From: a virus
Reading direction: 5' to 3' (one strand)
Length of the DNA: 64,000 bases
IMG/VR virus record: IMGVR_UViG_3300011268_000517
Location: 22,558 to 86,557 of that record
The position numbers and the translations under genes are program-made. Below the pieces are notes generated by a model, which worked only from the letters and a program-made list of their open reading frames with translations, was not told the origin of the DNA and did not search any database. Shown here piece by piece: positions 1 through 64,000 of this stretch. Each line of letters begins with the position of its first letter. Position 1 is the stretch's first letter.

Positions 1-2488
1 TATGCTCGAAGTATTCATACGTTACTTGAACTGGACCAGATGGAATAGTGAACGATGGTTTTAGGTTCAAGCGACCCCAGTCGTAGTGAGTGCTACGCTG
101 ACCATTATCAAAGTCAAAACGATCAGAAATGTCTAATGTGAATAGGTTAGAAGCTAAAGTAGCATTAGTTGCTTGGAAAGCAGTACCACCAGCCATCTTG
201 ATGCTTGTGATACGGAATACGTCAGCTTTATCAAGAATCAATGATGCTTGTTGTGCAAGAGAAGCAGTGTTAAACTGTTCTGTCACTGTGGTCAAAGTCT
301 TATTTTTCTCGTAACCAGAACCATTACGTTGAACCGCTGCAATGACTGTCATTGAACGACCAGACTGAGCAGATGGTAGTGTAATAGTTACAGAAGAACC
401 TAACGGTACGATGCTAACTGGTTGAATAACTGCGCCACCAGCTGCAACGTCATTATCCACTACGATGTAGTTTGTAATGCCAGAAGCTGGCATAAATGTA
501 CCAGAAGTGCTTAGGGACAGTGTTGTACCAGAAGCGTTCTGTGTGAATTTTTGATAGCAAATGTATGTGGTATTGTTGATACCAGATGTTCCTGCTGATC
601 TGTTAGAACGAACCGCATAGTTTGGTAGTGGGAAAACTAAACCAGTGTTCTGAGTCTCGAACAGTTGCGTAGTAGCCAATGAGAAGGCTTTACCAGTAAA
701 CGTTCCTGTGTTTAGCGTAATAGAGTTTTGTGAAGATGGTGCACCAGTAACACGGTACATAACACCATCAACGATAATGTAATCGCCAGAAACTAGATCA
801 GTTTGGAACGATGTACCAGTTCCAGTTACTGCTCCAGCAGAAGCAGTAATAGAACCAACTAGAGCAGATGCAATTGGATTAATATCTGCTGTGAAAGATA
901 AGTTTGGGTCACCACTGATGTTGTAATAGAAAGACTTAACTGTTCTGTTAAAATCCTTACCTGGATTCATCTGAATGTCAAACAGACCTAGCTTGTAAAC
1001 TGCGCCAGAACCGAAAGAACTTCCGCTGTTCCATTCCATAAAACGAACACGAGCAGTACCAACTTGAGTGCCGACTTGAGTGCCAACTGCAGTACCAGTA
1101 ACTTGGTCATACAGTTTAACAGTTTCGTATGTGTCTATCGGAGGTAAGTTATTAGCGTTAGTGACCAATACGTAGTTGCCAACAGTAGGTTGGATAATGG
1201 CACCTGTTTGTTGGTCATAGTCACGAGCTTTTTCAACGGCAATGTATGTAGTAGAATCTTTTTGAATTTCGTAACCACGGACATATGCTTTTCCTGGTTC
1301 TAAACCGACTGCAAGTTTAGATTCATCACCACCGTCTTCTGGGCGATAGATACCACGATTGTAAACAGGAGAAACTGTCCATTCCCATCTAATACCAGTA
1401 GAACCTGGACCATCAAATGCAGTGCCAGTAGTGTGAACTGGAGCAGTTGTAACTGAAGAGCCAGAATTTCTAGCTACATAAATGTTTCCAGCATTAGTTA
1501 CTATGTCGCCAGAGATATAAGCAGTGTTCTGTTGCCACTGCCCACGATTGTTGTTACGGTGTTCACGAAGATCAATTGCAAAATCACGAACAGTGTAATC
1601 GCCAGATTCGTCGTATGTACGACGAGCCAACTCATCAGCTAATAGAGAGTACTCTGTTTTATCTACAATAGTTTTAATTCTACCATTATCAACACGAATT
1701 AACTCAATAAAGTTTAAATCTGAAGTTGCGTCAACTGCAAGTTTAGTTAGAGTTAGATCGATATAGTAGCGATGTGCACCTGGAGCAGCAAAGTTGTAGC
1801 TGTTCTGTGCATTGTCTAGCAATGTCTCGTCTTGTTCTGGTGTAACAACACCTTCGGATACATGTAAACCAATACGATAAGTAGGGGTATTAGAATATTT
1901 GTCTAGAACAATAGATTGTTCTTCGACTAAACAAAAGTGTTCGTTAACATAGTAAACACCACGTTGAATGGTAGCAAGAGAACCCTTACCAGTTGCATCG
2001 GTTGTTGCAGCTTGGAAAGAATATATTCCATCTTCAGTTTGAATAACTTCGTTGTTTGAAAACGTCTTTGTTGTGTTATTAGTGCCACCGCTAGTGTAAC
2101 GAACGTACAAGGTGGTAGGGTCTGTTCCTTCTGCATCCTGTGCTTTAATCACAGTAGCAGTAACACCGCTAGTACCAACAATAGTTGCACCTTGCAGAGC
2201 AGAAATGAATGTTTGGACTGCTACACCATTATAGCTAACTTGTAGCTTAACATAATCAGCACCTTGGTTTGGTTGTGTGACAGTTTCTATAGAGCACTGT
2301 CCAGGGATAACCATCGCACCCTGTTTAAAAATAGCGCTACCATGGCGTGAGATTTGTTTCTGCAGAAGCGTCTGCATCTGAGTAAGTTCACGAGCCTGTA
2401 CAGCGAACGAAGGACGATAGAGAATACGATAGAATTTTTTATTCTCGTCGTAGTCGTCATTATACGGTTCTGTGTTGAAATCGATCAT
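1..2488 (-). CDS. Large virion structural protein (DUF4815-type baseplate/tail-associated), truncated by window start
   Basis: Manual translation from ATG at 2488: MIDFNTEPYNDDYDENKKFYRILYRPSFAVQARELTQMQTLLQKQI..., the typical DUF4815 N-terminus; runs off the window edge, so absent from the ORF track. Confidence 0.8.
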   Translation of the reverse strand, partial: MIDFNTEPYNDDYDENKKFYRILYRPSFAVQARELTQMQTLLQKQISRHGSAIFKQGAMVIPGQCSIETVTQPNQGADYVKLQVSYNGVAVQTFISALQGATIVGTSGVTATVIKAQDAEGTDPTTLYVRYTSGGTNNTTKTFSNNEVIQTEDGIYSFQAATTDATGKGSLATIQRGVYYVNEHFCLVEEQSIVLDKYSNTPTYRIGLHVSEGVVTPEQDETLLDNAQNSYNFAAPGAHRYYIDLTLTKLAVDATSDLNFIELIRVDNGRIKTIVDKTEYSLLADELARRTYDESGDYTVRDFAIDLREHRNNNRGQWQQNTAYISGDIVTNAGNIYVARNSGSSVTTAPVHTTGTAFDGPGSTGIRWEWTVSPVYNRGIYRPEDGGDESKLAVGLEPGKAYVRGYEIQKDSTTYIAVEKARDYDQQTGAIIQPTVGNYVLVTNANNLPPIDTYETVKLYDQVTGTAVGTQVGTQVGTARVRFMEWNSGSSFGSGAVYKLGLFDIQMNPGKDFNRTVKSFYYNISGDPNLSFTADINPIASALVGSITASAGAVTGTGTSFQTDLVSGDYIIVDGVMYRVTGAPSSQNSITLNTGTFTGKAFSLATTQLFETQNTGLVFPLPNYAVRSNRSAGTSGINNTTYICYQKFTQNASGTTLSLSTSGTFMPASGITNYIVVDNDVAAGGAVIQPVSIVPLGSSVTITLPSAQSGRSMTVIAAVQRNGSGYEKNKTLTTVTEQFNTASLAQQASLILDKADVFRITSIKMAGGTAFQATNATLASNLFTLDISDRFDFDNGQRSTHYDWGRLNLKPSFTIPSGPVQVTYEYFEH

Positions 2489-2519
2489 TCTTTTACTCTT
2501 CTATGTTATTTCTTATTTA

Positions 2520-5096
2520 TTAGAATTTAATGACAGTTCTTAGTGTAACTGTCTGATCTGCTGTTGGTGTAAACGCTTGTTTGTTGTCGATGAACAGCAA
2601 ATGCCCAGAATATTTATCTGCTGTTGGTGGTGTTACACCAGATACAGAGAACGCAACTGAAGCTGGATTTAAGAAAATACTACCTACTTGCGGTACAGCG
2701 TTATCAATAGACTGAACTAACATACCATTAGATGTTTTAGAAACAATTCTGAAACGTGGACCATCTGAACTACCCATTGTAATTAACATATCAGGTGTAA
2801 ACGACTCAGAAATAGAACCATTCAAAACATAACAAGCTGATGCTAAAGAACTCTTAAGGTTTCCATACGATCCAAATTGTCTTGGGTTTTTAATAATACC
2901 TAGCTGACGGAAGTCGTTGTTTACATTAAAACCTTGGTTTGTGTCTTTAGAGATGTTTGTGTAGAACATAAGTGTTCTAGCAAAAGATCCAACAATAGGG
3001 TCTTTACCATGTCCGCCATATGGAGCCATAATCGGTCTTACTTTGGCACCTTGACCACCACCTTCAATGGTGACTTTAGCCCAACGATAATTTTGACCAT
3101 ATCCATCTACTACAATCTTCTTGATAGCACCACCTTGAACAATAGCGTGTGCTGTTGCTCCTGTTCCATCACCTTCAATTGTGATTGTAGGATTAGTTCC
3201 ATATCCATAACCGCCAGAAATAACGTCATACGCCATAATTCTGCCGTCAATCGTTAGTAGTTCTGTGTTGGCTTGTAGAGTGTTAATATCACCTGGAGAC
3301 AGGTCTGCTCTCAGAGAAGCATCAGTACCGTCGCCAGTAACACTAATGTTAGCGTATGTGTAACCTACGCCACCATCATCGATCTGAACACCTACGATTT
3401 GTCCGTTGGATAAAATAGGAATCAATTTAGCTTCAGATTTAACACCAACGAAATATGCTTTGGCTCCAGAACCACCAGATGTTGCTTGAATAGTGATTGC
3501 TGGAAGAACAGAATAACCAGAACCATACTTCAAAGAAGCGGTTCCAGTAGCTGGTGAACCAACATATGTTAAGATAGCAGTACCGTTGCTTGCAGCGCCA
3601 GTAATATGTGTAGGTGCAGTAGAACCAGAAGTGCCAGATGTAGTAACTGTGTACAAACGATTGGCTGCAAAAATTTGTTGTCCTACTGTGTATGCTGTTG
3701 TTTCTGACCACTGAGTTCCGAATGTGACAGTAGGAACGCTAGTGTAATTATTACCAGAATCTAAGATAGTCACTCGTGAAACACCAGTTCCACGCATAAC
3801 ACTCTGTCCAACAAAACTAGATCCACCGCCATTAGTAACATTTACCGCTGGTGCTGATGTATAACCAGAACCAGGGTTAGTTACAAGGATCTCGAAGACA
3901 GATCCATTTAGGGTAATACCAGTAACCTGACCAGCATTAGTAACAACAGTGCCAGTTGCACGAGTACCGATATACTTTAATAGAGCAGAACCGTTTGCAA
4001 CAATACCAGACTTGTGTGTTGGTGCTGGTGATGCCATTGTACCAGACATAGTTGCTTCATACAAATTATTATTGTATTCAACTTTCTGTCCAATAAGAAT
4101 AGCAACACCAGAAGTCCATACGTTAGCGCCAGCGAATGGTGGTTCAATGGTACAAGTTGCACCACTGGTATAACCAGTACCAGGAACACTAATTTGAACG
4201 TTCTGCAAAACAAGAGGGTCACTAGCTCTATAACCATCACCAGAAACAACTATGTTGGCGAACGTGTAATTTTGACCGTTGTTTTCTAAAACTACGTTTA
4301 GGATCTCACCGCCAGAATAGAATTGTCCACGTAAGGCATTAACGACAGGCATATAAACGTCTGTCAAAAATTTATTACGAAGCGCAATTGGAATACTATA
4401 CAAGTATTTCCACATGTAGCCATCTGGCATAATAACTGGGTCTACAACAGTACCGATTGGTTTGTATGTTGAGACTGCATTGTTATTGTTATCCAGACAC
4501 TTGTACACGTTGTACTCGTCTGTCATAACGATGCACTTAATGTCTTCTAATCTCTGTGCGCCAGAATAGGCGATCTTAACACTAGCTGTAGCAGAAGCAC
4601 CTTCGCCACCACCTCCAGTGATAGTAACTGTTGGTGCAGAGGTATATCCTCTACCACGGTTAACCATATCGATAGAAATGATAACACCGTCAGAAATAAC
4701 TGGAACCGCTACAGCACCAGTGCCACCGCCACCAGAAATTGTTACAGTTGGTGGGTCAGAATATCCGTATCCACCAGAAATCAGGTTAATACCTTGGACT
4801 TCATCACTATATTGATCATCATACATGTCCCAAACTTGTCCAGTAATCCAGTCAACACGATTAGTTACGAATGCAACATCGGTTGACTTAATTTCTTTCA
4901 TAGTGATAATTTCATTACGAGTTTTTAATTCGTAATCGAAACTATCGATTGGGAAAGGTGGTGAAGCATCATCATCCCAAGTCAATGTTCTACCTAGGAA
5001 GTAATAATATCTCGCATTTCTATTCTGAATCTCGTCGTATAACGCCTGAGCAACAGAATTGTGAAGTGGAGACTTCAATAGCGCTGAAGTTGCCAT
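2520..5096 (-). CDS. gp8: Baseplate wedge subunit gp8-like, expanded with Gly-rich beta repeats
   Basis: YYYFLGR..W, VMTDEYNVYKCLDN, DGYMWKYLY and C-terminal YSGHLLFIDN motifs; synteny with gp6/gp7. Confidence 0.8.
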   Translation of the reverse strand: MATSALLKSPLHNSVAQALYDEIQNRNARYYYFLGRTLTWDDDASPPFPIDSFDYELKTRNEIITMKEIKSTDVAFVTNRVDWITGQVWDMYDDQYSDEVQGINLISGGYGYSDPPTVTISGGGGTGAVAVPVISDGVIISIDMVNRGRGYTSAPTVTITGGGGEGASATASVKIAYSGAQRLEDIKCIVMTDEYNVYKCLDNNNNAVSTYKPIGTVVDPVIMPDGYMWKYLYSIPIALRNKFLTDVYMPVVNALRGQFYSGGEILNVVLENNGQNYTFANIVVSGDGYRASDPLVLQNVQISVPGTGYTSGATCTIEPPFAGANVWTSGVAILIGQKVEYNNNLYEATMSGTMASPAPTHKSGIVANGSALLKYIGTRATGTVVTNAGQVTGITLNGSVFEILVTNPGSGYTSAPAVNVTNGGGSSFVGQSVMRGTGVSRVTILDSGNNYTSVPTVTFGTQWSETTAYTVGQQIFAANRLYTVTTSGTSGSTAPTHITGAASNGTAILTYVGSPATGTASLKYGSGYSVLPAITIQATSGGSGAKAYFVGVKSEAKLIPILSNGQIVGVQIDDGGVGYTYANISVTGDGTDASLRADLSPGDINTLQANTELLTIDGRIMAYDVISGGYGYGTNPTITIEGDGTGATAHAIVQGGAIKKIVVDGYGQNYRWAKVTIEGGGQGAKVRPIMAPYGGHGKDPIVGSFARTLMFYTNISKDTNQGFNVNNDFRQLGIIKNPRQFGSYGNLKSSLASACYVLNGSISESFTPDMLITMGSSDGPRFRIVSKTSNGMLVQSIDNAVPQVGSIFLNPASVAFSVSGVTPPTADKYSGHLLFIDNKQAFTPTADQTVTLRTVIKF

Positions 5097-5112
5097 TTAG
5101 TAGCCCTGAAAA

Positions 5113-5574
5113 TTAACTTACTGTAATAACCCAAGTAACAGCAATAGAGTCACCAGCTGCTTTGTTAACGACTGGGAAAGTAGTGCGACAAAGCATGTTA
5201 CCACCAGCACCGCCAGCGCTTGCTGGGTTGAAGATGCCTGCTTCGGTAATAGCACCAGTACCTGTACCAGCTGGGAAAGTAGCAGTAGCAGTGACTTGGT
5301 TAGAAGAAGCAGAGAAAGAAGCCAGAGCTACACGACCAGCTTCAACACCCAGAGTTGTGTTACCAACTGCTGGCGTAGCAGAGCTAGTACCGATAGCCAT
5401 AGTGTTCATAACGCTTTGTATGCTGTTAGATTGCATACGGTTAGCGATGTAAGTCTTACCAACGCTAACTACTAAGTTTTTAACTTGTCTCTCTTCTTTC
5501 AGAGAGCCGTCTTGACCAAAAATCTTGATGTTTACATCACCGATCATTTTGATACCAGTATCTTGAAGTTCCAT
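5113..5574 (-). CDS. Virion structural protein (hypothetical)
   Basis: 153-aa Ala/Gly/Thr-rich ORF inside the baseplate operon with an SD upstream. Confidence 0.55.
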   Translation of the reverse strand: MELQDTGIKMIGDVNIKIFGQDGSLKEERQVKNLVVSVGKTYIANRMQSNSIQSVMNTMAIGTSSATPAVGNTTLGVEAGRVALASFSASSNQVTATATFPAGTGTGAITEAGIFNPASAGGAGGNMLCRTTFPVVNKAAGDSIAVTWVITVS

Positions 5575-5595
5575 AAAAATCTCCTATTCGTTTAA

Positions 5596-7842
5596 TTAAC
5601 CCGAGAATACGATTGGGTTGCCGACAAACAACCCACCATCATTCAAGAACCAACCAGCTTCTGCATATGGATTTAAGTCCAAAGTGCCACCGCTGTCTGT
5701 GGCAGCAGCTACGTTGGTGTCGGGTGTAACACCATCGTTTAGAAGAAGACCGAATGTCGTGGTTAAAGAAATTGCGGGTGTCGTTCTATTTAGGTCAGAT
5801 GCACTAGAAGCATCTGTGTCGAGAGGTGTAACACTCTCAGGATCTGCTGTTACATTGTCATTAATTAGGTGACCAGCAGAAAGAGTCTTAGTCATAGACC
5901 ATGTTTCCACGCCTATACGAACCAATCCTCCATAACCATATCCAATAGCGTTTTCTACCAGAGAAATAGACTCTGAGTCAAATACACCATCAAAATTTAA
6001 GTGGGTGTTGACTGTATCAACATAACCCAAATTCTTAGTCTGCGCAAAGAACGGTACAGTTCTGGTAGATCCAGAACCAGTCTCATCTGCCATGAACACA
6101 GACTCAGAGTCTGTAGTAACTCCATCGTTAATAACGTGGTTTACGTTGAATACCTTAGTGATATCCAAATAAGGCATAGTTCTTGTAGAATTAGTAACGT
6201 CTCCACCATCAGTCAACGTAACTTGATGTAGTTCTGCTACTCCATCAAAATTCAAAGAAGTATTACTAATAGGCTTTGTGATAGTCAAATACGGCATAGT
6301 TCTCGTACCATCGAGAGCTATACCTATTTCTTGCATAGTAACAAAGTTACCTTCTACGTTACCATTGCCGTTTAGAGACTGATCATCAAAATACTTAGTG
6401 ATGTTCAAATAAGGCATAGTTCTGGTTAAGTCCAGAGCCATACCAATTTCTTGAGTAGCAACGCTGTCTTTTGCGTTGATGTTCAGAATCTTAATTAAAC
6501 ACTCTAACTGTTGGCTGATATCAAATTCGTTACGAATATCGTACTCGCCGAAAATAGCCATACCCGCTGGGTGAATAAGATTCTTGACAGCAGTTTTATA
6601 TGTGTCTAGAGCCTCATCAATCTTAATAACATATGAGTATGCTTGATAGTAACGGCTGTCTTGGATGTAAATAGCATCATCTAAGAAACCGTCATTATTA
6701 ACGTAGTATCCTGGATATTTTGCTAGAGGACCAAGAGAACACTTAATAATAGCTGGGTCTGTTAGAACAGCAGCAGCATCAACGTTACTAATACCGAACT
6801 CACGCATAACTTGACCTACATATGCGCCATCAGCATACGTTGTCCAGTAATCTGTCATATTAATGGTACCAGATTCTGCGAAACCATCCATTCTATCTGT
6901 GATAGAAAGGTTAACTAGAATATTTCCGTTACCCTGTACTTGGTCTGTTCGCTGAATGGTAGTGCCAGCTGTTCCTGCAACGTCCTGTCCAGAAGTAGCT
7001 GAGATTGTTGTTGTGAAATCAGTAGTGTATCCAATGCCATATTTAATAAACTGTGCTTGTTGAATACCACCATTACTGTCAACACGAACAACCTTCATGA
7101 TGGATCCGTATCCATCGAAGTTTTTAATATTGTATAGACCACCTACCTTAAATCCAGATCCAGGTTTCTGAACCTCGAGTGTAGAAGTAGTTGCTAAAAT
7201 CTCAGCAGTAAAGTATGTGCCGTTTACATCGTCACGATATCTAATTCTGTCGCCAACTGCAATACTACCGAAGAATCGACGATCGATGAAGTATTCATAA
7301 ATCCCATCGACAACCTCAACTACACGGTCAACTTCGAGTTCAACATACTGTCTTCTATCGACCAGAACACGAATAATTTTAGTCGGTGTAACGACATCAA
7401 CCATCTTGCCAATAGGGTCGTTAGGATTACCAGTAAGAATCTTACAGAAAATAGAAACGTCTTGATTCCATTTACCATCAGAAGCACGAAGCATCTGTCG
7501 TGCAGGGTAATCAATAGAAACTTCTTTACCGAATAAAATTCGGAATAGTAGTTTATAAGAAGATTCAGAACCCTTTGCGCCATAATGTTCCTTGATGTGT
7601 TCCATCAAGAAACGCTGATCTACAGAAGAGTATGGTAACTTGCTCGCTAACTCGTTTTTGAAGTAGCGAATAAAGGAGTCTAATGTTTTGTCTAGATCTC
7701 TAAGATCTTCTAAATTTTGTTGAGTAGACTCCAAATACTCATAGTATGCTTCTAAGAATGTAACGAAACTCTGGTAGTCAGAGCGTACAAACTCTGGTAC
7801 CTGAGACGCTACTAAAGAAGACAGCTTAGGTTTAGTAATCAT
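5596..7842 (-). CDS. gp7: Baseplate wedge initiator gp7-like
   Basis: N-terminal QVPEFVRSDY..FLEAYYEY, KGSESSYKLLFRILFG and DS.YYQ.YSYVIK/HPAG motifs; follows gp6. Confidence 0.7.
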   Translation of the reverse strand: MITKPKLSSLVASQVPEFVRSDYQSFVTFLEAYYEYLESTQQNLEDLRDLDKTLDSFIRYFKNELASKLPYSSVDQRFLMEHIKEHYGAKGSESSYKLLFRILFGKEVSIDYPARQMLRASDGKWNQDVSIFCKILTGNPNDPIGKMVDVVTPTKIIRVLVDRRQYVELEVDRVVEVVDGIYEYFIDRRFFGSIAVGDRIRYRDDVNGTYFTAEILATTSTLEVQKPGSGFKVGGLYNIKNFDGYGSIMKVVRVDSNGGIQQAQFIKYGIGYTTDFTTTISATSGQDVAGTAGTTIQRTDQVQGNGNILVNLSITDRMDGFAESGTINMTDYWTTYADGAYVGQVMREFGISNVDAAAVLTDPAIIKCSLGPLAKYPGYYVNNDGFLDDAIYIQDSRYYQAYSYVIKIDEALDTYKTAVKNLIHPAGMAIFGEYDIRNEFDISQQLECLIKILNINAKDSVATQEIGMALDLTRTMPYLNITKYFDDQSLNGNGNVEGNFVTMQEIGIALDGTRTMPYLTITKPISNTSLNFDGVAELHQVTLTDGGDVTNSTRTMPYLDITKVFNVNHVINDGVTTDSESVFMADETGSGSTRTVPFFAQTKNLGYVDTVNTHLNFDGVFDSESISLVENAIGYGYGGLVRIGVETWSMTKTLSAGHLINDNVTADPESVTPLDTDASSASDLNRTTPAISLTTTFGLLLNDGVTPDTNVAAATDSGGTLDLNPYAEAGWFLNDGGLFVGNPIVFSG
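6040..6440 (-). repeat. Intragenic 120-nt (40-aa) tandem repeats in gp7 (TRTMPYLxITK)
   Basis: CAAAT(A/AC)GGCATAGTTCT recurs near 6167, 6287 and 6407 with an exact 120-nt period; a degenerate fourth copy lies near 6047. Confidence 0.8.
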
Positions 7843-9680
7843 TATGATCTGCTATTAGAGAATACGAAATTATATCCACCACGTAGGTCGCCAGAAGCTG
7901 TCTTGTCAGCAATAGCGTTAACGCTTAAGTGATCAACAGCAATTTGAGCTATCTGGGTCAAAGCTGAAACGACGTCATAAGACTGCGGTTTTAATGAAAT
8001 TTCAAAGTCAACATCGGCAAGCGCAACAATGTTTAGGTTTCTAATATCAACAATACCCTTAGCATAGTCGATAGTTCCAACCTCATCGTCTACATAAATT
8101 TTAGTAGCATTGCTACCATACTTATACAAGCGAACGTATTGTCTACCGTCATCTTCTAGGTAGTGAATGTCTGGTGATCCAGAGATATAAAACCCTGTGC
8201 TAGTGAACGCTTGTTCAGCAACGCCAGAATAGTAAATAGGGTTAACTAAGTTTACCAGATACTGAGCGGAAACGTTATATCTTGGCTGCAAGCTACGGCG
8301 AAGAAGTACGTTTGTAATGTTACTAACGATAGATGGATCAGTCTCGTCAATAATCTTGCTTAACTTAGAGAAACGGAAGATTCCGTCAAACTTCTGTAGA
8401 TCAGAATCGTTGTAAGAAAGGATAGACTGACGAACTAGAGTGGCAATTTCAGAAGCAGACTTGGTTGTTTCTTGTTCGTTATAATAGACGTTAACTTCTA
8501 GAGCGATGTTGATGTACTCTGGATCTACAAGTTCAGGAATAACAGATACCACATTTCGTTGTGTTAGTACTGTTGATACAATATTAGCTTTCTCAACAGT
8601 AGTTAGTTTTGTGGCATTCTTTGGTTTGATGCAAACGTATGTTTTACCGTAAACTGGTGGGTTGTTATCTTCACCACCCCAAACAGAAACAGAATATGCC
8701 TCTGGGACGTTTGCGTAGATTAGAGCCTTATAATCATCTGGAGTGACAGCACGATTTTGAGCCGCATAGAACTTTGGAGCATTGAAACGAATAGAATCAT
8801 TAGATTCTTTATCGTCACCATTAGCAGCTGCTCTTGTTGTCACAACTGCAACGTTTGCACCAGAAAGGATTGTTGGACCATTGTAACTAAACTGCGTTGC
8901 ACCGTTTGCTGCATCAAGACTAGTAACGAAATAATCCATATGCACAACGTTACCATTTTCTAACGCACGACCAATAAGACCGTCGCCGAATGTAACTTCA
9001 TACAATCCGTCATCGATCTCTTTAACCCAATAAGCCTTTGTAGTTGCAGTAGCTGTTACAACGCTATCAGATCTGTTCCAAGCCTCGTAAACTGAAGATG
9101 TTGGTGCTTGTTGAACACGAATCTTAAGTGTAGCTATGTCTACATTAGCATTAGGGATAATATATCTAACACCCTCAGCTGCATTATAGCGGAAATTTAG
9201 TGGAGTGCCTTCGATCAATTCTACATCAGTAACTGTATAGCTTCCAGTTGCACTAGAACGATTAACTGTGATAGAACCGTTATTATAGAATGTATACTGC
9301 TTACCTTCAATGATAGTAGTAAACGGTGACAGAGAAGGAATTGTAATGTTTGATGGTGCAGAAGATCCACCAGAAACGATTAAGTTAACCATCGCACGAG
9401 CGCATGTAGCAGAACGTGGAGTGTATCCTAGCATCTTAGCTAAAGATACAATGTTGTTACGTTTTCTAGCAGAATCCAGGAACATCTCATTGATCGCCAT
9501 ATTATTGTACAGCGCATTATAATGGGTGTTGTATGCTAGGACGTCTAGCAGAACAGACATCGCAGAACCTTCAAAGTTATAGTCCTGGAATTCTTCTTGT
9601 CCGCTTAAGAAATCTTTAAGGTTTTGCTTAATATTATCAAAGTCTAGCTCTGTGACATTGATCTTTTTGTTATTTGCCAT
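7842..9680 (-). CDS. gp6: Baseplate wedge subunit gp6
   Basis: ELDFDNIKQNLK..DYNFEGS..LLDVLAYNTHYNA, FLDSA, QNRAVT.DDY motifs. Confidence 0.93.
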   Translation of the reverse strand: MANNKKINVTELDFDNIKQNLKDFLSGQEEFQDYNFEGSAMSVLLDVLAYNTHYNALYNNMAINEMFLDSARKRNNIVSLAKMLGYTPRSATCARAMVNLIVSGGSSAPSNITIPSLSPFTTIIEGKQYTFYNNGSITVNRSSATGSYTVTDVELIEGTPLNFRYNAAEGVRYIIPNANVDIATLKIRVQQAPTSSVYEAWNRSDSVVTATATTKAYWVKEIDDGLYEVTFGDGLIGRALENGNVVHMDYFVTSLDAANGATQFSYNGPTILSGANVAVVTTRAAANGDDKESNDSIRFNAPKFYAAQNRAVTPDDYKALIYANVPEAYSVSVWGGEDNNPPVYGKTYVCIKPKNATKLTTVEKANIVSTVLTQRNVVSVIPELVDPEYINIALEVNVYYNEQETTKSASEIATLVRQSILSYNDSDLQKFDGIFRFSKLSKIIDETDPSIVSNITNVLLRRSLQPRYNVSAQYLVNLVNPIYYSGVAEQAFTSTGFYISGSPDIHYLEDDGRQYVRLYKYGSNATKIYVDDEVGTIDYAKGIVDIRNLNIVALADVDFEISLKPQSYDVVSALTQIAQIAVDHLSVNAIADKTASGDLRGGYNFVFSNSRS

Positions 9681-10072
9681 TATCGTGTTCTCTCTAGAGT
9701 TAAATCAAGAGTTAGAGGTTGGGTGGTGTTAATGATTCTAAACTCAATAGAAACGTAAACAGTGTATTCATCTTCACTAACTACAACTTCTACGTTTAAT
9801 AACTCTACTCTTGGCTCAAAATTTTCTACCGTATCAACAATAGCCCTCTGCATCATAACTTCTAACATCGGAGTTGCTGGTTCGAATAGAAGTCTCTTAA
9901 TTGGGCTACCAATCTCGCTATGAAATGGTCTTTCATAGTTAGCTGTTAAAATCAAGTTCTTAAGAGCATTTTTAATAGACTGCTCATCAAATCGACGCAC
10001 AATATCCCCAGTCACAGGGTGAGCGGTGAAATTGAAGTCTAGATCGGAGAATGTTCTTGTGTTTCTTGCCAT
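9680..10072 (-). CDS. gp25: Baseplate wedge subunit gp25
   Basis: FSDLD, IKNALKNLILT..YERPF..EIGS, FEPRVEL motifs. Confidence 0.92.
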   Translation of the reverse strand: MARNTRTFSDLDFNFTAHPVTGDIVRRFDEQSIKNALKNLILTANYERPFHSEIGSPIKRLLFEPATPMLEVMMQRAIVDTVENFEPRVELLNVEVVVSEDEYTVYVSIEFRIINTTQPLTLDLTLERTR

Positions 10073-10086
10073 ATTAGTTATTTAGG

Positions 10087-10380
10087 TCACTCTACAATAG
10101 TTTTTGCATTTCCCTCACCGATAGCATCGCCATCAGCTATTGGATCGTCGATTCTAGCTGCAAGTTTACCTTCGAAATATGTTTTGCTAGCGCCAGCGGA
10201 AACCTTACGTTTTTCGCCAACGTGTTGTGGAGATGGTCCATGGTCAGAGAACTGATCTCCAACCACAGCTATTAATTGACCACCGACATAGCTTTTAGTG
10301 CATTGCATACTGGTAAGAGCAGATGGAGGATATCCATCTTGCCCCTTACTCATAACTCCCTTGTATGCCAGTGCTGCCAT
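10087..10380 (-). CDS. PAAR-type spike tip protein (gp5.4-like)
   Basis: 97 aa directly after gp5; GA.K.YFEGKLAARIDDPIADGD PAAR-like motifs. Confidence 0.8.
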   Translation of the reverse strand: MAALAYKGVMSKGQDGYPPSALTSMQCTKSYVGGQLIAVVGDQFSDHGPSPQHVGEKRKVSAGASKTYFEGKLAARIDDPIADGDAIGEGNAKTIVE

Positions 10381-13300
10381 TACGCCTTCTTAGCTTTCGG
10401 AGGAATTGTATCCAACAAGAAGAATCCTGCTGGAATTCCTTTTGCGTCACGCTTGTAAGTTGAGTCGTTAACCATAGTGAACGCCATACTTCTATTACCC
10501 TGTGGCTTGTAGCCAGTGTGAATCCAAACAGCTTCTGGTGCACGGTATTCCAAGATAATCTGGTCGTATTTAACAGCCTTTTCTAGTTGTTGTACCAGTT
10601 GGAATGTCTTGTTGTTTCTGTCTGGCAGTAGCAGAGCAACGTCGAAACAATGACCCTTACAGTGATCTGAGAAAGGAGATTCTGTTGGAACAACACCCTT
10701 TAGACGATATCCAGAAGTAATCTTCCATTGCTTACCATAACCACCAATACCTCCAGGCATAATTTCAACATAAGGCTCTAAGATATTCTGCGCAGACATA
10801 GCAAGGTTACACACGATTTCCTGAACTGTGAACACACGCTCCGCAGAACTTGGTCCTTCTTTCAGGATCTGGTCAACCAGTTTATGTTTACCGTTGACAC
10901 CACCGTCCATACACATACCAAGAGAAAAGTTCTTGGAAATTGTGTAGTCGTTGGTGAAATTCTTGGTAGTGTAGATGATCTTACAGTCAACAGGAACGTC
11001 CTTACCAGCAGCGCCCTTAGTTGGTGCAGCTTCTTCTGTTGCAACTGGCGGTGGTGCGTTTGGCACACCTTGTTTTTCTTGTTCTTTAGAATTTCTACGT
11101 CCCTCTGGCGTATCATAATCCTCTGGAGTTTCGTTGGCTGCAAGAGCTTCTGATTGTCTCTCAGGAGGAATTAGATATGGAACAGTAGGGTTTTGTGGAT
11201 CACCAGCAGGTGGTGGTGTCAACTCTACATCTGGTGCGCCAGATGCGCCATTACCAAACTGACCCTCAGCATAATCTGCAAATAGGGTTCCACCAGAAAG
11301 GATGTTCATATCTCCAGAAGTTTCAATATTCATATTGTTGGCTTTCTGGTTGATATTAGATGCCTGAACACCGAATTGACCACCCGCTTTAATAAGAACG
11401 TCTCCACCAGCAGCGATGTAGATATCGTTAGCCACACCAAGATCTACGTTATTACCAACCTTCACGTTGGCGTTCTGAGCAACTTCGATATTGGCGTCTG
11501 TTCTTGCAAAGATGTTTGTGTTGCCTTCAACTGTAATATTGCACTCGCCAGCAACGTGAATACATCCGTTACGCTCCATCAATGTGAAGCTATCGCCAAC
11601 GATGTAGTTTACCTGAGTACCATTAGCATCGATCTCGCTGTAAGTGCCAGAACGATGATATGTGTGAATACGTTCTTGACCTGGAGTGTCATCAAACTCC
11701 TGAATGTGACCAGACTCTGTTTCGAGAACTTTATTGAACGGATATTTTGCACCATACGGTGGCATTGGTTGATCCCAAGAGCCAGTACCGTAAGCCTTAG
11801 GAATACCCTTTTTGACATTAGCGTCTTTTTTCTGTACAATAGTACCGTCAATAATACCACGAGCCAAACGATTAGTGTCTGGTTCATTGAGATACTCTTT
11901 TAGAGGGTACTTGTTATTTGGGTCACGGAAACCTGTGTTATCTGTGCCACGTTTAATAGATTCAGCAGAAGGTCCAGGAGTTCCTTTGAATTCTGCAGGA
12001 GGAGAAGCTGGTGGTGCAGCTGCATCTTTTTCTAAAGAACCAGTTGCTTGTGTTCCATAGAAATACTCATAAAATGCTAGCTTTCTTGCTGCAATGTCTG
12101 GTGAGTTTACACCAACAGCCTTTTTCGCCGCATAGAAGTATCCAGGATGGTCAGTTTCTTTAGTGCCTTTTGGCACACGATCCTTAATATAAAGAGCGGC
12201 AACTAAAGCAGAAACGTTGATATCGTTGTCCAAAGAATCTGGGTTGTTAACAAGATCTAGGTTAAGACCCATCTTGTTTGCCATATCTTGATACTTTTTG
12301 TAGTTAGCTCTACCCGTCAACTGGATGAATCCACGCCCGTAGTACTTACCACCATCTGCATCAGTCTGGTTACCTAAGAAATTTTTACCACGTTTTGTTG
12401 GTCCATAGATGACTGAGAAGAATTGCTCACGTGTGATGCCTTTCTTAGACGCATCAGAGTATTTGTCAGCTTCTTCATCTGTTAAAAACGAATAGATCTG
12501 TTTAATACGAGATTTTGAATAAGTAAATGCTTCGTTCTGTGGGATCCACGCAGATTCACCACCAGCAATACCCAACAACGCACACTTCTGTTCTTTAGTT
12601 GTTAATCCTACTTTATCACAAGCAGCAATCAGTGCTTTAATACCTTCTGTTGCTTTAGACGGGTTTGATGTAGATTTTGGTGGTGGTATAACAGGGATAG
12701 ATGTGTTAGTAGAAGTTTTCGCTGGCGTAGCAGCAGTAGTGGCAGAAGCTGGTTCTGCTGCAGCCTTAACTGGCTGTCCACTTCCATCTGTTACTGGTTT
12801 CCCGCTACCATCTGTTAGCACACCGATTAAGTTACCACGATTAACTGCATCTAAATTGGTCGGAGGATCATTAAAGGTTAAGATATTTTCACCATAACCA
12901 GTAACTATCTCGCTAATAGTTATTTGCAGAGGACCATCAATGCTAACAATATAGCAGTTATCGGACAACCCGAAACCAACAACTTTCATATTGGCTTTTA
13001 AAGATCTAGTCAGATTAGTTTTACCTTCTTCTGGGTCAAAGAAAGTTAATTGCTTACCTGTAACTGGACCGACAATAGTTCTTAAAACAATGTCTTTAGT
13101 TTTTGTTTCACCGTCGATTGGAAGAACGCTGTCATCATCTTCAATATTTTTAGGGGCTGTTGGAATACCACCAACAGTACCAAGCATAATCGGTTGTTGC
13201 TGATCGGGATCAGCAAACATAATAATTACAGTACTACCTTCAACTGGTCCAATCGGTGTTGAACCGATACCATTCATCGCAGCTGATGTAACTGGTTGTA

Positions 13301-13433
13301 CTGGCATAGCCCATGGAAGCTGCTCTGTTGGCAGTTGTGTTTTATCGTGAGTGTGTAACCCTACGATACGAACTTGACAACGACCAAGTTGTAATGGATC
13401 TATTCTATTTTCAATAACACCAGTATAAAACAT
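10380..13433 (-). CDS. gp5: Baseplate hub/central spike gp5 with GH19 glycosidase and C-terminal M15-like peptidase domains
   Basis: OB-fold N-terminus (DPLQLGRCQVRIVGLH), GH19 motif YYGRGFIQLTGRANY, gp5 C-terminal ETESGH..EFDDTPG.ERIH, then SGYR..S.HC.G..FD...WIH. Confidence 0.88.
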   Translation of the reverse strand: MFYTGVIENRIDPLQLGRCQVRIVGLHTHDKTQLPTEQLPWAMPVQPVTSAAMNGIGSTPIGPVEGSTVIIMFADPDQQQPIMLGTVGGIPTAPKNIEDDDSVLPIDGETKTKDIVLRTIVGPVTGKQLTFFDPEEGKTNLTRSLKANMKVVGFGLSDNCYIVSIDGPLQITISEIVTGYGENILTFNDPPTNLDAVNRGNLIGVLTDGSGKPVTDGSGQPVKAAAEPASATTAATPAKTSTNTSIPVIPPPKSTSNPSKATEGIKALIAACDKVGLTTKEQKCALLGIAGGESAWIPQNEAFTYSKSRIKQIYSFLTDEEADKYSDASKKGITREQFFSVIYGPTKRGKNFLGNQTDADGGKYYGRGFIQLTGRANYKKYQDMANKMGLNLDLVNNPDSLDNDINVSALVAALYIKDRVPKGTKETDHPGYFYAAKKAVGVNSPDIAARKLAFYEYFYGTQATGSLEKDAAAPPASPPAEFKGTPGPSAESIKRGTDNTGFRDPNNKYPLKEYLNEPDTNRLARGIIDGTIVQKKDANVKKGIPKAYGTGSWDQPMPPYGAKYPFNKVLETESGHIQEFDDTPGQERIHTYHRSGTYSEIDANGTQVNYIVGDSFTLMERNGCIHVAGECNITVEGNTNIFARTDANIEVAQNANVKVGNNVDLGVANDIYIAAGGDVLIKAGGQFGVQASNINQKANNMNIETSGDMNILSGGTLFADYAEGQFGNGASGAPDVELTPPPAGDPQNPTVPYLIPPERQSEALAANETPEDYDTPEGRRNSKEQEKQGVPNAPPPVATEEAAPTKGAAGKDVPVDCKIIYTTKNFTNDYTISKNFSLGMCMDGGVNGKHKLVDQILKEGPSSAERVFTVQEIVCNLAMSAQNILEPYVEIMPGGIGGYGKQWKITSGYRLKGVVPTESPFSDHCKGHCFDVALLLPDRNNKTFQLVQQLEKAVKYDQIILEYRAPEAVWIHTGYKPQGNRSMAFTMVNDSTYKRDAKGIPAGFFLLDTIPPKAKKA

Positions 13434-14708
13434 TTAGTCTCCAACTTTCATCATTAACGAATCTTTAATAAGTTCCATATTACACTCATGTCTTTCTCTA
13501 CTAATATAGTGGTTAACTGCAGCAATTAAGTAATTGCCAGAGAACATCTTATCCAAGTTATCTTCGTCTTTATCACTCAATGGTTCAACTTTATAAAGTC
13601 TCACATTAACTTTCTGCCCGACAGTATAGTCGCATCTTCCTGGAACAACAATCTGAATTTTATTAGCTTCTGCAGCCTTTATCATAGAAATGCGTTTTTG
13701 TTCATTTCTGTAATTTGTAGCATCACCGAAACCGCTGAATGTTGAATTTGCTCTTGGATAATTTATAAATGTAGAATTGGTTCTAAAAATAGATTTCTCA
13801 GAAGCGACATTATATTTGTTAAGGTGTGCAGATCCATCAAAGTATTCAAACATATTAAATGGTTTTACATTGTACTGCTTTTTAGTTAGATCGTAAGAAA
13901 TAATTTTTGAAGCAAACAAACCATTTTTGATTCTATCAATGTAGTCAAAACCCAAAGGAACACTAACCATATCAATTCGTTTGTAGTCTTGTCCAACATT
14001 CTTTGCGTCACCACCAGATGGTTTATTATCACGAGTATATCGGTCATATACGAACTCTTGATACACTGGATTAGAATATAATGAATCTAATGTAACAAAG
14101 TTAAAACCGTCTCTGTTCTCGAAAAACAAATAGCTCGGTGAGTCTTTTTTATTGGTTGCTCCATTAACAACATATTGTATAGCTTTTGTCGGAGACCAAA
14201 AATTTGAAATAAATTTAATAGTTTTAGAAGACTCTTCTACATTAACTTTCTTTTTTGTTTGAAGACCGTTTATTTCATCTTTAGTAAGATAGTCAATAAC
14301 AACTTCTGGTTTATCACCAAAAACACGACTAACTTTTTTATTCATATCAATGATAGCTTCTGGAGAAATAAAGTGTAATTGATAAACTACACTCTTATCC
14401 CCAAGTAATTCTCTATCTGTCATTTTATAGATGTAGAATTTACCCTTGATATTGCCCTTCTCTAGAGAAGGTGTGCTGATTTGTAAATCTAATGTTTCTT
14501 CTCCAGCGAATGGGAAAAGGTTGATATAATCTAGAGATTCTTTAACTACTAGTGAACCACTGATAAATGGAGAAAACAAGTCTTCAAAAATTTGAATGGA
14601 AATGACCTGCGCAGCAATATTTTGCGCAAACCCGTTTCTTGTAATTATCTGTGCGTTATCAATTGATACATCACCAGCGAATCGTACAGCTTTTTGAGAA
14701 GATTCCAT
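13434..14708 (-). CDS. Baseplate hub subunit (gp27-like)
   Basis: Position between gp53 and gp5; IFEDLFSPFISG, YLFFENRDGFNF, FSGNYLIAAVNH motifs. Confidence 0.6.
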   Translation of the reverse strand: MESSQKAVRFAGDVSIDNAQIITRNGFAQNIAAQVISIQIFEDLFSPFISGSLVVKESLDYINLFPFAGEETLDLQISTPSLEKGNIKGKFYIYKMTDRELLGDKSVVYQLHFISPEAIIDMNKKVSRVFGDKPEVVIDYLTKDEINGLQTKKKVNVEESSKTIKFISNFWSPTKAIQYVVNGATNKKDSPSYLFFENRDGFNFVTLDSLYSNPVYQEFVYDRYTRDNKPSGGDAKNVGQDYKRIDMVSVPLGFDYIDRIKNGLFASKIISYDLTKKQYNVKPFNMFEYFDGSAHLNKYNVASEKSIFRTNSTFINYPRANSTFSGFGDATNYRNEQKRISMIKAAEANKIQIVVPGRCDYTVGQKVNVRLYKVEPLSDKDEDNLDKMFSGNYLIAAVNHYISRERHECNMELIKDSLMMKVGD

Positions 14709-15463
14709 TATAACTGATCTTTAAAGTTGTTTAAGATTGTGCCAATTATATTTTTAGAAATAATTTTTATTCTGCGTTTTGACTCATTAACAGACTCTTC
14801 GTATTGTCTGTTAGAAATAGATACTGCTCCGCTTGTGTTAGAGTTAACAATAAAACCTTGTTCATTAACATAATGGTGTACATCATCAGCGTCTTCGCCG
14901 TACTTGTCAGAAACATACTTTTCTAACTGAAGTTGAGTTAGTGGAAAGTCTTTTCTGTAATCATACATATCATTAGCCAACATAATGATCCAATGATATT
15001 CTGCGTTACCATAAATCTTTTCTGCAATAATCTCAGGCGTTTCGCCATCCATTATATCGTAAGATTCATACGTGGTAATATTAGACAGAACTTCTTTACG
15101 GAAACGAATATTTCTACTAATATCAGTTAACGCATATGCTTTGGTCTGTTTTTTGATGTTGCCATAAGGTGGTGTGATAACAACAGTAGGGGGTTGAATA
15201 TACCCGCCACCCGCATTTTTCATAATAATGTTAGTTATTTTCCCATCACTAATAACAGCATATGCAGACGCAGTAACTCCAGTATTCTCTGGTTGAGAAA
15301 AGGTTACAGAAGCAGTAGTATAACCAGATCCTTGATCTGATATAGATACAGAACCAACACCATCTGCAGAAAGGTTTGCTGTTGCTTTAGCTATGCGCCC
15401 TTTCGTTGTTGTTGTATTAACATCAAAATCATATAGTATAGTTGGAAATTCTTTAAAGTACAT
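14708..15463 (-). CDS. gp53: Baseplate wedge subunit gp53 with inserted Gly-rich repeat
   Basis: MYFKEFP, YDIMDGETPEIIAEKIYG..EYHWIIMLAN, NESKRRIK motifs. Confidence 0.88.
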   Translation of the reverse strand: MYFKEFPTILYDFDVNTTTTKGRIAKATANLSADGVGSVSISDQGSGYTTASVTFSQPENTGVTASAYAVISDGKITNIIMKNAGGGYIQPPTVVITPPYGNIKKQTKAYALTDISRNIRFRKEVLSNITTYESYDIMDGETPEIIAEKIYGNAEYHWIIMLANDMYDYRKDFPLTQLQLEKYVSDKYGEDADDVHHYVNEQGFIVNSNTSGAVSISNRQYEESVNESKRRIKIISKNIIGTILNNFKDQL

Positions 15464-15464
15464 T

Positions 15465-16640
15465 TTATAGTCCGTTCTTAACTTTATCTTTTGTCAACAG
15501 AGCCAATTCACGGAATTCTAATGTTATATTAATCTGGGTAGGCATACCATTAGGGAAAGTGGTAAACAACCCATTTGGTGTATAGTTAACATTCATACTC
15601 GTCAAAACACAAGATGTGTGACGGTGTAAGTTTCTGTTTTCTTTACCATTAGCAAAGTACGTGATATCGAATTCAGAAGGATAGATGTAAACGAAGTTGT
15701 TGTTATCTTTAAATTCTGGATGCATGTGGTATTTGAATTCTTCAATAATTCTCAATACGTTTGCAGCTTCTTTATCATCTCTTGGGAAAAATTGATAGTC
15801 AAAACTAAATGTTCTAAAATCAACACCCTTGAACACTTGTTCTTTTTTAGGGTTTGCTGCTAGACCAAGAGCAGCCGATGCACCGCCAGCAATGTTTGCA
15901 GGTAGTTTAGATAGAGATAAGTTAGCGATAACTGCTGCGCCAACACCTTTAACATCTGATTTATTGTCGCCTTGTAGGGCTTTCATAATTTCCGTTCCAC
16001 CAGCATTCACCATAGCTAGTGCAGAAGTATCATCTTCAGACCATTGGACACCATATCTAACAGAAAGTTGATTCGGTACGTGAAGAGCGATAGCAGTTTT
16101 TAGTCTTCTTTGGGAGCGTTTTGCGTCTGGTGCCAAAGATGCAGTAGCAGTTAGACCAATAGCAGGAGCAGCAGCTGCTGCGGCTGCAACTTTACCTGCG
16201 GTTTTAACAGTATTCTTAACACCACCGCCGCCAGCTAAAACACCACCAGCAACCAGACCCTCGATAGCTGCCACACCAGCACCAGATCCAACCAACCCAG
16301 CCTTAGACATATTCATACCAACAAGATCTCCACGATCTCTAGGTGGATAGTCATCTACTGTAGCAACATCACCCTTTTTGAATAACTTTGAATCCGTAGC
16401 CACGTTAATATAGAACAAAACATAACTACCACCGTATCTACCGTCTGCAGCCATCAGATCGTTAGGATAAGAGTGATTCTTTATGTCATATTTTCCGTCG
16501 TCTAATGGAGAGCCTGTGCCTCGTGCAGTCCACAAATTAGGGGGCTGACGGCTATTGACATTGGTGTTTTTGTCAATAGCACCTTTAACGGATGATTTGG
16601 CGTTGGTGTACGCCTGAGAGATGTTATCTAGTAATCCCAT
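15465..16640 (-). CDS. gp48: Baseplate tail-tube cap gp48
   Basis: NPKKEQVFKGVDFRTFSFDYQFFPR...E...I..FK.HMHP, YPSEFDI, C.LTS..VNY.PNG motifs. Confidence 0.85.
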   Translation of the reverse strand: MGLLDNISQAYTNAKSSVKGAIDKNTNVNSRQPPNLWTARGTGSPLDDGKYDIKNHSYPNDLMAADGRYGGSYVLFYINVATDSKLFKKGDVATVDDYPPRDRGDLVGMNMSKAGLVGSGAGVAAIEGLVAGGVLAGGGGVKNTVKTAGKVAAAAAAAPAIGLTATASLAPDAKRSQRRLKTAIALHVPNQLSVRYGVQWSEDDTSALAMVNAGGTEIMKALQGDNKSDVKGVGAAVIANLSLSKLPANIAGGASAALGLAANPKKEQVFKGVDFRTFSFDYQFFPRDDKEAANVLRIIEEFKYHMHPEFKDNNNFVYIYPSEFDITYFANGKENRNLHRHTSCVLTSMNVNYTPNGLFTTFPNGMPTQINITLEFRELALLTKDKVKNGL

Positions 16641-16667
16641 TGTGTTCTTCTAAATAAGTGGGGTGGT

Positions 16668-16675
16668 TATTTATA
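16668..16675 (-). promoter_or_regulatory. T4-type late promoter (TATAAATA) for the gp48-gp53-gp5 operon
   Basis: Exact TATAAATA 28 nt upstream of the gp48 start; gp33 is encoded in the window. Confidence 0.7.
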
Positions 16676-16692
16676 CTTCCAAATAGTTATTT

Positions 16693-17121
16693 ATGTTCCA
16701 TAAATCAAAGTTTACTCCTATCTTCCCCGAAAAGTATGTCGGAGACCACACTAACATTATCTGTAGGTCTTCTTGGGAACGCACATTTGCAAATTGGTGC
16801 GATAAAAATCCATCTATCGTAAAATGGAATTCTGAAGAAACAATCATACCCTACAGATGTCCAACAGACGGTAGAGTTCACCGTTATTTTGTCGATTTCA
16901 AGATAACGACAGCGGACGGTAAGACTTACTTGGTAGAAGTCAAACCACACAAACAGACTGAACCGCCAGTCTATCCAGGACGCAATACTCAAAAATACCT
17001 ACTAGAGTCGATGACCTATATCAAAAACCAAGCAAAATGGTCTGCAGCTAGGGAATATTGTAAAGATAGACGCTGGGAATTTAAGATCATAACTGAGTAT
17101 GAACTTGGTCTAAAGTCCTAA
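16693..17121 (+). CDS. gp4: Head completion nuclease gp4 (TnsA-like)
   Basis: KY.GD..NI.CRSSWE, W.SEE..IPY, HRYFVDF, LVEVKP, NQAKW.AA motifs. Confidence 0.92.
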   Translation: MFHKSKFTPIFPEKYVGDHTNIICRSSWERTFANWCDKNPSIVKWNSEETIIPYRCPTDGRVHRYFVDFKITTADGKTYLVEVKPHKQTEPPVYPGRNTQKYLLESMTYIKNQAKWSAAREYCKDRRWEFKIITEYELGLKS

Positions 17122-17129
17122 ATAATTAA

Positions 17130-17738
17130 ATGCCTAATCGTACAAGTAAATCCCTGCTAGATGTATTCGAACGCAACAAATATGATCTTCCTGCTGCAGT
17201 AAGAAAATCACGAGGTTGGTTCGAAACACAGGTCAATATGTTGACCAAGCAAAACCTCACCCCTCAAAAAGTGTTGGGTGGAAAACCAGAAGATCTAACA
17301 ACTACTCTGATTCCAGGGAATTTGTACATGTATGGTTATGATCCTAAACTAAAGAACGAACTTCCGTATTATGATCGGTTTCCACTAGTTTTTCCATTTA
17401 GAAAAACTGCAGATGGTTTCATTGGGCTGAATATGCACTATTTGCCATATCACCTTAGAATAGGTCTATTAGACAAATTGATGGTTTTTAGGTCTAACAA
17501 TAGAATGGACGAAACCACTCGCCTAAAATACTCTTGGGCTACTATTGACGGTATCTCTAAATTTAATGCTGCTATCCCATGCGTGAAACAATACCTGAAC
17601 GCACACGTTAAAACCCAGTTTAGAAAAATTGATTCAGAGGATTGGGCTACAGCTATGCTTCTTCCAGTTGAACGTTTTGTTGGTGCGTCAAAGCAAGAAG
17701 TTTGGACAGAATCACAAAGAAAAATAAGAAGAGCGTAA
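17130..17738 (+). CDS. gp2: DNA end protector protein gp2
   Basis: YDPKLK..LPYYDRFPLVF, GLN.HYLP, CVKQYL..HV motifs. Confidence 0.92.
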   Translation: MPNRTSKSLLDVFERNKYDLPAAVRKSRGWFETQVNMLTKQNLTPQKVLGGKPEDLTTTLIPGNLYMYGYDPKLKNELPYYDRFPLVFPFRKTADGFIGLNMHYLPYHLRIGLLDKLMVFRSNNRMDETTRLKYSWATIDGISKFNAAIPCVKQYLNAHVKTQFRKIDSEDWATAMLLPVERFVGASKQEVWTESQRKIRRA

Positions 17739-17739
17739 A

Positions 17740-18483
17740 ATGGACATTAGAAATCTACCACTAGGTGGCAACTTAGGTAATATTCTAGGGTTTAAAAAAC
17801 CTGGGCAATCTACCGAAATTGCCAGAAAAAACCCAATCGGAGACTTTGTTTCTCAGGTTAAAAGTGGGGGCTTGGCTAGAACAAACAGGTACGCCGTCAT
17901 TATGGATATGCCTTTTGCGTTCAATAGCAACACAACTAGAAAGGCGCTGATGTTCTGCGACCAGATTCAGCTACCTGGAACAAACTTTTCCACAGCGCAA
18001 AACAGAACATTCGGTGAATTCAGAGACGTTCCATACGAAAAATTGTATGATGACATCACCCTGTCATTTTACGTCGATCGAGATATGCTTATCAAAGAGA
18101 TGTTCGACAAATGGCAAGAACACATTTACGATCCGAAGACTAGAGTTTTCAATTACTACGCAAATTATATAACGGACATTAAAATTGAGGTGCAAGACAA
18201 TAAAGATGCACCGCATTACTATGTGACCCTACACGAATGTTATCCTAAAACAGTAGGCGCTGTGCAACTAGATTATGCTTCGAAAGATGTTATGAAGTTA
18301 TCTGTTTCTATAGCATATAAATGGTTTGAGACCCAGACAGAGGTTCCAGACATAGCCTTTACTGCTGCTCGTAAAAATGGTCTAAAAGACAAATTGATGA
18401 ACTTTGCTGTTGGCGCTGCTGGCAGCTGGGCGGTGACTCAGATTCCTAAGATAACATCTAAATTACCAAAAATTGGATTTTAA
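17740..18483 (+). CDS. Tail tube family protein (gp54/gp19-like tube initiator)
   Basis: GLARTNRY, C....LPG, PYEKLYDDITLSFYVD, F.KWQ, YPK.VGA.QL motifs. Confidence 0.7.
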   Translation: MDIRNLPLGGNLGNILGFKKPGQSTEIARKNPIGDFVSQVKSGGLARTNRYAVIMDMPFAFNSNTTRKALMFCDQIQLPGTNFSTAQNRTFGEFRDVPYEKLYDDITLSFYVDRDMLIKEMFDKWQEHIYDPKTRVFNYYANYITDIKIEVQDNKDAPHYYVTLHECYPKTVGAVQLDYASKDVMKLSVSIAYKWFETQTEVPDIAFTAARKNGLKDKLMNFAVGAAGSWAVTQIPKITSKLPKIGF

Positions 18484-18494
18484 GGAATATAGAG

Positions 18495-19025
18495 ATGGCA
18501 CAAGAAGACTACGCAAAACTGAGCGACAGCGAAAAGAAAAAAGAAGATTGGATGAACAGCAAGTGGCGTCCAATGATGGGTTGGATCTATATGGGCACTT
18601 GTTTTGCAGACTTTGTGTTATTTCCAATTCTATGGTCTTTACTACAAGCTACTCTTAAACAGCCAGTTAGTCAATGGCAACCACTAACCCTACAAGGTGC
18701 TGGACTTTACCATATCGCTATGGGTGCTGTTCTAGGTATCGCTGCTTACGGTCGCACACAAGAAAAACTAGGAGGAGCCAACAATGGAGGCTTACAATTA
18801 CCAGCAGGCAGCACAGCAACACCTGGCTTACCTGCGCCAATCGGAGCAACAGCATCCATCCCAGGTGCTACACCAAGCAGCGTTGGAAGCGTATCTGGCT
18901 CAGCGCCAACAGTCAGACCAACTCCAACACCAATCCCAAAACCAGTAGCAGCAACACCTGCTAGCTCACTAGTTGATGACCTGCATCCAGATGATCCTCC
19001 AGTGAGAAACACAAGAAACGACTAA
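18495..19025 (+). CDS. Holin-like membrane protein (GTA-type 3TM holin)
   Basis: KWRPMMGWIY signature, hydrophobic helices, Pro/Ala-rich tail. Confidence 0.6.
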   Translation: MAQEDYAKLSDSEKKKEDWMNSKWRPMMGWIYMGTCFADFVLFPILWSLLQATLKQPVSQWQPLTLQGAGLYHIAMGAVLGIAAYGRTQEKLGGANNGGLQLPAGSTATPGLPAPIGATASIPGATPSSVGSVSGSAPTVRPTPTPIPKPVAATPASSLVDDLHPDDPPVRNTRND

Positions 19026-19028
19026 ACG

Positions 19029-19448
19029 ATGAAAGTAGATGATTCTTTATCAAATGCATTTGGGTTGGCTCCTATGGCACCCCAAAGCAATGAAGTGATT
19101 ACACACGATGGCGAAATCATAACTCCACCAAACCAAAAGGTGGAGAATGATTATGATACAGCCAGAACTAACCTTCGTGAACTACTAACAACAGGCAAGG
19201 CTGCTCTAGAACATGCGCTGGAAGTAGCCAAGTCTTCTGAACATCCAAGAGCATTTGAGGTTGTCGGCAATCTAATGAAACAGTTAGCCGATGTCAACCA
19301 ACAACTAATGGACATCCACCAACAAAAACAAAAACTTGATGGACCAAAAGAAGTTTCTAAAAAAGAAGTGACGAACAATAATGTTATCTTTACAGGTAGC
19401 ACCGCTGACTTGAATAAACTATTAAAGAATATGTCTAAAGGAGAATAA
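19029..19448 (+). CDS. gp16: Terminase small subunit gp16
   Basis: DY..AR.NL, HPRAFEVVGNLMK, TNNN.IFTGST.DL motifs. Confidence 0.85.
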   Translation: MKVDDSLSNAFGLAPMAPQSNEVITHDGEIITPPNQKVENDYDTARTNLRELLTTGKAALEHALEVAKSSEHPRAFEVVGNLMKQLADVNQQLMDIHQQKQKLDGPKEVSKKEVTNNNVIFTGSTADLNKLLKNMSKGE

Positions 19449-19450
19449 TT

Positions 19451-20173
19451 ATGGCTTTACCTATCATGAACACGCCAATCTACAATCTTGTAGTTCCATC
19501 AACTGGCGATAAAATTAAATACCGTCCATTCTTGGTTAAAGAAGAAAAGGCTCTACTGATCGCTCAGCAATCTGAAGATATTGAGGTTATGGTTGACAGC
19601 CTGAAGCAAGTTATTTCTGGATGTGTGCTCGATAAGATCGATGTTAATTCTTTAGCAACATTTGATATCGAATACATCTTCACGCAGATTCGTGCAAAAT
19701 CTGTCGGTGAGACTATTGAACTATTATTCCCATGCGATGAAGACCATGGAGAAGATCAGGACAAAGCAAAGTTAAAAATTTCTATCGATCTGACCAATCT
19801 TCAGGTCGAGTTCCCGCCAGAGCACTCCAGAAAAATTCAATTATTCGGAGACGTTGGTGTTATTATGAAATACCCATCATTTGATGTTATGTCAAAGCTG
19901 GAAAACATGAACCTAGAAGACGTAGATGCTATCTTCGATGTCATCGCATCTTCTATCGATATGATCTACCAAGGTGAAGAAATTCATTATGCCAAAGAAC
20001 AAACCAAAGAAGAATTACTAGAATTCCTTTACAACCTAACTAATGAACAGTTCCAGGAACTACAAAAGTTCTTTGCGAATATGCCAAAGATCTCCAAGAC
20101 AGTTGAATATAATTGCCCGATCTGCAGCAAGCATCATACCGTTAAGTTGGAGGGAATGCAAAGTTTTTTTTGA
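19451..20173 (+). CDS. gp26: Baseplate hub assembly protein gp26
   Basis: YRPFLVKEEKALL, FDIEYIF..IRAKSVGE, KYPS, C..C...LEG..SFF. Confidence 0.88.
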   Translation: MALPIMNTPIYNLVVPSTGDKIKYRPFLVKEEKALLIAQQSEDIEVMVDSLKQVISGCVLDKIDVNSLATFDIEYIFTQIRAKSVGETIELLFPCDEDHGEDQDKAKLKISIDLTNLQVEFPPEHSRKIQLFGDVGVIMKYPSFDVMSKLENMNLEDVDAIFDVIASSIDMIYQGEEIHYAKEQTKEELLEFLYNLTNEQFQELQKFFANMPKISKTVEYNCPICSKHHTVKLEGMQSFF

Positions 20174-20358
20174 TTAATCTGTGTCACGAGAGTTTGGCGA
20201 ACTACTATAAAATGAATTTCGCTTTGATGCAGTATCACAAATACTCTCTTTCGGAATTAGAGGACATGATTCCGTTCGAACGAGAAGTATATGTCCATAT
20301 GTTGATTCAGTACTTGGAAGAAGAAAAACAAAGATTAGAATCTAAGAAGAGAATGTAA
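20170..20358 (+). CDS. gp51: Baseplate hub assembly catalyst gp51
   Basis: YYKMNFALMQYHKYSLSELE.MIPFERE.Y motif. Confidence 0.88.
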   Translation: MINLCHESLANYYKMNFALMQYHKYSLSELEDMIPFEREVYVHMLIQYLEEEKQRLESKKRM

Positions 20359-20359
20359 A

Positions 20360-22039
20360 ATGCCTAAAAGAACCAGTAACAGTTCAGTTAATTCTAGCAT
20401 CCGTCAGCAGACTAAGTCTAATGAGGAGGGCTTGGGCAATCTGCTTGAACTGCAGAAAGCGTCATTGGGTGAGTTGTCTTCTATTAGACAGCTGCTACAG
20501 TTGTCCAGAGAATACCAGAAGAACCAGCAGGTTTCCTCTGGTAATGCCGACGTAGTGAAACTTCAGATGGATATGATGCAGACTATGAAAGAGCACGCAT
20601 CGTCCAGTAAAAGATACTACAAAACATCTGAAGATCACTTTAAAAAAGATCAGGCTTCTTGGGACAATGAGGCTAAGAAATTAGCTGAGTTGTCTAAAAC
20701 AATGAATACGACTGGAAACATCTTCCAAGAAATGCGTAAGAGTTCCAAAGAAAGAACTAAAAGCGCTGTGGAAAGCGTCAAAGACGGTGGTCTAAAACGA
20801 TCTGTTATGGGTGCTCTGAACGTTGGTGGTATATTCAATAAATCTATCGCTAAATCTGAATGGATGTCTCAGCAAAAAGCTATGGGATTCAAACCCACTA
20901 AAGATGATGCTGAGGGTGCATATAAAGCATCCAAGGATATGAAAGCGCACGAAGCTGAAATCGCTAAGTTCCAAAAGAAAACTGGCATCACCAGCGAAGA
21001 TGAAATGCGTAGAACTCCAACTGGATCAAAACTACTGGATAAGCGTATCTCTCTTGGCGAGCAGATGACTAAGTTTGATATGGGTGCTCAGCGTTTCGAT
21101 CCAACAGTTAAGGGTATGGTAAACCCAGAAGCAGCAAACAAAACTCCATCTGGAATTGCTCCAGCGGTAGTGAACAAAACTCCAACAGCTTCTGCAGCCA
21201 AGGAAGCTCAGAGTGAGGAAGTCCAGTTAGAAGGAATGCGTTCTCAACAAGCAATGAGTGACGTTTTAAAGAAGATTGAAGAAAACACAAGAGCAGGTGT
21301 TGGAAAGGGTGGAGCCACCCCAGAAAAAGTTAAACCAGCAGAAGGTGGTGGCTTGTTAGATAGTATCTTTGGTTGGATTGGTGACAACTTTATGGGTATC
21401 ATCAAGAAGATCTTTAGCCCAAAGAATCTATTAAAGACTTTAGGTAAGGTGTTCGCTATCGGTGCGCTTATTGGTGCAATCTGGGAAGGTCTTACTGACG
21501 GTTTTGATGAGTTTATGAAGACTGGTGATATTGGTAAAGCGATTGTAGCAGGTCTGGCAGGTATCGTAGACTTCTTGACATTTGGTCTATTCGACAAAGA
21601 AAAGATCAAAGAAGTTATCGGTGATATGGCTACTTGGATTGATGACCATATCGTTAAACCAGTTTCTACGTTCTTCGGAGCCATGAAGGACAGCTTCTTG
21701 AGTTTGGTATCTAAGATTGGTATTCCTGAAATTGATATCAGTTCATTTACGAAGTATATCCCAAAGGCACCAGATAAAATTGGTCCATTCTATCCATTCG
21801 CTGATGCTGCACCAAAAGCAAAAACACCAGAAGCACCAGCACCTACGGCAGCAACAGCAGTTGAACAAAAGTCTGCTGATAATGCGGCTGCTGCAGTTCC
21901 AGAATCTGGTGGTGGTAATAAGACTAGTGTTGTTAATGCACCAGTCACCAACAACACTACGCAGAATCAGATTATTCGTGCACCAATTCGTAATCAAGAC
22001 TCATCTGCTGGGTCTTATATGCGAGGCAGATACGCATAA
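20360..22039 (+). CDS. Probable gp29-like hub / tape-measure protein
   Basis: Helical protein with hydrophobic Gly-rich segments, following gp26/gp51. Confidence 0.45.
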   Translation: MPKRTSNSSVNSSIRQQTKSNEEGLGNLLELQKASLGELSSIRQLLQLSREYQKNQQVSSGNADVVKLQMDMMQTMKEHASSSKRYYKTSEDHFKKDQASWDNEAKKLAELSKTMNTTGNIFQEMRKSSKERTKSAVESVKDGGLKRSVMGALNVGGIFNKSIAKSEWMSQQKAMGFKPTKDDAEGAYKASKDMKAHEAEIAKFQKKTGITSEDEMRRTPTGSKLLDKRISLGEQMTKFDMGAQRFDPTVKGMVNPEAANKTPSGIAPAVVNKTPTASAAKEAQSEEVQLEGMRSQQAMSDVLKKIEENTRAGVGKGGATPEKVKPAEGGGLLDSIFGWIGDNFMGIIKKIFSPKNLLKTLGKVFAIGALIGAIWEGLTDGFDEFMKTGDIGKAIVAGLAGIVDFLTFGLFDKEKIKEVIGDMATWIDDHIVKPVSTFFGAMKDSFLSLVSKIGIPEIDISSFTKYIPKAPDKIGPFYPFADAAPKAKTPEAPAPTAATAVEQKSADNAAAAVPESGGGNKTSVVNAPVTNNTTQNQIIRAPIRNQDSSAGSYMRGRYA

Positions 22040-22040
22040 G

Positions 22041-22068
22041 AAAGGGGGCTTAAAGCCCCCTTATTTTT
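22041..22068. terminator. Bidirectional intrinsic terminator between convergent operons
   Basis: AAGAAAGGGGGC-TTAAA-GCCCCCTTATTTTT hairpin between the + strand gp29-like gene and - strand gp32. Confidence 0.75.
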
Positions 22069-22981
22069 AGTCTTCCTTAGCGATCTTCTGGAAGTAAGAC
22101 AACACATCATCATCGTCATCATTGCTAACTGCTTTAGGAGCAGGAGCAGGTTTTGACTTGATAGATGGTGCTGGCGCAGCTGCAGGTTCGTCGTCTTCGT
22201 CTACCATTTGAGCAGCAGACTTGGCAACATAGCTGTCACCAGACAAAACATCATTCAGCTTCTTCTTCAGTTCATCGTAAGACTTGAAGTTTTTACGATC
22301 CAAGAATTCAGACAATTTGTGTTGAGCATTTGCAATACTCAACAGACGATCTTCATCGTCAGTGATAACAGAAGGTTCCATGAACGCAGATTCGTCATAG
22401 TTTGCATAACCATCCTTCTTGCGCATACGCAGCTTGAAGTTAGCACCTTCCCAGAAATCAAAAACGTTCACTGGCTTTTCGTCTTCGAAAGTAGGACGAG
22501 CCTTGTCCATAATCTTGTCAAAAATCTTCTTACCGAATTTGAACAAGAATACTTTACCTTCGTTCTCAGGATGCTTGGGATCAGAAACAACTAGAATGTT
22601 GCAGATGAACGCCAGCTTACGCTTTTGTTTACGTGCAATTTCTTTGTTGGCTTCAGAACCAGAGTTCCACAGCTGAGTGTTCAGTTCACCGACAGGGTCA
22701 TTCTCACCAAGAGTGGTTAGAGAATTCTCGATGTACCATTTACCAGTTGGACCTTGGAAACCGTGCGAAAAGATACGAACCCATGGGAGTTCATCACCTT
22801 CAACACGTGGGAGGAAACGAATCGTTGCAGTGCCGTTGCCAGCCTTGTCACCTTCAAGACGCCACATGCGGTCGTCGTTGTATGACTTAGATTCGGTTTG
22901 TGGATTTGCGATTTTCTCGAATGCGTTAGCGATGCTACCGAAGTCAGAGTTGCGCATTTTACGGAGTGTTTGGATATCCAT
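22067..22981 (-). CDS. gp32: Single-stranded DNA-binding protein gp32
   Basis: DK.GNG.A.IRFLP, HGFQGPTGKWYIENS.TT, GKVFLFKFGKKIFDKI, acidic C-terminal tail. Confidence 0.96.
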   Translation of the reverse strand: MDIQTLRKMRNSDFGSIANAFEKIANPQTESKSYNDDRMWRLEGDKAGNGTATIRFLPRVEGDELPWVRIFSHGFQGPTGKWYIENSLTTLGENDPVGELNTQLWNSGSEANKEIARKQKRKLAFICNILVVSDPKHPENEGKVFLFKFGKKIFDKIMDKARPTFEDEKPVNVFDFWEGANFKLRMRKKDGYANYDESAFMEPSVITDDEDRLLSIANAQHKLSEFLDRKNFKSYDELKKKLNDVLSGDSYVAKSAAQMVDEDDEPAAAPAPSIKSKPAPAPKAVSNDDDDDVLSYFQKIAKED

Positions 22982-22998
22982 TTGTATTTCCTTTATAT

Positions 22999-23226
22999 TT
23001 ACGGAGTATTGTTACGTTGTATAGTGATCTCATCATCTAATTCAAACTCGTCATCAAACGCATCGTCGTTCAAATCGTAGTCATCATAATCTTCTTCAAC
23101 ATAACTATTTAGCGTTCTCATTCCGCCATTCTTTCGATTATTCGAATGTTTAGCAGGTTTCCCCGAACGGCTAGAGGGATTATCATCGTCGAAACGACGA
23201 GAATTCTTTTGATAGGTCTTGCCCAT
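22999..23226 (-). CDS. Hypothetical protein (basic N-terminus, acidic C-terminus)
   Basis: ORF in operon position between gp59 and gp32. Confidence 0.55.
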   Translation of the reverse strand: MGKTYQKNSRRFDDDNPSSRSGKPAKHSNNRKNGGMRTLNSYVEEDYDDYDLNDDAFDDEFELDDEITIQRNNTP

Positions 23227-23231
23227 GATAA

Positions 23232-23834
23232 TTAAATTGTAATTTCTTCTAAAAAGTGCTTGAAGATTTTTTCGATTTTTATTTTATCGTATTTAACGAA
23301 CCCAGTCAACTTTTTTATTCGTAAAAGTTCTTTTGACCACATGTACTTAACAGAATTGTGTTGTGACCAAGAGTCTAAAAATGGGTGAATGTCGTCAATA
23401 ATTCTAAGTGTTTCTATCGTAATTTTACTGCCCATATACAATTGCATAAGTGCAGGGTACTTATCATTCTCGAATGTAAATACAGTTGTTTTATTTGTAT
23501 CAATGAAATTTAGTATGTTCGCTAAGTCGTCAATAAAAACCTGCGTTATACTTTGTTTCCTTTTGTTCCATAATAGAAAGTTATCAGCAGCTTCCTTGCC
23601 TTCATAAATTGCGTTATCACTACCATACGCAAAATTTGCAACAAAGAACTGAATAATCTCTCTATCAGTTTCGTGTTTGCTTGCTAACTTCTCGAATATG
23701 TATCTGTCATTTCTGGCATTAAATGTATCACGTGTTCCTTTAACATTTCCTCGATTTTCGAAAACGTTAAACTTTTCGGTGGTGAAGTGTAATTTAATTG
23801 CAAGGTAATAACGATATGCTTTAAACCCGTCCAC
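23232..23834 (-). CDS. gp59: Helicase loader gp59
   Basis: AY..YLAIKLHFT, F..RND.Y.FEKLA, ETL.I.D; synteny with gp32/gp33. Confidence 0.85.
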   Translation of the reverse strand: MDGFKAYRYYLAIKLHFTTEKFNVFENRGNVKGTRDTFNARNDRYIFEKLASKHETDREIIQFFVANFAYGSDNAIYEGKEAADNFLLWNKRKQSITQVFIDDLANILNFIDTNKTTVFTFENDKYPALMQLYMGSKITIETLRIIDDIHPFLDSWSQHNSVKYMWSKELLRIKKLTGFVKYDKIKIEKIFKHFLEEITI

Positions 23835-24001
23835 TTCGTGCTTTCCTACATTCTTCTTTCATCTTTGGAGAAAAGTCTGGAGATATTTCCGACCAAGTAC
23901 AGTCAATTCGAATAGTTCTACTTTCTTGTTTAGCAACAACATAAAAAAGAGAACCCATCATAATAATGTAAAATATGACTGGTACGATTAACCAAAAATT
24001 C

Positions 24002-24217
24002 TTAGACATCCAATTTCGCTTGTTTCGGTAAGTAATTAGCCTCACGGAAATCCATTTCAAGTTTATCTTTCAACGACTTGTTGATAAGAGAAGAAACGTC
24101 CTCTGGTTCAAGATAATTTTCTTTACAATAATGTAACACTGCATCCATATAACTCAATCGTTTTTCTTTAACGATACTTTCAATGTGTAGTGAAAATTCA
24201 TTCGCTGTTTTAAACAT
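24002..24217 (-). CDS. gp33: Late transcription coactivator gp33
   Basis: IE.IV.E...SYMDAVL.YC.EN..E...V..LI.KSLK.K motif. Confidence 0.88.
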   Translation of the reverse strand: MFKTANEFSLHIESIVKEKRLSYMDAVLHYCKENYLEPEDVSSLINKSLKDKLEMDFREANYLPKQAKLDV

Positions 24218-24813
24218 TAGCTTCCTTTTTGATCCAATATTCTACGTTGCGAATCTCTTGGTTCAGTTTGCAATACTCTGCGTGCTTTTGTCGATAAAGT
24301 TTCCAAATAGGGGTATTTGGCTTTTCAGGATCCATCTTGCGTTCAAATTTGTCTAAGAACATAGTGAAGAATTTATCCATCTTCATTCGTTCCGAGAAGA
24401 GAGAGTTGCGTTTTTCAAAAAGAGTCATAGTATTAGTATACATCATTTATTTTCACAAGACAAGTTAATCAAATTACCACCGTAGAAAGCTACATCCATT
24501 ACAAGTGCTTCATTCTCGGATTCCAACTTCTGAATTCGTTGTTTTAGATTTTCAATCTCTTGATTAAATTTGGTCATTGTGACTTCCAGTTGAGCTTCTT
24601 TCTCGACGCATTTAGAACAAAACTCACTCATTTAATCCTCGCAATCAATTCTTTCGCATCTTTATATTCTGAATATTCTAGTAATTTCTCAACAACATCA
24701 ACTCCAGGTTCATAAAGACTAGCCAATTGTCGTGGTGACAATTCAATAAGTCCAGCATCTTTGGGTAACGTGTATGTATAACTAACGCTACCATAATACT
24801 TTTTAGGTTCCAT
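24210..24813 (-). CDS. Three small overlapping hypothetical ORFs (24210-24446, 24443-24631, 24628-24813)
   Basis: Translationally coupled ATGA-type overlaps. Confidence 0.5.
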
Positions 24814-25160
24814 TATCCTCTCCTCATAGTTGCAATTTCAATTGCTTGTTCATCAGTAAAAATAGGTACAGCATTGGACTTATGCATAGTTCCAATACCC
24901 TTAATTGCAGTACCAGTATACACCTTATCAGGGGCTTTGGTGCAAGGACCAGCCGTGAATGGAAGACTTGGAATCTTAGGCGTCTCACGACGAGCAGATG
25001 CACCAAGTGAGTATGACCAACCCGCATCCTTAGTTTTAGCTATAGGTTTCTTGGGCTCATACTTCTTAAGCATTTTCTCCCAATCTGATTGCAACTCACG
25101 TTGCTTTGCATTGGGTTTACGTTTTTTCTTAGAACGAGTGGAGGTGTGTAAGATCTGCAT
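24813..25160 (-). CDS. Conserved T4-like phage hypothetical protein
   Basis: C-terminal KGIGTMHKSNAVPIF motif; own sigma70 promoter upstream. Confidence 0.6.
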   Translation of the reverse strand: MQILHTSTRSKKKRKPNAKQRELQSDWEKMLKKYEPKKPIAKTKDAGWSYSLGASARRETPKIPSLPFTAGPCTKAPDKVYTGTAIKGIGTMHKSNAVPIFTDEQAIEIATMRRG

Positions 25161-25236
25161 AGAACTTTATTATACATCAAAATAGAGAAAAAGTCAACAC
25201 CCTAAAAAAGAAACCCCACTCTGGGTGGGGTCTTTC

Positions 25237-25491
25237 TTAACGCTTCTGGTTCACAGCGTAAGCGATACAGAGATTCGAGGAATTACTCTCGTAAGCGCAT
25301 TTAACTGCAATCGGGTCAATACCCTTTACAATAGCACTTTCAATATTTCTCTCCATTGACTTAATAGAAAGTTGATTATGGTATGTAATAGCACCAACAA
25401 TTGCAAGCAGAGAAATAGTCACCGAAATAATAAAAATGTTTTCAGATTTCAAAATAAATTCCTTTAGTTTAGGCAAGATCTTTAACATCAT
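25237..25491 (-). CDS. Hypothetical membrane protein
   Basis: Single hydrophobic helix. Confidence 0.5.
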   Translation of the reverse strand: MMLKILPKLKEFILKSENIFIISVTISLLAIVGAITYHNQLSIKSMERNIESAIVKGIDPIAVKCAYESNSSNLCIAYAVNQKR

Positions 25492-26026
25492 CGCACAATC
25501 CTAATTTTTTAGCTTCTTGTGGGCTCAACCAAACATCCTGTGGTGGAAGCAGAATTTCTCTAATCTTAGCCTCAGAAAGACCAGTAGATTTTTTATAATG
25601 CTGGATCATTTTCTTGGTAGTAAGATCAAACTCTTTCACTGTAGCAAAAAGTTCGTGTTCTTTACCAATCGCACCCCAAGAATATTGGTGTGATAGGATA
25701 GAAGTATTTGGTGTAAGAATACGCATACCTTTATCGCCAGCAATGAAAATCATTAGACCAGCAGAAGCAATTTGCCCAAGACCGATTGTACGAATTGGGA
25801 TAGCTGATCCACGCATAACGTCAATCAAAGCGAACGCTGCATTTAAATCACCACCTGGAGATGTGATAATAAGATTGAGCATCTCTGGTCGTTCTTCAGC
25901 GAAGTTAGCTTCGAAAATCCATTCAACAGCAGTTTTAACTGACTGTAAACTAATTTCCTCCATTAACAGCATGAATGAATGGCGTGAAGATTCCTCTTTC
26001 AATTGGAGGTTTAGTTTGTTCATCAT
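25469..26026 (-). CDS. clpP: ClpP-family serine protease subunit
   Basis: ITSPGG, IRTIGLGQIASAG (catalytic Ser), ILSHQ (catalytic His). Confidence 0.9.
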   Translation of the reverse strand: MMNKLNLQLKEESSRHSFMLLMEEISLQSVKTAVEWIFEANFAEERPEMLNLIITSPGGDLNAAFALIDVMRGSAIPIRTIGLGQIASAGLMIFIAGDKGMRILTPNTSILSHQYSWGAIGKEHELFATVKEFDLTTKKMIQHYKKSTGLSEAKIREILLPPQDVWLSPQEAKKLGLCDDVKDLA

Positions 26027-26529
26027 ATACGATCCTTGTCTTTATAAAAAATATGTCTACCAATAACAGTAGTCTTTTGCAATTTCCATTGAGGGTTTAC
26101 ATAATCAGCATGGTAAAAAAGAGCACCACCTGTTATGTCAGGAATCTTTTCGTAGTTAACATATACGTGAATAGCAACATCTCTGGCTTTATCGTACAAT
26201 TCCCTAGCCTTGATTGTTACTGGAGTACAGAACCAAGAAAACTGACAAGTAGAGTTTACCTTTTGTTTCACTACAGAGCAAATATCTTTTGGAAATCTTG
26301 GGTCTTGAGTTCTGTTAAGTGTAACTAAAGCAACAGCAACCTTTCCATCATTAGATTCACCCTTTGCTTCGTGGTAAATGTTTGCTGCCAAACAATCTAT
26401 CTGTTTTTGTGTTTCTTTGGTTAATTGTGTGTATTTTATTTCTAATAACTTATCTGTTTGCTCTGTTATACCTAGTAACGTTACCAAACAAAAAGCTATT
26501 GCTATGAGAGGTATGTAAATACTTCGCAT
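26023..26529 (-). CDS. Cell wall hydrolase, SleB/Hydrolase_2 family
   Basis: CLA.NIYHEAKGE, VALVTLNR, CQFSW, YHADYV.P.W, IGRHIFY; N-terminal signal anchor. Confidence 0.88.
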   Translation of the reverse strand: MRSIYIPLIAIAFCLVTLLGITEQTDKLLEIKYTQLTKETQKQIDCLAANIYHEAKGESNDGKVAVALVTLNRTQDPRFPKDICSVVKQKVNSTCQFSWFCTPVTIKARELYDKARDVAIHVYVNYEKIPDITGGALFYHADYVNPQWKLQKTTVIGRHIFYKDKDRI

Positions 26530-26576
26530 ATTGATCTCCTTAAATTAGAAGGGTGCACGAATGCACCCAATCCCTA

Positions 26577-26855
26577 TCAGGTGGACTTTTTGCTAGTCTT
26601 TTCTATTGTAGTTTGTGGGATTTGTGATACGAAACTGTTTAGCTCTGCAGCCTTTTTAATAACTTCAGTTTCGCTTGGGAATGCTGGAAATCCAGGGTGT
26701 TCAGGAATGGCTTGCCCATTGATCTTAGCAAAGTCGCATTTAGATGCGTACTCATTGCTCACCTTTTCTCGCAGACCGTAGTAGTCTTGCTCCAACATTT
26801 CTTTTGCCATCTTGAGAAGTTCAAGACGGATTTCAAATGGCGTTAAGTTTGCCAT
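26577..26855 (-). CDS. Hypothetical protein
   Basis: ORF with strong SD (AAAGGAG). Confidence 0.6.
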   Translation of the reverse strand: MANLTPFEIRLELLKMAKEMLEQDYYGLREKVSNEYASKCDFAKINGQAIPEHPGFPAFPSETEVIKKAAELNSFVSQIPQTTIEKTSKKST

Positions 26856-26942
26856 AGTTTTTCTCCTTTGTGATGTGTGTAAAATAGCAGTTTCTTGCGG
26901 GGTGCTGCCAGACCCCCAATAGCCTCTAAGGGCAACTGTATA

Positions 26943-27146
26943 TTATTTAGCTTCTGGTTTTTTCTTCGGAGTAGGCTTGGTAGCAGAAGGTGGAGCTTTA
27001 GGTGCAGCTTCCTTCTTTGGTTCAGCCTTCTTAGCTGTGTCTTTCTTTGCAGCAGCTGCCATCTTCTCAGGAGTAGGTTGTTTTGCTGCTTGAGCCATAA
27101 CGCCAGTAGCAACAGTCAATGCTAAAATTGCGATAATTGATTTCAT
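26943..27146 (-). CDS. Secreted low-complexity Ala/Lys/Pro-rich peptide
   Basis: Signal peptide MKSIIAILALTVATGVMA followed by an A/K/P-rich tail. Confidence 0.6.
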   Translation of the reverse strand: MKSIIAILALTVATGVMAQAAKQPTPEKMAAAAKKDTAKKAEPKKEAAPKAPPSATKPTPKKKPEAK

Positions 27147-27164
27147 AGAAAATTTCCTTTGTTA

Positions 27165-27480
27165 AGTGGTGGTTATTCTGTTACGAGGAAACCACCGAAA
27201 CCCTAAGCAGTGTTTAGGCTGCTAATGCGAACAGTTCGTCGTTTGCGTTTACGTTTTTTGCTTCTTCGACCGAGTTTCCCCAATCCTACGGGTTTCACAT
27301 TCCCGTGCTGTCCACTCTGTTACTCTTTGCCCTGTCGAAACCATGGCATCCCCATCAAAAGTATATTGACGACATTTCTGGTCCAATTCCATGGTGTGGG
27401 ACCAATATACTTTTGGTGGAGATGGGGGGAGTCGAACCCCCGTCCAGAACACTTTTCTCTTTGCTTCATACAGCAATAAT
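27165..27480 (-). ncRNA. ssrA: Permuted (two-piece) tmRNA, tag ANDELFALAA*
   Basis: On minus strand: T-arm and acceptor GGGGGTTCGACTCCCCCCATCTCCACCA ending at 27414, then an intervening hairpin, then 5' piece GGGGATGCCATGGTTTCGAC from 27353, then tag ORF 27246-27214; acceptor stem has G3.U70. Outer ends approximate. Confidence 0.92.
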
Positions 27481-27510
27481 CATCTATTTAACAATTATAT
27501 CTTATTATCA

Positions 27511-28092
27511 TCACAAAAGCAAGTTTTTCATATCTTGCAAAGATTTTGTCTTAAAGTTGAAAAAAATACATGTTGAGATTGCACTTGTATAAAATTCTTT
27601 GTATGACGTAAAATCTACAATGTTCAATATGTTTCTATTTAGCTGCAAATTCTCAACTAACCTTAAGTCAGCTTTATTGGCGCTAGTGAGGATAGATGAT
27701 GTCCTGTGCTCTCGTAAATTAGAAGTTTTCGGTTCATATATTCGAAAAGAACACTCTGTATCAGAAAGATTCATAATCATCCCAGAGTTGTTTCTACCAA
27801 CTTCTTTTTTAACCGTGCTCGTATCTACAGAAGAAAACTGAACAACTCTGCAGACAATGTCGAATTTACCAAGATCAATGTTTTCAAATTTCTCTTTGAG
27901 AGAGTTATCAATTAAGGTTGGATCTAAGCAGCACCAGCTGGTGAATGTATTAGAGTCAGAATACATTTTCTGATAGTAGTAAGTCTTTGGGACAAGAACG
28001 CCATCAGAGTCATAATCAAAATACTTTGGGAAGTATTCCTGTGATAAGAAATCTGCTAGGTCTTTGTTATCATAAACAAATGACTTATACAT
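27511..28092 (-). CDS. Hypothetical protein
   Basis: 193-aa ORF in operon. Confidence 0.55.
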   Translation of the reverse strand: MYKSFVYDNKDLADFLSQEYFPKYFDYDSDGVLVPKTYYYQKMYSDSNTFTSWCCLDPTLIDNSLKEKFENIDLGKFDIVCRVVQFSSVDTSTVKKEVGRNNSGMIMNLSDTECSFRIYEPKTSNLREHRTSSILTSANKADLRLVENLQLNRNILNIVDFTSYKEFYTSAISTCIFFNFKTKSLQDMKNLLL

Positions 28093-28738
28093 TCTTCAAG
28101 TTCCTATAATCCATTCTTAATTTTTTGAATCCACCAATCCAATTGTCACGCTTTTCGATAAACCAACGAGGATCATCATTCTCAACTGCCATCAATATTG
28201 CAAGTCTTCCAATTGGAATCCCAGTGCGTTCTTCAAACGAAACCGCATAAGCTGCACACTGCATAAAATAGTGATAAATGTCATCACGGTCTTTTGGTTT
28301 GCTTGCTGTCTTAAAATCTATGACAGTAAGTTTACCTTGGAACTCTGCGATACAATCAACTGTTCCTGCAACTTGTAGGTGGTCAGAATATAGTGGAGTT
28401 TCCAAGCAGTGGATGTTGTCGATGTCGTCGAGTAAGAACTTGATTGAGTTAAACATTTCGAGATCGAAAATGTCTGCTTCGAATACGTTTCCTCGTAGGT
28501 AGTCTTCACAGTACTGATGGATTCTTGTTCCACGTGCTGATGCTCTACCTGAGACTCGGTTTGCTTCTTCTTCGCCAACCCGCAATCGCCACTTTCTAAT
28601 TCCTTCTGCGGTGGCTTGCCCCGTAATGGTTGTAACGCTTGGATAGCATCGACCCGATGGCGTCTTGTAGACTCTAGTGCCATCGGGGCTTGTGTCACGT
28701 TCCAATTTGGGGAAATCATGATGTATAAAAGTTTTCAT
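28085..28738 (-). CDS. PD-(D/E)XK exonuclease (Cas4/MGME1-like)
   Basis: YPSVTT, RGT.IH, LETPL...AGTVD...IDFKT...Q..AY motifs; start reassigned to MKTF. Confidence 0.85.
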   Translation of the reverse strand: MKTFIHHDFPKLERDTSPDGTRVYKTPSGRCYPSVTTITGQATAEGIRKWRLRVGEEEANRVSGRASARGTRIHQYCEDYLRGNVFEADIFDLEMFNSIKFLLDDIDNIHCLETPLYSDHLQVAGTVDCIAEFQGKLTVIDFKTASKPKDRDDIYHYFMQCAAYAVSFEERTGIPIGRLAILMAVENDDPRWFIEKRDNWIGGFKKLRMDYRNLKNV

Positions 28739-29358
28739 TAAGTTAGTTCGTGAATACACTCATTATAATGTTTAATTCGATCTTCAAGTCCAATGTAACC
28801 ACCATTGATCTTGCGAGTCATCGTCTTGATATCACCTGCGTCTGCTTCTTTGTTTAATCCGTTTTTGTTCCAGAACCAAATAGCAGACATCAATGCGAAA
28901 TCTTTATCATACGTCACCCAGTCTGGATTCTCAACTACGTTCTGCCAGTCTTCGAACATATCCTTAGCAAATGCCGTATAGTTCGATTTACCAGTTAACT
29001 GAATTGGTCCTCGTCCACGATATTTGTATCCATCACCAGATTCCTCTGGTCCATTACCCATACGGTTTCCATAGATACGATTCGCAATCTTTTGTGGTTG
29101 ACGTTGGTAAGCTAAAGCTAACTCATCGTTAGGGAAATACTTACCGAAAATTTTTCTCAATCCTTGCGCTGAATAGTTAAGGTTTTCTTCAAACGTAGTC
29201 CAACCACCAGATTCGTGACCACATTGAGCTAAGAAAGCCGCAACACGTTGTGGCGTGTTAATCTCGTATGTTGGGAATACATTTGCCATTGCCTCTGCCC
29301 AAACAGCTGGCTCAGGATTACGTGGGAATAGTTTGTGAAATTGCTCCGCTGTTATCAT
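28738..29358 (-). CDS. GH19 chitinase-like endolysin
   Basis: AAFLAQCGHESGG..EENLNYS, YRGRGPIQLTGKSNY, SAIWFW, INGG..GL.DR. Confidence 0.9.
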   Translation of the reverse strand: MITAEQFHKLFPRNPEPAVWAEAMANVFPTYEINTPQRVAAFLAQCGHESGGWTTFEENLNYSAQGLRKIFGKYFPNDELALAYQRQPQKIANRIYGNRMGNGPEESGDGYKYRGRGPIQLTGKSNYTAFAKDMFEDWQNVVENPDWVTYDKDFALMSAIWFWNKNGLNKEADAGDIKTMTRKINGGYIGLEDRIKHYNECIHELT

Positions 29359-30134
29359 TGTTTTTTCTCATAGAAATCCTCATATTTAAGTTTAGCCAAA
29401 ATATAGTCTTTCACGAGAGAACTTCTCACGATATCGTCAACAGTAAACTCAATACGAGTAAAAGCACCCATGTGTTGAGCGATGTCGAAGAATTTTAAGA
29501 TTCCAGTAACATCGTTCTTTTTCTTATTCAAGTCTGTCTGACGATAATCGCCACACCAAATAATCTTAGATCGATATCCGACACGAGTCATAACGGTATC
29601 AATCTCTTCATAGGTCAGATTCTGCATCTCATCAACAATGATGATAGCGTCGTCGAAACTCATACCACGAATAAATGATGTAGAAATAAATGTAATGTGA
29701 CCTTGTTCTTCTAATCTATCCCATGCGTCTTTGCGCTTAAATAAAGTTTCGCAAATTTGACGATATGGTTGTTCATAAATTTCCATCTTCTCATTAACGT
29801 CTCCTGGAAGATGACCGATCTCACGAGATTGTACTGCAGAACGAACTACAATAATCTTGTTGAAAGGATTTGATTTGTCTAGGACTTCTTCAATGGCTTT
29901 ATACAATGCACAAAAGGTCTTACCTGTTCCAGCTACTCCATGGAGTGCTACAAAATAATCTCCTCTTTTATACGCATCAAAAAATAATCTTTGATTTTCG
30001 GTTAATGGATCAAATGTTAATAGATCATCAATTCTTAACCTTAAATGATTATTGATAGATTTAAGTTTTGCTGGCTCACTGTGTTCATTATCTTTTACTG
30101 CCTTTACAGCCACTGCTGCTGCTTTACGAGCCAT
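29355..30134 (-). CDS. phoH: PhoH-like ATPase
   Basis: GVAGTGKT, IVVRSAV, GHLPG...EK, FIRGMSFD..IIVDE.QN, GDYRQTD. Confidence 0.95.
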   Translation of the reverse strand: MARKAAAVAVKAVKDNEHSEPAKLKSINNHLRLRIDDLLTFDPLTENQRLFFDAYKRGDYFVALHGVAGTGKTFCALYKAIEEVLDKSNPFNKIIVVRSAVQSREIGHLPGDVNEKMEIYEQPYRQICETLFKRKDAWDRLEEQGHITFISTSFIRGMSFDDAIIIVDEMQNLTYEEIDTVMTRVGYRSKIIWCGDYRQTDLNKKKNDVTGILKFFDIAQHMGAFTRIEFTVDDIVRSSLVKDYILAKLKYEDFYEKKQ

Positions 30135-30143
30135 TTAATCCCC

Positions 30144-30275
30144 TTATTTCGTTTTTGGTTTTCTTGGTTTTGTTTTACCAGAGATTCTATTTGATGCTCT
30201 GGTAGAAGCAGCTTTAATTTTCTGCCCAAGAGTTTTTGGTCGGACTATCTTACCAGTTTTTTTATTAACTGCCAT
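30144..30275 (-). CDS. Small highly basic peptide (43 aa)
   Basis: Manual translation MAVNKKTGKIVRPKTLGQKIKAASTRASNRISGKTKPRKPKRK; SD AGGAG upstream; fills the gap before phoH. Confidence 0.55.
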   Translation of the reverse strand: MAVNKKTGKIVRPKTLGQKIKAASTRASNRISGKTKPRKPKTK

Positions 30276-30283
30276 ATCACTCC

Positions 30284-30526
30284 TTATAATTGAGAAGAAG
30301 TTTTGTGTAAATCGTTGCGTGGGTTACGTTCCTTGATTTTTTGCAGCACCTCCTTAAACCCCGTATCTTTCTTGAGTGTAATGTGGTCACCCGCAAACGC
30401 AGGTGCTTGCGTTAGTGTCTGTTCAAGATGGGGATTTGCGGCGAGAAAATCATCCTTGGCACTTATTTTCATAAAGTGCTCGGTGACTTCGCCTGTTAGT
30501 TTGTTACGAAATTCATACGTCGGCAT
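30284..30526 (-). CDS. FmdB-like small regulatory protein
   Basis: MPTYEF N-terminus (ribbon Cys residues absent). Confidence 0.55.
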   Translation of the reverse strand: MPTYEFRNKLTGEVTEHFMKISAKDDFLAANPHLEQTLTQAPAFAGDHITLKKDTGFKEVLQKIKERNPRNDLHKTSSQL

Positions 30527-30546
30527 AATATCTCCTTACACTGTAT

Positions 30547-31222
30547 TTAGGGTTTTTTATACCAAATCTGCGAATCTGGAAATTTTTTTATACTTCGTTC
30601 TATTAAACTAGATTCTTTAGTCTTGTCTACTTTGTCTGGGCTAGATGGATAAACTAAACAAGCAATTCTATCCCCAAGAACGGCACGATTAGTTTCTACA
30701 CCATGACACGCCAATTTAGAATTTATCACAAATGCGCATCTATTAGTTGGACGTTTGGCAATAAATTTAGTAGAAGTATCTACAACACAATCCCAATTCG
30801 GAACAGTTTGGGGTAAATCTGTTGTCGGGTCTTTAGACATATAAAAGAATAAATTTTCATTATTCTTATTAGTGATATGAAATCTATAACCAAACCCATC
30901 AGCATCACCATGAAGAAAAATATCATGGTCACCTTTCTGAGCAAGAAACACCAACACTCTATCCCCAACAATAGGAAATTTATCTAAGTGTTCATACAGC
31001 TGCGAGAATTTGCTTCTAAATTCTTGAGCAACTTTCACATTGGAATCTGCGTTAAATGACAAAACAACCCAAGGATATTCTTTTTTATGCAATTCCATGT
31101 AACGAACTTTGGTGGTCGTTTGAATTTCGTTATCGACCATCCAGCCAGTGAATTCCTGAATATTGATATTGGGAGAATCAGGTATATCAAGCGGTGAATA
31201 AATTAAGTTGGTGTAATCCAAT
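30547..31222 (-). CDS. Hypothetical protein (start uncertain, probably TTG near 31222)
   Basis: The track ORF 30547-31389 overlaps uvsE; only the part downstream of the uvsE stop looks coding. Confidence 0.5.
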
Positions 31223-31231
31223 CTAGACCTC

Positions 31232-32248
31232 TTATTTTGTGGCTTCGTAAAGAGAACGACTAGCCAAATTCTTTGCTTTAGATTCGCACATAATGTCATG
31301 AGTAGGCAGATATCCCAAAACCCAATCGTTTGCTGCGGTATTCCAGTAAAAATCTGAGTGTGCACGCAGTTTGGCTTTTTTGTAGCCAAGATCTTTTAGG
31401 GTTTCCATATCTGGTTTAACAAATGCGTCATGATCGATGAGATAATCTTCACGTGACAGTGAGTAATGCATAGTTGGTCGAATACCACGCCAAGAATCAA
31501 TAACACGTTTGACACGGTCATCTGATGGATCTAGGTATTCACCCTCACGACACCAGTGGTGGTGTACATCCAAAACAATAGGAAGCAGATCGCCAAGAGA
31601 CAACGCATCTTCTAGACCCCATGCGTTTTCTTCGTTCTCGATAGTGATACAATTTTGCGCAACAGTCGACAATCGTTTATACGCTGCACGGATACCATCT
31701 GGACCAAGTTTGCCAGAAATGTGCACGTTGATTTTAAAGTCTTGGAATGTTTTACCGTAACCCATCATGCGAGCCATGTCAGCATGATATTCGAATTCGT
31801 CAATAGAGTTATTGACAATCCCAGGATTCTCGGAAGCAAGAACAGTAAACTGTCCTGGATGGAAACTAAGACGAACACCACGGGCACGAGCAGTTTCTCC
31901 GATCTTAGAGAACCCACGTTGCAAAACATCAAGGACATCTTGCTGCTTGTAGAAATAACTCCAGTCAGCATGAGTATAAACTGGCAGAATCTCGCTGGAC
32001 AAACGAACCATACGCAACCCTTCTTCAAGAGATGCGACTTTGTTAACAAGGTTGAGTGTGTTCTGTAGGTTTTGTTTCGTAATGTCCCACAGTTTTTCTT
32101 CAGCTGTGGTTTTTGATTGACGACCAAGCCATGCTACAGTTGTAGTTCCTGTGCTGTATTTGCGTGCATCATCTTTAGGTTTGATGCCATCAACTTGATC
32201 TGGTGTGTCAATCCACTTGCAAGCAAAACCAATTTTACCTTGTGTCAT
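31232..32248 (-). CDS. uvsE: UV damage endonuclease UvsE/UvdE
   Basis: IGFAC, RLSSEILP, RLSFHPGQF.VL.S, IENEE, LD.HHH, HSD, DIMCESKAK motifs. Confidence 0.93.
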   Translation of the reverse strand: MTQGKIGFACKWIDTPDQVDGIKPKDDARKYSTGTTTVAWLGRQSKTTAEEKLWDITKQNLQNTLNLVNKVASLEEGLRMVRLSSEILPVYTHADWSYFYKQQDVLDVLQRGFSKIGETARARGVRLSFHPGQFTVLASENPGIVNNSIDEFEYHADMARMMGYGKTFQDFKINVHISGKLGPDGIRAAYKRLSTVAQNCITIENEENAWGLEDALSLGDLLPIVLDVHHHWCREGEYLDPSDDRVKRVIDSWRGIRPTMHYSLSREDYLIDHDAFVKPDMETLKDLGYKKAKLRAHSDFYWNTAANDWVLGYLPTHDIMCESKAKNLASRSLYEATK

Positions 32249-32687
32249 AATATGTGTGTGTAGAAAAAGTTAGCAATAATAAAAAAGCAGGTAATAACAT
32301 GTATTATTACCCAAAAAGTTTTCAAAAGCAAGGCTACTTTTGCTTCACGTAAAGTTAGAACTGGAACATCTGGTTTGTCGTCATCAGTACGACCCATTAG
32401 ATGTCCCGTTGCCCTAGCCCAAATTAACCAAAATCTCATGGCAATAACAGTGTTCCATTCTTATCGAATTTTTGACGAGGAACATCAGACCAATATTGTT
32501 TTACAGTACCAGAGCCATATTCATCATGCTCCCAAACCTGCATCTGTAGTTTAACAGTTTCAACTTTACCATCATCATTCACAATTTCTGCAACACGAAA
32601 CTCATACGATAGAGGTTTCACGAATGGAGAATATTGCTGTGGTAATGATTGAACTGGAAGAAGCATCTGTTTTGTAGTTAATTGCAT
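32245..32687 (-). CDS. Two small hypothetical ORFs (32245-32439 membrane; 32436-32687)
   Basis: Coupled overlaps. Confidence 0.5.
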
Positions 32688-32974
32688 TACAAAATCATCC
32701 TAATCAAGCCAATAAAGTCAATTGTAACTAAGAGCATATAGTTAGCCAACATGCCAAAAGATTTCCGAGTCCAAGCAGCCCAAGCATACAAGGCACAACC
32801 AAGAATCCAAACAGGATAAAGAGCCAGAAGCGGTGGTGTCGGGACTGTGAGTGCCATAGTAATACTACAACCAATGCTAATAGCCCAAGCAAGCAACTCA
32901 ATAGCAAAGCGAACTGGGTGAGACTTAAAATCATCACGAATCCATTGTAACGTTGGTTTGAAAAAATCAAGCAT
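32687..32974 (-). CDS. Small inner-membrane protein
   Basis: Three hydrophobic helices; start reassigned to MLDFFKP. Confidence 0.55.
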   Translation of the reverse strand: MLDFFKPTLQWIRDDFKSHPVRFAIELLAWAISIGCSITMALTVPTPPLLALYPVWILGCALYAWAAWTRKSFGMLANYMLLVTIDFIGLIRMIL

Positions 32975-33455
32975 TAATCGCTCTAATCTGTAAAATAGTT
33001 GAGTCAAGAATTCTGATTGTTTCAGAAGAATGACTATGGAGGATGCCATGACCACCAGCAGCATTGAATGGAGTGATGCAACCAATAGAGTCGTCAATCA
33101 AGATTGACGTTGCTGTGGCGTACTGCGCCTTTTCTTGTTTGTTATGCACGAAATTGGCTTTGTACGGAATGTTTTTCTCACTAAGCCACTTTAGTTTTTG
33201 CATTTTCGCAGCATTGGCTTGATCTTGCTGGTGTGTTCCCATTGAAGTGAGAATTTCAATGTTGACACCATACAGTTTAGAAACGTGATTTAGCAATTCT
33301 TGAGTGTCTGGCATAAAATCCAGCTTCTCGAAGATGTGATGCGACAAAACAGCATCACGAAATTTCTTGCGATCCTCTTTTTGAGGGTCAAATTTGGTGT
33401 ATTCCTTGTTGAAATCAGCAAGGACACCGTCCATATCAAGGTAAAGTGTAATCAT
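32967..33455 (-). CDS. HAD-family 5'(3')-deoxyribonucleotidase-like protein
   Basis: LYLDMDGVLADF, ILTS, K..WL, LIDD motifs. Confidence 0.8.
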   Translation of the reverse strand: MITLYLDMDGVLADFNKEYTKFDPQKEDRKKFRDAVLSHHIFEKLDFMPDTQELLNHVSKLYGVNIEILTSMGTHQQDQANAAKMQKLKWLSEKNIPYKANFVHNKQEKAQYATATSILIDDSIGCITPFNAAGGHGILHSHSSETIRILDSTILQIRAINA

Positions 33456-33493
33456 AGTATGATTATACCGTGTAAAATCTTGCATGTCAACAC

Positions 33494-33868
33494 TTATTTC
33501 AAGAATTTTGTGAAATCAGGTGGTGTCCAGCCCTCTGGTTTAAGGATTTTACCGTCTTCACGACGACGAACAAGCCCAGTAGTGGGGTCAATCTTGGATA
33601 AATTGGATTTTGCGCCCTCATCCCAGATATTTTCACAGTCCCAACCACGTGATTTCATATATCCGATGATAACCCACATCATATCGAAGCATGCGTCAAT
33701 CTCTTCGGTTGTGTCACCAGTGTAAAATGCCTCTAAAAACTCTTGATATTCCTCATCAATCAGTTTTTTATACAATTTTGACTGGTCAGTAGCCCCAATC
33801 GGCTTACTTGGCACCTTTTGGCCAACTGCAGTAAGGAAAACTGATACGTCTGTGAATGTTTTGCTCAT
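33494..33868 (-). CDS. MazG-like nucleotide pyrophosphohydrolase
   Basis: LIDEEYQEF, EEIDACFD...V..G, SNLSK...RREDGKILKP.G. Confidence 0.85.
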   Translation of the reverse strand: MSKTFTDVSVFLTAVGQKVPSKPIGATDQSKLYKKLIDEEYQEFLEAFYTGDTTEEIDACFDMMWVIIGYMKSRGWDCENIWDEGAKSNLSKIDPTTGLVRRREDGKILKPEGWTPPDFTKFLK

Positions 33869-33869
33869 T

Positions 33870-34172
33870 TTATTTCCAATCATCATTGTCAAAAGACTGT
33901 TTATACTCTTTAATTTCGTTAGTCAGGTTTTCTACCTGTGTTTTTAAGCGTTGATTTTCTTTCATCAACTCTAAAACAGCCTCATCCTTTTCATCGAACA
34001 ATTCTAGTTGTTGATTTACCTTAGTTAGATGCCATGATCCGTCTTTTTGCTCAGTCCAACGGATCGTGTCACCATTTTTCCAACCAACTTCACGCATTAA
34101 CTCATCAGAAAGTGGTAAAACCAAGTCACCAGTTGTTGAATCTGTCTCTAACTTAATCGTTGCCATAATCAA
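33870..34172 (-). CDS. AbrB/MazE-like DNA-binding protein with coiled coil
   Basis: GDLVLPLSDELM.EVGWK.GDTI.W motif. Confidence 0.65.
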   Translation of the reverse strand: MIMATIKLETDSTTGDLVLPLSDELMREVGWKNGDTIRWTEQKDGSWHLTKVNQQLELFDEKDEAVLELMKENQRLKTQVENLTNEIKEYKQSFDNDDWK

Positions 34173-34497
34173 TACTCATAAAATCAGTTTGATCTTCGTG
34201 CAGACACTCAATAATGACGTCTTCATTATCTTCAGCTTGTTTGTAGAAAGAATCTAACACACTTGCAGTGTAACCAGAAAGACCATACGCCTTTTTATGA
34301 CACTCATAAATGCTACCACTGGATCCGTGGAACAAATAGTGGTCACCGTCTTGTTCAACTCGGGTGACTCCGCTGTTCAATTTCCAACTTGCACCATAAA
34401 GATAACTACCAGCCCATCCTGCAAGGATTTTGTAGACAGGTTTATCTTTATATGTTATCTTGAGCATGACCCAAGTGTCGGGTGTATATGTACTCAT
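34153..34497 (-). CDS. Conserved phage hypothetical protein
   Basis: YTPD.WV, GWAGSYL.G.SW.LNSG, F.GSSGS.Y.C motifs. Confidence 0.65.
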   Translation of the reverse strand: MSTYTPDTWVMLKITYKDKPVYKILAGWAGSYLYGASWKLNSGVTRVEQDGDHYLFHGSSGSIYECHKKAYGLSGYTASVLDSFYKQAEDNEDVIIECLHEDQTDFMSIDYGND

Positions 34498-35426
34498 ATT
34501 TCAACCACTTTCAATTTAAAAGTATCAGCAATATCTTCGTAACCATCGTAACCTCGTGGGTTGCAGACAATACGAGTACTACCAATCATATAATCAAACA
34601 ACTCATGAGTGTGACCATGAGTCCAAAGTTTGATTCCTGGACGATCCAAGATAAACTCGCTCAAGTCGCTGTGGTATCCACCATTCATAATCTGATCATC
34701 CTTGTAACGAGGATGGCAAGAAGTATAAGATGGAGTATGATGGCCAACAACTACAATAGACTTCCAAGGAGGCGTGTCTTCGTACACAGTCTTGATGTAA
34801 CCAAGACACTTTTTGTGTTCTTCAACTGCATCCTCTGGAGAGAATGTAGCAGGACGAGTCCTAAAAACCGTCTTGACACGTTTTTCTTGAGGTTGTGCAA
34901 TCCACTCAGCGTCAGTCATACCAACTGGCTTGTCAACAGGTTCAGTTGTTCTGAAATTAACAACCTTGTTGGAATTCTGAACACAACGGAAGTCGTTCAT
35001 CATCTTTTTCATCGCATGCAGTGTCAATGGATCTTCTTTGTTCATATCAGTCCAAAGAGTAGAGCCAATGAAACGTACATCATCAAGTTCGAATACTTCA
35101 CGATCCAAGATGTGTAGGTTTTTATGATGAGCAAGTTTACGCTTTAATTCGCCGATTGTGTTTTTAAAGTCGCCATGGTAATGCTCATGATTACCAGCAA
35201 CGTAGATTACATGGGGAAATTGAAAACAAACACGTTGGAAGAATTCGTGGAAACGAACTGAACGTGCTTGCATAAAACCCATCTCGATCTGACGTCGATC
35301 GTACATAGACAGGTCTCGTTCGACAAGGATGTCACCTGACAAGATCAGTACATCCACATTGTCTTCATTTTTTATATTTAAATCTCCGAACTCCAAGTGG
35401 AGGTCAGAGCACACACCAATTTTCAT
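34494..35426 (-). CDS. Calcineurin-like metallophosphoesterase
   Basis: SDLHLEF, LILSGDI, YVAGNHEHY, VVGHHTP, WTHGHTH. Confidence 0.9.
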   Translation of the reverse strand: MKIGVCSDLHLEFGDLNIKNEDNVDVLILSGDILVERDLSMYDRRQIEMGFMQARSVRFHEFFQRVCFQFPHVIYVAGNHEHYHGDFKNTIGELKRKLAHHKNLHILDREVFELDDVRFIGSTLWTDMNKEDPLTLHAMKKMMNDFRCVQNSNKVVNFRTTEPVDKPVGMTDAEWIAQPQEKRVKTVFRTRPATFSPEDAVEEHKKCLGYIKTVYEDTPPWKSIVVVGHHTPSYTSCHPRYKDDQIMNGGYHSDLSEFILDRPGIKLWTHGHTHELFDYMIGSTRIVCNPRGYDGYEDIADTFKLKVVEI

Positions 35427-35440
35427 AACAATCTCACATT

Positions 35441-35698
35441 TTAATATTGACTAGAAACATCCTTGATAGAATTAACATTGTTCGCAGTGCAGTAGTCTAG
35501 CCACAATTGCTTTGCACCCGCCCAGTGGTTGTTGGCTGTGCCGTAAACCTTGTAATCGTTAATCATCCCCTCACCATGAGAGACCACAGGTTCGATTATA
35601 CCCTGTTTATTGTCTGCGTCAAATCCCACAACAACAGTGTTTGTTGCACCACTGTTTGTAGTGTATTCGTAAACTTTCCAACCTGTTAAACTCTTCAC
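35441..35698 (-). CDS. Hypothetical protein
   Basis: ORF with SD AGGAG. Confidence 0.45.
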   Translation of the reverse strand: MKSLTGWKVYEYTTNSGATNTVVVGFDADNKQGIIEPVVSHGEGMINDYKVYGTANNHWAGAKQLWLDYCTANNVNSIKDVSSQY

Positions 35699-35855
35699 GA
35701 TGTCTCCTTATCAGATTCTTTATTTAGCCGACCCTTGTAGTACTGATAAAGTTTTACCTGATGAGCAAATTGTCTTGGGTGATGCTCTGGGTTAGCTAGA
35801 AGTTCACCGTAGTGTTCCTCTAGCTCTGCGTACAGATCCAAGATTTCTTGTTCAC

Positions 35856-36170
35856 TCATGGTAGGATAATCTGTCCGTCGTTAACATGCTCGATGCCATT
35901 GACAATCATATCAGGCTGATCGTCAATCCACACATCAATCTTAATCTTGTTAGCCCACATATATGCACGCTTGCCTTGCATTGCAGTAAAGTAGCAATGG
36001 TCTGCACCAACAACTCGACCGATAGAGCCAAGCACTTGTTCGTCTTGTGAGTGTGCACGTGCAGTTACGCAATACACCGTATGCCCAAAACTCTTGGCAA
36101 GCAGAATAAAATCATTCCACATTGCTGGGTCACGAGTATAGGTGTCATCAAAGTCTACGGCGATGTTCAT
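35856..36170 (-). CDS. HAD-superfamily hydrolase
   Basis: IAVDFDDT, CVTAR, VWIDD motifs. Confidence 0.7.
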   Translation of the reverse strand: MNIAVDFDDTYTRDPAMWNDFILLAKSFGHTVYCVTARAHSQDEQVLGSIGRVVGADHCYFTAMQGKRAYMWANKIKIDVWIDDQPDMIVNGIEHVNDGQIILP

Positions 36171-36317
36171 TTTTCTTCCAAGTTGAGTGGTGTCCCCGAT
36201 CAAGGATAACACCGTACCAAATCATTTCTAGCGCCACGCTGATCTGACGACGAGCATGTGTCCAGTAATACTTTCTATAAGTCATATTATACTCCAGCGG
36301 GGCGCAATAGTCAAGCA

Positions 36318-37197
36318 CTATCCGCCATAATACTTAATAACAGTCTCCAGTGAGGGAATCAGATTAATCTTGGAATTGTGATAATCCTCTGGGTGCATCC
36401 AAGAACCTTTGTTCTCATGATCCTGCACTTCTTTTTGCAAGTACTGCAAGTGTTGTTGCAGTGAAGCAAGAGTAATCCTGTCTGCAACTTCGTAGTCTAA
36501 TTCAATTCCGCTGGCCATTTGTGTTCCCCTTAAAAATTCACCCAGTAGTCCCCGCACTATTCCACGTCTCATCTTGATACTCTCAATTCTGCCTCAGGAT
36601 TATCCCAACAGGCGTTACGGTACTTGTAAACAAAGTCGACCAAACCTTCATAGTTACCCCAGCCATTTTCTGGATTATATTTCCGATACGTCTCGGGTTC
36701 AGCCAACAGAATATTGAATCCCTCGTCTAGCAGTTCGGAGATATCCCTAGCCAAAACATACCCACATTCTTCTGGTCGCCACAGAATCTGATAAAGAGTA
36801 TTCCCGTCACTTAGGATGACCGCATTAGCCATTTTGCCCAGATTATGTGTAATATTCTTGGAGAAAACACTGGTGGGTTGCACCACCATTAAATCTACAT
36901 CAAGACTCATATTGTCGCTCCCTAATGTCTCGTTTCTGTGCCTTGCGTTCGGTCTTCCAAAAGAATCGTTTAAATTCTTTCAGGTGTTTCCACCACTGTG
37001 GAGCCTTAGTTAAGTTTCCTTGCTTCACGTTCGCCATATTCACTCTCCAATAATTCTACTAACCTATTTACTCGCTGCAACAACTCTAGCTGAGCACGCA
37101 ACACTACACCGTCCCATTCTTGTCTAGAGATAAAGAACTCACCGTCCGAGGAGTCCCTAGAATCCGACATCTCAACTTTACTGCGATAACCCGTCAT
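36318..37197 (-). CDS. Small early hypothetical ORFs (36318-36572, 36569-36910, 37006-37197)
   Basis: Co-oriented short ORFs. Confidence 0.45.
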
Positions 37198-37987
37198 ACA
37201 GCCCCCTTGTGAACTTGATACGCACGTGCATTACCGATAAATGTAACCCACTCTAGATTAGAAAGTGAGCAGTTGTACTTGTCGTGGTCAATGTGATTGA
37301 CCAAGTACATAGACTTTACCAGTCTCTTAACAGATTCTGGTGTATTCTTCCACTCTGCTCTAGAGATACCTGAGGGTCTAGGAAACGGCAAGAGAGTCTC
37401 TGCAAGAACTTTGTGAATCTTAGCACTAACCGCCGCACCATCGATACGAAACACCATCTGTGGATACGTAGACTTACCTGAGGTGGGTATAGAAATACGC
37501 CACCATCGACCATTTTTAAGTGACCAAATACTTTCGCTCTCAGGACACACATAGTATCCCCGCATCTCATTACCTTGAAAGATAGCAGGTACAAATTTAT
37601 CAAACATAGTCATAGGAGTCCCTTAATGTTCAATACTGTTGGTAACAGAATAGTGCCCGATCTCGATATTAAAATCGTGCTTTAGTCTATACCGTACAAT
37701 GTCCGAGGGAACAGAAATTTTATCGTAGGAGTCCCTGGGAACATAGAAAGTTGCAGCAAGTTTTCCAGAGAGATATCCCTCGAAAAGTTCGCATTTAACC
37801 ATGTTTTCTTTTAGTGTAAAAACCATTGTTCCATGGTCTATTATAGTTACTTTCTTTTTCATAAGGAGTCCCGTGTGTTAGTAGGAGTCCCTGAGTTTAA
37901 TCTCAGGAGTCCCGTGTTGCAAGAATAGAGTCTCTAAAAATAGAGTCTCGGTGCTTATAGCCTTTTTCCTAGAGCGGTAGGAGTCCC
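37149..37987. repeat. Seven exact copies of AGGAGTCCC
   Basis: Copies at 37149, 37614, 37727, 37864, 37883, 37905 and 37979. Confidence 0.8.
37194..37613 (-). CDS. HNH homing-endonuclease-like protein
   Basis: KIHKVLAET..., VNHIDHDKYNCSLSNLEWVT..GN motif. Confidence 0.75.
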   Translation of the reverse strand: MTMFDKFVPAIFQGNEMRGYYVCPESESIWSLKNGRWWRISIPTSGKSTYPQMVFRIDGAAVSAKIHKVLAETLLPFPRPSGISRAEWKNTPESVKRLVKSMYLVNHIDHDKYNCSLSNLEWVTFIGNARAYQVHKGAV

Positions 37988-39134
37988 TTCAATACAGATT
38001 TCTGTATAGGGGGATCCCCCTCTTCAATCTACCAAGATACCCATTATATCCTCGAATAGCTCAAAAAGCTCAATATCAGGCATCTCATCTAGCTCATCCT
38101 CAAAAACACCATATTCAGAAATAAGTGTGCTTTCATCTACAGCATACAGGATTCGTTCAACAATCAGTTCACGGAGATTCATTTTGTACCCCTCAGACCC
38201 ATAGCACGAACGCCACTCCACATAACAGCAAGCCCAACCAACGCAAGCGCCATGCAAGGTAGAATGGGGTTATTATTATCCAAGCCACCAACTGCCCCGT
38301 AGCAAAGAAGGAAGCCAACACCAGCACGAATACTACCAACCATAATATAAACTCCATTTCAGTTTGTAGACGTATTATACTCTAGTGGTCTAGGATAGAC
38401 AAGGGTCTAGAGTAGATACCCCTCCCCCTTAAAGGGTCTTTCTAGGATAGCCAGTAGCGAATCCAGAGGTGCCACCTTGGAAGCCACGAGAAGACTTTGC
38501 AGCCATCTTTTGCTTGGTGCGACCACGTGTCTTCTTGGCAGGAATCACTTGGATCTGTCCACCTGCAGCCAGGAATTGTTGCAGAGCCTCGGAGGTCTCG
38601 GCACGTTGCTCCGACTTGGGTTTGTAGATGGTGTTCATTTTATATCCTTAGAGAAAATCGTAAGAGGTTTCAGCGCCACACTTGCCGAATGCAAGAGCAG
38701 CAGTCACACGGTCACACAACTCGAAAAACACATCAGTTGCAATCTTCGAATCAGTGGTCTTCAAGAACAAGGTGCCATTGAAGAAGTAAGCGGGAGTGTC
38801 GGTCACACTCTTAACTACAGTCAGGACGTTCGATTCATTCATTTCATTCTCCTAATCAACTGTAGTTATTCTACCGCAACTTGCAAAAAAGTCAAGGGGT
38901 ATCTGGATGACCCCCAGACTTGTAAGGTTATTCGATGGTCGCCAGTCGAGCCTTGAGAGATTCCAGCTGGCGAATCACTTCGGCTTGCTTGTGTTTCGGC
39001 AGGTCTGCTACGATGTCTGCAATCATCACGCTAAATGCACCCAAGGTGTAGTGAGCACGATTGTTGTAGCCATTGCTCAGTTCAGTCACATCACACACTG
39101 CAGTACGCATCTCGGAGTAAGTCATCTTTTTCAT
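37623..39134 (-). CDS. Small early hypothetical ORFs (37623-37862, ~38024-38182, 38429-38638, 38648-38842, 38928-39134)
   Basis: Short co-oriented ORFs, several with SD and their own sigma70 promoter. Confidence 0.5.
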
Positions 39135-39241
39135 TTCACTTTCCTTTCAAACTATGACTATATTATGGCTCAGATTGCAAAATCCGTCAACAACTTTCTG
39201 GAGTAACCCTACACTCCGTAGGGTCATCCAGAAGTAACACT

Positions 39242-40144
39242 TTAGTTTGTAAGGATGTAGGTAGCCAGATCCTTGAAGTCTTTGGGATTCGAAGCACGAA
39301 TCTTAGCCACGGAGATCAGGGTACGCAGCGAGATCTCAGAGCAGTCGTTCTTGACTTCACGAATCAGAGCCAGTGCATCAGCCTTGATCTTTGCATCGTA
39401 CTCAGGCAGGAATTCAGCCGACTTGGAGATGGTTTCCATACGGTCAATCTTCTGGTCGAGGGTCATCTCAAGGTCAATCAGCATCGAACGAGAGCGGATG
39501 GCTTGGTCGATTTTCGACTGGTCCATGTTCGAGATGAAGATGACTCGACCTTCGAAGTTGAACGAACGAGGCAAGTCTTCGTCACGCATGTCTGCATTCC
39601 AAGAGATGATGCGCTTGCCGTAAGAGTCCAGTGCACCTTTGAGCAGGTTCAACGCCACTGGATCCTTGAGCACTGCATCGCAGTCGTCGAAGACGATGAC
39701 CGACTTCTGGTTTTCGAACAGGGTACGATACAAACCCTTGGCAGTGGAGAAACCCTTGACAGTGGTGAAACACTTGCGAGTGTTGATGACAGAGCCGACT
39801 TGGAATTCAGCAAGGTCAGAGATGTCCTTGTAGCCATTGTTCTCGAGAGTCTTAGTCACAGTGTAAGTCTTGCCCAGACCACCACTGCCAGTGATCACGG
39901 CAGAGGGCTGAACACCAGTGGCAACCATGGTCACCAGTTTCTCGACGAAGGAGAATCGCTCATCGATGGAGAATCGGTTGGACTTTTCCACAGCTGCAGC
40001 AACTGCCACTTCGATGTCGCCGACCATGGCTTTGACCTTGCGTTCGACGTAAGCCTTGGAGTAAGACTTGATAGTCTTGGCACCCACTTTAGCCATGTAG
40101 TTGCCACTCTTGGCATCGAAAGAAACAGCAGTCACTTGAGTCAT
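39242..40144 (-). CDS. P-loop (AAA-like) ATPase
   Basis: Walker A GSGGLGKT, Walker B IVFDDCD, LLKGALDS, FISN, IRSRS; start reassigned to MTQV after SD GGAG. Confidence 0.8.
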   Translation of the reverse strand: MTQVTAVSFDAKSGNYMAKVGAKTIKSYSKAYVERKVKAMVGDIEVAVAAAVEKSNRFSIDERFSFVEKLVTMVATGVQPSAVITGSGGLGKTYTVTKTLENNGYKDISDLAEFQVGSVINTRKCFTTVKGFSTAKGLYRTLFENQKSVIVFDDCDAVLKDPVALNLLKGALDSYGKRIISWNADMRDEDLPRSFNFEGRVIFISNMDQSKIDQAIRSRSMLIDLEMTLDQKIDRMETISKSAEFLPEYDAKIKADALALIREVKNDCSEISLRTLISVAKIRASNPKDFKDLATYILTN

Positions 40145-40405
40145 AATTTTCTCCAAAAAAACATTCACATTCACAATAGAGAGAATTCTACTCCACTCTG
40201 CAAGAAAGTCAACAGGTTTCTGCTCCCTATGTAAGTTGTTGATTTTACAGGGGAAAATAACCCTCAATTCTTAGGGGTCATCTCCCTCTCTAGTCTCTCG
40301 TAGTGGTGGAGCAGTCCGAGGATGAGATTCCAGTCTCGAGATGGTCCACAGTTCATGTGTCGTCTGTAGTAGGCGACTTGACTTTTTACGAATTCTAGGG
40401 ACATC

Positions 40406-41143
40406 TTAGGCTGCTTTCATCATAACTGTAGGGTACTTGACGAATCCACTGGTGTCCTTCTTGGCTCGACCCTTAGCGTACAAGCCAACGACCACACCCT
40501 TGGGGTCCAAGAATCGCAGGTCACTCTCGTCTCCATTGAAGACTGTACGACCATTGTACGACTGGGGCATGGGCTCTGTCTTCTTGAGTCCAAACACAGT
40601 GGCCACATTCATCCCTTGCTGGATGGCTTTCAGAACATCCGCATCATTGCCGTCAGCAGCGGAGAATGTAAGGTGGTAGTTAGGGATGTGCGCAACTTTG
40701 CGACCAAGGATTTTAGTGTAGTCATAGAATTGTACGTCAGGGAACAGTTGAAAGATGTTTTTGCCATCTGCGACTTCGTACTTCTCCCAAGCCAAGTCAC
40801 TGGTGCCATTCAGGCGAAACACTGGGGTCATACCACTCTTGGCAGACAGCTTGATTGCATTCTTGATCTCACGCACCAGCTGCTCGAAGAATGCAGCACG
40901 ATTCTCAAAGAACAGGCGAGTGCGAGTCTTACGTGCCTCTTGGACGATATTCGTCGTCTCACCCTTCTTGAACATTCCACCGTGACCAGCAGTGTTCAGA
41001 CAGGCGGCAGTGCAGCCAGCAGTGCGCTTGGGGCAGGTTTCGTAGCCAGAGACATTGGCAGGAGACAGGTGCAGGATAAAGGTATTGTAACCCTGGGATT
41101 GACCCTTCAAGACTTTGGGATTCGCAGTGCTCAGCAGTTTCAT
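40406..41143 (-). CDS. Gp88-like Cys-containing phage protein
   Basis: CP.RTAGCTAACLNTAG, FRLNGTSD, QFYDYTK, DESDLRFLD motifs. Confidence 0.7.
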   Translation of the reverse strand: MKLLSTANPKVLKGQSQGYNTFILHLSPANVSGYETCPKRTAGCTAACLNTAGHGGMFKKGETTNIVQEARKTRTRLFFENRAAFFEQLVREIKNAIKLSAKSGMTPVFRLNGTSDLAWEKYEVADGKNIFQLFPDVQFYDYTKILGRKVAHIPNYHLTFSAADGNDADVLKAIQQGMNVATVFGLKKTEPMPQSYNGRTVFNGDESDLRFLDPKGVVVGLYAKGRAKKDTSGFVKYPTVMMKAA

Positions 41144-41216
41144 AGTGTTCTCCGATTCAGTAAGACAAATTCTACATCAATCTTGCAAATCCGTCAAGCC
41201 CCCAGCGCCAGCAGGG

Positions 41217-41873
41217 TTATCGCAGCGACGCACGCAACTGGAACAATTCCTCTTCCATTTTTTGAATTCGGTCAAGGGTTTCTTCTTCTTCCATCTGCAT
41301 CGGGGCGCAAACCTGCATATGGATGTCCTCGATAAAATCCGTTAGCTTACTAAATTCCTCGCTAACCGAATCGTGCTCAGCCAATTCTAGCTCACGGATG
41401 GCGTGTAGGGCTGCTTCGGCTTTCTCGAGATGGCTCAGGGCAACCAGAAATTGGCTCGAGACACGGTCACTTTTCATCAGCATTTTTGTTCCTTTCAAAC
41501 TATGGCTCTATTCTACGCCCAAGTTGCAGATCCGTCAACAAGTATTTGGATAACCCCACCATCGGTGGGGCTTGACTTATTCCTCGAGTTGGGCTAGTTC
41601 AGCCTTGAGTTGGGCGATACGTTTTTCAACTTCAGTTTCGCTGGGCAACTCACGGATATTTTCGCAAACGTCAACGCAATCAAAAGTACCATCAACGTCA
41701 AACTCATAAAGCTCAGCGGTATCGCCATCGATAATGACGCAAATTTTATCGGTTTCAGCGATGAGCGGCACTGGGCTTGACACGCCTGCAAACCCGTAGT
41801 AGTCGGTTTTGGTAAACGGACGGAAAGTCAGCGACGAGAGGAGACGACGAGAAATTTTCATAAAACACCTTTC
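41217..41873 (-). CDS. Two early hypothetical ORFs (41217-~41485, 41577-~41864)
   Basis: Each follows a sigma70 promoter with SD AAGG. Confidence 0.45.
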
Positions 41874-42225
41874 TTCAAACGATAACCTATTATGGCTCAA
41901 AGTTGCAAACCCGTCAACAACTTTTTGGATTCCCTACCACAGCTTGGGGTCTTCCAGAAAAGCCTTGTCTATCCAGTCGGTTGTAGTAGAATAGACTCAT
42001 TGATTCGAAGAGCGGTACTCGGGATGGACGTGGAGGCTGCTCGTCTGGTTTTTGTGGAGAGAAAAGAAAAAGATAACCCCACCAGACGTAAGGTTATCCA
42101 AAAGTCAAATTGATTATGCCAATTGATTCAACAGTCTCGATTGAGAGAGACAATCGATACCTGCCGATTGAATCTGTCAATGGGCTTGGAGAGACCGATT
42201 GAAGACGACAATCGGTTAGCAAGTG

Positions 42226-42630
42226 CTTACTTACTTGATGTGGTAAGCGAGTACTTACTTACCAAAATCGAAGTAACTACTTACTTACTGCGGAAAATAG
42301 TGGTTTTTCAGAGCCGACTGGAGTTTTAAGGCAGCTAGTGCAGTCTCAAAATCAGGGGCGTCTAAAGTTAAATCCGCTAAAAATTCCAAAAGTTCGGAAA
42401 GCTCGATATAGTCCATAGCGTATCCTTTATCATCCATTACTCCGTTATTATGCCCCAGAGTCAAATAAAAGTCAAGTCTATTTTGCAATATTGCACACTT
42501 GACGCACGGTGGGATTTAGGCTATACGCACACGGATCGCACCTAGTCCGACACAGGCGACGCACAAAGTTTCGGACATAGTCCCGCACAGGTTCGCACAT
42601 AGGTACGGACATAGTGGGCGCACATAGTGG
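42226..42630. repeat. Non-coding region with (CTTA)n triplet and ~11-bp-phased ACA(T/C)AG repeats
   Basis: CTTACTTAC at 42226, 42254, 42280; ACATAG/ACAGG at ~42552, 42575, 42587, 42597, 42609, 42622. Confidence 0.55.
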
Positions 42631-42634
42631 TGCA

Positions 42635-42922
42635 CTAATCGCACTTAGTCCAGAGATCACCATCCTCCACAAACTGATTGCTCTGGATGTTGGACATATC
42701 TTTTATCGGTGTGGGCAGTTCTACATCAGTGTGATTGTTGATGCGCCATCGAGATTCTTCGCCCGTATCAGTGCTGTATGCCCACTCACGCTTGACTTCG
42801 GACATAGTCTGCTTCTGGTATAGGGGCATTGGTCTGCTGTTACCGCATGAGCGTGAACAATACTCGCCACGCTTGTTATGCTTGGTGCCACACTTAGGAC
42901 ATTCTTTTTCTTTGTACGCCAT
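42635..42922 (-). CDS. Zinc-finger hypothetical protein
   Basis: CPKC...YCSRSCGN motif. Confidence 0.6.
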   Translation of the reverse strand: MAYKEKECPKCGTKHNKRGEYCSRSCGNSRPMPLYQKQTMSEVKREWAYSTDTGEESRWRINNHTDVELPTPIKDMSNIQSNQFVEDGDLWTKCD

Positions 42923-42977
42923 TGTTCTGCTTCATTATCTCTAAAACACCTTATTTAGCCGACTACGAGAACCACGC

Positions 42978-43250
42978 CTAAATAAGCACCACCACACCCA
43001 ATAGCATCAATCCTATTCCTATCCAGTCTCGTAACTCTAGTGTTACACCAGTTAGAGCAGCAAATACTGTACTACATACAATATAGATTCCTCCATAGAT
43101 CACATAGGCTCGGGCTGGCTCATAAGGTTGTAGACTTAAAGTCCACGCAAATCCTATTAGTGCTAGACTAGAGATTAGATAGTTGCCTCGAGACCAGTAG
43201 TAGCATCCTGCGATCTCTAGTACTGCAGACAGGATGTAGTAGTGGATCAT
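42978..43250 (-). CDS. ynfA: YnfA/UPF0060 family SMR-like membrane protein
   Basis: A.LEIAGCY, ARAY..YGGIYI, DW.G..L.LLG motifs; 4 TM. Confidence 0.8.
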   Translation of the reverse strand: MIHYYILSAVLEIAGCYYWSRGNYLISSLALIGFAWTLSLQPYEPARAYVIYGGIYIVCSTVFAALTGVTLELRDWIGIGLMLLGVVVLI

Positions 43251-46200
43251 TCTTCCTCGTCTTCCTGTAGTTCAGACAAGATATCTTCTCTAGTCTTACC
43301 TGCATCTATATCAGTCTTTAGTGCATTACACAACCAGATAATGGATCGTAAGTCACTTTCACCTTGTTCTCTCATCCATCTGGCACGTTTTAGTACGATA
43401 TCCAGTGCATCTTGGGCAGTTAACTTATTCATTTTGCTACGAATCCTCTAGTATGTACGGGAGTAGACTTAGATAGTGGTAGATGGGAATAGGTTCCATC
43501 GTCTTCTCCCATAACCATAGCTCTACCAATACCACGTAAACCCAGCTGGTTCTCTAGACGATAGACCAAGATTGTATCGATACGGACTGGTTCTGAGACA
43601 TCATCTACCTTGAGTATTGAACGTTTGTATTCTCCACCGTCTTCCCATGCGTAGTCTAGTGAGATTGAATCTCCAGGTTGTAGGTACACGGGGTGGATTT
43701 TGTGTGCTTTTATGAATTGCATAGTTGCTGTAAGGCTTGGATCAGTGGTGGGATTGTACGAACATCAAATCTCATCTCTATTGGACTTCCTAGGTGGTCA
43801 TAGTCGTGGATCTGTACGTACGCTAGACGATCGTCTTTGCGTAAGGTTAGATATGGACTTCCATCGGGTTTTTCGATTACAATCTTCATTCTGTAAACCT
43901 GCTGTAGATTCGATTGGCTATGATTGTTCCTGGACCACTAAGTTTTGGATAGTCGAACTCTTGGGCGATTACCAGACACTCACGCATGATTAGGTGTGCG
44001 TATCGTTCTTTGGAAAAGATCAGTTCACCATCATACTCTACTAGGCTCTCTACTGCAAGTTTTTCTAAGTCTATCATACGTTGTTTAATCCTATTCTAGA
44101 GTAGCCCAGTCGTCTCTTGGTGTCTCGGCGGTCTCTGTTATCTTCTGGTCGCCATGCACGGGGATCAACTGTTTCACCAGTTAGCACATAACGGAAGTCT
44201 GGGTCATAAACCATACGACCGCCCATATTCCACAGTGGTTCACCGTTATATGGAAAAATACAACCACGGCACATACACCAACTCCAGCCCCTATCTGTCA
44301 TTACATTGCCATTTACAGTTCCAACGTATTTGACCACATTACCCTTGTGCATCTGTCGGATAGCTTCGTGATAGTCTATCATAGCAATCCTGCTTCGGTT
44401 TGTGGTGGAGCAGGTGGTAGGGCATCGGAGTATCGATACACGTATTCGGGTTCCTTGGGTTTGGTGTACGGAAAGGTCACTGGTACACGAGACCCACCGC
44501 TGGTGTAGTAAGACTTCACAGCTTCACCTTCAAATTCTTGCCACTCCCAAAACACTCGACCATCGATATCGTACACGTCGCCGTCTGGATCTTTAAAAAC
44601 AGATGAACAACGCTTGTTTTGTTTGGTGTAACCATGATCAACCCACTCCCAGTCTTCACCAGTTAGTGGGACGATTGGCTCAAACTTTGCAAGACGATTG
44701 AATAAGTTTAAGGCATAGGGTGCGGTTGTGCCAGAGTGACCATGAGCACTGAATAGGTTTAATAACTCCAATAATTGCTTGCAGATTAGTTCCTGCATTT
44801 CATCGTTGAACTTACCGTTCTCATCCATCCAGCCAGCTGCACGGAATTCTGTTAGCGCATGTGATTCTAAACTCATACTATATCCTTACTGGGACGCCAA
44901 TTGTCCCACTCATTTACTTTTTGTACCTGCCAACCATGGCTAGTACCACGGATTCCATCGTCATATTGTAGTTCTACATTACCCCAGTGGGATTCTGGAC
45001 CATCGTAGTGTAGCACCTGTCGAATAACTGTAGCGTTTTGCTTCATTGGGTGCACATACACTCGATCTCCAGTATGGAATTTCGGACCACGACCATCCGA
45101 GTCGATGTCACAGCAGCAAGACTCGTACTCTGGAGCATCGGCGTCGATCTCCATAAAATCCCACTCCTTACAGTAGTGTTTATAGTTCGGCATCTTTTCT
45201 TTCCATTATCTTACGATAGGCTTCTTGTGATTTTAAGAATTGCTCAGACTGCAGACTAGCTTCTTGGTATCCACCACTGTCTATCTTGTCGATCCATTGC
45301 GGTAGGATTCTGGCTTCTTCGTCGATATGATCGGCTAAGTGCTGGGCTGCTTCAAGTGTTAGACGGGGTTCCACACCATGCTCCTCCTAGTCCAGTTGGA
45401 CACTGCGGTTGTGAACATACATAACCCATTACACCTTCCATCTTTAGCCCACACTTTGAGCAGTGGTCTTTGATTGCGATTGGTGGATTAATGGTTGGCC
45501 ACACTGGTTGTGTAGTTGGTAGTGGATAAGGTAACGGAGTAATTGGGCGTTCTCCGATTCTTTCCATTAGCTTACGGTTCATCTCCATAGATTTCTCGAG
45601 CATAGCATCTAGGTGCTCGATTCGATCCTGCAAGAATTTAATCATTTCTTCGTTTGTCATTATCTTCTCTTATACGTTTAGTGCTCTCATAGCTCCAATG
45701 ATGCGTTCGTGACACATACGAGCAGCATGCAATGGAGTGGGTTGATTGAACTCACTTGCCACATCAAACTTTGTACCCTTTGTGTTTGTATTCATTTCCA
45801 CAGTACAGTACCAACCACCATCGTGATAAGAAACACGTGGTCTACCGTAGCGCACCAAATACAACATTAGCTCTTCCAAGGGCATCTGTTCAATTTTGGT
45901 GGCGTCAGATACCTCAGGCTTCTTTACTAACCACATCTTTATTTCCCCATTGATCTGTTTCTACAGCCCAGTGGACTACGATCCAATCGTCAATTGCAGT
46001 CTGTGGATCTTCCAACAGATATGCACGATCTGCTTGAACTACCTTTAGCACCCAGTTACGATACCATGCACTCTTTAGAATTTGTTCTTCAGACCAAGTC
46101 TCAGCCACATGTTGTCCGCATTCACCTGGAAATGCAATTGTCCAATATTTCATCCCAATTCCTTCAACAACTCTATTATCTTTAAATTAGATGGAGAAGA

Positions 46201-47212
46201 TTGATAATGTATGTTGTGTAAGATTTCACTAATGTCCTTACGTTCACGCCATGTACCAACAAACACTCCATGCGGATTGCTATAACCCTTTAGGTTAGTA
46301 ACACTCTGAACAATGATATAGTCACTAAGCGATCTCCAACCACCATGGGTAGTTACATAATCACTTATGTTTTGTCTAACCCAAGCCATACCCTGAGCGT
46401 AGGTGCCAGCAATAACAAACGTCTTCATACAATCTTATTGGCTAGTCGTAGGATCTTTACTTGGTCATTGGGTGCAAGATAGGCTCGAACTGCAATATGT
46501 TTCATGAAGGTGATTGGATCATCGTACTGAGTAAACTCTACTAGGTTATTCTCGAGCATGTACTGAGCCATATCCATAATGAGTTTCTTTTTGACTTCCA
46601 TCTTAAAGTCAATGTCACTTCTCATCTGCGTTGCAAATGAATGCTCCATCGAGGCACGACCAACCACCATCTTTCCACCGATTAGGTAGTCATATGATTT
46701 AAAGTCTGGTTCCTTGTCGAACATTACCAGCTGCTCTCGTCTACAATATCTTTTGTTACAGTAACGACATGTCCATTGACGGTAGCACCGATAATGCTAG
46801 CCTTAATAATCGCACCAATACCACTGGATGTATCGCTAGTAACTTCTACTACATTACGATCTGGAAATGCCTCCAAGAATTGCAGTATAGTCTGCAGATC
46901 GTCCTTGTGTAAGTAAATTGAATCAATCTTGTTCGTCATCTGGATTACACTGTGTTAGTGTCCATAGAAATAAACCAACCAGCAGAGCCAGTACAATTAA
47001 CATAATCGCAACAAACATCACTTCTCCTTGTCTTCTATATTGTACCAATACTCATAAGAGTCATTGACACCAAAACCATCTTCCTGTTTGGCGTGTTCTT
47101 CACAGAAAGGATGATCACCAGCAAACTGAGTAGAACGAACCCACACAGCAGGACGACCACAAACTATACATTCTTCATTGTGCGTACCAGATTTCATTAA
47201 ATCCCTCTTCAA
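43247..47212 (-). CDS. Run of ~14 small hypothetical ORFs (43247-43432, 43429-43722, 43886-44077, 44074-44382, 44379-44876, 44873-45193, 45180-45374, 45352-45660, 45670-45936, 45914-46153, 46150-46428, 46425-46724, 46724-46939, 47018-47212)
   Basis: Tightly coupled stop/start overlaps on the minus strand; no recognisable family. Confidence 0.55.
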
Positions 47213-47645
47213 GCGTTGGTGGCTCTGCTTCTAGTTGTTGAGCCATATTTGATACAATTTCCCATGGGATATCTTTTCCTGGGCGAGAAGCAAGACGTTG
47301 TTGTAACATAGATGTTGGTGGAGTTTTCATAACAACTGCAATCTTGTAGTACTCTGGCAACATACGAATCTTTTTCGCACGAGTTGCAACAGTGGTGCTT
47401 GTTTGATCCCAGATAATATCTTTCTTGTTAGCCTGACAGATCAGTGCTTGGTTCGCCATCAATTTAACGGCGATAGGCATATACTCTTGGAATACTTCAG
47501 AGTAAGTTTTACCTTGTTCCTTGGCATATTCCTCGACGAATCTGTCGGTGGATACAACTGGGATATCTTTAGCCCACACTTGGTTCTTAATCCAAGTGGA
47601 CTTACCAGATGCAGGAACACCAACCATAACGTACAAGTAATTCAT
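47175..47645 (-). CDS. AAA_33-type kinase (polynucleotide kinase-like)
   Basis: MVGVPASGKST, VSTD, IIWDQT..T...R, RLASR motifs. Confidence 0.8.
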   Translation of the reverse strand: MNYLYVMVGVPASGKSTWIKNQVWAKDIPVVSTDRFVEEYAKEQGKTYSEVFQEYMPIAVKLMANQALICQANKKDIIWDQTSTTVATRAKKIRMLPEYYKIAVVMKTPPTSMLQQRLASRPGKDIPWEIVSNMAQQLEAEPPTLEEGFNEIWYAQ

Positions 47646-47872
47646 AGTATATCTTTATTCTTAAAAACTCGATAACAGATAATTGGATGACGAACAATCG
47701 TCCACAAAATTATGAAAGGCGCAAGTAGAATCGCACATACCATAATGAACTTGGGATTGTCCAATATGGATGTGCGATGTGGGCAATCTCTGCCTTGCCT
47801 GCAGTTATCATTACAACACTTCATCACAATCTCCTTTAGGTATATTATACACTAAAGAATCTTGCAAGACAA

Positions 47873-48376
47873 TCACTTATTTTGGGGTGTAAACACTGGG
47901 TCTAGTGGTTCTACTTTTAGTTTATCAAATACTAATTGAAATTGCGGTACTGGTAGCGTATGTGGATCGACTTCTTGCTGGATATTGTAAGCAATAGTGA
48001 TATGAGACTTGTATTCATCATAATCGCTTGTTGCGCCTTCTTTTGCTAACTGTGAATTTAATCTAGTTGCATATGGACACGCAACACGCATCACTAAACA
48101 TTTTCCATCGTGATTTGTAGGAAATATTTCATAACCAGTTACCATTGCCTCGACTGGAAGAGTAGTATTCATATGTAAGTAATTCTCTGCTGATGGAACA
48201 GGTGTTCGAGAATAGATTACAGTAATGTGGAATGTAGATGGATCAACTCGTTCAGTCAATCCAAGATTCATTTCCACGTAATGATCGAGAAGTTTTCTAG
48301 ACTCCTCGCTCATTTCTAGGGATACGTATGTGCCGTCTTTATGTTTGGCGTATTGACTCAGTGTTGCCAGTTTCAT
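47873..48376 (-). CDS. 2H phosphoesterase, T4 gp57B/Acb1-like (anti-CBASS nuclease candidate)
   Basis: Two HxT motifs FHITVIYSR and SHITIAY, 167 aa. Confidence 0.72.
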   Translation of the reverse strand: MKLATLSQYAKHKDGTYVSLEMSEESRKLLDHYVEMNLGLTERVDPSTFHITVIYSRTPVPSAENYLHMNTTLPVEAMVTGYEIFPTNHDGKCLVMRVACPYATRLNSQLAKEGATSDYDEYKSHITIAYNIQQEVDPHTLPVPQFQLVFDKLKVEPLDPVFTPQNK

Positions 48377-48652
48377 TTTCTACCTTTAAACCATTACTAT
48401 GTTTGTCTCTTAGTACTTCTACTTCTTGTAGTTGTCTTTGTTCCTGAACCGTTAGTTCCTTTAACGTCTTTCTTGGGTTTCCGCACATCAGACACTTTGG
48501 ATTCCCGCAGTTTGCTGGGCTGTGCTTTGCGAACCGATGGGGTTGTTTTTCGTTTAGTCCCAGCACTTGCTTTGCTATCTTTACTTGCTTCTTTACGTAG
48601 CTTTCTTTTTGGTGGATTCTCTTGCTGTGCTTTTCTTTGCTTTCTTGGTCCA
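48339..48652 (-). CDS. Hypothetical basic protein with CxxxxCxxC motif
   Basis: KH...CG.PKCLMCGNPRK. Confidence 0.5.
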
Positions 48653-48883
48653 TTAGAGTTCTCCTTTTCATCAGCGTAATACTCATTATACTCTTTCTCA
48701 GTCACTTCTCTGTAGGAGATTTTCTCTACATATTGTAGTGACTCAGAAAACCGTATTTGCGATTTCAAATTATAATTTCGGCAGGGGACTATGTGGGTGA
48801 AACCACCCTTCCACTTAAGGGTTAGAAAATAATACATTGTTGTTACCACCTATCAAGTAGTATACATCAATTTAATAACTCTG

Positions 48884-49684
48884 TCAAATTTTAACTGGTT
48901 CAATAAAAAACTTACGAACAACCCATCCTGCTAAGTCAAACTCTCCAGGATTGAATGCTTGATCGTATTTGGTCATGTCTTTATGGTGATTGTTGTGCAA
49001 CCCCTCGCCACCAAGATAGTAATGCAACCACTTGTTGTTGTAGCTTTTATCGTCTGTGTCATATGTTCGATAGCTTCCTGGAAATTTCCAGTGAGAAACA
49101 AAGTTAACACCAAAGCTGTTGAACATTGCCATACCCACAGGCATCAATACAAAGAAAACAGTGAACTGCCAACCAAACAATAACGCAGTGACAGCGCACA
49201 AAGCTGCCCAGATTTTGTAGTAATGTGTATCAACGAAACGAATTTCTTTATCACGCAGCAAGTCTTTGGGAATTGTTTTAACACCCTTGGTCTGCAACCA
49301 CCAGTCTTTCGGCATAATTTGCCAACGGAACAAGCTGAGACTTACTGACTCATATGGGCTGTGGATATCGTTTGGCTTTTCAGTGTATTTGTGATGGTGT
49401 CTGTGGTGAGTCGCCCATGCGATTGGGCTTCCTTCGCCACCAAGAATAGAGAAATACAGTAAAAATCTACGCTTCCACGGTGTTGTTTCAAAAGAACGAT
49501 GAGTGAAGTAACGATGAAGCGAAATTTGATTGGCGAAGAATGTACAGATTCTAGACCAGACGTAAGCTGCTAGCAGCGTCCCCCACATTTCGTAGTAGAT
49601 ACAGTAGCCAAATGTAAAGAATAATGCAGCCCAGCCAGCGAAGTAGAGTACTCGGTAACGGTAGATTTGATGTGATAAGTCCAT
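48884..49684 (-). CDS. Membrane fatty-acid desaturase (delta-9 type) 3
   Basis: His boxes HRYFTH, HHRHHH, HNNHH; start reassigned to MDLSH. Confidence 0.9.
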   Translation of the reverse strand: MDLSHQIYRYRVLYFAGWAALFFTFGYCIYYEMWGTLLAAYVWSRICTFFANQISLHRYFTHRSFETTPWKRRFLLYFSILGGEGSPIAWATHHRHHHKYTEKPNDIHSPYESVSLSLFRWQIMPKDWWLQTKGVKTIPKDLLRDKEIRFVDTHYYKIWAALCAVTALLFGWQFTVFFVLMPVGMAMFNSFGVNFVSHWKFPGSYRTYDTDDKSYNNKWLHYYLGGEGLHNNHHKDMTKYDQAFNPGEFDLAGWVVRKFFIEPVKI

Positions 49685-49727
49685 GCTATTTTCCAAAGTG
49701 AATGTTAATTTTCGTCTGATATTTATG

Positions 49728-50516
49728 TCACCACGTGTACTGTCGTTCGGGATCTTTCTCGATAAACAGTTTGTCAATCAACCATGCAGCTGTATCAAAT
49801 TCGTCTGCTTTGATGGCTTGATTGTACAAACTTGGTTTGGCATGGTGGTTGTTATGTAGTTCTCCTATCATATAGGAAACCAGCTTGTTGTTTTGACTAT
49901 CATCTTTTGTTTCGAAGTTACGATAGTTCCCAAACCACCATGGCACATGTGATGACCACGTAAAGTGAAAACTGTTAAGCATGTTATATGCAACAGGCAT
50001 TAAGATAAAGTAGATTGTTATTCTCCAGTCAATCAGACTGGTCAGTACAACAACCAAAAGAAACAACTTGTAATAGTGTTCATGCATCCACTTGACAGTT
50101 TTATCTCGATATAAGTCTTTGGGAATTCTATTTACTTGTTTGTCTTGATAAAATTTGTGGTTGTATGCACCAAATAGAATCCAACTGTGAAAAAATCCAT
50201 GCTTTGGACTATGTGTATCAAGTTCTGTGTCAGAGTGCACGTGGTGGTGTCGATGCATTGTTCCGTAAGTAAGTGGACTTCCAACTCCAGGAATCATACT
50301 CAGTGCGAGTAAAATCTTATGTTTGATGGGAGTTGTACGGAATGCACGATGAGAGAAGTAACGATGCATTGCCACACTCAAACCAAGATGTGCAACAACT
50401 ACAAAGTTATAAACGATTGATGCTGCAAGCCACCAGATGGTAGTAGTCGCAGCATAAAAGATACCTATACCGAGCGCAAGAAACCCAGATAGAAGTAGAA
50501 CTCTATATTTCCACAT
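49728..50516 (-). CDS. Membrane fatty-acid desaturase (delta-9 type) 2
   Basis: His boxes HRYFSH, HRHHH, HNNHH. Confidence 0.9.
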   Translation of the reverse strand: MWKYRVLLLSGFLALGIGIFYAATTTIWWLAASIVYNFVVVAHLGLSVAMHRYFSHRAFRTTPIKHKILLALSMIPGVGSPLTYGTMHRHHHVHSDTELDTHSPKHGFFHSWILFGAYNHKFYQDKQVNRIPKDLYRDKTVKWMHEHYYKLFLLVVVLTSLIDWRITIYFILMPVAYNMLNSFHFTWSSHVPWWFGNYRNFETKDDSQNNKLVSYMIGELHNNHHAKPSLYNQAIKADEFDTAAWLIDKLFIEKDPERQYTW

Positions 50517-51289
50517 TAACGAACATTAATCTTAGTGGCAAGCAAGGGAATAATCCACTTACCGACATCCAACTCATACCAAGCATGGCTGTCGTGGAAT
50601 CTACCTGGAATTGCATGATGGTTGTTTTGAAGAACACTTGAACCTTGCCAAGTAATCCAACTCATCCAAACAATGTTTCTGCTGTTATCGTCAGTATTGA
50701 ATCTGCGAGTGCCGTATGTATGCGCAAAGGCGTTTGTTACAGCAGCAAAACAGAAACAGATGAGTCCACCAAGACCTATTGTGAATAACATCAGCTTGAT
50801 ATTAATCAATCCAAGAACGATAGCGGTAGCCCACCAGATTTTTATGATATTTTGCTCAAGCCAAACATAGTAACGTTGCGCAAGTAAACTTTTACAGATC
50901 ATTAGCGGTAACTTATGTTCTTTCATATACCAACCGAAACACGCATGTAAAAATCCGTGTTTTGGACTGTGGCTATCACCCTCTTTATCAGAGTGTGCGT
51001 GATGTAATCCGATGTGAGTTGCACGATAACCGATTGGTCCACCGAAACCGCCTAGCAGTGCAAAGTAAGAAAAGATCTTACCAAGAATAGGTTTACACTC
51101 AAACGCTTTGTGAGAGAAGTGGCGGTGAAGAAAGATTCCTTCGCCTACGACATAGGAAAGAAACCAGAATAAGAATGTGGCGAATAGCCAGTACCACTGC
51201 TGTGTAGAAAATAAGACTGCAAGCGCTGTGAACCCCATTAATATCTGTGGGATTTGAACCTTGAAGAAGTGGCTACGGTGTGTGACCAT
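50516..51289 (-). CDS. Membrane fatty-acid desaturase (delta-9 type) 1
   Basis: His boxes HRHFSH, HIGLHH, variant QNNHH. Confidence 0.88.
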   Translation of the reverse strand: MVTHRSHFFKVQIPQILMGFTALAVLFSTQQWYWLFATFLFWFLSYVVGEGIFLHRHFSHKAFECKPILGKIFSYFALLGGFGGPIGYRATHIGLHHAHSDKEGDSHSPKHGFLHACFGWYMKEHKLPLMICKSLLAQRYYVWLEQNIIKIWWATAIVLGLINIKLMLFTIGLGGLICFCFAAVTNAFAHTYGTRRFNTDDNSRNIVWMSWITWQGSSVLQNNHHAIPGRFHDSHAWYELDVGKWIIPLLATKINVR

Positions 51290-51317
51290 GATTTATCCTA
51301 TATTTGTATAATAATTC

Positions 51318-51325
51318 TATTTATA
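51318..51325 (-). promoter_or_regulatory. T4-type late promoter upstream of the desaturase cluster
   Basis: Exact TATAAATA; a second copy at 51422-51429 precedes tRNA-Gly. Confidence 0.65.
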
Positions 51326-51338
51326 CAGGAAGAAATAA

Positions 51339-51414
51339 TGGAGCGGGCAAAGAGACTCGAACTCTCGACATCTTCCTTGGCAAGGAAGTGCTCTACCAAC
51401 TGAGCTATACCCGC
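51339..51414 (-). tRNA. tRNA-Gly(GCC)
   Basis: Cloverleaf, CTTCC-TTGCCAA-GGAAG, encoded CCA. Confidence 0.95.
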
Positions 51415-51635
51415 ATAATTCTATTTATACCATAATTAAGTGCATTCCCAAACGATTGTCAATGTCGTCTGTAAGTATTATTGTGTTACCACGAGCCTCG
51501 CTCTGCAGTGCTATCTCGTTCTGGCACAACTTTTCGAGGAACCTGAAACCCCGCAAAAGACAGAAACACACTTAATTATAGTGACTGGTGATTACGCACA
51601 CCAGTCAATGCGCCCGTCCCCAAGCGACTAGGGTT

Positions 51636-53069
51636 TTACGCTAGAGCGTAACGATCAGACATAACCACCTTCAACATGATAGCTTCTGGGGTGAAGTTAT
51701 CAGTGTCGCCACCAAGTACGGATACCATGATGGCTGGCGAGAAACCAGACACAAGGGCTACGCCACGAGTGTCATACTTGACTGGCACGTTGTCGTGCGA
51801 ATTCAAGTTCCAGAACACGATCTTTGGCAGATCGTATCCAGCGTCAGTGAACTTGCGTTCGATCATCTTCATTGCTGAGTCATCGAAACGAGCGCAAGCA
51901 TCAAACTGCATGTCTGACATGATCAGAAGAACTTCTGGCATTTCTTCTTGTGGTACGTTACCTTCCTTGGCAACACGAAGGATTTTTTCCATCGCCTTGA
52001 TCAAGTCAGTATTCATACCCCAGTTAGAGTCAACCATTTGCTTAACCTTCTGAACGATGTTACCCTTTAGGTGCAACAGTTCTGGAGAACCAGAGAAAGT
52101 CAGGAATGTATCCTTGAACTTTCCAGTGTTCTTGTCTGCACAGTACAGACCAAGAGAAACTGCAACGTCCAAGCAAGTAGTCTTGCTTGCAGAACCACGA
52201 CCTGCTGGGCAAGTCATAGAACCAGAAACGTCAACCAACGGCAACACGTTAGCGTCACCGATGAAGTTTTCCAGTGCATCCCATTGTGCTTGCAACGCAC
52301 CCAACTCAGTAGAGTTGTACTTGTTGTTATAAGCACCGATAACACCCTTCAACACATCATATGGGTACACAGCACCAGCGTTGATCTTCACGTTCATAGT
52401 GCGATCCTTAGGATCCTTGACCAACTCTGCAACGTACTTTGCGTACTCTTGAGTGTTACGGAAGAATGCCTTCTTGTAACGAGCATGTGCCACAGAAGGT
52501 ACGTGAGAGAAGTTGATTTCGTCCCAGTTCTTAGCGCACATTTCTTGTTCAACGACCTTAGTCAATTCAACAAGAGACTTACGATAAAACTTTGGAGACA
52601 TGCCGAAGAAATTACGGATTTCAACAGCCAACTCACCCTTACGTGGAGTCCACTTAGCAGCCAGACCATTCTTTGCACGCAGGGCATCGCCCAGCATAGT
52701 GAATGCCTTGGACTTCAGCTTGTCGTTCTTCACGACAAAGATGTCATCCCAACGACCGATCTCTGGAACCTTCATCAACAGCTGTGCAGCTGCATCTGGG
52801 TCATGCTTATCCAAGTAAGCAAGAATTTGACGGAACAATTCACGTTCGCCAGCGCCACCACGAGCATCACGAACCCATTGGGCGATACGCAATGCGATGT
52901 CTTTGTTTTCTACGTAAGCAGCAACAAAGTCCTTAGTGATGTCTTTACCACGTGAAGCACCGATTTTGAAAAACAGGTCTACGCATGCAGATGCAGTAGA
53001 CTTGCGAGCCACCATACCATTAGTAGTACGAGTGGATTGATTTTGAACCGCAGAAACAAAAGTGTTCAT
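51636..53069 (-). CDS. DUF2828 family protein (TROVE/Ro60-like helical domain plus vWA)
   Basis: RD.RGG.GERE.F, GRWDD, AKW.PR, MIDAS DVSGS, SDMQFD, FWNL, SGFS motifs; start reassigned to MNTF after SD AGGAG. Confidence 0.82.
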   Translation of the reverse strand: MNTFVSAVQNQSTRTTNGMVARKSTASACVDLFFKIGASRGKDITKDFVAAYVENKDIALRIAQWVRDARGGAGERELFRQILAYLDKHDPDAAAQLLMKVPEIGRWDDIFVVKNDKLKSKAFTMLGDALRAKNGLAAKWTPRKGELAVEIRNFFGMSPKFYRKSLVELTKVVEQEMCAKNWDEINFSHVPSVAHARYKKAFFRNTQEYAKYVAELVKDPKDRTMNVKINAGAVYPYDVLKGVIGAYNNKYNSTELGALQAQWDALENFIGDANVLPLVDVSGSMTCPAGRGSASKTTCLDVAVSLGLYCADKNTGKFKDTFLTFSGSPELLHLKGNIVQKVKQMVDSNWGMNTDLIKAMEKILRVAKEGNVPQEEMPEVLLIMSDMQFDACARFDDSAMKMIERKFTDAGYDLPKIVFWNLNSHDNVPVKYDTRGVALVSGFSPAIMVSVLGGDTDNFTPEAIMLKVVMSDRYALA

Positions 53070-53119
53070 ATGACACTCCTTTACAAATAACAGGCAATAA
53101 AAGCCTAAATCAAAACAAC

Positions 53120-53290
53120 AGGATAGTTTCCTTCTTTTTGTTTCCAGTGAGAAATCGAAACTCACCTTGAGAGAACCGTCACACGATAACCACCTTCAAA
53201 GCCCATACAGGCTCCAGTGATTATCACAGTTCTTTCAGTTCTAAGTGGTGGCATGGAGCCACCAAATAAATTGTTTGCTGAACCTATCCT
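53120..53290 (-). ncRNA. CAGCAA stem-loop RNA copy A (long, contains T-arm-like hairpin)
   Basis: AGGATAG/CTATCCT closing stem, GTTCAGCAA 5' motif, CCTGTTG 3' motif; sigma70 promoter 53303-53331 starts ~6 nt upstream. Confidence 0.6.
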
Positions 53291-53302
53291 AACAAGAGAG
53301 CA

Positions 53303-53331
53303 ATTATACATCAAATATAATTGCAAGTCAA
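53303..53331 (-). promoter_or_regulatory. Sigma70-type promoter
   Basis: TTGACT-N17-TATAAT. Confidence 0.8.
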
Positions 53332-53332
53332 C

Positions 53333-53613
53333 GGGATGATCGGGCTAATCGAGTAGTTTTACTTGAAAACATCGTGCTCCCTTTCGGGCAGATACCCCAC
53401 GAAAAATCATCCGAATTCTCATCGGCTTATCCTGTGTAACAGGCACTAGGTACGCATTCGGGCGTAACTATCTGACTCCTAATAGGGGTCACAAGGCATA
53501 AGAGCATGCAATAGTCTTTACCAACCTAGCCCACAAAATTGACACCTTACGATGTTTTCTCCTGTAGTGGGCTACTCTTAAGTCAGTATTGTTTATACTG
53601 CTGAATTCATCCC
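53333..53613 (-). ncRNA. CAGCAA stem-loop RNA copy B (long)
   Basis: GGGATGA/TCATCCC stem, TTCAGCAG motif, CCCGTTG 3' end; promoter 53626-53654 just upstream. Confidence 0.55.
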
Positions 53614-53625
53614 AACTAAGACATA

Positions 53626-53654
53626 ATTCTACATCAAAACTTCTTGCAAGTCAA
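53626..53654 (-). promoter_or_regulatory. Sigma70-type promoter
   Basis: TTGACT-N17-TAGAAT. Confidence 0.8.
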
Positions 53655-53746
53655 CACTTATTTCAAGAAATTTTAGGAAAAAAAGAGCAGTGTCTCCACT
53701 GCTCGAAATGCATTTCTGCATGATCCCAGTCTAGCTGGTATTCTAT

Positions 53747-54037
53747 TTAGCGTAAATAATCTTTGTCGATTAATCTGTATTTAAGCGATGTTTGTACAAA
53801 TTCTTGAAGAAAATATTCTTTTGTGTTTTGTAATTGTTGATATGCCATTGGCGAGGTGTTTGAACAAACTGCAGATTCTATAAGATCTTCAATTAGTTGA
53901 AACATTCGATTAATATCGTGCTGTTGTTCTTCACACCACATATCTTTGACTTTAGGTCTAGATTCTTTGATCTTTTCCAATTCAATCATTTTTGCACCGC
54001 TCATGATCATACCACTTGGTTGTAGAATTTCTGCCAT
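53747..54037 (-). CDS. Hypothetical protein
   Basis: ORF with SD; hairpin plus U-tract terminator at ~53678-53704 downstream. Confidence 0.55.
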   Translation of the reverse strand: MAEILQPSGMIMSGAKMIELEKIKESRPKVKDMWCEEQQHDINRMFQLIEDLIESAVCSNTSPMAYQQLQNTKEYFLQEFVQTSLKYRLIDKDYLR

Positions 54038-54125
54038 TTTAATTTCCTTTTTTATTGTTGTTATTGAAATTTCAAAGTGAGTTACGCCCTCACCAGCGAT
54101 CTGGTTTTACCCAAAATTCTTTAGA

Positions 54126-54389
54126 TTATCTTGCTGCTGCAGTAACAACAGCGTCAGCTGCTGCTGGTGTACCTTCTGTGATAGGTACGATGTGATCTGC
54201 AGTAGTTAATGACTCTCCGTCGATTTCTTCGCTAATCTTAATAGTTCTATCAAGAATTAGGTCGATGTGATCAGTTGTCATTTCATCTAGGCTAGCATAA
54301 CCTAGAAGTTTGTCTAACAACGAATGTTCGATGGAGATTGTCCCATATTCATGGGTATGTTCTGTGATTGTTTTGACACGCTTGCGCAT
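54126..54389 (-). CDS. Hypothetical protein
   Basis: ORF with SD AGAGG. Confidence 0.55.
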   Translation of the reverse strand: MRKRVKTITEHTHEYGTISIEHSLLDKLLGYASLDEMTTDHIDLILDRTIKISEEIDGESLTTADHIVPITEGTPAAADAVVTAAAR

Positions 54390-54459
54390 AAGTGAGTTCC
54401 TCTTTGTTATTATTATTATTGGGAATGGCTCGTCTGTGCGAACCTAATATTATTTAGAC

Positions 54460-54496
54460 AAAAAAAATCCCTGGAACCGAAATTCCAGGGATTTAA
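54460..54496 (-). terminator. Intrinsic terminator after the YkuK-like gene
   Basis: AAATCCCTGGAA-TTTCGG-TTCCAGGGATTT followed by a T-tract on the minus strand. Confidence 0.75.
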
Positions 54497-54520
54497 TACA
54501 AAAAATTTTAAATTATTTTA

Positions 54521-55003
54521 TCAAGCAACTTTTCTGTTTGCCATAATATGTTTCAATCTGTCTGCGCAGTAAGATGCAGCAAATGCTTGTGGCTTAACCA
54601 TAGGCACTACGTTACACATACCACGAATGTATCCAGTTGCTTCTTGAATAACACAGCTAGACCCATACTTTTCGTTAGGGTTGATGTCTAAGTGGATTTC
54701 GACATCTCTGTCTTCCAACACATCGTGTAGCTTTTGATATAATTCAGCAATCTTGTATACTTCGTTCATTAAACGCATACGTGGTCTGTTCTTCTTTTGA
54801 TCCCAGTCACGTTCACGTTGAACTTCTCCGAAAATCTTACAACCGTGTTTACCGTCAATGTGAACAACAATTGCAAGGGTGTAATCTGCGTACCATTCGT
54901 TACCAATCGGGAATCTTTCAGAATCTCCACCGATGTAGATTTTTGTTTCTGGAGATTGAGCCTCGATGAAAGCCTTTACTTCGTCGATGTCAATACGCTT
55001 CAT
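54521..55003 (-). CDS. RNase H-like protein, YkuK/DUF458 family
   Basis: IYIG.DS, Y...IVVH, RL..EV, EIHLDIN, P.AFAAS..AD. Confidence 0.75.
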   Translation of the reverse strand: MKRIDIDEVKAFIEAQSPETKIYIGGDSERFPIGNEWYADYTLAIVVHIDGKHGCKIFGEVQRERDWDQKKNRPRMRLMNEVYKIAELYQKLHDVLEDRDVEIHLDINPNEKYGSSCVIQEATGYIRGMCNVVPMVKPQAFAASYCADRLKHIMANRKVA

Positions 55004-55033
55004 AATACACCTTCGCTTTCTTTGTTACAAAAC

Positions 55034-55107
55034 TGGAGCGGGTAGGGAGAATCGAACTCCACTCAGCGCAGCTTGGAAGGCTGGCGTCTCACCTCGAGCT
55101 TACCCGC
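55034..55107 (-). tRNA. tRNA-Gly(TCC)
   Basis: CAGC-CTTCCAA-GCTG, T-arm, CCA. Confidence 0.9.
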
Positions 55108-55113
55108 ATAATT

Positions 55114-55189
55114 TGGTGCCCACAGTCGGATTCGAACTGACCACCTACGCATTACTAGTGCGTTGCTCTACCAAATGAGCTATGTGGGC
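55114..55189 (-). tRNA. tRNA-Thr(AGT)
   Basis: ACGCA-CTAGTAA-TGCGT; A34. Confidence 0.92.
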
Positions 55190-55190
55190 T

Positions 55191-55265
55191 TGGTGGAGGA
55201 TAGCGGAATCGAACCGCTGACTCAAGCGTGCAAGGCTAGTGTTTTCCCAATTAGACTAATCCCCC
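55191..55265 (-). tRNA. tRNA-Ala(TGC)
   Basis: G3.U70 pair, loop CTTGCAC. Confidence 0.92.
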
Positions 55266-55416
55266 GAATTTTCTTTCTGTGCAGAACCTAACTTTTCTGC
55301 ATCTTCTGTTGTCATACCACCAGAAGGTTTCTTGCCAAAGATGGCTTCCCAATTATTATTAAATTCTTCCTTGGGAACACTGAATGGTCGTGGAGCAGAA
55401 CCTTTACCACCGTCAC

Positions 55417-55536
55417 TCATCGTCCTTGACCTCTACTCTTCTTGCGAGTCTTTCTCGCTTTATTAAGAGTGCTAGACTTACTTCCATTCTGAGAAGTTTT
55501 CTTGACAACTCTCTGACGTTTGCTATTACCTTTCAT
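55417..55536 (-). CDS. Small basic peptide (39 aa) ending RGQGR
   Basis: MKGNSKRQRVVKKTSQNGSKSSTLNKARKTRKKSRGQGR; SD GAGG; overlaps the next small ORF (MSDGGKGS..., start 55420). Confidence 0.5.
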   Translation of the reverse strand: MKGNSKRQRVVKKTSQNGSKSSTLNKARKTRKKSRGQGR

Positions 55537-55552
55537 GGCTTCCTCTAAAATT

Positions 55553-55628
55553 TGGCTCCCCAGCGTGGGATCGAACCACGGACACCTTGATTAACAGTCA
55601 AGTGCAACTACCGCTGTGCTACTAGGGA
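55553..55628 (-). tRNA. tRNA-Asn(GTT)
   Basis: CTTGA-CTGTTAA-TCAAG. Confidence 0.93.
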
Positions 55629-55635
55629 ATAAAAA

Positions 55636-55712
55636 TGGTGCGGATGGTGAGACTCGAACTCACAAAATTTGGCTTCTAAGACCAACACGTATACCAATTC
55701 CATCACATCCGC
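55636..55712 (-). tRNA. tRNA-Leu(TAG), short variable arm
   Basis: TTGGT-CTTAGAA-GCCAA, ~5-nt variable loop. Confidence 0.88.
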
Positions 55713-55729
55713 ATAATACTACTTATCTA

Positions 55730-55805
55730 TGGTCTCCCTAGAGGGATTTGAACCCCCACCACATGCTCCCAAAGCATGGACGCTACCTGATTACGCCATA
55801 GAGAG
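55730..55805 (-). tRNA. tRNA-Pro(TGG)
   Basis: CATGC-TTTGGGA-GCATG. Confidence 0.9.
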
Positions 55806-56264
55806 ATAATTCTTTACATACTCATCAATTATCGGTTGAACAACATCACGATATTTGCTGTGAACATACTGATGATGTGTCGGACAAAGAGGGACTAGAT
55901 TTTCTGGTCGATTATCAGCATGCACCTCATTATAGTGATGCACCTCAACAATCTTCTCTTCTCCACACACAACACATTTCTTACCATGATAGTGCCAGCA
56001 CGTTGTCTGATACGTATCATCTTTCCAATTGGGATTATTAGTCCCACTTCTAAAGTATGTGTTCGAACACGAATAAGAACAGGTAACACCTTTCTTAGAA
56101 TGCATCGTTCCACACACTGGACATTCTTTTAAATTAACTGGGTTTTTATCACAAGCATTTTCGTGCCGTTTGATATTACCACAGGTAATTGACTTACTAC
56201 AGTGAACACAGGCTATTTTAGTCTGGTTTGCTTTTTGGAGATTCGATAGAGAGTTTGTATTCAT
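55791..56264 (-). CDS. HNH endonuclease within the tRNA array
   Basis: Zn fingers CxxC; C-terminal CVVC...VHH...DNRPENLVPLCPTHH. Confidence 0.82.
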   Translation of the reverse strand: MNTNSLSNLQKANQTKIACVHCSKSITCGNIKRHENACDKNPVNLKECPVCGTMHSKKGVTCSYSCSNTYFRSGTNNPNWKDDTYQTTCWHYHGKKCVVCGEEKIVEVHHYNEVHADNRPENLVPLCPTHHQYVHSKYRDVVQPIIDEYVKNYLSMA

Positions 56265-56315
56265 ACTATTATTTAGTATTTCTCAAACTTCAAACTCCGA
56301 TACTCCGAAAAATCT

Positions 56316-56389
56316 TGGTGCCCCACGACAGAATCGAACTGCCGTATTCGGATTACAAAACCGACGTAATACCATTATACGAGTAGGGC
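56316..56389 (-). tRNA. tRNA-Thr(TGT)
   Basis: TCGG-TTTTGTAAT-CCGA region, anticodon TGT; CCA. Confidence 0.88.
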
Positions 56390-56399
56390 AAAAAACAAC

Positions 56400-56458
56400 A
56401 GGTTAGTTTTTGCGGTTTCAATTACAAGTTGAATGCTTTTGATTGCTGAACCTAACCT
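56400..56458 (-). ncRNA. CAGCAA stem-loop RNA copy C
   Basis: AGGTTAG/CTAACCT stem, GTTCAGCAA, CCTGTTG. Confidence 0.6.
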
Positions 56459-56463
56459 AAAAC

Positions 56464-56537
56464 TGGATGCGGGTGGAGGATTCGAACCTCCGATGCTGCG
56501 AGCTTATGAGACTGCAGTGGTGACCACCCTACCCGCT
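56464..56537 (-). tRNA. tRNA-Met(CAT)-like, degenerate D-arm, mismatched 1:72
   Basis: Loop CTCATAA, canonical T-arm GGAGGTTCGAATCCTCC. Confidence 0.65.
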
Positions 56538-56542
56538 ATAAC

Positions 56543-56618
56543 TGGTACCTCGTGACGGGATCGAACCGCCGACCTTCTCCTTGTAAGGGAGCTACTCATA
56601 CCGCTGAGTTAACGAGGC
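56543..56618 (-). tRNA. tRNA-Val(TAC)
   Basis: CTCC-CTTACAA-GGAG. Confidence 0.92.
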
Positions 56619-56629
56619 ATAAAAACAAC

Positions 56630-56683
56630 AGGATTCGCTTTCTTTTCATTAACAGTGAAATTATATATTGCTGAAAGAATCCT
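56630..56683 (-). ncRNA. CAGCAA stem-loop RNA copy D
   Basis: AGGATTC/GAATCCT stem, TTTCAGCAA, CCTGTTG. Confidence 0.6.
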
Positions 56684-56688
56684 AAAAC

Positions 56689-56763
56689 TGGCGACTCGTG
56701 GGAGAATCGAACTCCCATAATCGGATAGACAATCCGAAGTAATGACCATTATACGAACGAGCC
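56689..56763 (-). tRNA. tRNA-Asp(GTC)
   Basis: TCGGA-TTGTCTA-TCCGA. Confidence 0.92.
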
Positions 56764-56769
56764 AAATTT

Positions 56770-56862
56770 TGGTGGAGGCAGCTGGAGTCGAACCAGCATT
56801 GTTTACCACGAGGGAACGGATTTACAGTCCGCTGCAGAACACGCCATATCTACAATGCCTCC
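56770..56862 (-). tRNA. tRNA-Tyr(GTA)
   Basis: GCGGA-CTGTAAA-TCCGT, long variable arm. Confidence 0.88.
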
Positions 56863-56866
56863 AAAA

Positions 56867-57068
56867 TTTATACAACTGACAACTTATTTGTATCACCAAT
56901 GTTATAGATACCATTCACCGTAATTAAAGCAGCTGCACGGTTTCGGTACGTCAGGGATAGTCACTACTTGGTTGTTGCTAGTTTAGCCTCACTTGCGGAG
57001 ATAACCTCACCACTTCTTGCGGAAGTCGGTTTTCGTAACATCTGACAACAAATTGTCATGTGTATAAA
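56867..57068 (-). ncRNA. Unassigned ~200-nt structured RNA candidate
   Basis: Terminal stem TTTATACA..TGACAA / TTGTCA..TGTATAAA; two GCAA-tetraloop hairpins. Confidence 0.45.
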
Positions 57069-57271
57069 CTTTTTACCAATTGTTAGTGTTGCTACGTTAT
57101 AGACAGCCTTCACCGTACTGTCGTTTGTTTTTAACGCTTCAGCTTATCTCCAATGCGTCCAAAGGATATTCGCTTTCCGATCAACTCCTGATTACAAGTA
57201 TTCGATCATGTAACCACTCAGAGATTCACTATCCTGCGATCACAGGAATTTTCCATAACAACACTAACAAT

Positions 57272-57346
57272 TGGTACTCGGTACGAGAGTCGAACTCGTC
57301 TTCTCAGGTTGAAAACCTGATGTCCTAACCGATAGACGAACCGAGT
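57272..57346 (-). tRNA. tRNA-Glu(TTC)
   Basis: TCAGG-TTTTCAA-CCTGA. Confidence 0.92.
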
Positions 57347-57480
57347 AAAATGGCAGTTTTTTGGATGACTGCCAACCTATCTAAGACCTCATGCATCCGA
57401 CTTCACGTAACGACTTAGAGAGGATTTCAGAACAGAACCTAAATTATACACTAACTATACTTGCTAGTCAACAAGTATTT

Positions 57481-57554
57481 TGGAGTAGGTGACAGGAATC
57501 GAACCTGCTTCCATGGGTTTGCAATCCAGTACCTGTCCAACTGGTTCCACCTAC
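57481..57554 (-). tRNA. tRNA-Cys(GCA)
   Basis: Loop TTGCAAA, discriminator U, CCA. Confidence 0.85.
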
Positions 57555-57561
57555 ATAACTC

Positions 57562-57636
57562 TGGTCTCGCCTGCAGGAATCGAACCCACATTCGTAGGGT
57601 AGAAGCCTACTGTATTATCCGTTATACGAAAGCGAG
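57562..57636 (-). tRNA. tRNA-Arg(TCT)
   Basis: GTAGG-CTTCTAC-CCTAC. Confidence 0.92.
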
Positions 57637-57642
57637 AAATCT

Positions 57643-57725
57643 TGGTGCGGGTAGTCGGACTCGAACCGACAAGCCGAAGCGGCAGATTTTAAGTCTGCTA
57701 TGTTTACCAATTTCACCATACCCGC
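57643..57725 (-). tRNA. tRNA-Leu(TAA)
   Basis: GCAGA-CTTAAAA-TCTGC, class II variable arm. Confidence 0.93.
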
Positions 57726-57763
57726 AGAACCTTTATTATACAACAAAAATCATTACAAGTCAA

Positions 57764-57838
57764 TGGTTGGCTGACTGAGAATTGAACTCAGACTCAACCG
57801 ATTATGAGTCGGCTGCTTTACCATTAAGCTATCAGCCA
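57764..57838 (-). tRNA. tRNA-Met/Ile2(CAT)
   Basis: GCCGA-CTCATAA-TCGGT. Confidence 0.88.
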
Positions 57839-57842
57839 AATC

Positions 57843-57919
57843 TGGTGCGCAAGGAGAGACTCGAACTCTCAGAATCTTGATTTTGAGTCAAGCACGTATA
57901 CCAATTCCGTCACATGCGC
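57843..57919 (-). tRNA. tRNA-Leu(CAA), short variable arm
   Basis: CTTGA-CTCAAAA-TCAAG, ~5-nt variable loop. Confidence 0.88.
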
Positions 57920-57925
57920 AAAAAC

Positions 57926-58019
57926 TGGTACTCCCACTAGGATTCGAACCTAGATCGCTCGCTAATCTGGCGACGGAACTGCGTATAAAGCAGGTGTTTT
58001 ACCATTAAACTATGGGAGC
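57926..58019 (-). tRNA. tRNA-Ile(TAT) with long variable arm
   Basis: CTGC-TTTATAC-GCAG, ~23-nt variable region. Confidence 0.82.
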
Positions 58020-58123
58020 ATGGCTCCGTCTTGCTGATTGTTTTATCTCGTCAGGGGAGAACCACAATCAGCTATTTTAACTCGGGAGAACGGAAGCACC
58101 GAGATTAGTCGTCGACACAACAC

Positions 58124-58211
58124 TGGCAGAGAGTAAGGGATTCGAACCCTTGCGCCCATTTCTGAACGACGGTTTAGCAAACCGCTGGCTTAACCACTCA
58201 CCCAACTCTCT
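58124..58211 (-). tRNA. tRNA-Ser(GCT)
   Basis: GCGGT-TTGCTAA-ACCGT, long variable arm. Confidence 0.92.
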
Positions 58212-58212
58212 A

Positions 58213-58779
58213 TTAACGATTACCGTTCTTGAATCCCACAGTACCACCTTGCTCTTGAATCTTCTTCAAGACGTCCTCAAACAAGATGGGTCTGAAGTCT
58301 GTTTGCTCGACGCATACAGAGTAGTACTGTGGGTCAACTGTAGTAACACCATACTTGTCAGTGACCATAACACGATTGCTGTGCAAGTGTCCATGGATGT
58401 TACAACCAAAACGATACAATTGTTGAGGATGAACAGGAATGTGACTTAACAACACTCCATTCATCACATGGTAACTGCGGATATCTCGGAAGAACGGAGT
58501 GTAGTCTTCCAACCTAAAGATATCGTGGTTACCTTTAATCAAAACCTTATCACCGTTCAAACGATGTAAAGTAGATAAAGCCTTACGGTTGATCACCACA
58601 TCACCTAAGTGGTAGACCTTGTCAGTTGGCTTTACAGTTTCGTTCCACATCTTGATCATGGCTTCGTCCATTTCTTCTGGATTGTCCCATGGTCTCAATT
58701 TAGAACCATCATCACGCAAGAACTTACACACACCAGCGTGACCAAAGTGTGTGTCACTTGTTAAGAATACGCTTGGCAT
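58213..58779 (-). CDS. Metallophosphoesterase within the tRNA array
   Basis: FLTSDTHFGH, YHLGDV, KGNHD, LSHIP, NIHGHLH. Confidence 0.88.
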   Translation of the reverse strand: MPSVFLTSDTHFGHAGVCKFLRDDGSKLRPWDNPEEMDEAMIKMWNETVKPTDKVYHLGDVVINRKALSTLHRLNGDKVLIKGNHDIFRLEDYTPFFRDIRSYHVMNGVLLSHIPVHPQQLYRFGCNIHGHLHSNRVMVTDKYGVTTVDPQYYSVCVEQTDFRPILFEDVLKKIQEQGGTVGFKNGNR

Positions 58780-58806
58780 ATGTTTCTCCATAAAAAAATA
58801 ATCAAC

Positions 58807-58903
58807 AGGCTAGTTTGTTTGCAGTGGGAATTGAACCCACACGGTTTGATTAGAAGTCAAATTGGCGACCATCGCCATGCGTTTTGTTTGCTGTAACTAA
58901 CCT
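58807..58903 (-). ncRNA. CAGCAA stem-loop RNA copy F with embedded anticodon-like and T-arm hairpins
   Basis: AGGTTAG/CTAGCCT stem, TTACAGCAA; internal TTTGA-CTTCTAA-TCAAA and GTGGG-TTCAATT-CCCAC. Confidence 0.6.
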
Positions 58904-59061
58904 AAAAGGGTTTAGAGAGTTCCAACTATCTTTCTCAAGGACTCGTCGGAGTTGTCTCGATTGAGAGAGTTTAAACTACCTTGTGTTGCTACTGGTGTGT
59001 CATGCTCAAGAATAGGGCACTAGCGCACAAGGGACTCATCTCATCGTCTATCTCTAAATTC

Positions 59062-59153
59062 TGGCGGAGAGCAGAGGAGTCGAACCCCATCCCATTTCTG
59101 AGAACCCAGTTTTCAAGGCTGGTCGGCGCACCAACGCACCTGCATTACTCTCC
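59062..59153 (-). tRNA. tRNA-Ser(TGA)
   Basis: CCAG-CCTTGAAAA-CTGG region, anticodon TGA; long variable arm. Confidence 0.88.
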
Positions 59154-59259
59154 ATAAATTGTCTATCCCGATCGGACTTTCACCGACAATATACTAGATA
59201 CGTTAAATCTAGTCTTCCTAATGATACGTGCTTTCTTCACACGAATGACGAGACATATT

Positions 59260-59349
59260 TGGTGGAAGCGGTGAGATTCGAACTCACGGAGCCATTGCTG
59301 ACTCGCTAGTTTTCTAGACTAGTTCCTTAAACCACTCGGACACACTTCC
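59260..59349 (-). tRNA. tRNA-Ser(AGA)
   Basis: CTAGT-CTAGAAA-ACTAG; A34; long variable arm. Confidence 0.9.
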
Positions 59350-59359
59350 ATTAAACAAC

Positions 59360-64000: not shown

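Follow-up and report, generated by a model that had tools for sequence, protein, structure and literature searches.

The question raised by this locus is whether a short region of viral DNA encodes a circularly permuted (two-piece) tmRNA that belongs to the phage itself and, if so, to which lineage of tmRNAs it should be assigned. The DNA analyzed, referred to here as the window, is a stretch of 64,000 nt (positions 22,558–86,557 of the IMG/VR virus record IMGVR_UViG_3300011268_000517), and all coordinates refer to this stretch unless otherwise stated. The record as a whole is a 95-kb IMG/VR virus contig, about 58% complete (CheckV). It carries 32 tRNA genes identified by ARAGORN and encodes (i) gp32 (PF08804, 152 bits), (ii) a gp5-type baseplate hub/tail lysozyme, (iii) an exonuclease, (iv) an endolysin and (v) PhoH. 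The gp32 and gp5 hub genes, together with the others, identify the virus as a T4-like myophage of roughly 160 kb. Metagenomes from fresh water, rivers and estuaries, sampled in several studies, contain its DNA. No close cultured relative was found: gp5 reached at most 45% identity, over about a quarter of its length, and the only megablast match was that of a gp32 fragment to cyanophages.

An original prediction, made from the nucleotide sequence, had proposed that a phage-encoded permuted tmRNA is located here and had named ARAGORN and the Rfam models as a means of checking it. Both identified a complete permuted tmRNA gene at about 27487–27166 on the minus strand of this uncultured T4-like freshwater phage. 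ARAGORN called it as “tmRNA*” (permuted) with the tag ANDELFALAA, the same peptide that is obtained by direct reading of the frame and that had been predicted. Searches with Rfam release 15 gave full-length matches to RF04321 (tmRNA_permuted; 131.4 bits, cut-off 47 bits, E 1.8e-25, model positions 1–213) and to RF01850 (beta_tmRNA; 114.4 bits, cut-off 84 bits, E 4.4e-34). Since both values exceed the respective gathering scores, the match is far beyond chance. The alpha_tmRNA model gave 72.6 bits (cut-off 50) and the cyano_tmRNA model 51.2 bits, which is below its cut-off of 70, with the match confined to the tRNA-like part; the higher score obtained with RF01850 therefore places the gene within the beta type. 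The terminal GC-rich hairpin of the RF01850 model is absent here, and the corresponding model positions are deleted in the alignment. This hairpin is a terminator-like element of chromosomal genes and lies outside the functional core. No riboswitch was detected in the window by Rfam.

Together with the phage context, these results support the presence of a phage-encoded, circularly permuted tmRNA gene of the betaproteobacterial type, an ordinary and well-supported case of a catalogued class. We consider it very probable that this is a functional permuted beta-type ssrA gene of an uncultured T4-like freshwater myophage. Its parts are listed in Table 1.

Table 1. Predicted parts of the permuted tmRNA gene and of its upstream region (window coordinates; paired strands are given 5′ to 3′ on the minus strand)
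Feature	Position	Strand	Details	Basis
Candidate sigma-70-like promoter	27522–27494	minus	−35 TTGCTT 27522–27517; 17-nt spacer; −10 TATAAT 27499–27494	read from sequence; putative function
Acceptor piece	27414–27487	minus	P2 3′ strands, T-arm, acceptor 3′ strand, discriminator A, encoded CCA	ARAGORN, Rfam, sequence
P2a	27334–27328 with 27451–27445	minus	CAGGGCA with UGUUCUG	
P2b	27310–27306 with 27475–27471	minus	CAGCA with UGCUG	
T-arm	27441–27437 with 27429–27425	minus	GGGGG with CCCCC, loop UUCGACU	
Acceptor 3′ strand	27424–27418	minus	CAUCUCC; discriminator A (A73) 27417; CCA 27416–27414	
Intervening segment	27354–27413	minus	60 nt; hairpin, closing stem abuts CCA; then GAU before G1	
Coding piece	27166–27353	minus	acceptor 5′ strand, P2 5′ strands, two hairpins, tag frame, 3′ hairpin; 3′ end approximate	
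Acceptor 5′ strand	27353–27347	minus	GGGGAUG	
Two predicted hairpins	27268–27306	minus	in place of pseudoknot 1	fold
Hairpin A	27306–27302 with 27292–27288	minus	ACGGG with CCCGU	
Hairpin B	27285–27279 with 27274–27268	minus	GAUUGGG with CUCGGUC; 7 bp, GAAA tetraloop	
Tag frame	27214–27246	minus	resume codon GCA 27246–27244; stop TAA 27216–27214; ANDELFALAA	ARAGORN and sequence
3′ hairpin	27168–27196	minus	GGUGGUU 27196–27190 with AACCACC 27174–27168	fold

The order of the two halves agrees with the original prediction, according to which the acceptor half lies ahead of the 5′ half on the minus strand; both of its coordinates (CCA end at 27414, G1 at 27353) are correct, and the length of 60 nt that it gave for the intervening segment (27413–27354) is exact. 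A perfect 12-bp stem, also predicted, is formed by 27414–27403 with 27368–27357; its first pair takes the terminal A of CCA and 11 pairs lie wholly within the spacer. The tRNA-like domain is full, with a 7-bp acceptor stem, a T-arm with a GGUUCGAnUCC-type loop, discriminator A and CCA, and it contains the expected G3.U70 pair (27351 with 27420). The conserved core of the acceptor piece covers 27475–27414 and opens with UGCUGUA; the 5′ end of this piece (27487) is a putative one, placed from the candidate promoter.

Within the coding piece, the pseudoknot-1 region appears to be replaced or expanded by the two predicted hairpins. Reading of the alignment indicated that hairpin B is an insertion in this region, which occurs only in the subgroup of the window (L015, L030, L019 and L027), with compensatory changes. 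The coding piece had been expected to end soon after the tag, and it is indeed compact: about 50 nt and one hairpin separate the stop codon from the ribosome-binding site of the next gene. The 3′ hairpin has a 15-nt loop (UCCUCGUAACAGAAU, 27175–27189) that is conserved among the copies, with a stem that covaries, and the Rfam beta_tmRNA model contains a corresponding 3′ hairpin and a related loop. A second type of this loop, UCCUUAUUACCCAAU, accompanies GAGG (not AGGG) just past the stop codon; the pairing of these two changes could reflect a pseudoknot.

Selection on the RNA structure was examined by comparison with other viral copies. One pattern scan of IMG/VR identified 42 further viral contigs with the same form of the gene, several of them 146–164 kb long. 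ARAGORN called a permuted tmRNA in nearly all 42 contigs; most of the 43 other viral copies have a tag of the form ANDxxxALAA, which is kept across divergent copies; the resume codon, the complete canonical tag frame and the stop codon are likewise conserved across divergent phage copies. Covariation was assessed with RNAalifold on an alignment of 29 phage copies. The G3.U70 pair is present in all 29. Both sides have changed in 13 copies at pair 5:68 of the acceptor stem, in 17 copies at one pair of the T-arm and in 12–13 copies at two pairs of P2a. The closing stem of the spacer shows compensatory changes at six pairs (alignment columns 65–73 with 117–125).

An alignment-free comparison of 31 unique pairs of spacer arms gave a similar picture: a mean of 10.4 out of 12 positions can pair, versus 7.9 for arms combined from different sequences. 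The 31 arm pairs include 28 distinct 5′ arms, and GAU precedes G1 in most of them. The 3′ hairpin retains 6–8 consecutive pairs in roughly 16 unique phage sequences that carry the loop motif, although their stems differ widely. Single-sequence folding energies are unremarkable (z-scores from −1.3 to −1.8); these scores are uninformative, and the structural case therefore stands on covariation.

The 60-nt spacer contains no reading frame conserved between the window and contig L023. The ATG at 27392 opens a frame of 47 codons in the window, which stops after about 16 codons in L023, a contig with the same spacer type. The spacer of the window (27354–27413) is nearly identical to that of the L023 gene (at L023:227–542), although the two tmRNA bodies fall into different subclades, so that recombination seems to transfer spacers from one tmRNA gene to another. 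Another spacer type is common to contigs L040, L019, L051, L013, L016, L026 and L027.

Inspection of the region upstream of the gene revealed the candidate promoter given in Table 1. A consensus promoter scan did not list the TTGCTT/TATAAT pair, since its −35 box matches the consensus at only three of six positions; a weaker site was listed instead. Close relatives contain a −35 box of the TTGAC(A/G/T) or TTGCTT type and TATAAT just 5′ of the conserved UUGCUGUA start. The two boxes are clear in many relatives, while in others a tRNA gene is located directly upstream instead. The Rfam beta_tmRNA model has a promoter-like 5′ region of its own, which aligns at the putative promoter.

No terminator was found after the coding piece, and the next gene begins about 20 nt further on (start ATG 27146). 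Since there is no terminator and this gene adjoins, the 3′ end of the coding piece needs a cleavage. The adjoining gene (26943–27146, minus strand) has 67 codons and a good ribosome-binding site, and it starts 20 nt past the last tmRNA hairpin. The predicted product begins like a signal peptide, is rich in Lys, Ala and Pro at its tail, and gave no match in Pfam or PHROGs. It is probably co-transcribed with the tmRNA.

These features suggest the following course of expression. The sigma-70-like promoter would drive the synthesis of one precursor, composed of the acceptor piece, the 60-nt hairpin spacer and the coding piece. By analogy with the Caulobacter two-piece tmRNA and with tRNA processing, host RNase P may cut 5′ of G1 (27353), behind the conserved GAU, and the spacer remnant left on the acceptor piece may be trimmed to the encoded CCA at 27414 (for maturation in Caulobacter, see Keiler et al. 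2000, as cited in passages of PMC9004378 and PMC11915505). The two RNAs would then be held together by the 7-bp acceptor stem and the P2 helices, whose pairing is shown by covariation. According to the established G3.U70 identity rule for alanine, this pair and A73 should make the molecule a substrate of host alanyl-tRNA synthetase.

No smpB gene was found in the 95-kb record, a result that, at about 58% completeness, says nothing about the phage as a whole; the RNA would need the SmpB of the host. With host SmpB and EF-Tu it would enter ribosomes stalled on broken messages; translation would resume at GCA and add ANDELFALAA, a canonical degradation tag ending in ALAA. The phage would be likely to benefit by keeping ribosomes free and by recycling incomplete proteins during degradation of host RNA, beside its 32 tRNA genes. 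A role in ribosome rescue can reasonably be inferred.

Contigs at least 99% alike to parts of both pieces were detected in four freshwater metatranscriptome runs from three studies, a result that speaks to presence only. In the RNA contigs of one study, a sequencing adapter abuts 27414, i.e. the CCA end. The spacer (27359–27412) and both flanks are nearly or wholly uncovered in the four runs. These gaps were considered as evidence of processing, but were not counted because (i) the data are contigs, many of them from relatives (90–95% alike), (ii) the spacer and its flanks vary from relative to relative and (iii) an exact stop is seen in one study only. Contig ends at 27479 were likewise rejected as marking the 5′ end of the gene, as they fall at the same place as the edge of conservation. 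Two RNA runs from a single study contain contigs that end against the adapter at 27341, which is 12 nt inside the coding piece and not at G1; reverse transcription may have stopped here, the RNA may have been cleaved, or the end may have arisen in contig assembly.

The statement in the original prediction that phage tmRNAs are mostly described as one-piece was overstated. Two-piece molecules make up 53 of 133 unique phage tmRNAs, 50 of these 53 come from aquatic phages, and the two-piece form has already been reported as common among the tmRNAs of such phages (Buchholz et al. 2022, PMC9004378); genes of Stenotrophomonas phages and the 42 IMG/VR contigs described above are further examples. The 2025 tmRNA database (PMC11915505), which is the source of the RF04321 model, contains 79 phage sequences. 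Phage two-piece tmRNAs are already catalogued, and the novelty of the gene had been overestimated.

A two-piece tmRNA has been described in the T4-like Methylophilales phage Melnitz (Buchholz et al. 2022, PMC9004378). As in Melnitz and the pelagimyophages, the window gene is a complete permuted ssrA of a T4-like myophage behind an early-type promoter, and the same functional proposals apply (PMC9004378). In contrast to the window gene, which is of the beta type, that of Melnitz is of the alphaproteobacterial type and is accompanied by a glutamine riboswitch (PMC9004378). Melnitz-type phages are only distantly related to the phage studied here (about 45% identity in gp5, across a quarter of the protein).

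Homologous permuted tmRNAs were identified by blastn in GenBank records of Stenotrophomonas T4-like phages (Menderavirus, e.g. Yut2, Mendera and IME-SM1; DLP_6). The match extends from the T-arm across the spacer into the coding piece. ARAGORN calls these genes tmRNA*, and they match both Rfam models. They resemble the window gene in having an encoded CCA, a stem-closed spacer and GAU before G1, but differ from it in sequence (identity of about 71%) and in their tags (VAANDDSYTVRIAA and ANDDSFAPMAIAA), and they branch apart from the subclade of the window. Among phages with one-piece tmRNAs, e.g. the cluster C mycobacteriophages (one of which is mentioned in PMC13014143), the latter are similar to the phage studied here as lytic myophages with about 30 tRNA genes and one tmRNA; unlike the window gene, one-piece phage tmRNAs have the standard gene order and lack a spacer and two-piece maturation.

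The chromosomal counterpart is the betaproteobacterial two-piece tmRNA of Rhodocyclales (Dechloromonas/Azonexus, Thauera and Azoarcus), described by Sharkady and Williams (2004), as cited in a passage of PMC9004378. The phage gene shares with it (i) the order of acceptor piece, spacer and coding piece, (ii) a compact coding piece, (iii) a P2 start GACAGGG (GACGnGG in standard tmRNAs of the same order), (iv) a 3′ hairpin with a related conserved loop and (v) a tag of the form ANDE.FA.AA. It differs in that CCA is encoded, whereas the chromosomal genes have ACC followed by C or T, in the length of the spacer (60 nt versus 24–45 nt), and, with respect to both Rhodocyclales and RF01850, in the extra hairpin of the PK1 region and the missing terminal GC-rich hairpin.

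The distribution of permuted genes in bacteria was examined by a scan with a broader pattern, using one genome per bacterial species. Among the matches listed, most were from Rhodocyclales (Azonexus/Dechloromonas, Thauera, Azoarcus, Accumulibacter and Propionivibrio), with the tags ANDERFALAA or ANDEQFAIAA. Also among the matches listed were CCA-encoding copies in Stenotrophomonas, in Herbaspirillum and other Oxalobacteraceae and in Gallionellaceae, as well as copies in Comamonadaceae and Sphaerotilaceae that have ACC followed by C or G, like those of Rhodocyclales. In each of three CCA-encoding genomes that were checked, a complete tmRNA of the standard form is present as well (226, 191 and 213 bits); the permuted gene is therefore a second copy in those three genomes. 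No standard tmRNA above the cut-off was found in the one Rhodocyclales genome checked (Azonexus). A strong permuted match was obtained in only 4 of 151 sampled genomes of the same GTDB order.

Both forms of tmRNA are present in several bacterial genomes (loci L118, L120, L175, L186 and L213, the last at G001:C56:23500-35500). In a Gallionellaceae genome, a permuted CCA-encoding tmRNA (ANDENFAMAA) lies some 300 nt downstream of a standard one (ANDEKYALAA) and on the same strand, and genomes of Stenotrophomonas and Herbaspirillum likewise contain the standard and permuted forms. Many of the second copies have non-canonical tag ends, e.g. ...AYGT or ...LLVA. The idea that the second permuted copies of Stenotrophomonas and Gallionellaceae are prophage-borne was not supported: PHROGs and Pfam analysis showed ordinary cellular neighbours (type II secretion ATPase, aldose epimerase, EarP, RlmJ and histidine kinase).

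For a rooted tree, 82 permuted sequences were combined with 29 standard tmRNAs of the same order, the latter rearranged to the permuted order of parts (acceptor part plus first 200 nt). The tree is based on about 260 columns and on pattern-selected sequences, and its outgroup comes from a single order; Rhodocyclales were subsampled to 24, and six very long viral rows were omitted. All permuted copies form one clade (100/99) with respect to the standard tmRNAs. The Rhodocyclales copies constitute a clade of their own (99/93), with the window outside it. Viral copies and the second copies of Lysobacteraceae, Oxalobacteraceae and Gallionellaceae form a moderate group (80/80), outside which the copies of Comamonadaceae and Sphaerotilaceae stand as a separate starred pair. 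The rows nearest to the window are viral (L030, L015 and L050; 91% identity). An unrooted tree of all 155 rows agrees with the rooted one.

The original prediction had held that the gene was acquired from, or independently permuted in, a lineage of the betaproteobacterial type. The assignment to this type stands. The single clade of permuted copies and the features common to the phage and Rhodocyclales genes speak against an independent permutation in the phage, and the sequence comparison suggests that the beta-type rearrangement arose only once. The position of the window among viral copies and outside the Rhodocyclales clade also argues against recent capture from a sampled host lineage. 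On the sequences compared, the gene belongs to a virus-carried sublineage of the beta type, set apart from that of Rhodocyclales by its encoded CCA and its longer, covarying spacer hairpin. The beta-like tag is at most a weak hint as to the host and, since the phage copies are not nested in a chromosomal lineage, a phage tmRNA of the beta type is a poor host indicator.

A more far-reaching reading may also be formulated. The distinct virus-carried sublineage with CCA and a long spacer hairpin would occur in T4-like freshwater phages and in Stenotrophomonas phages, with relatives as second genes of bacteria that retain a standard tmRNA; the permuted form would have spread, or arisen, via phages, the Rhodocyclales gene would be a captured phage gene, and the tmRNA may work with a phage ClpP. 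Taken as a whole, we regard this scenario as speculative and unlikely. In Supplementary Table 2 of PMC11915505, which is without a virus row, a few “Permuted (beta)” entries appear under each of Bacteroidota, Bacillota, Actinomycetota, Patescibacteria and several archaeal phyla, and these entries may be phage contigs binned into metagenome-assembled genomes. A Bacteroidota MAG (L114) is also among the matches of our genome scan.

The order phoH, endolysin, exonuclease, tmRNA, orf92 and cell-wall hydrolase recurs in related viral contigs. A ClpP homologue (25469–26026, minus strand; PF00574, 103.8 bits) is encoded on the strand of the tmRNA, about 1.1 kb further downstream, and its Ser, His and Asp residues align with the catalytic triad of solved ClpP. 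Head maturation in T4-like phages is carried out by a family other than ClpP, so the phage ClpP is an auxiliary gene.

This arrangement bears on the question of what the tmRNA is kept for. It might be maintained mainly as half of a phage proteolysis module, in which phage ClpP and a host unfoldase degrade tagged proteins and the amino acids are recycled, with rescue being secondary. Such an explanation draws on the nearby ClpP with its aligned triad, on the recurrence of the tmRNA–ClpP neighbourhood in seven related viral contigs (L013, L016, L017, L019, L030, L047 and L050) and on the tag ending in ALAA, a signal that is recognised by bacterial ClpXP. However, the seven contigs are from related phages, in which a shared neighbourhood may be inherited synteny, the more distant tmRNA-bearing contigs do not have ClpP nearby, and no ClpX/ClpA-type AAA+ unfoldase was found in the 95-kb record, although at about 58% completeness this negative says nothing about the phage as a whole. 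We therefore consider the explanation rather improbable, and treat a functional link between the tmRNA and ClpP as a hypothesis only. It also seems very improbable that the RNA is a decoy or inhibitor that binds host SmpB or ribosomes and so blocks host trans-translation. There is a precedent in the CDS-less tmRNA-like RNA of mycobacteriophage DS6A, a reported blocker of host trans-translation (cited in a passage of PMC11915505); SmpB is missing from the sequenced part of the phage, and the mRNA-like part of the RNA is reduced, without PK2–PK4 and with PK1 unclear. Yet the resume codon, tag frame and stop are conserved in divergent copies, although a pure decoy would have no need of them, and chromosomal beta-type tmRNAs are similarly compact, even though in Azonexus, the one Rhodocyclales genome checked, such a molecule is the only tmRNA above the cut-off.

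The remaining alternative is that the gene is not the phage's own, being a recent host fragment or an assembly chimera, or that the region in fact encodes a protein. Fragments of host ssrA frequently serve as attachment sites in temperate phages, and two open frames overlap the gene (27249–27476 on the minus strand, 75 codons; 27210–27479 on the plus strand, 89 codons). Against a host fragment or chimera, the gene is complete and not a 3′ fragment, its synteny is conserved in many viral contigs, it groups with viral copies outside the Rhodocyclales clade, and the stretch is present in DNA runs of several freshwater and river studies. Against a protein gene, the RNA models score with E-values of 1e-25 to 1e-34, and L023, with the same spacer type, does not retain the 75-codon frame of the minus strand. 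This alternative is thus almost certainly wrong, and a working phage tmRNA with a role in ribosome rescue is retained as the preferred reading.

The locus adds a freshwater example to the large lytic phages with big tRNA sets that bring their own ribosome-rescue RNA. What is new is modest: (i) the beta-type phage copies form a group of their own, in which CCA is encoded and the spacer hairpin conserved, (ii) all beta-type permuted genes appear to trace to one rearrangement and (iii) the tmRNA lies in a conserved neighbourhood together with a ClpP homologue that has intact catalytic residues. The understanding of trans-translation is unchanged.

With respect to annotation, a genuine gene for a stable RNA is present here that escapes gene calling based on ORFs. 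Some GenBank records of Stenotrophomonas T4-like phages annotate the gene as tmRNA; in others (accession nos. MZ042490, MN098328, KR560069, NC_048755, KU682439 and OL702939) the homologous permuted tmRNA is unannotated or labelled tRNA-OTHER.
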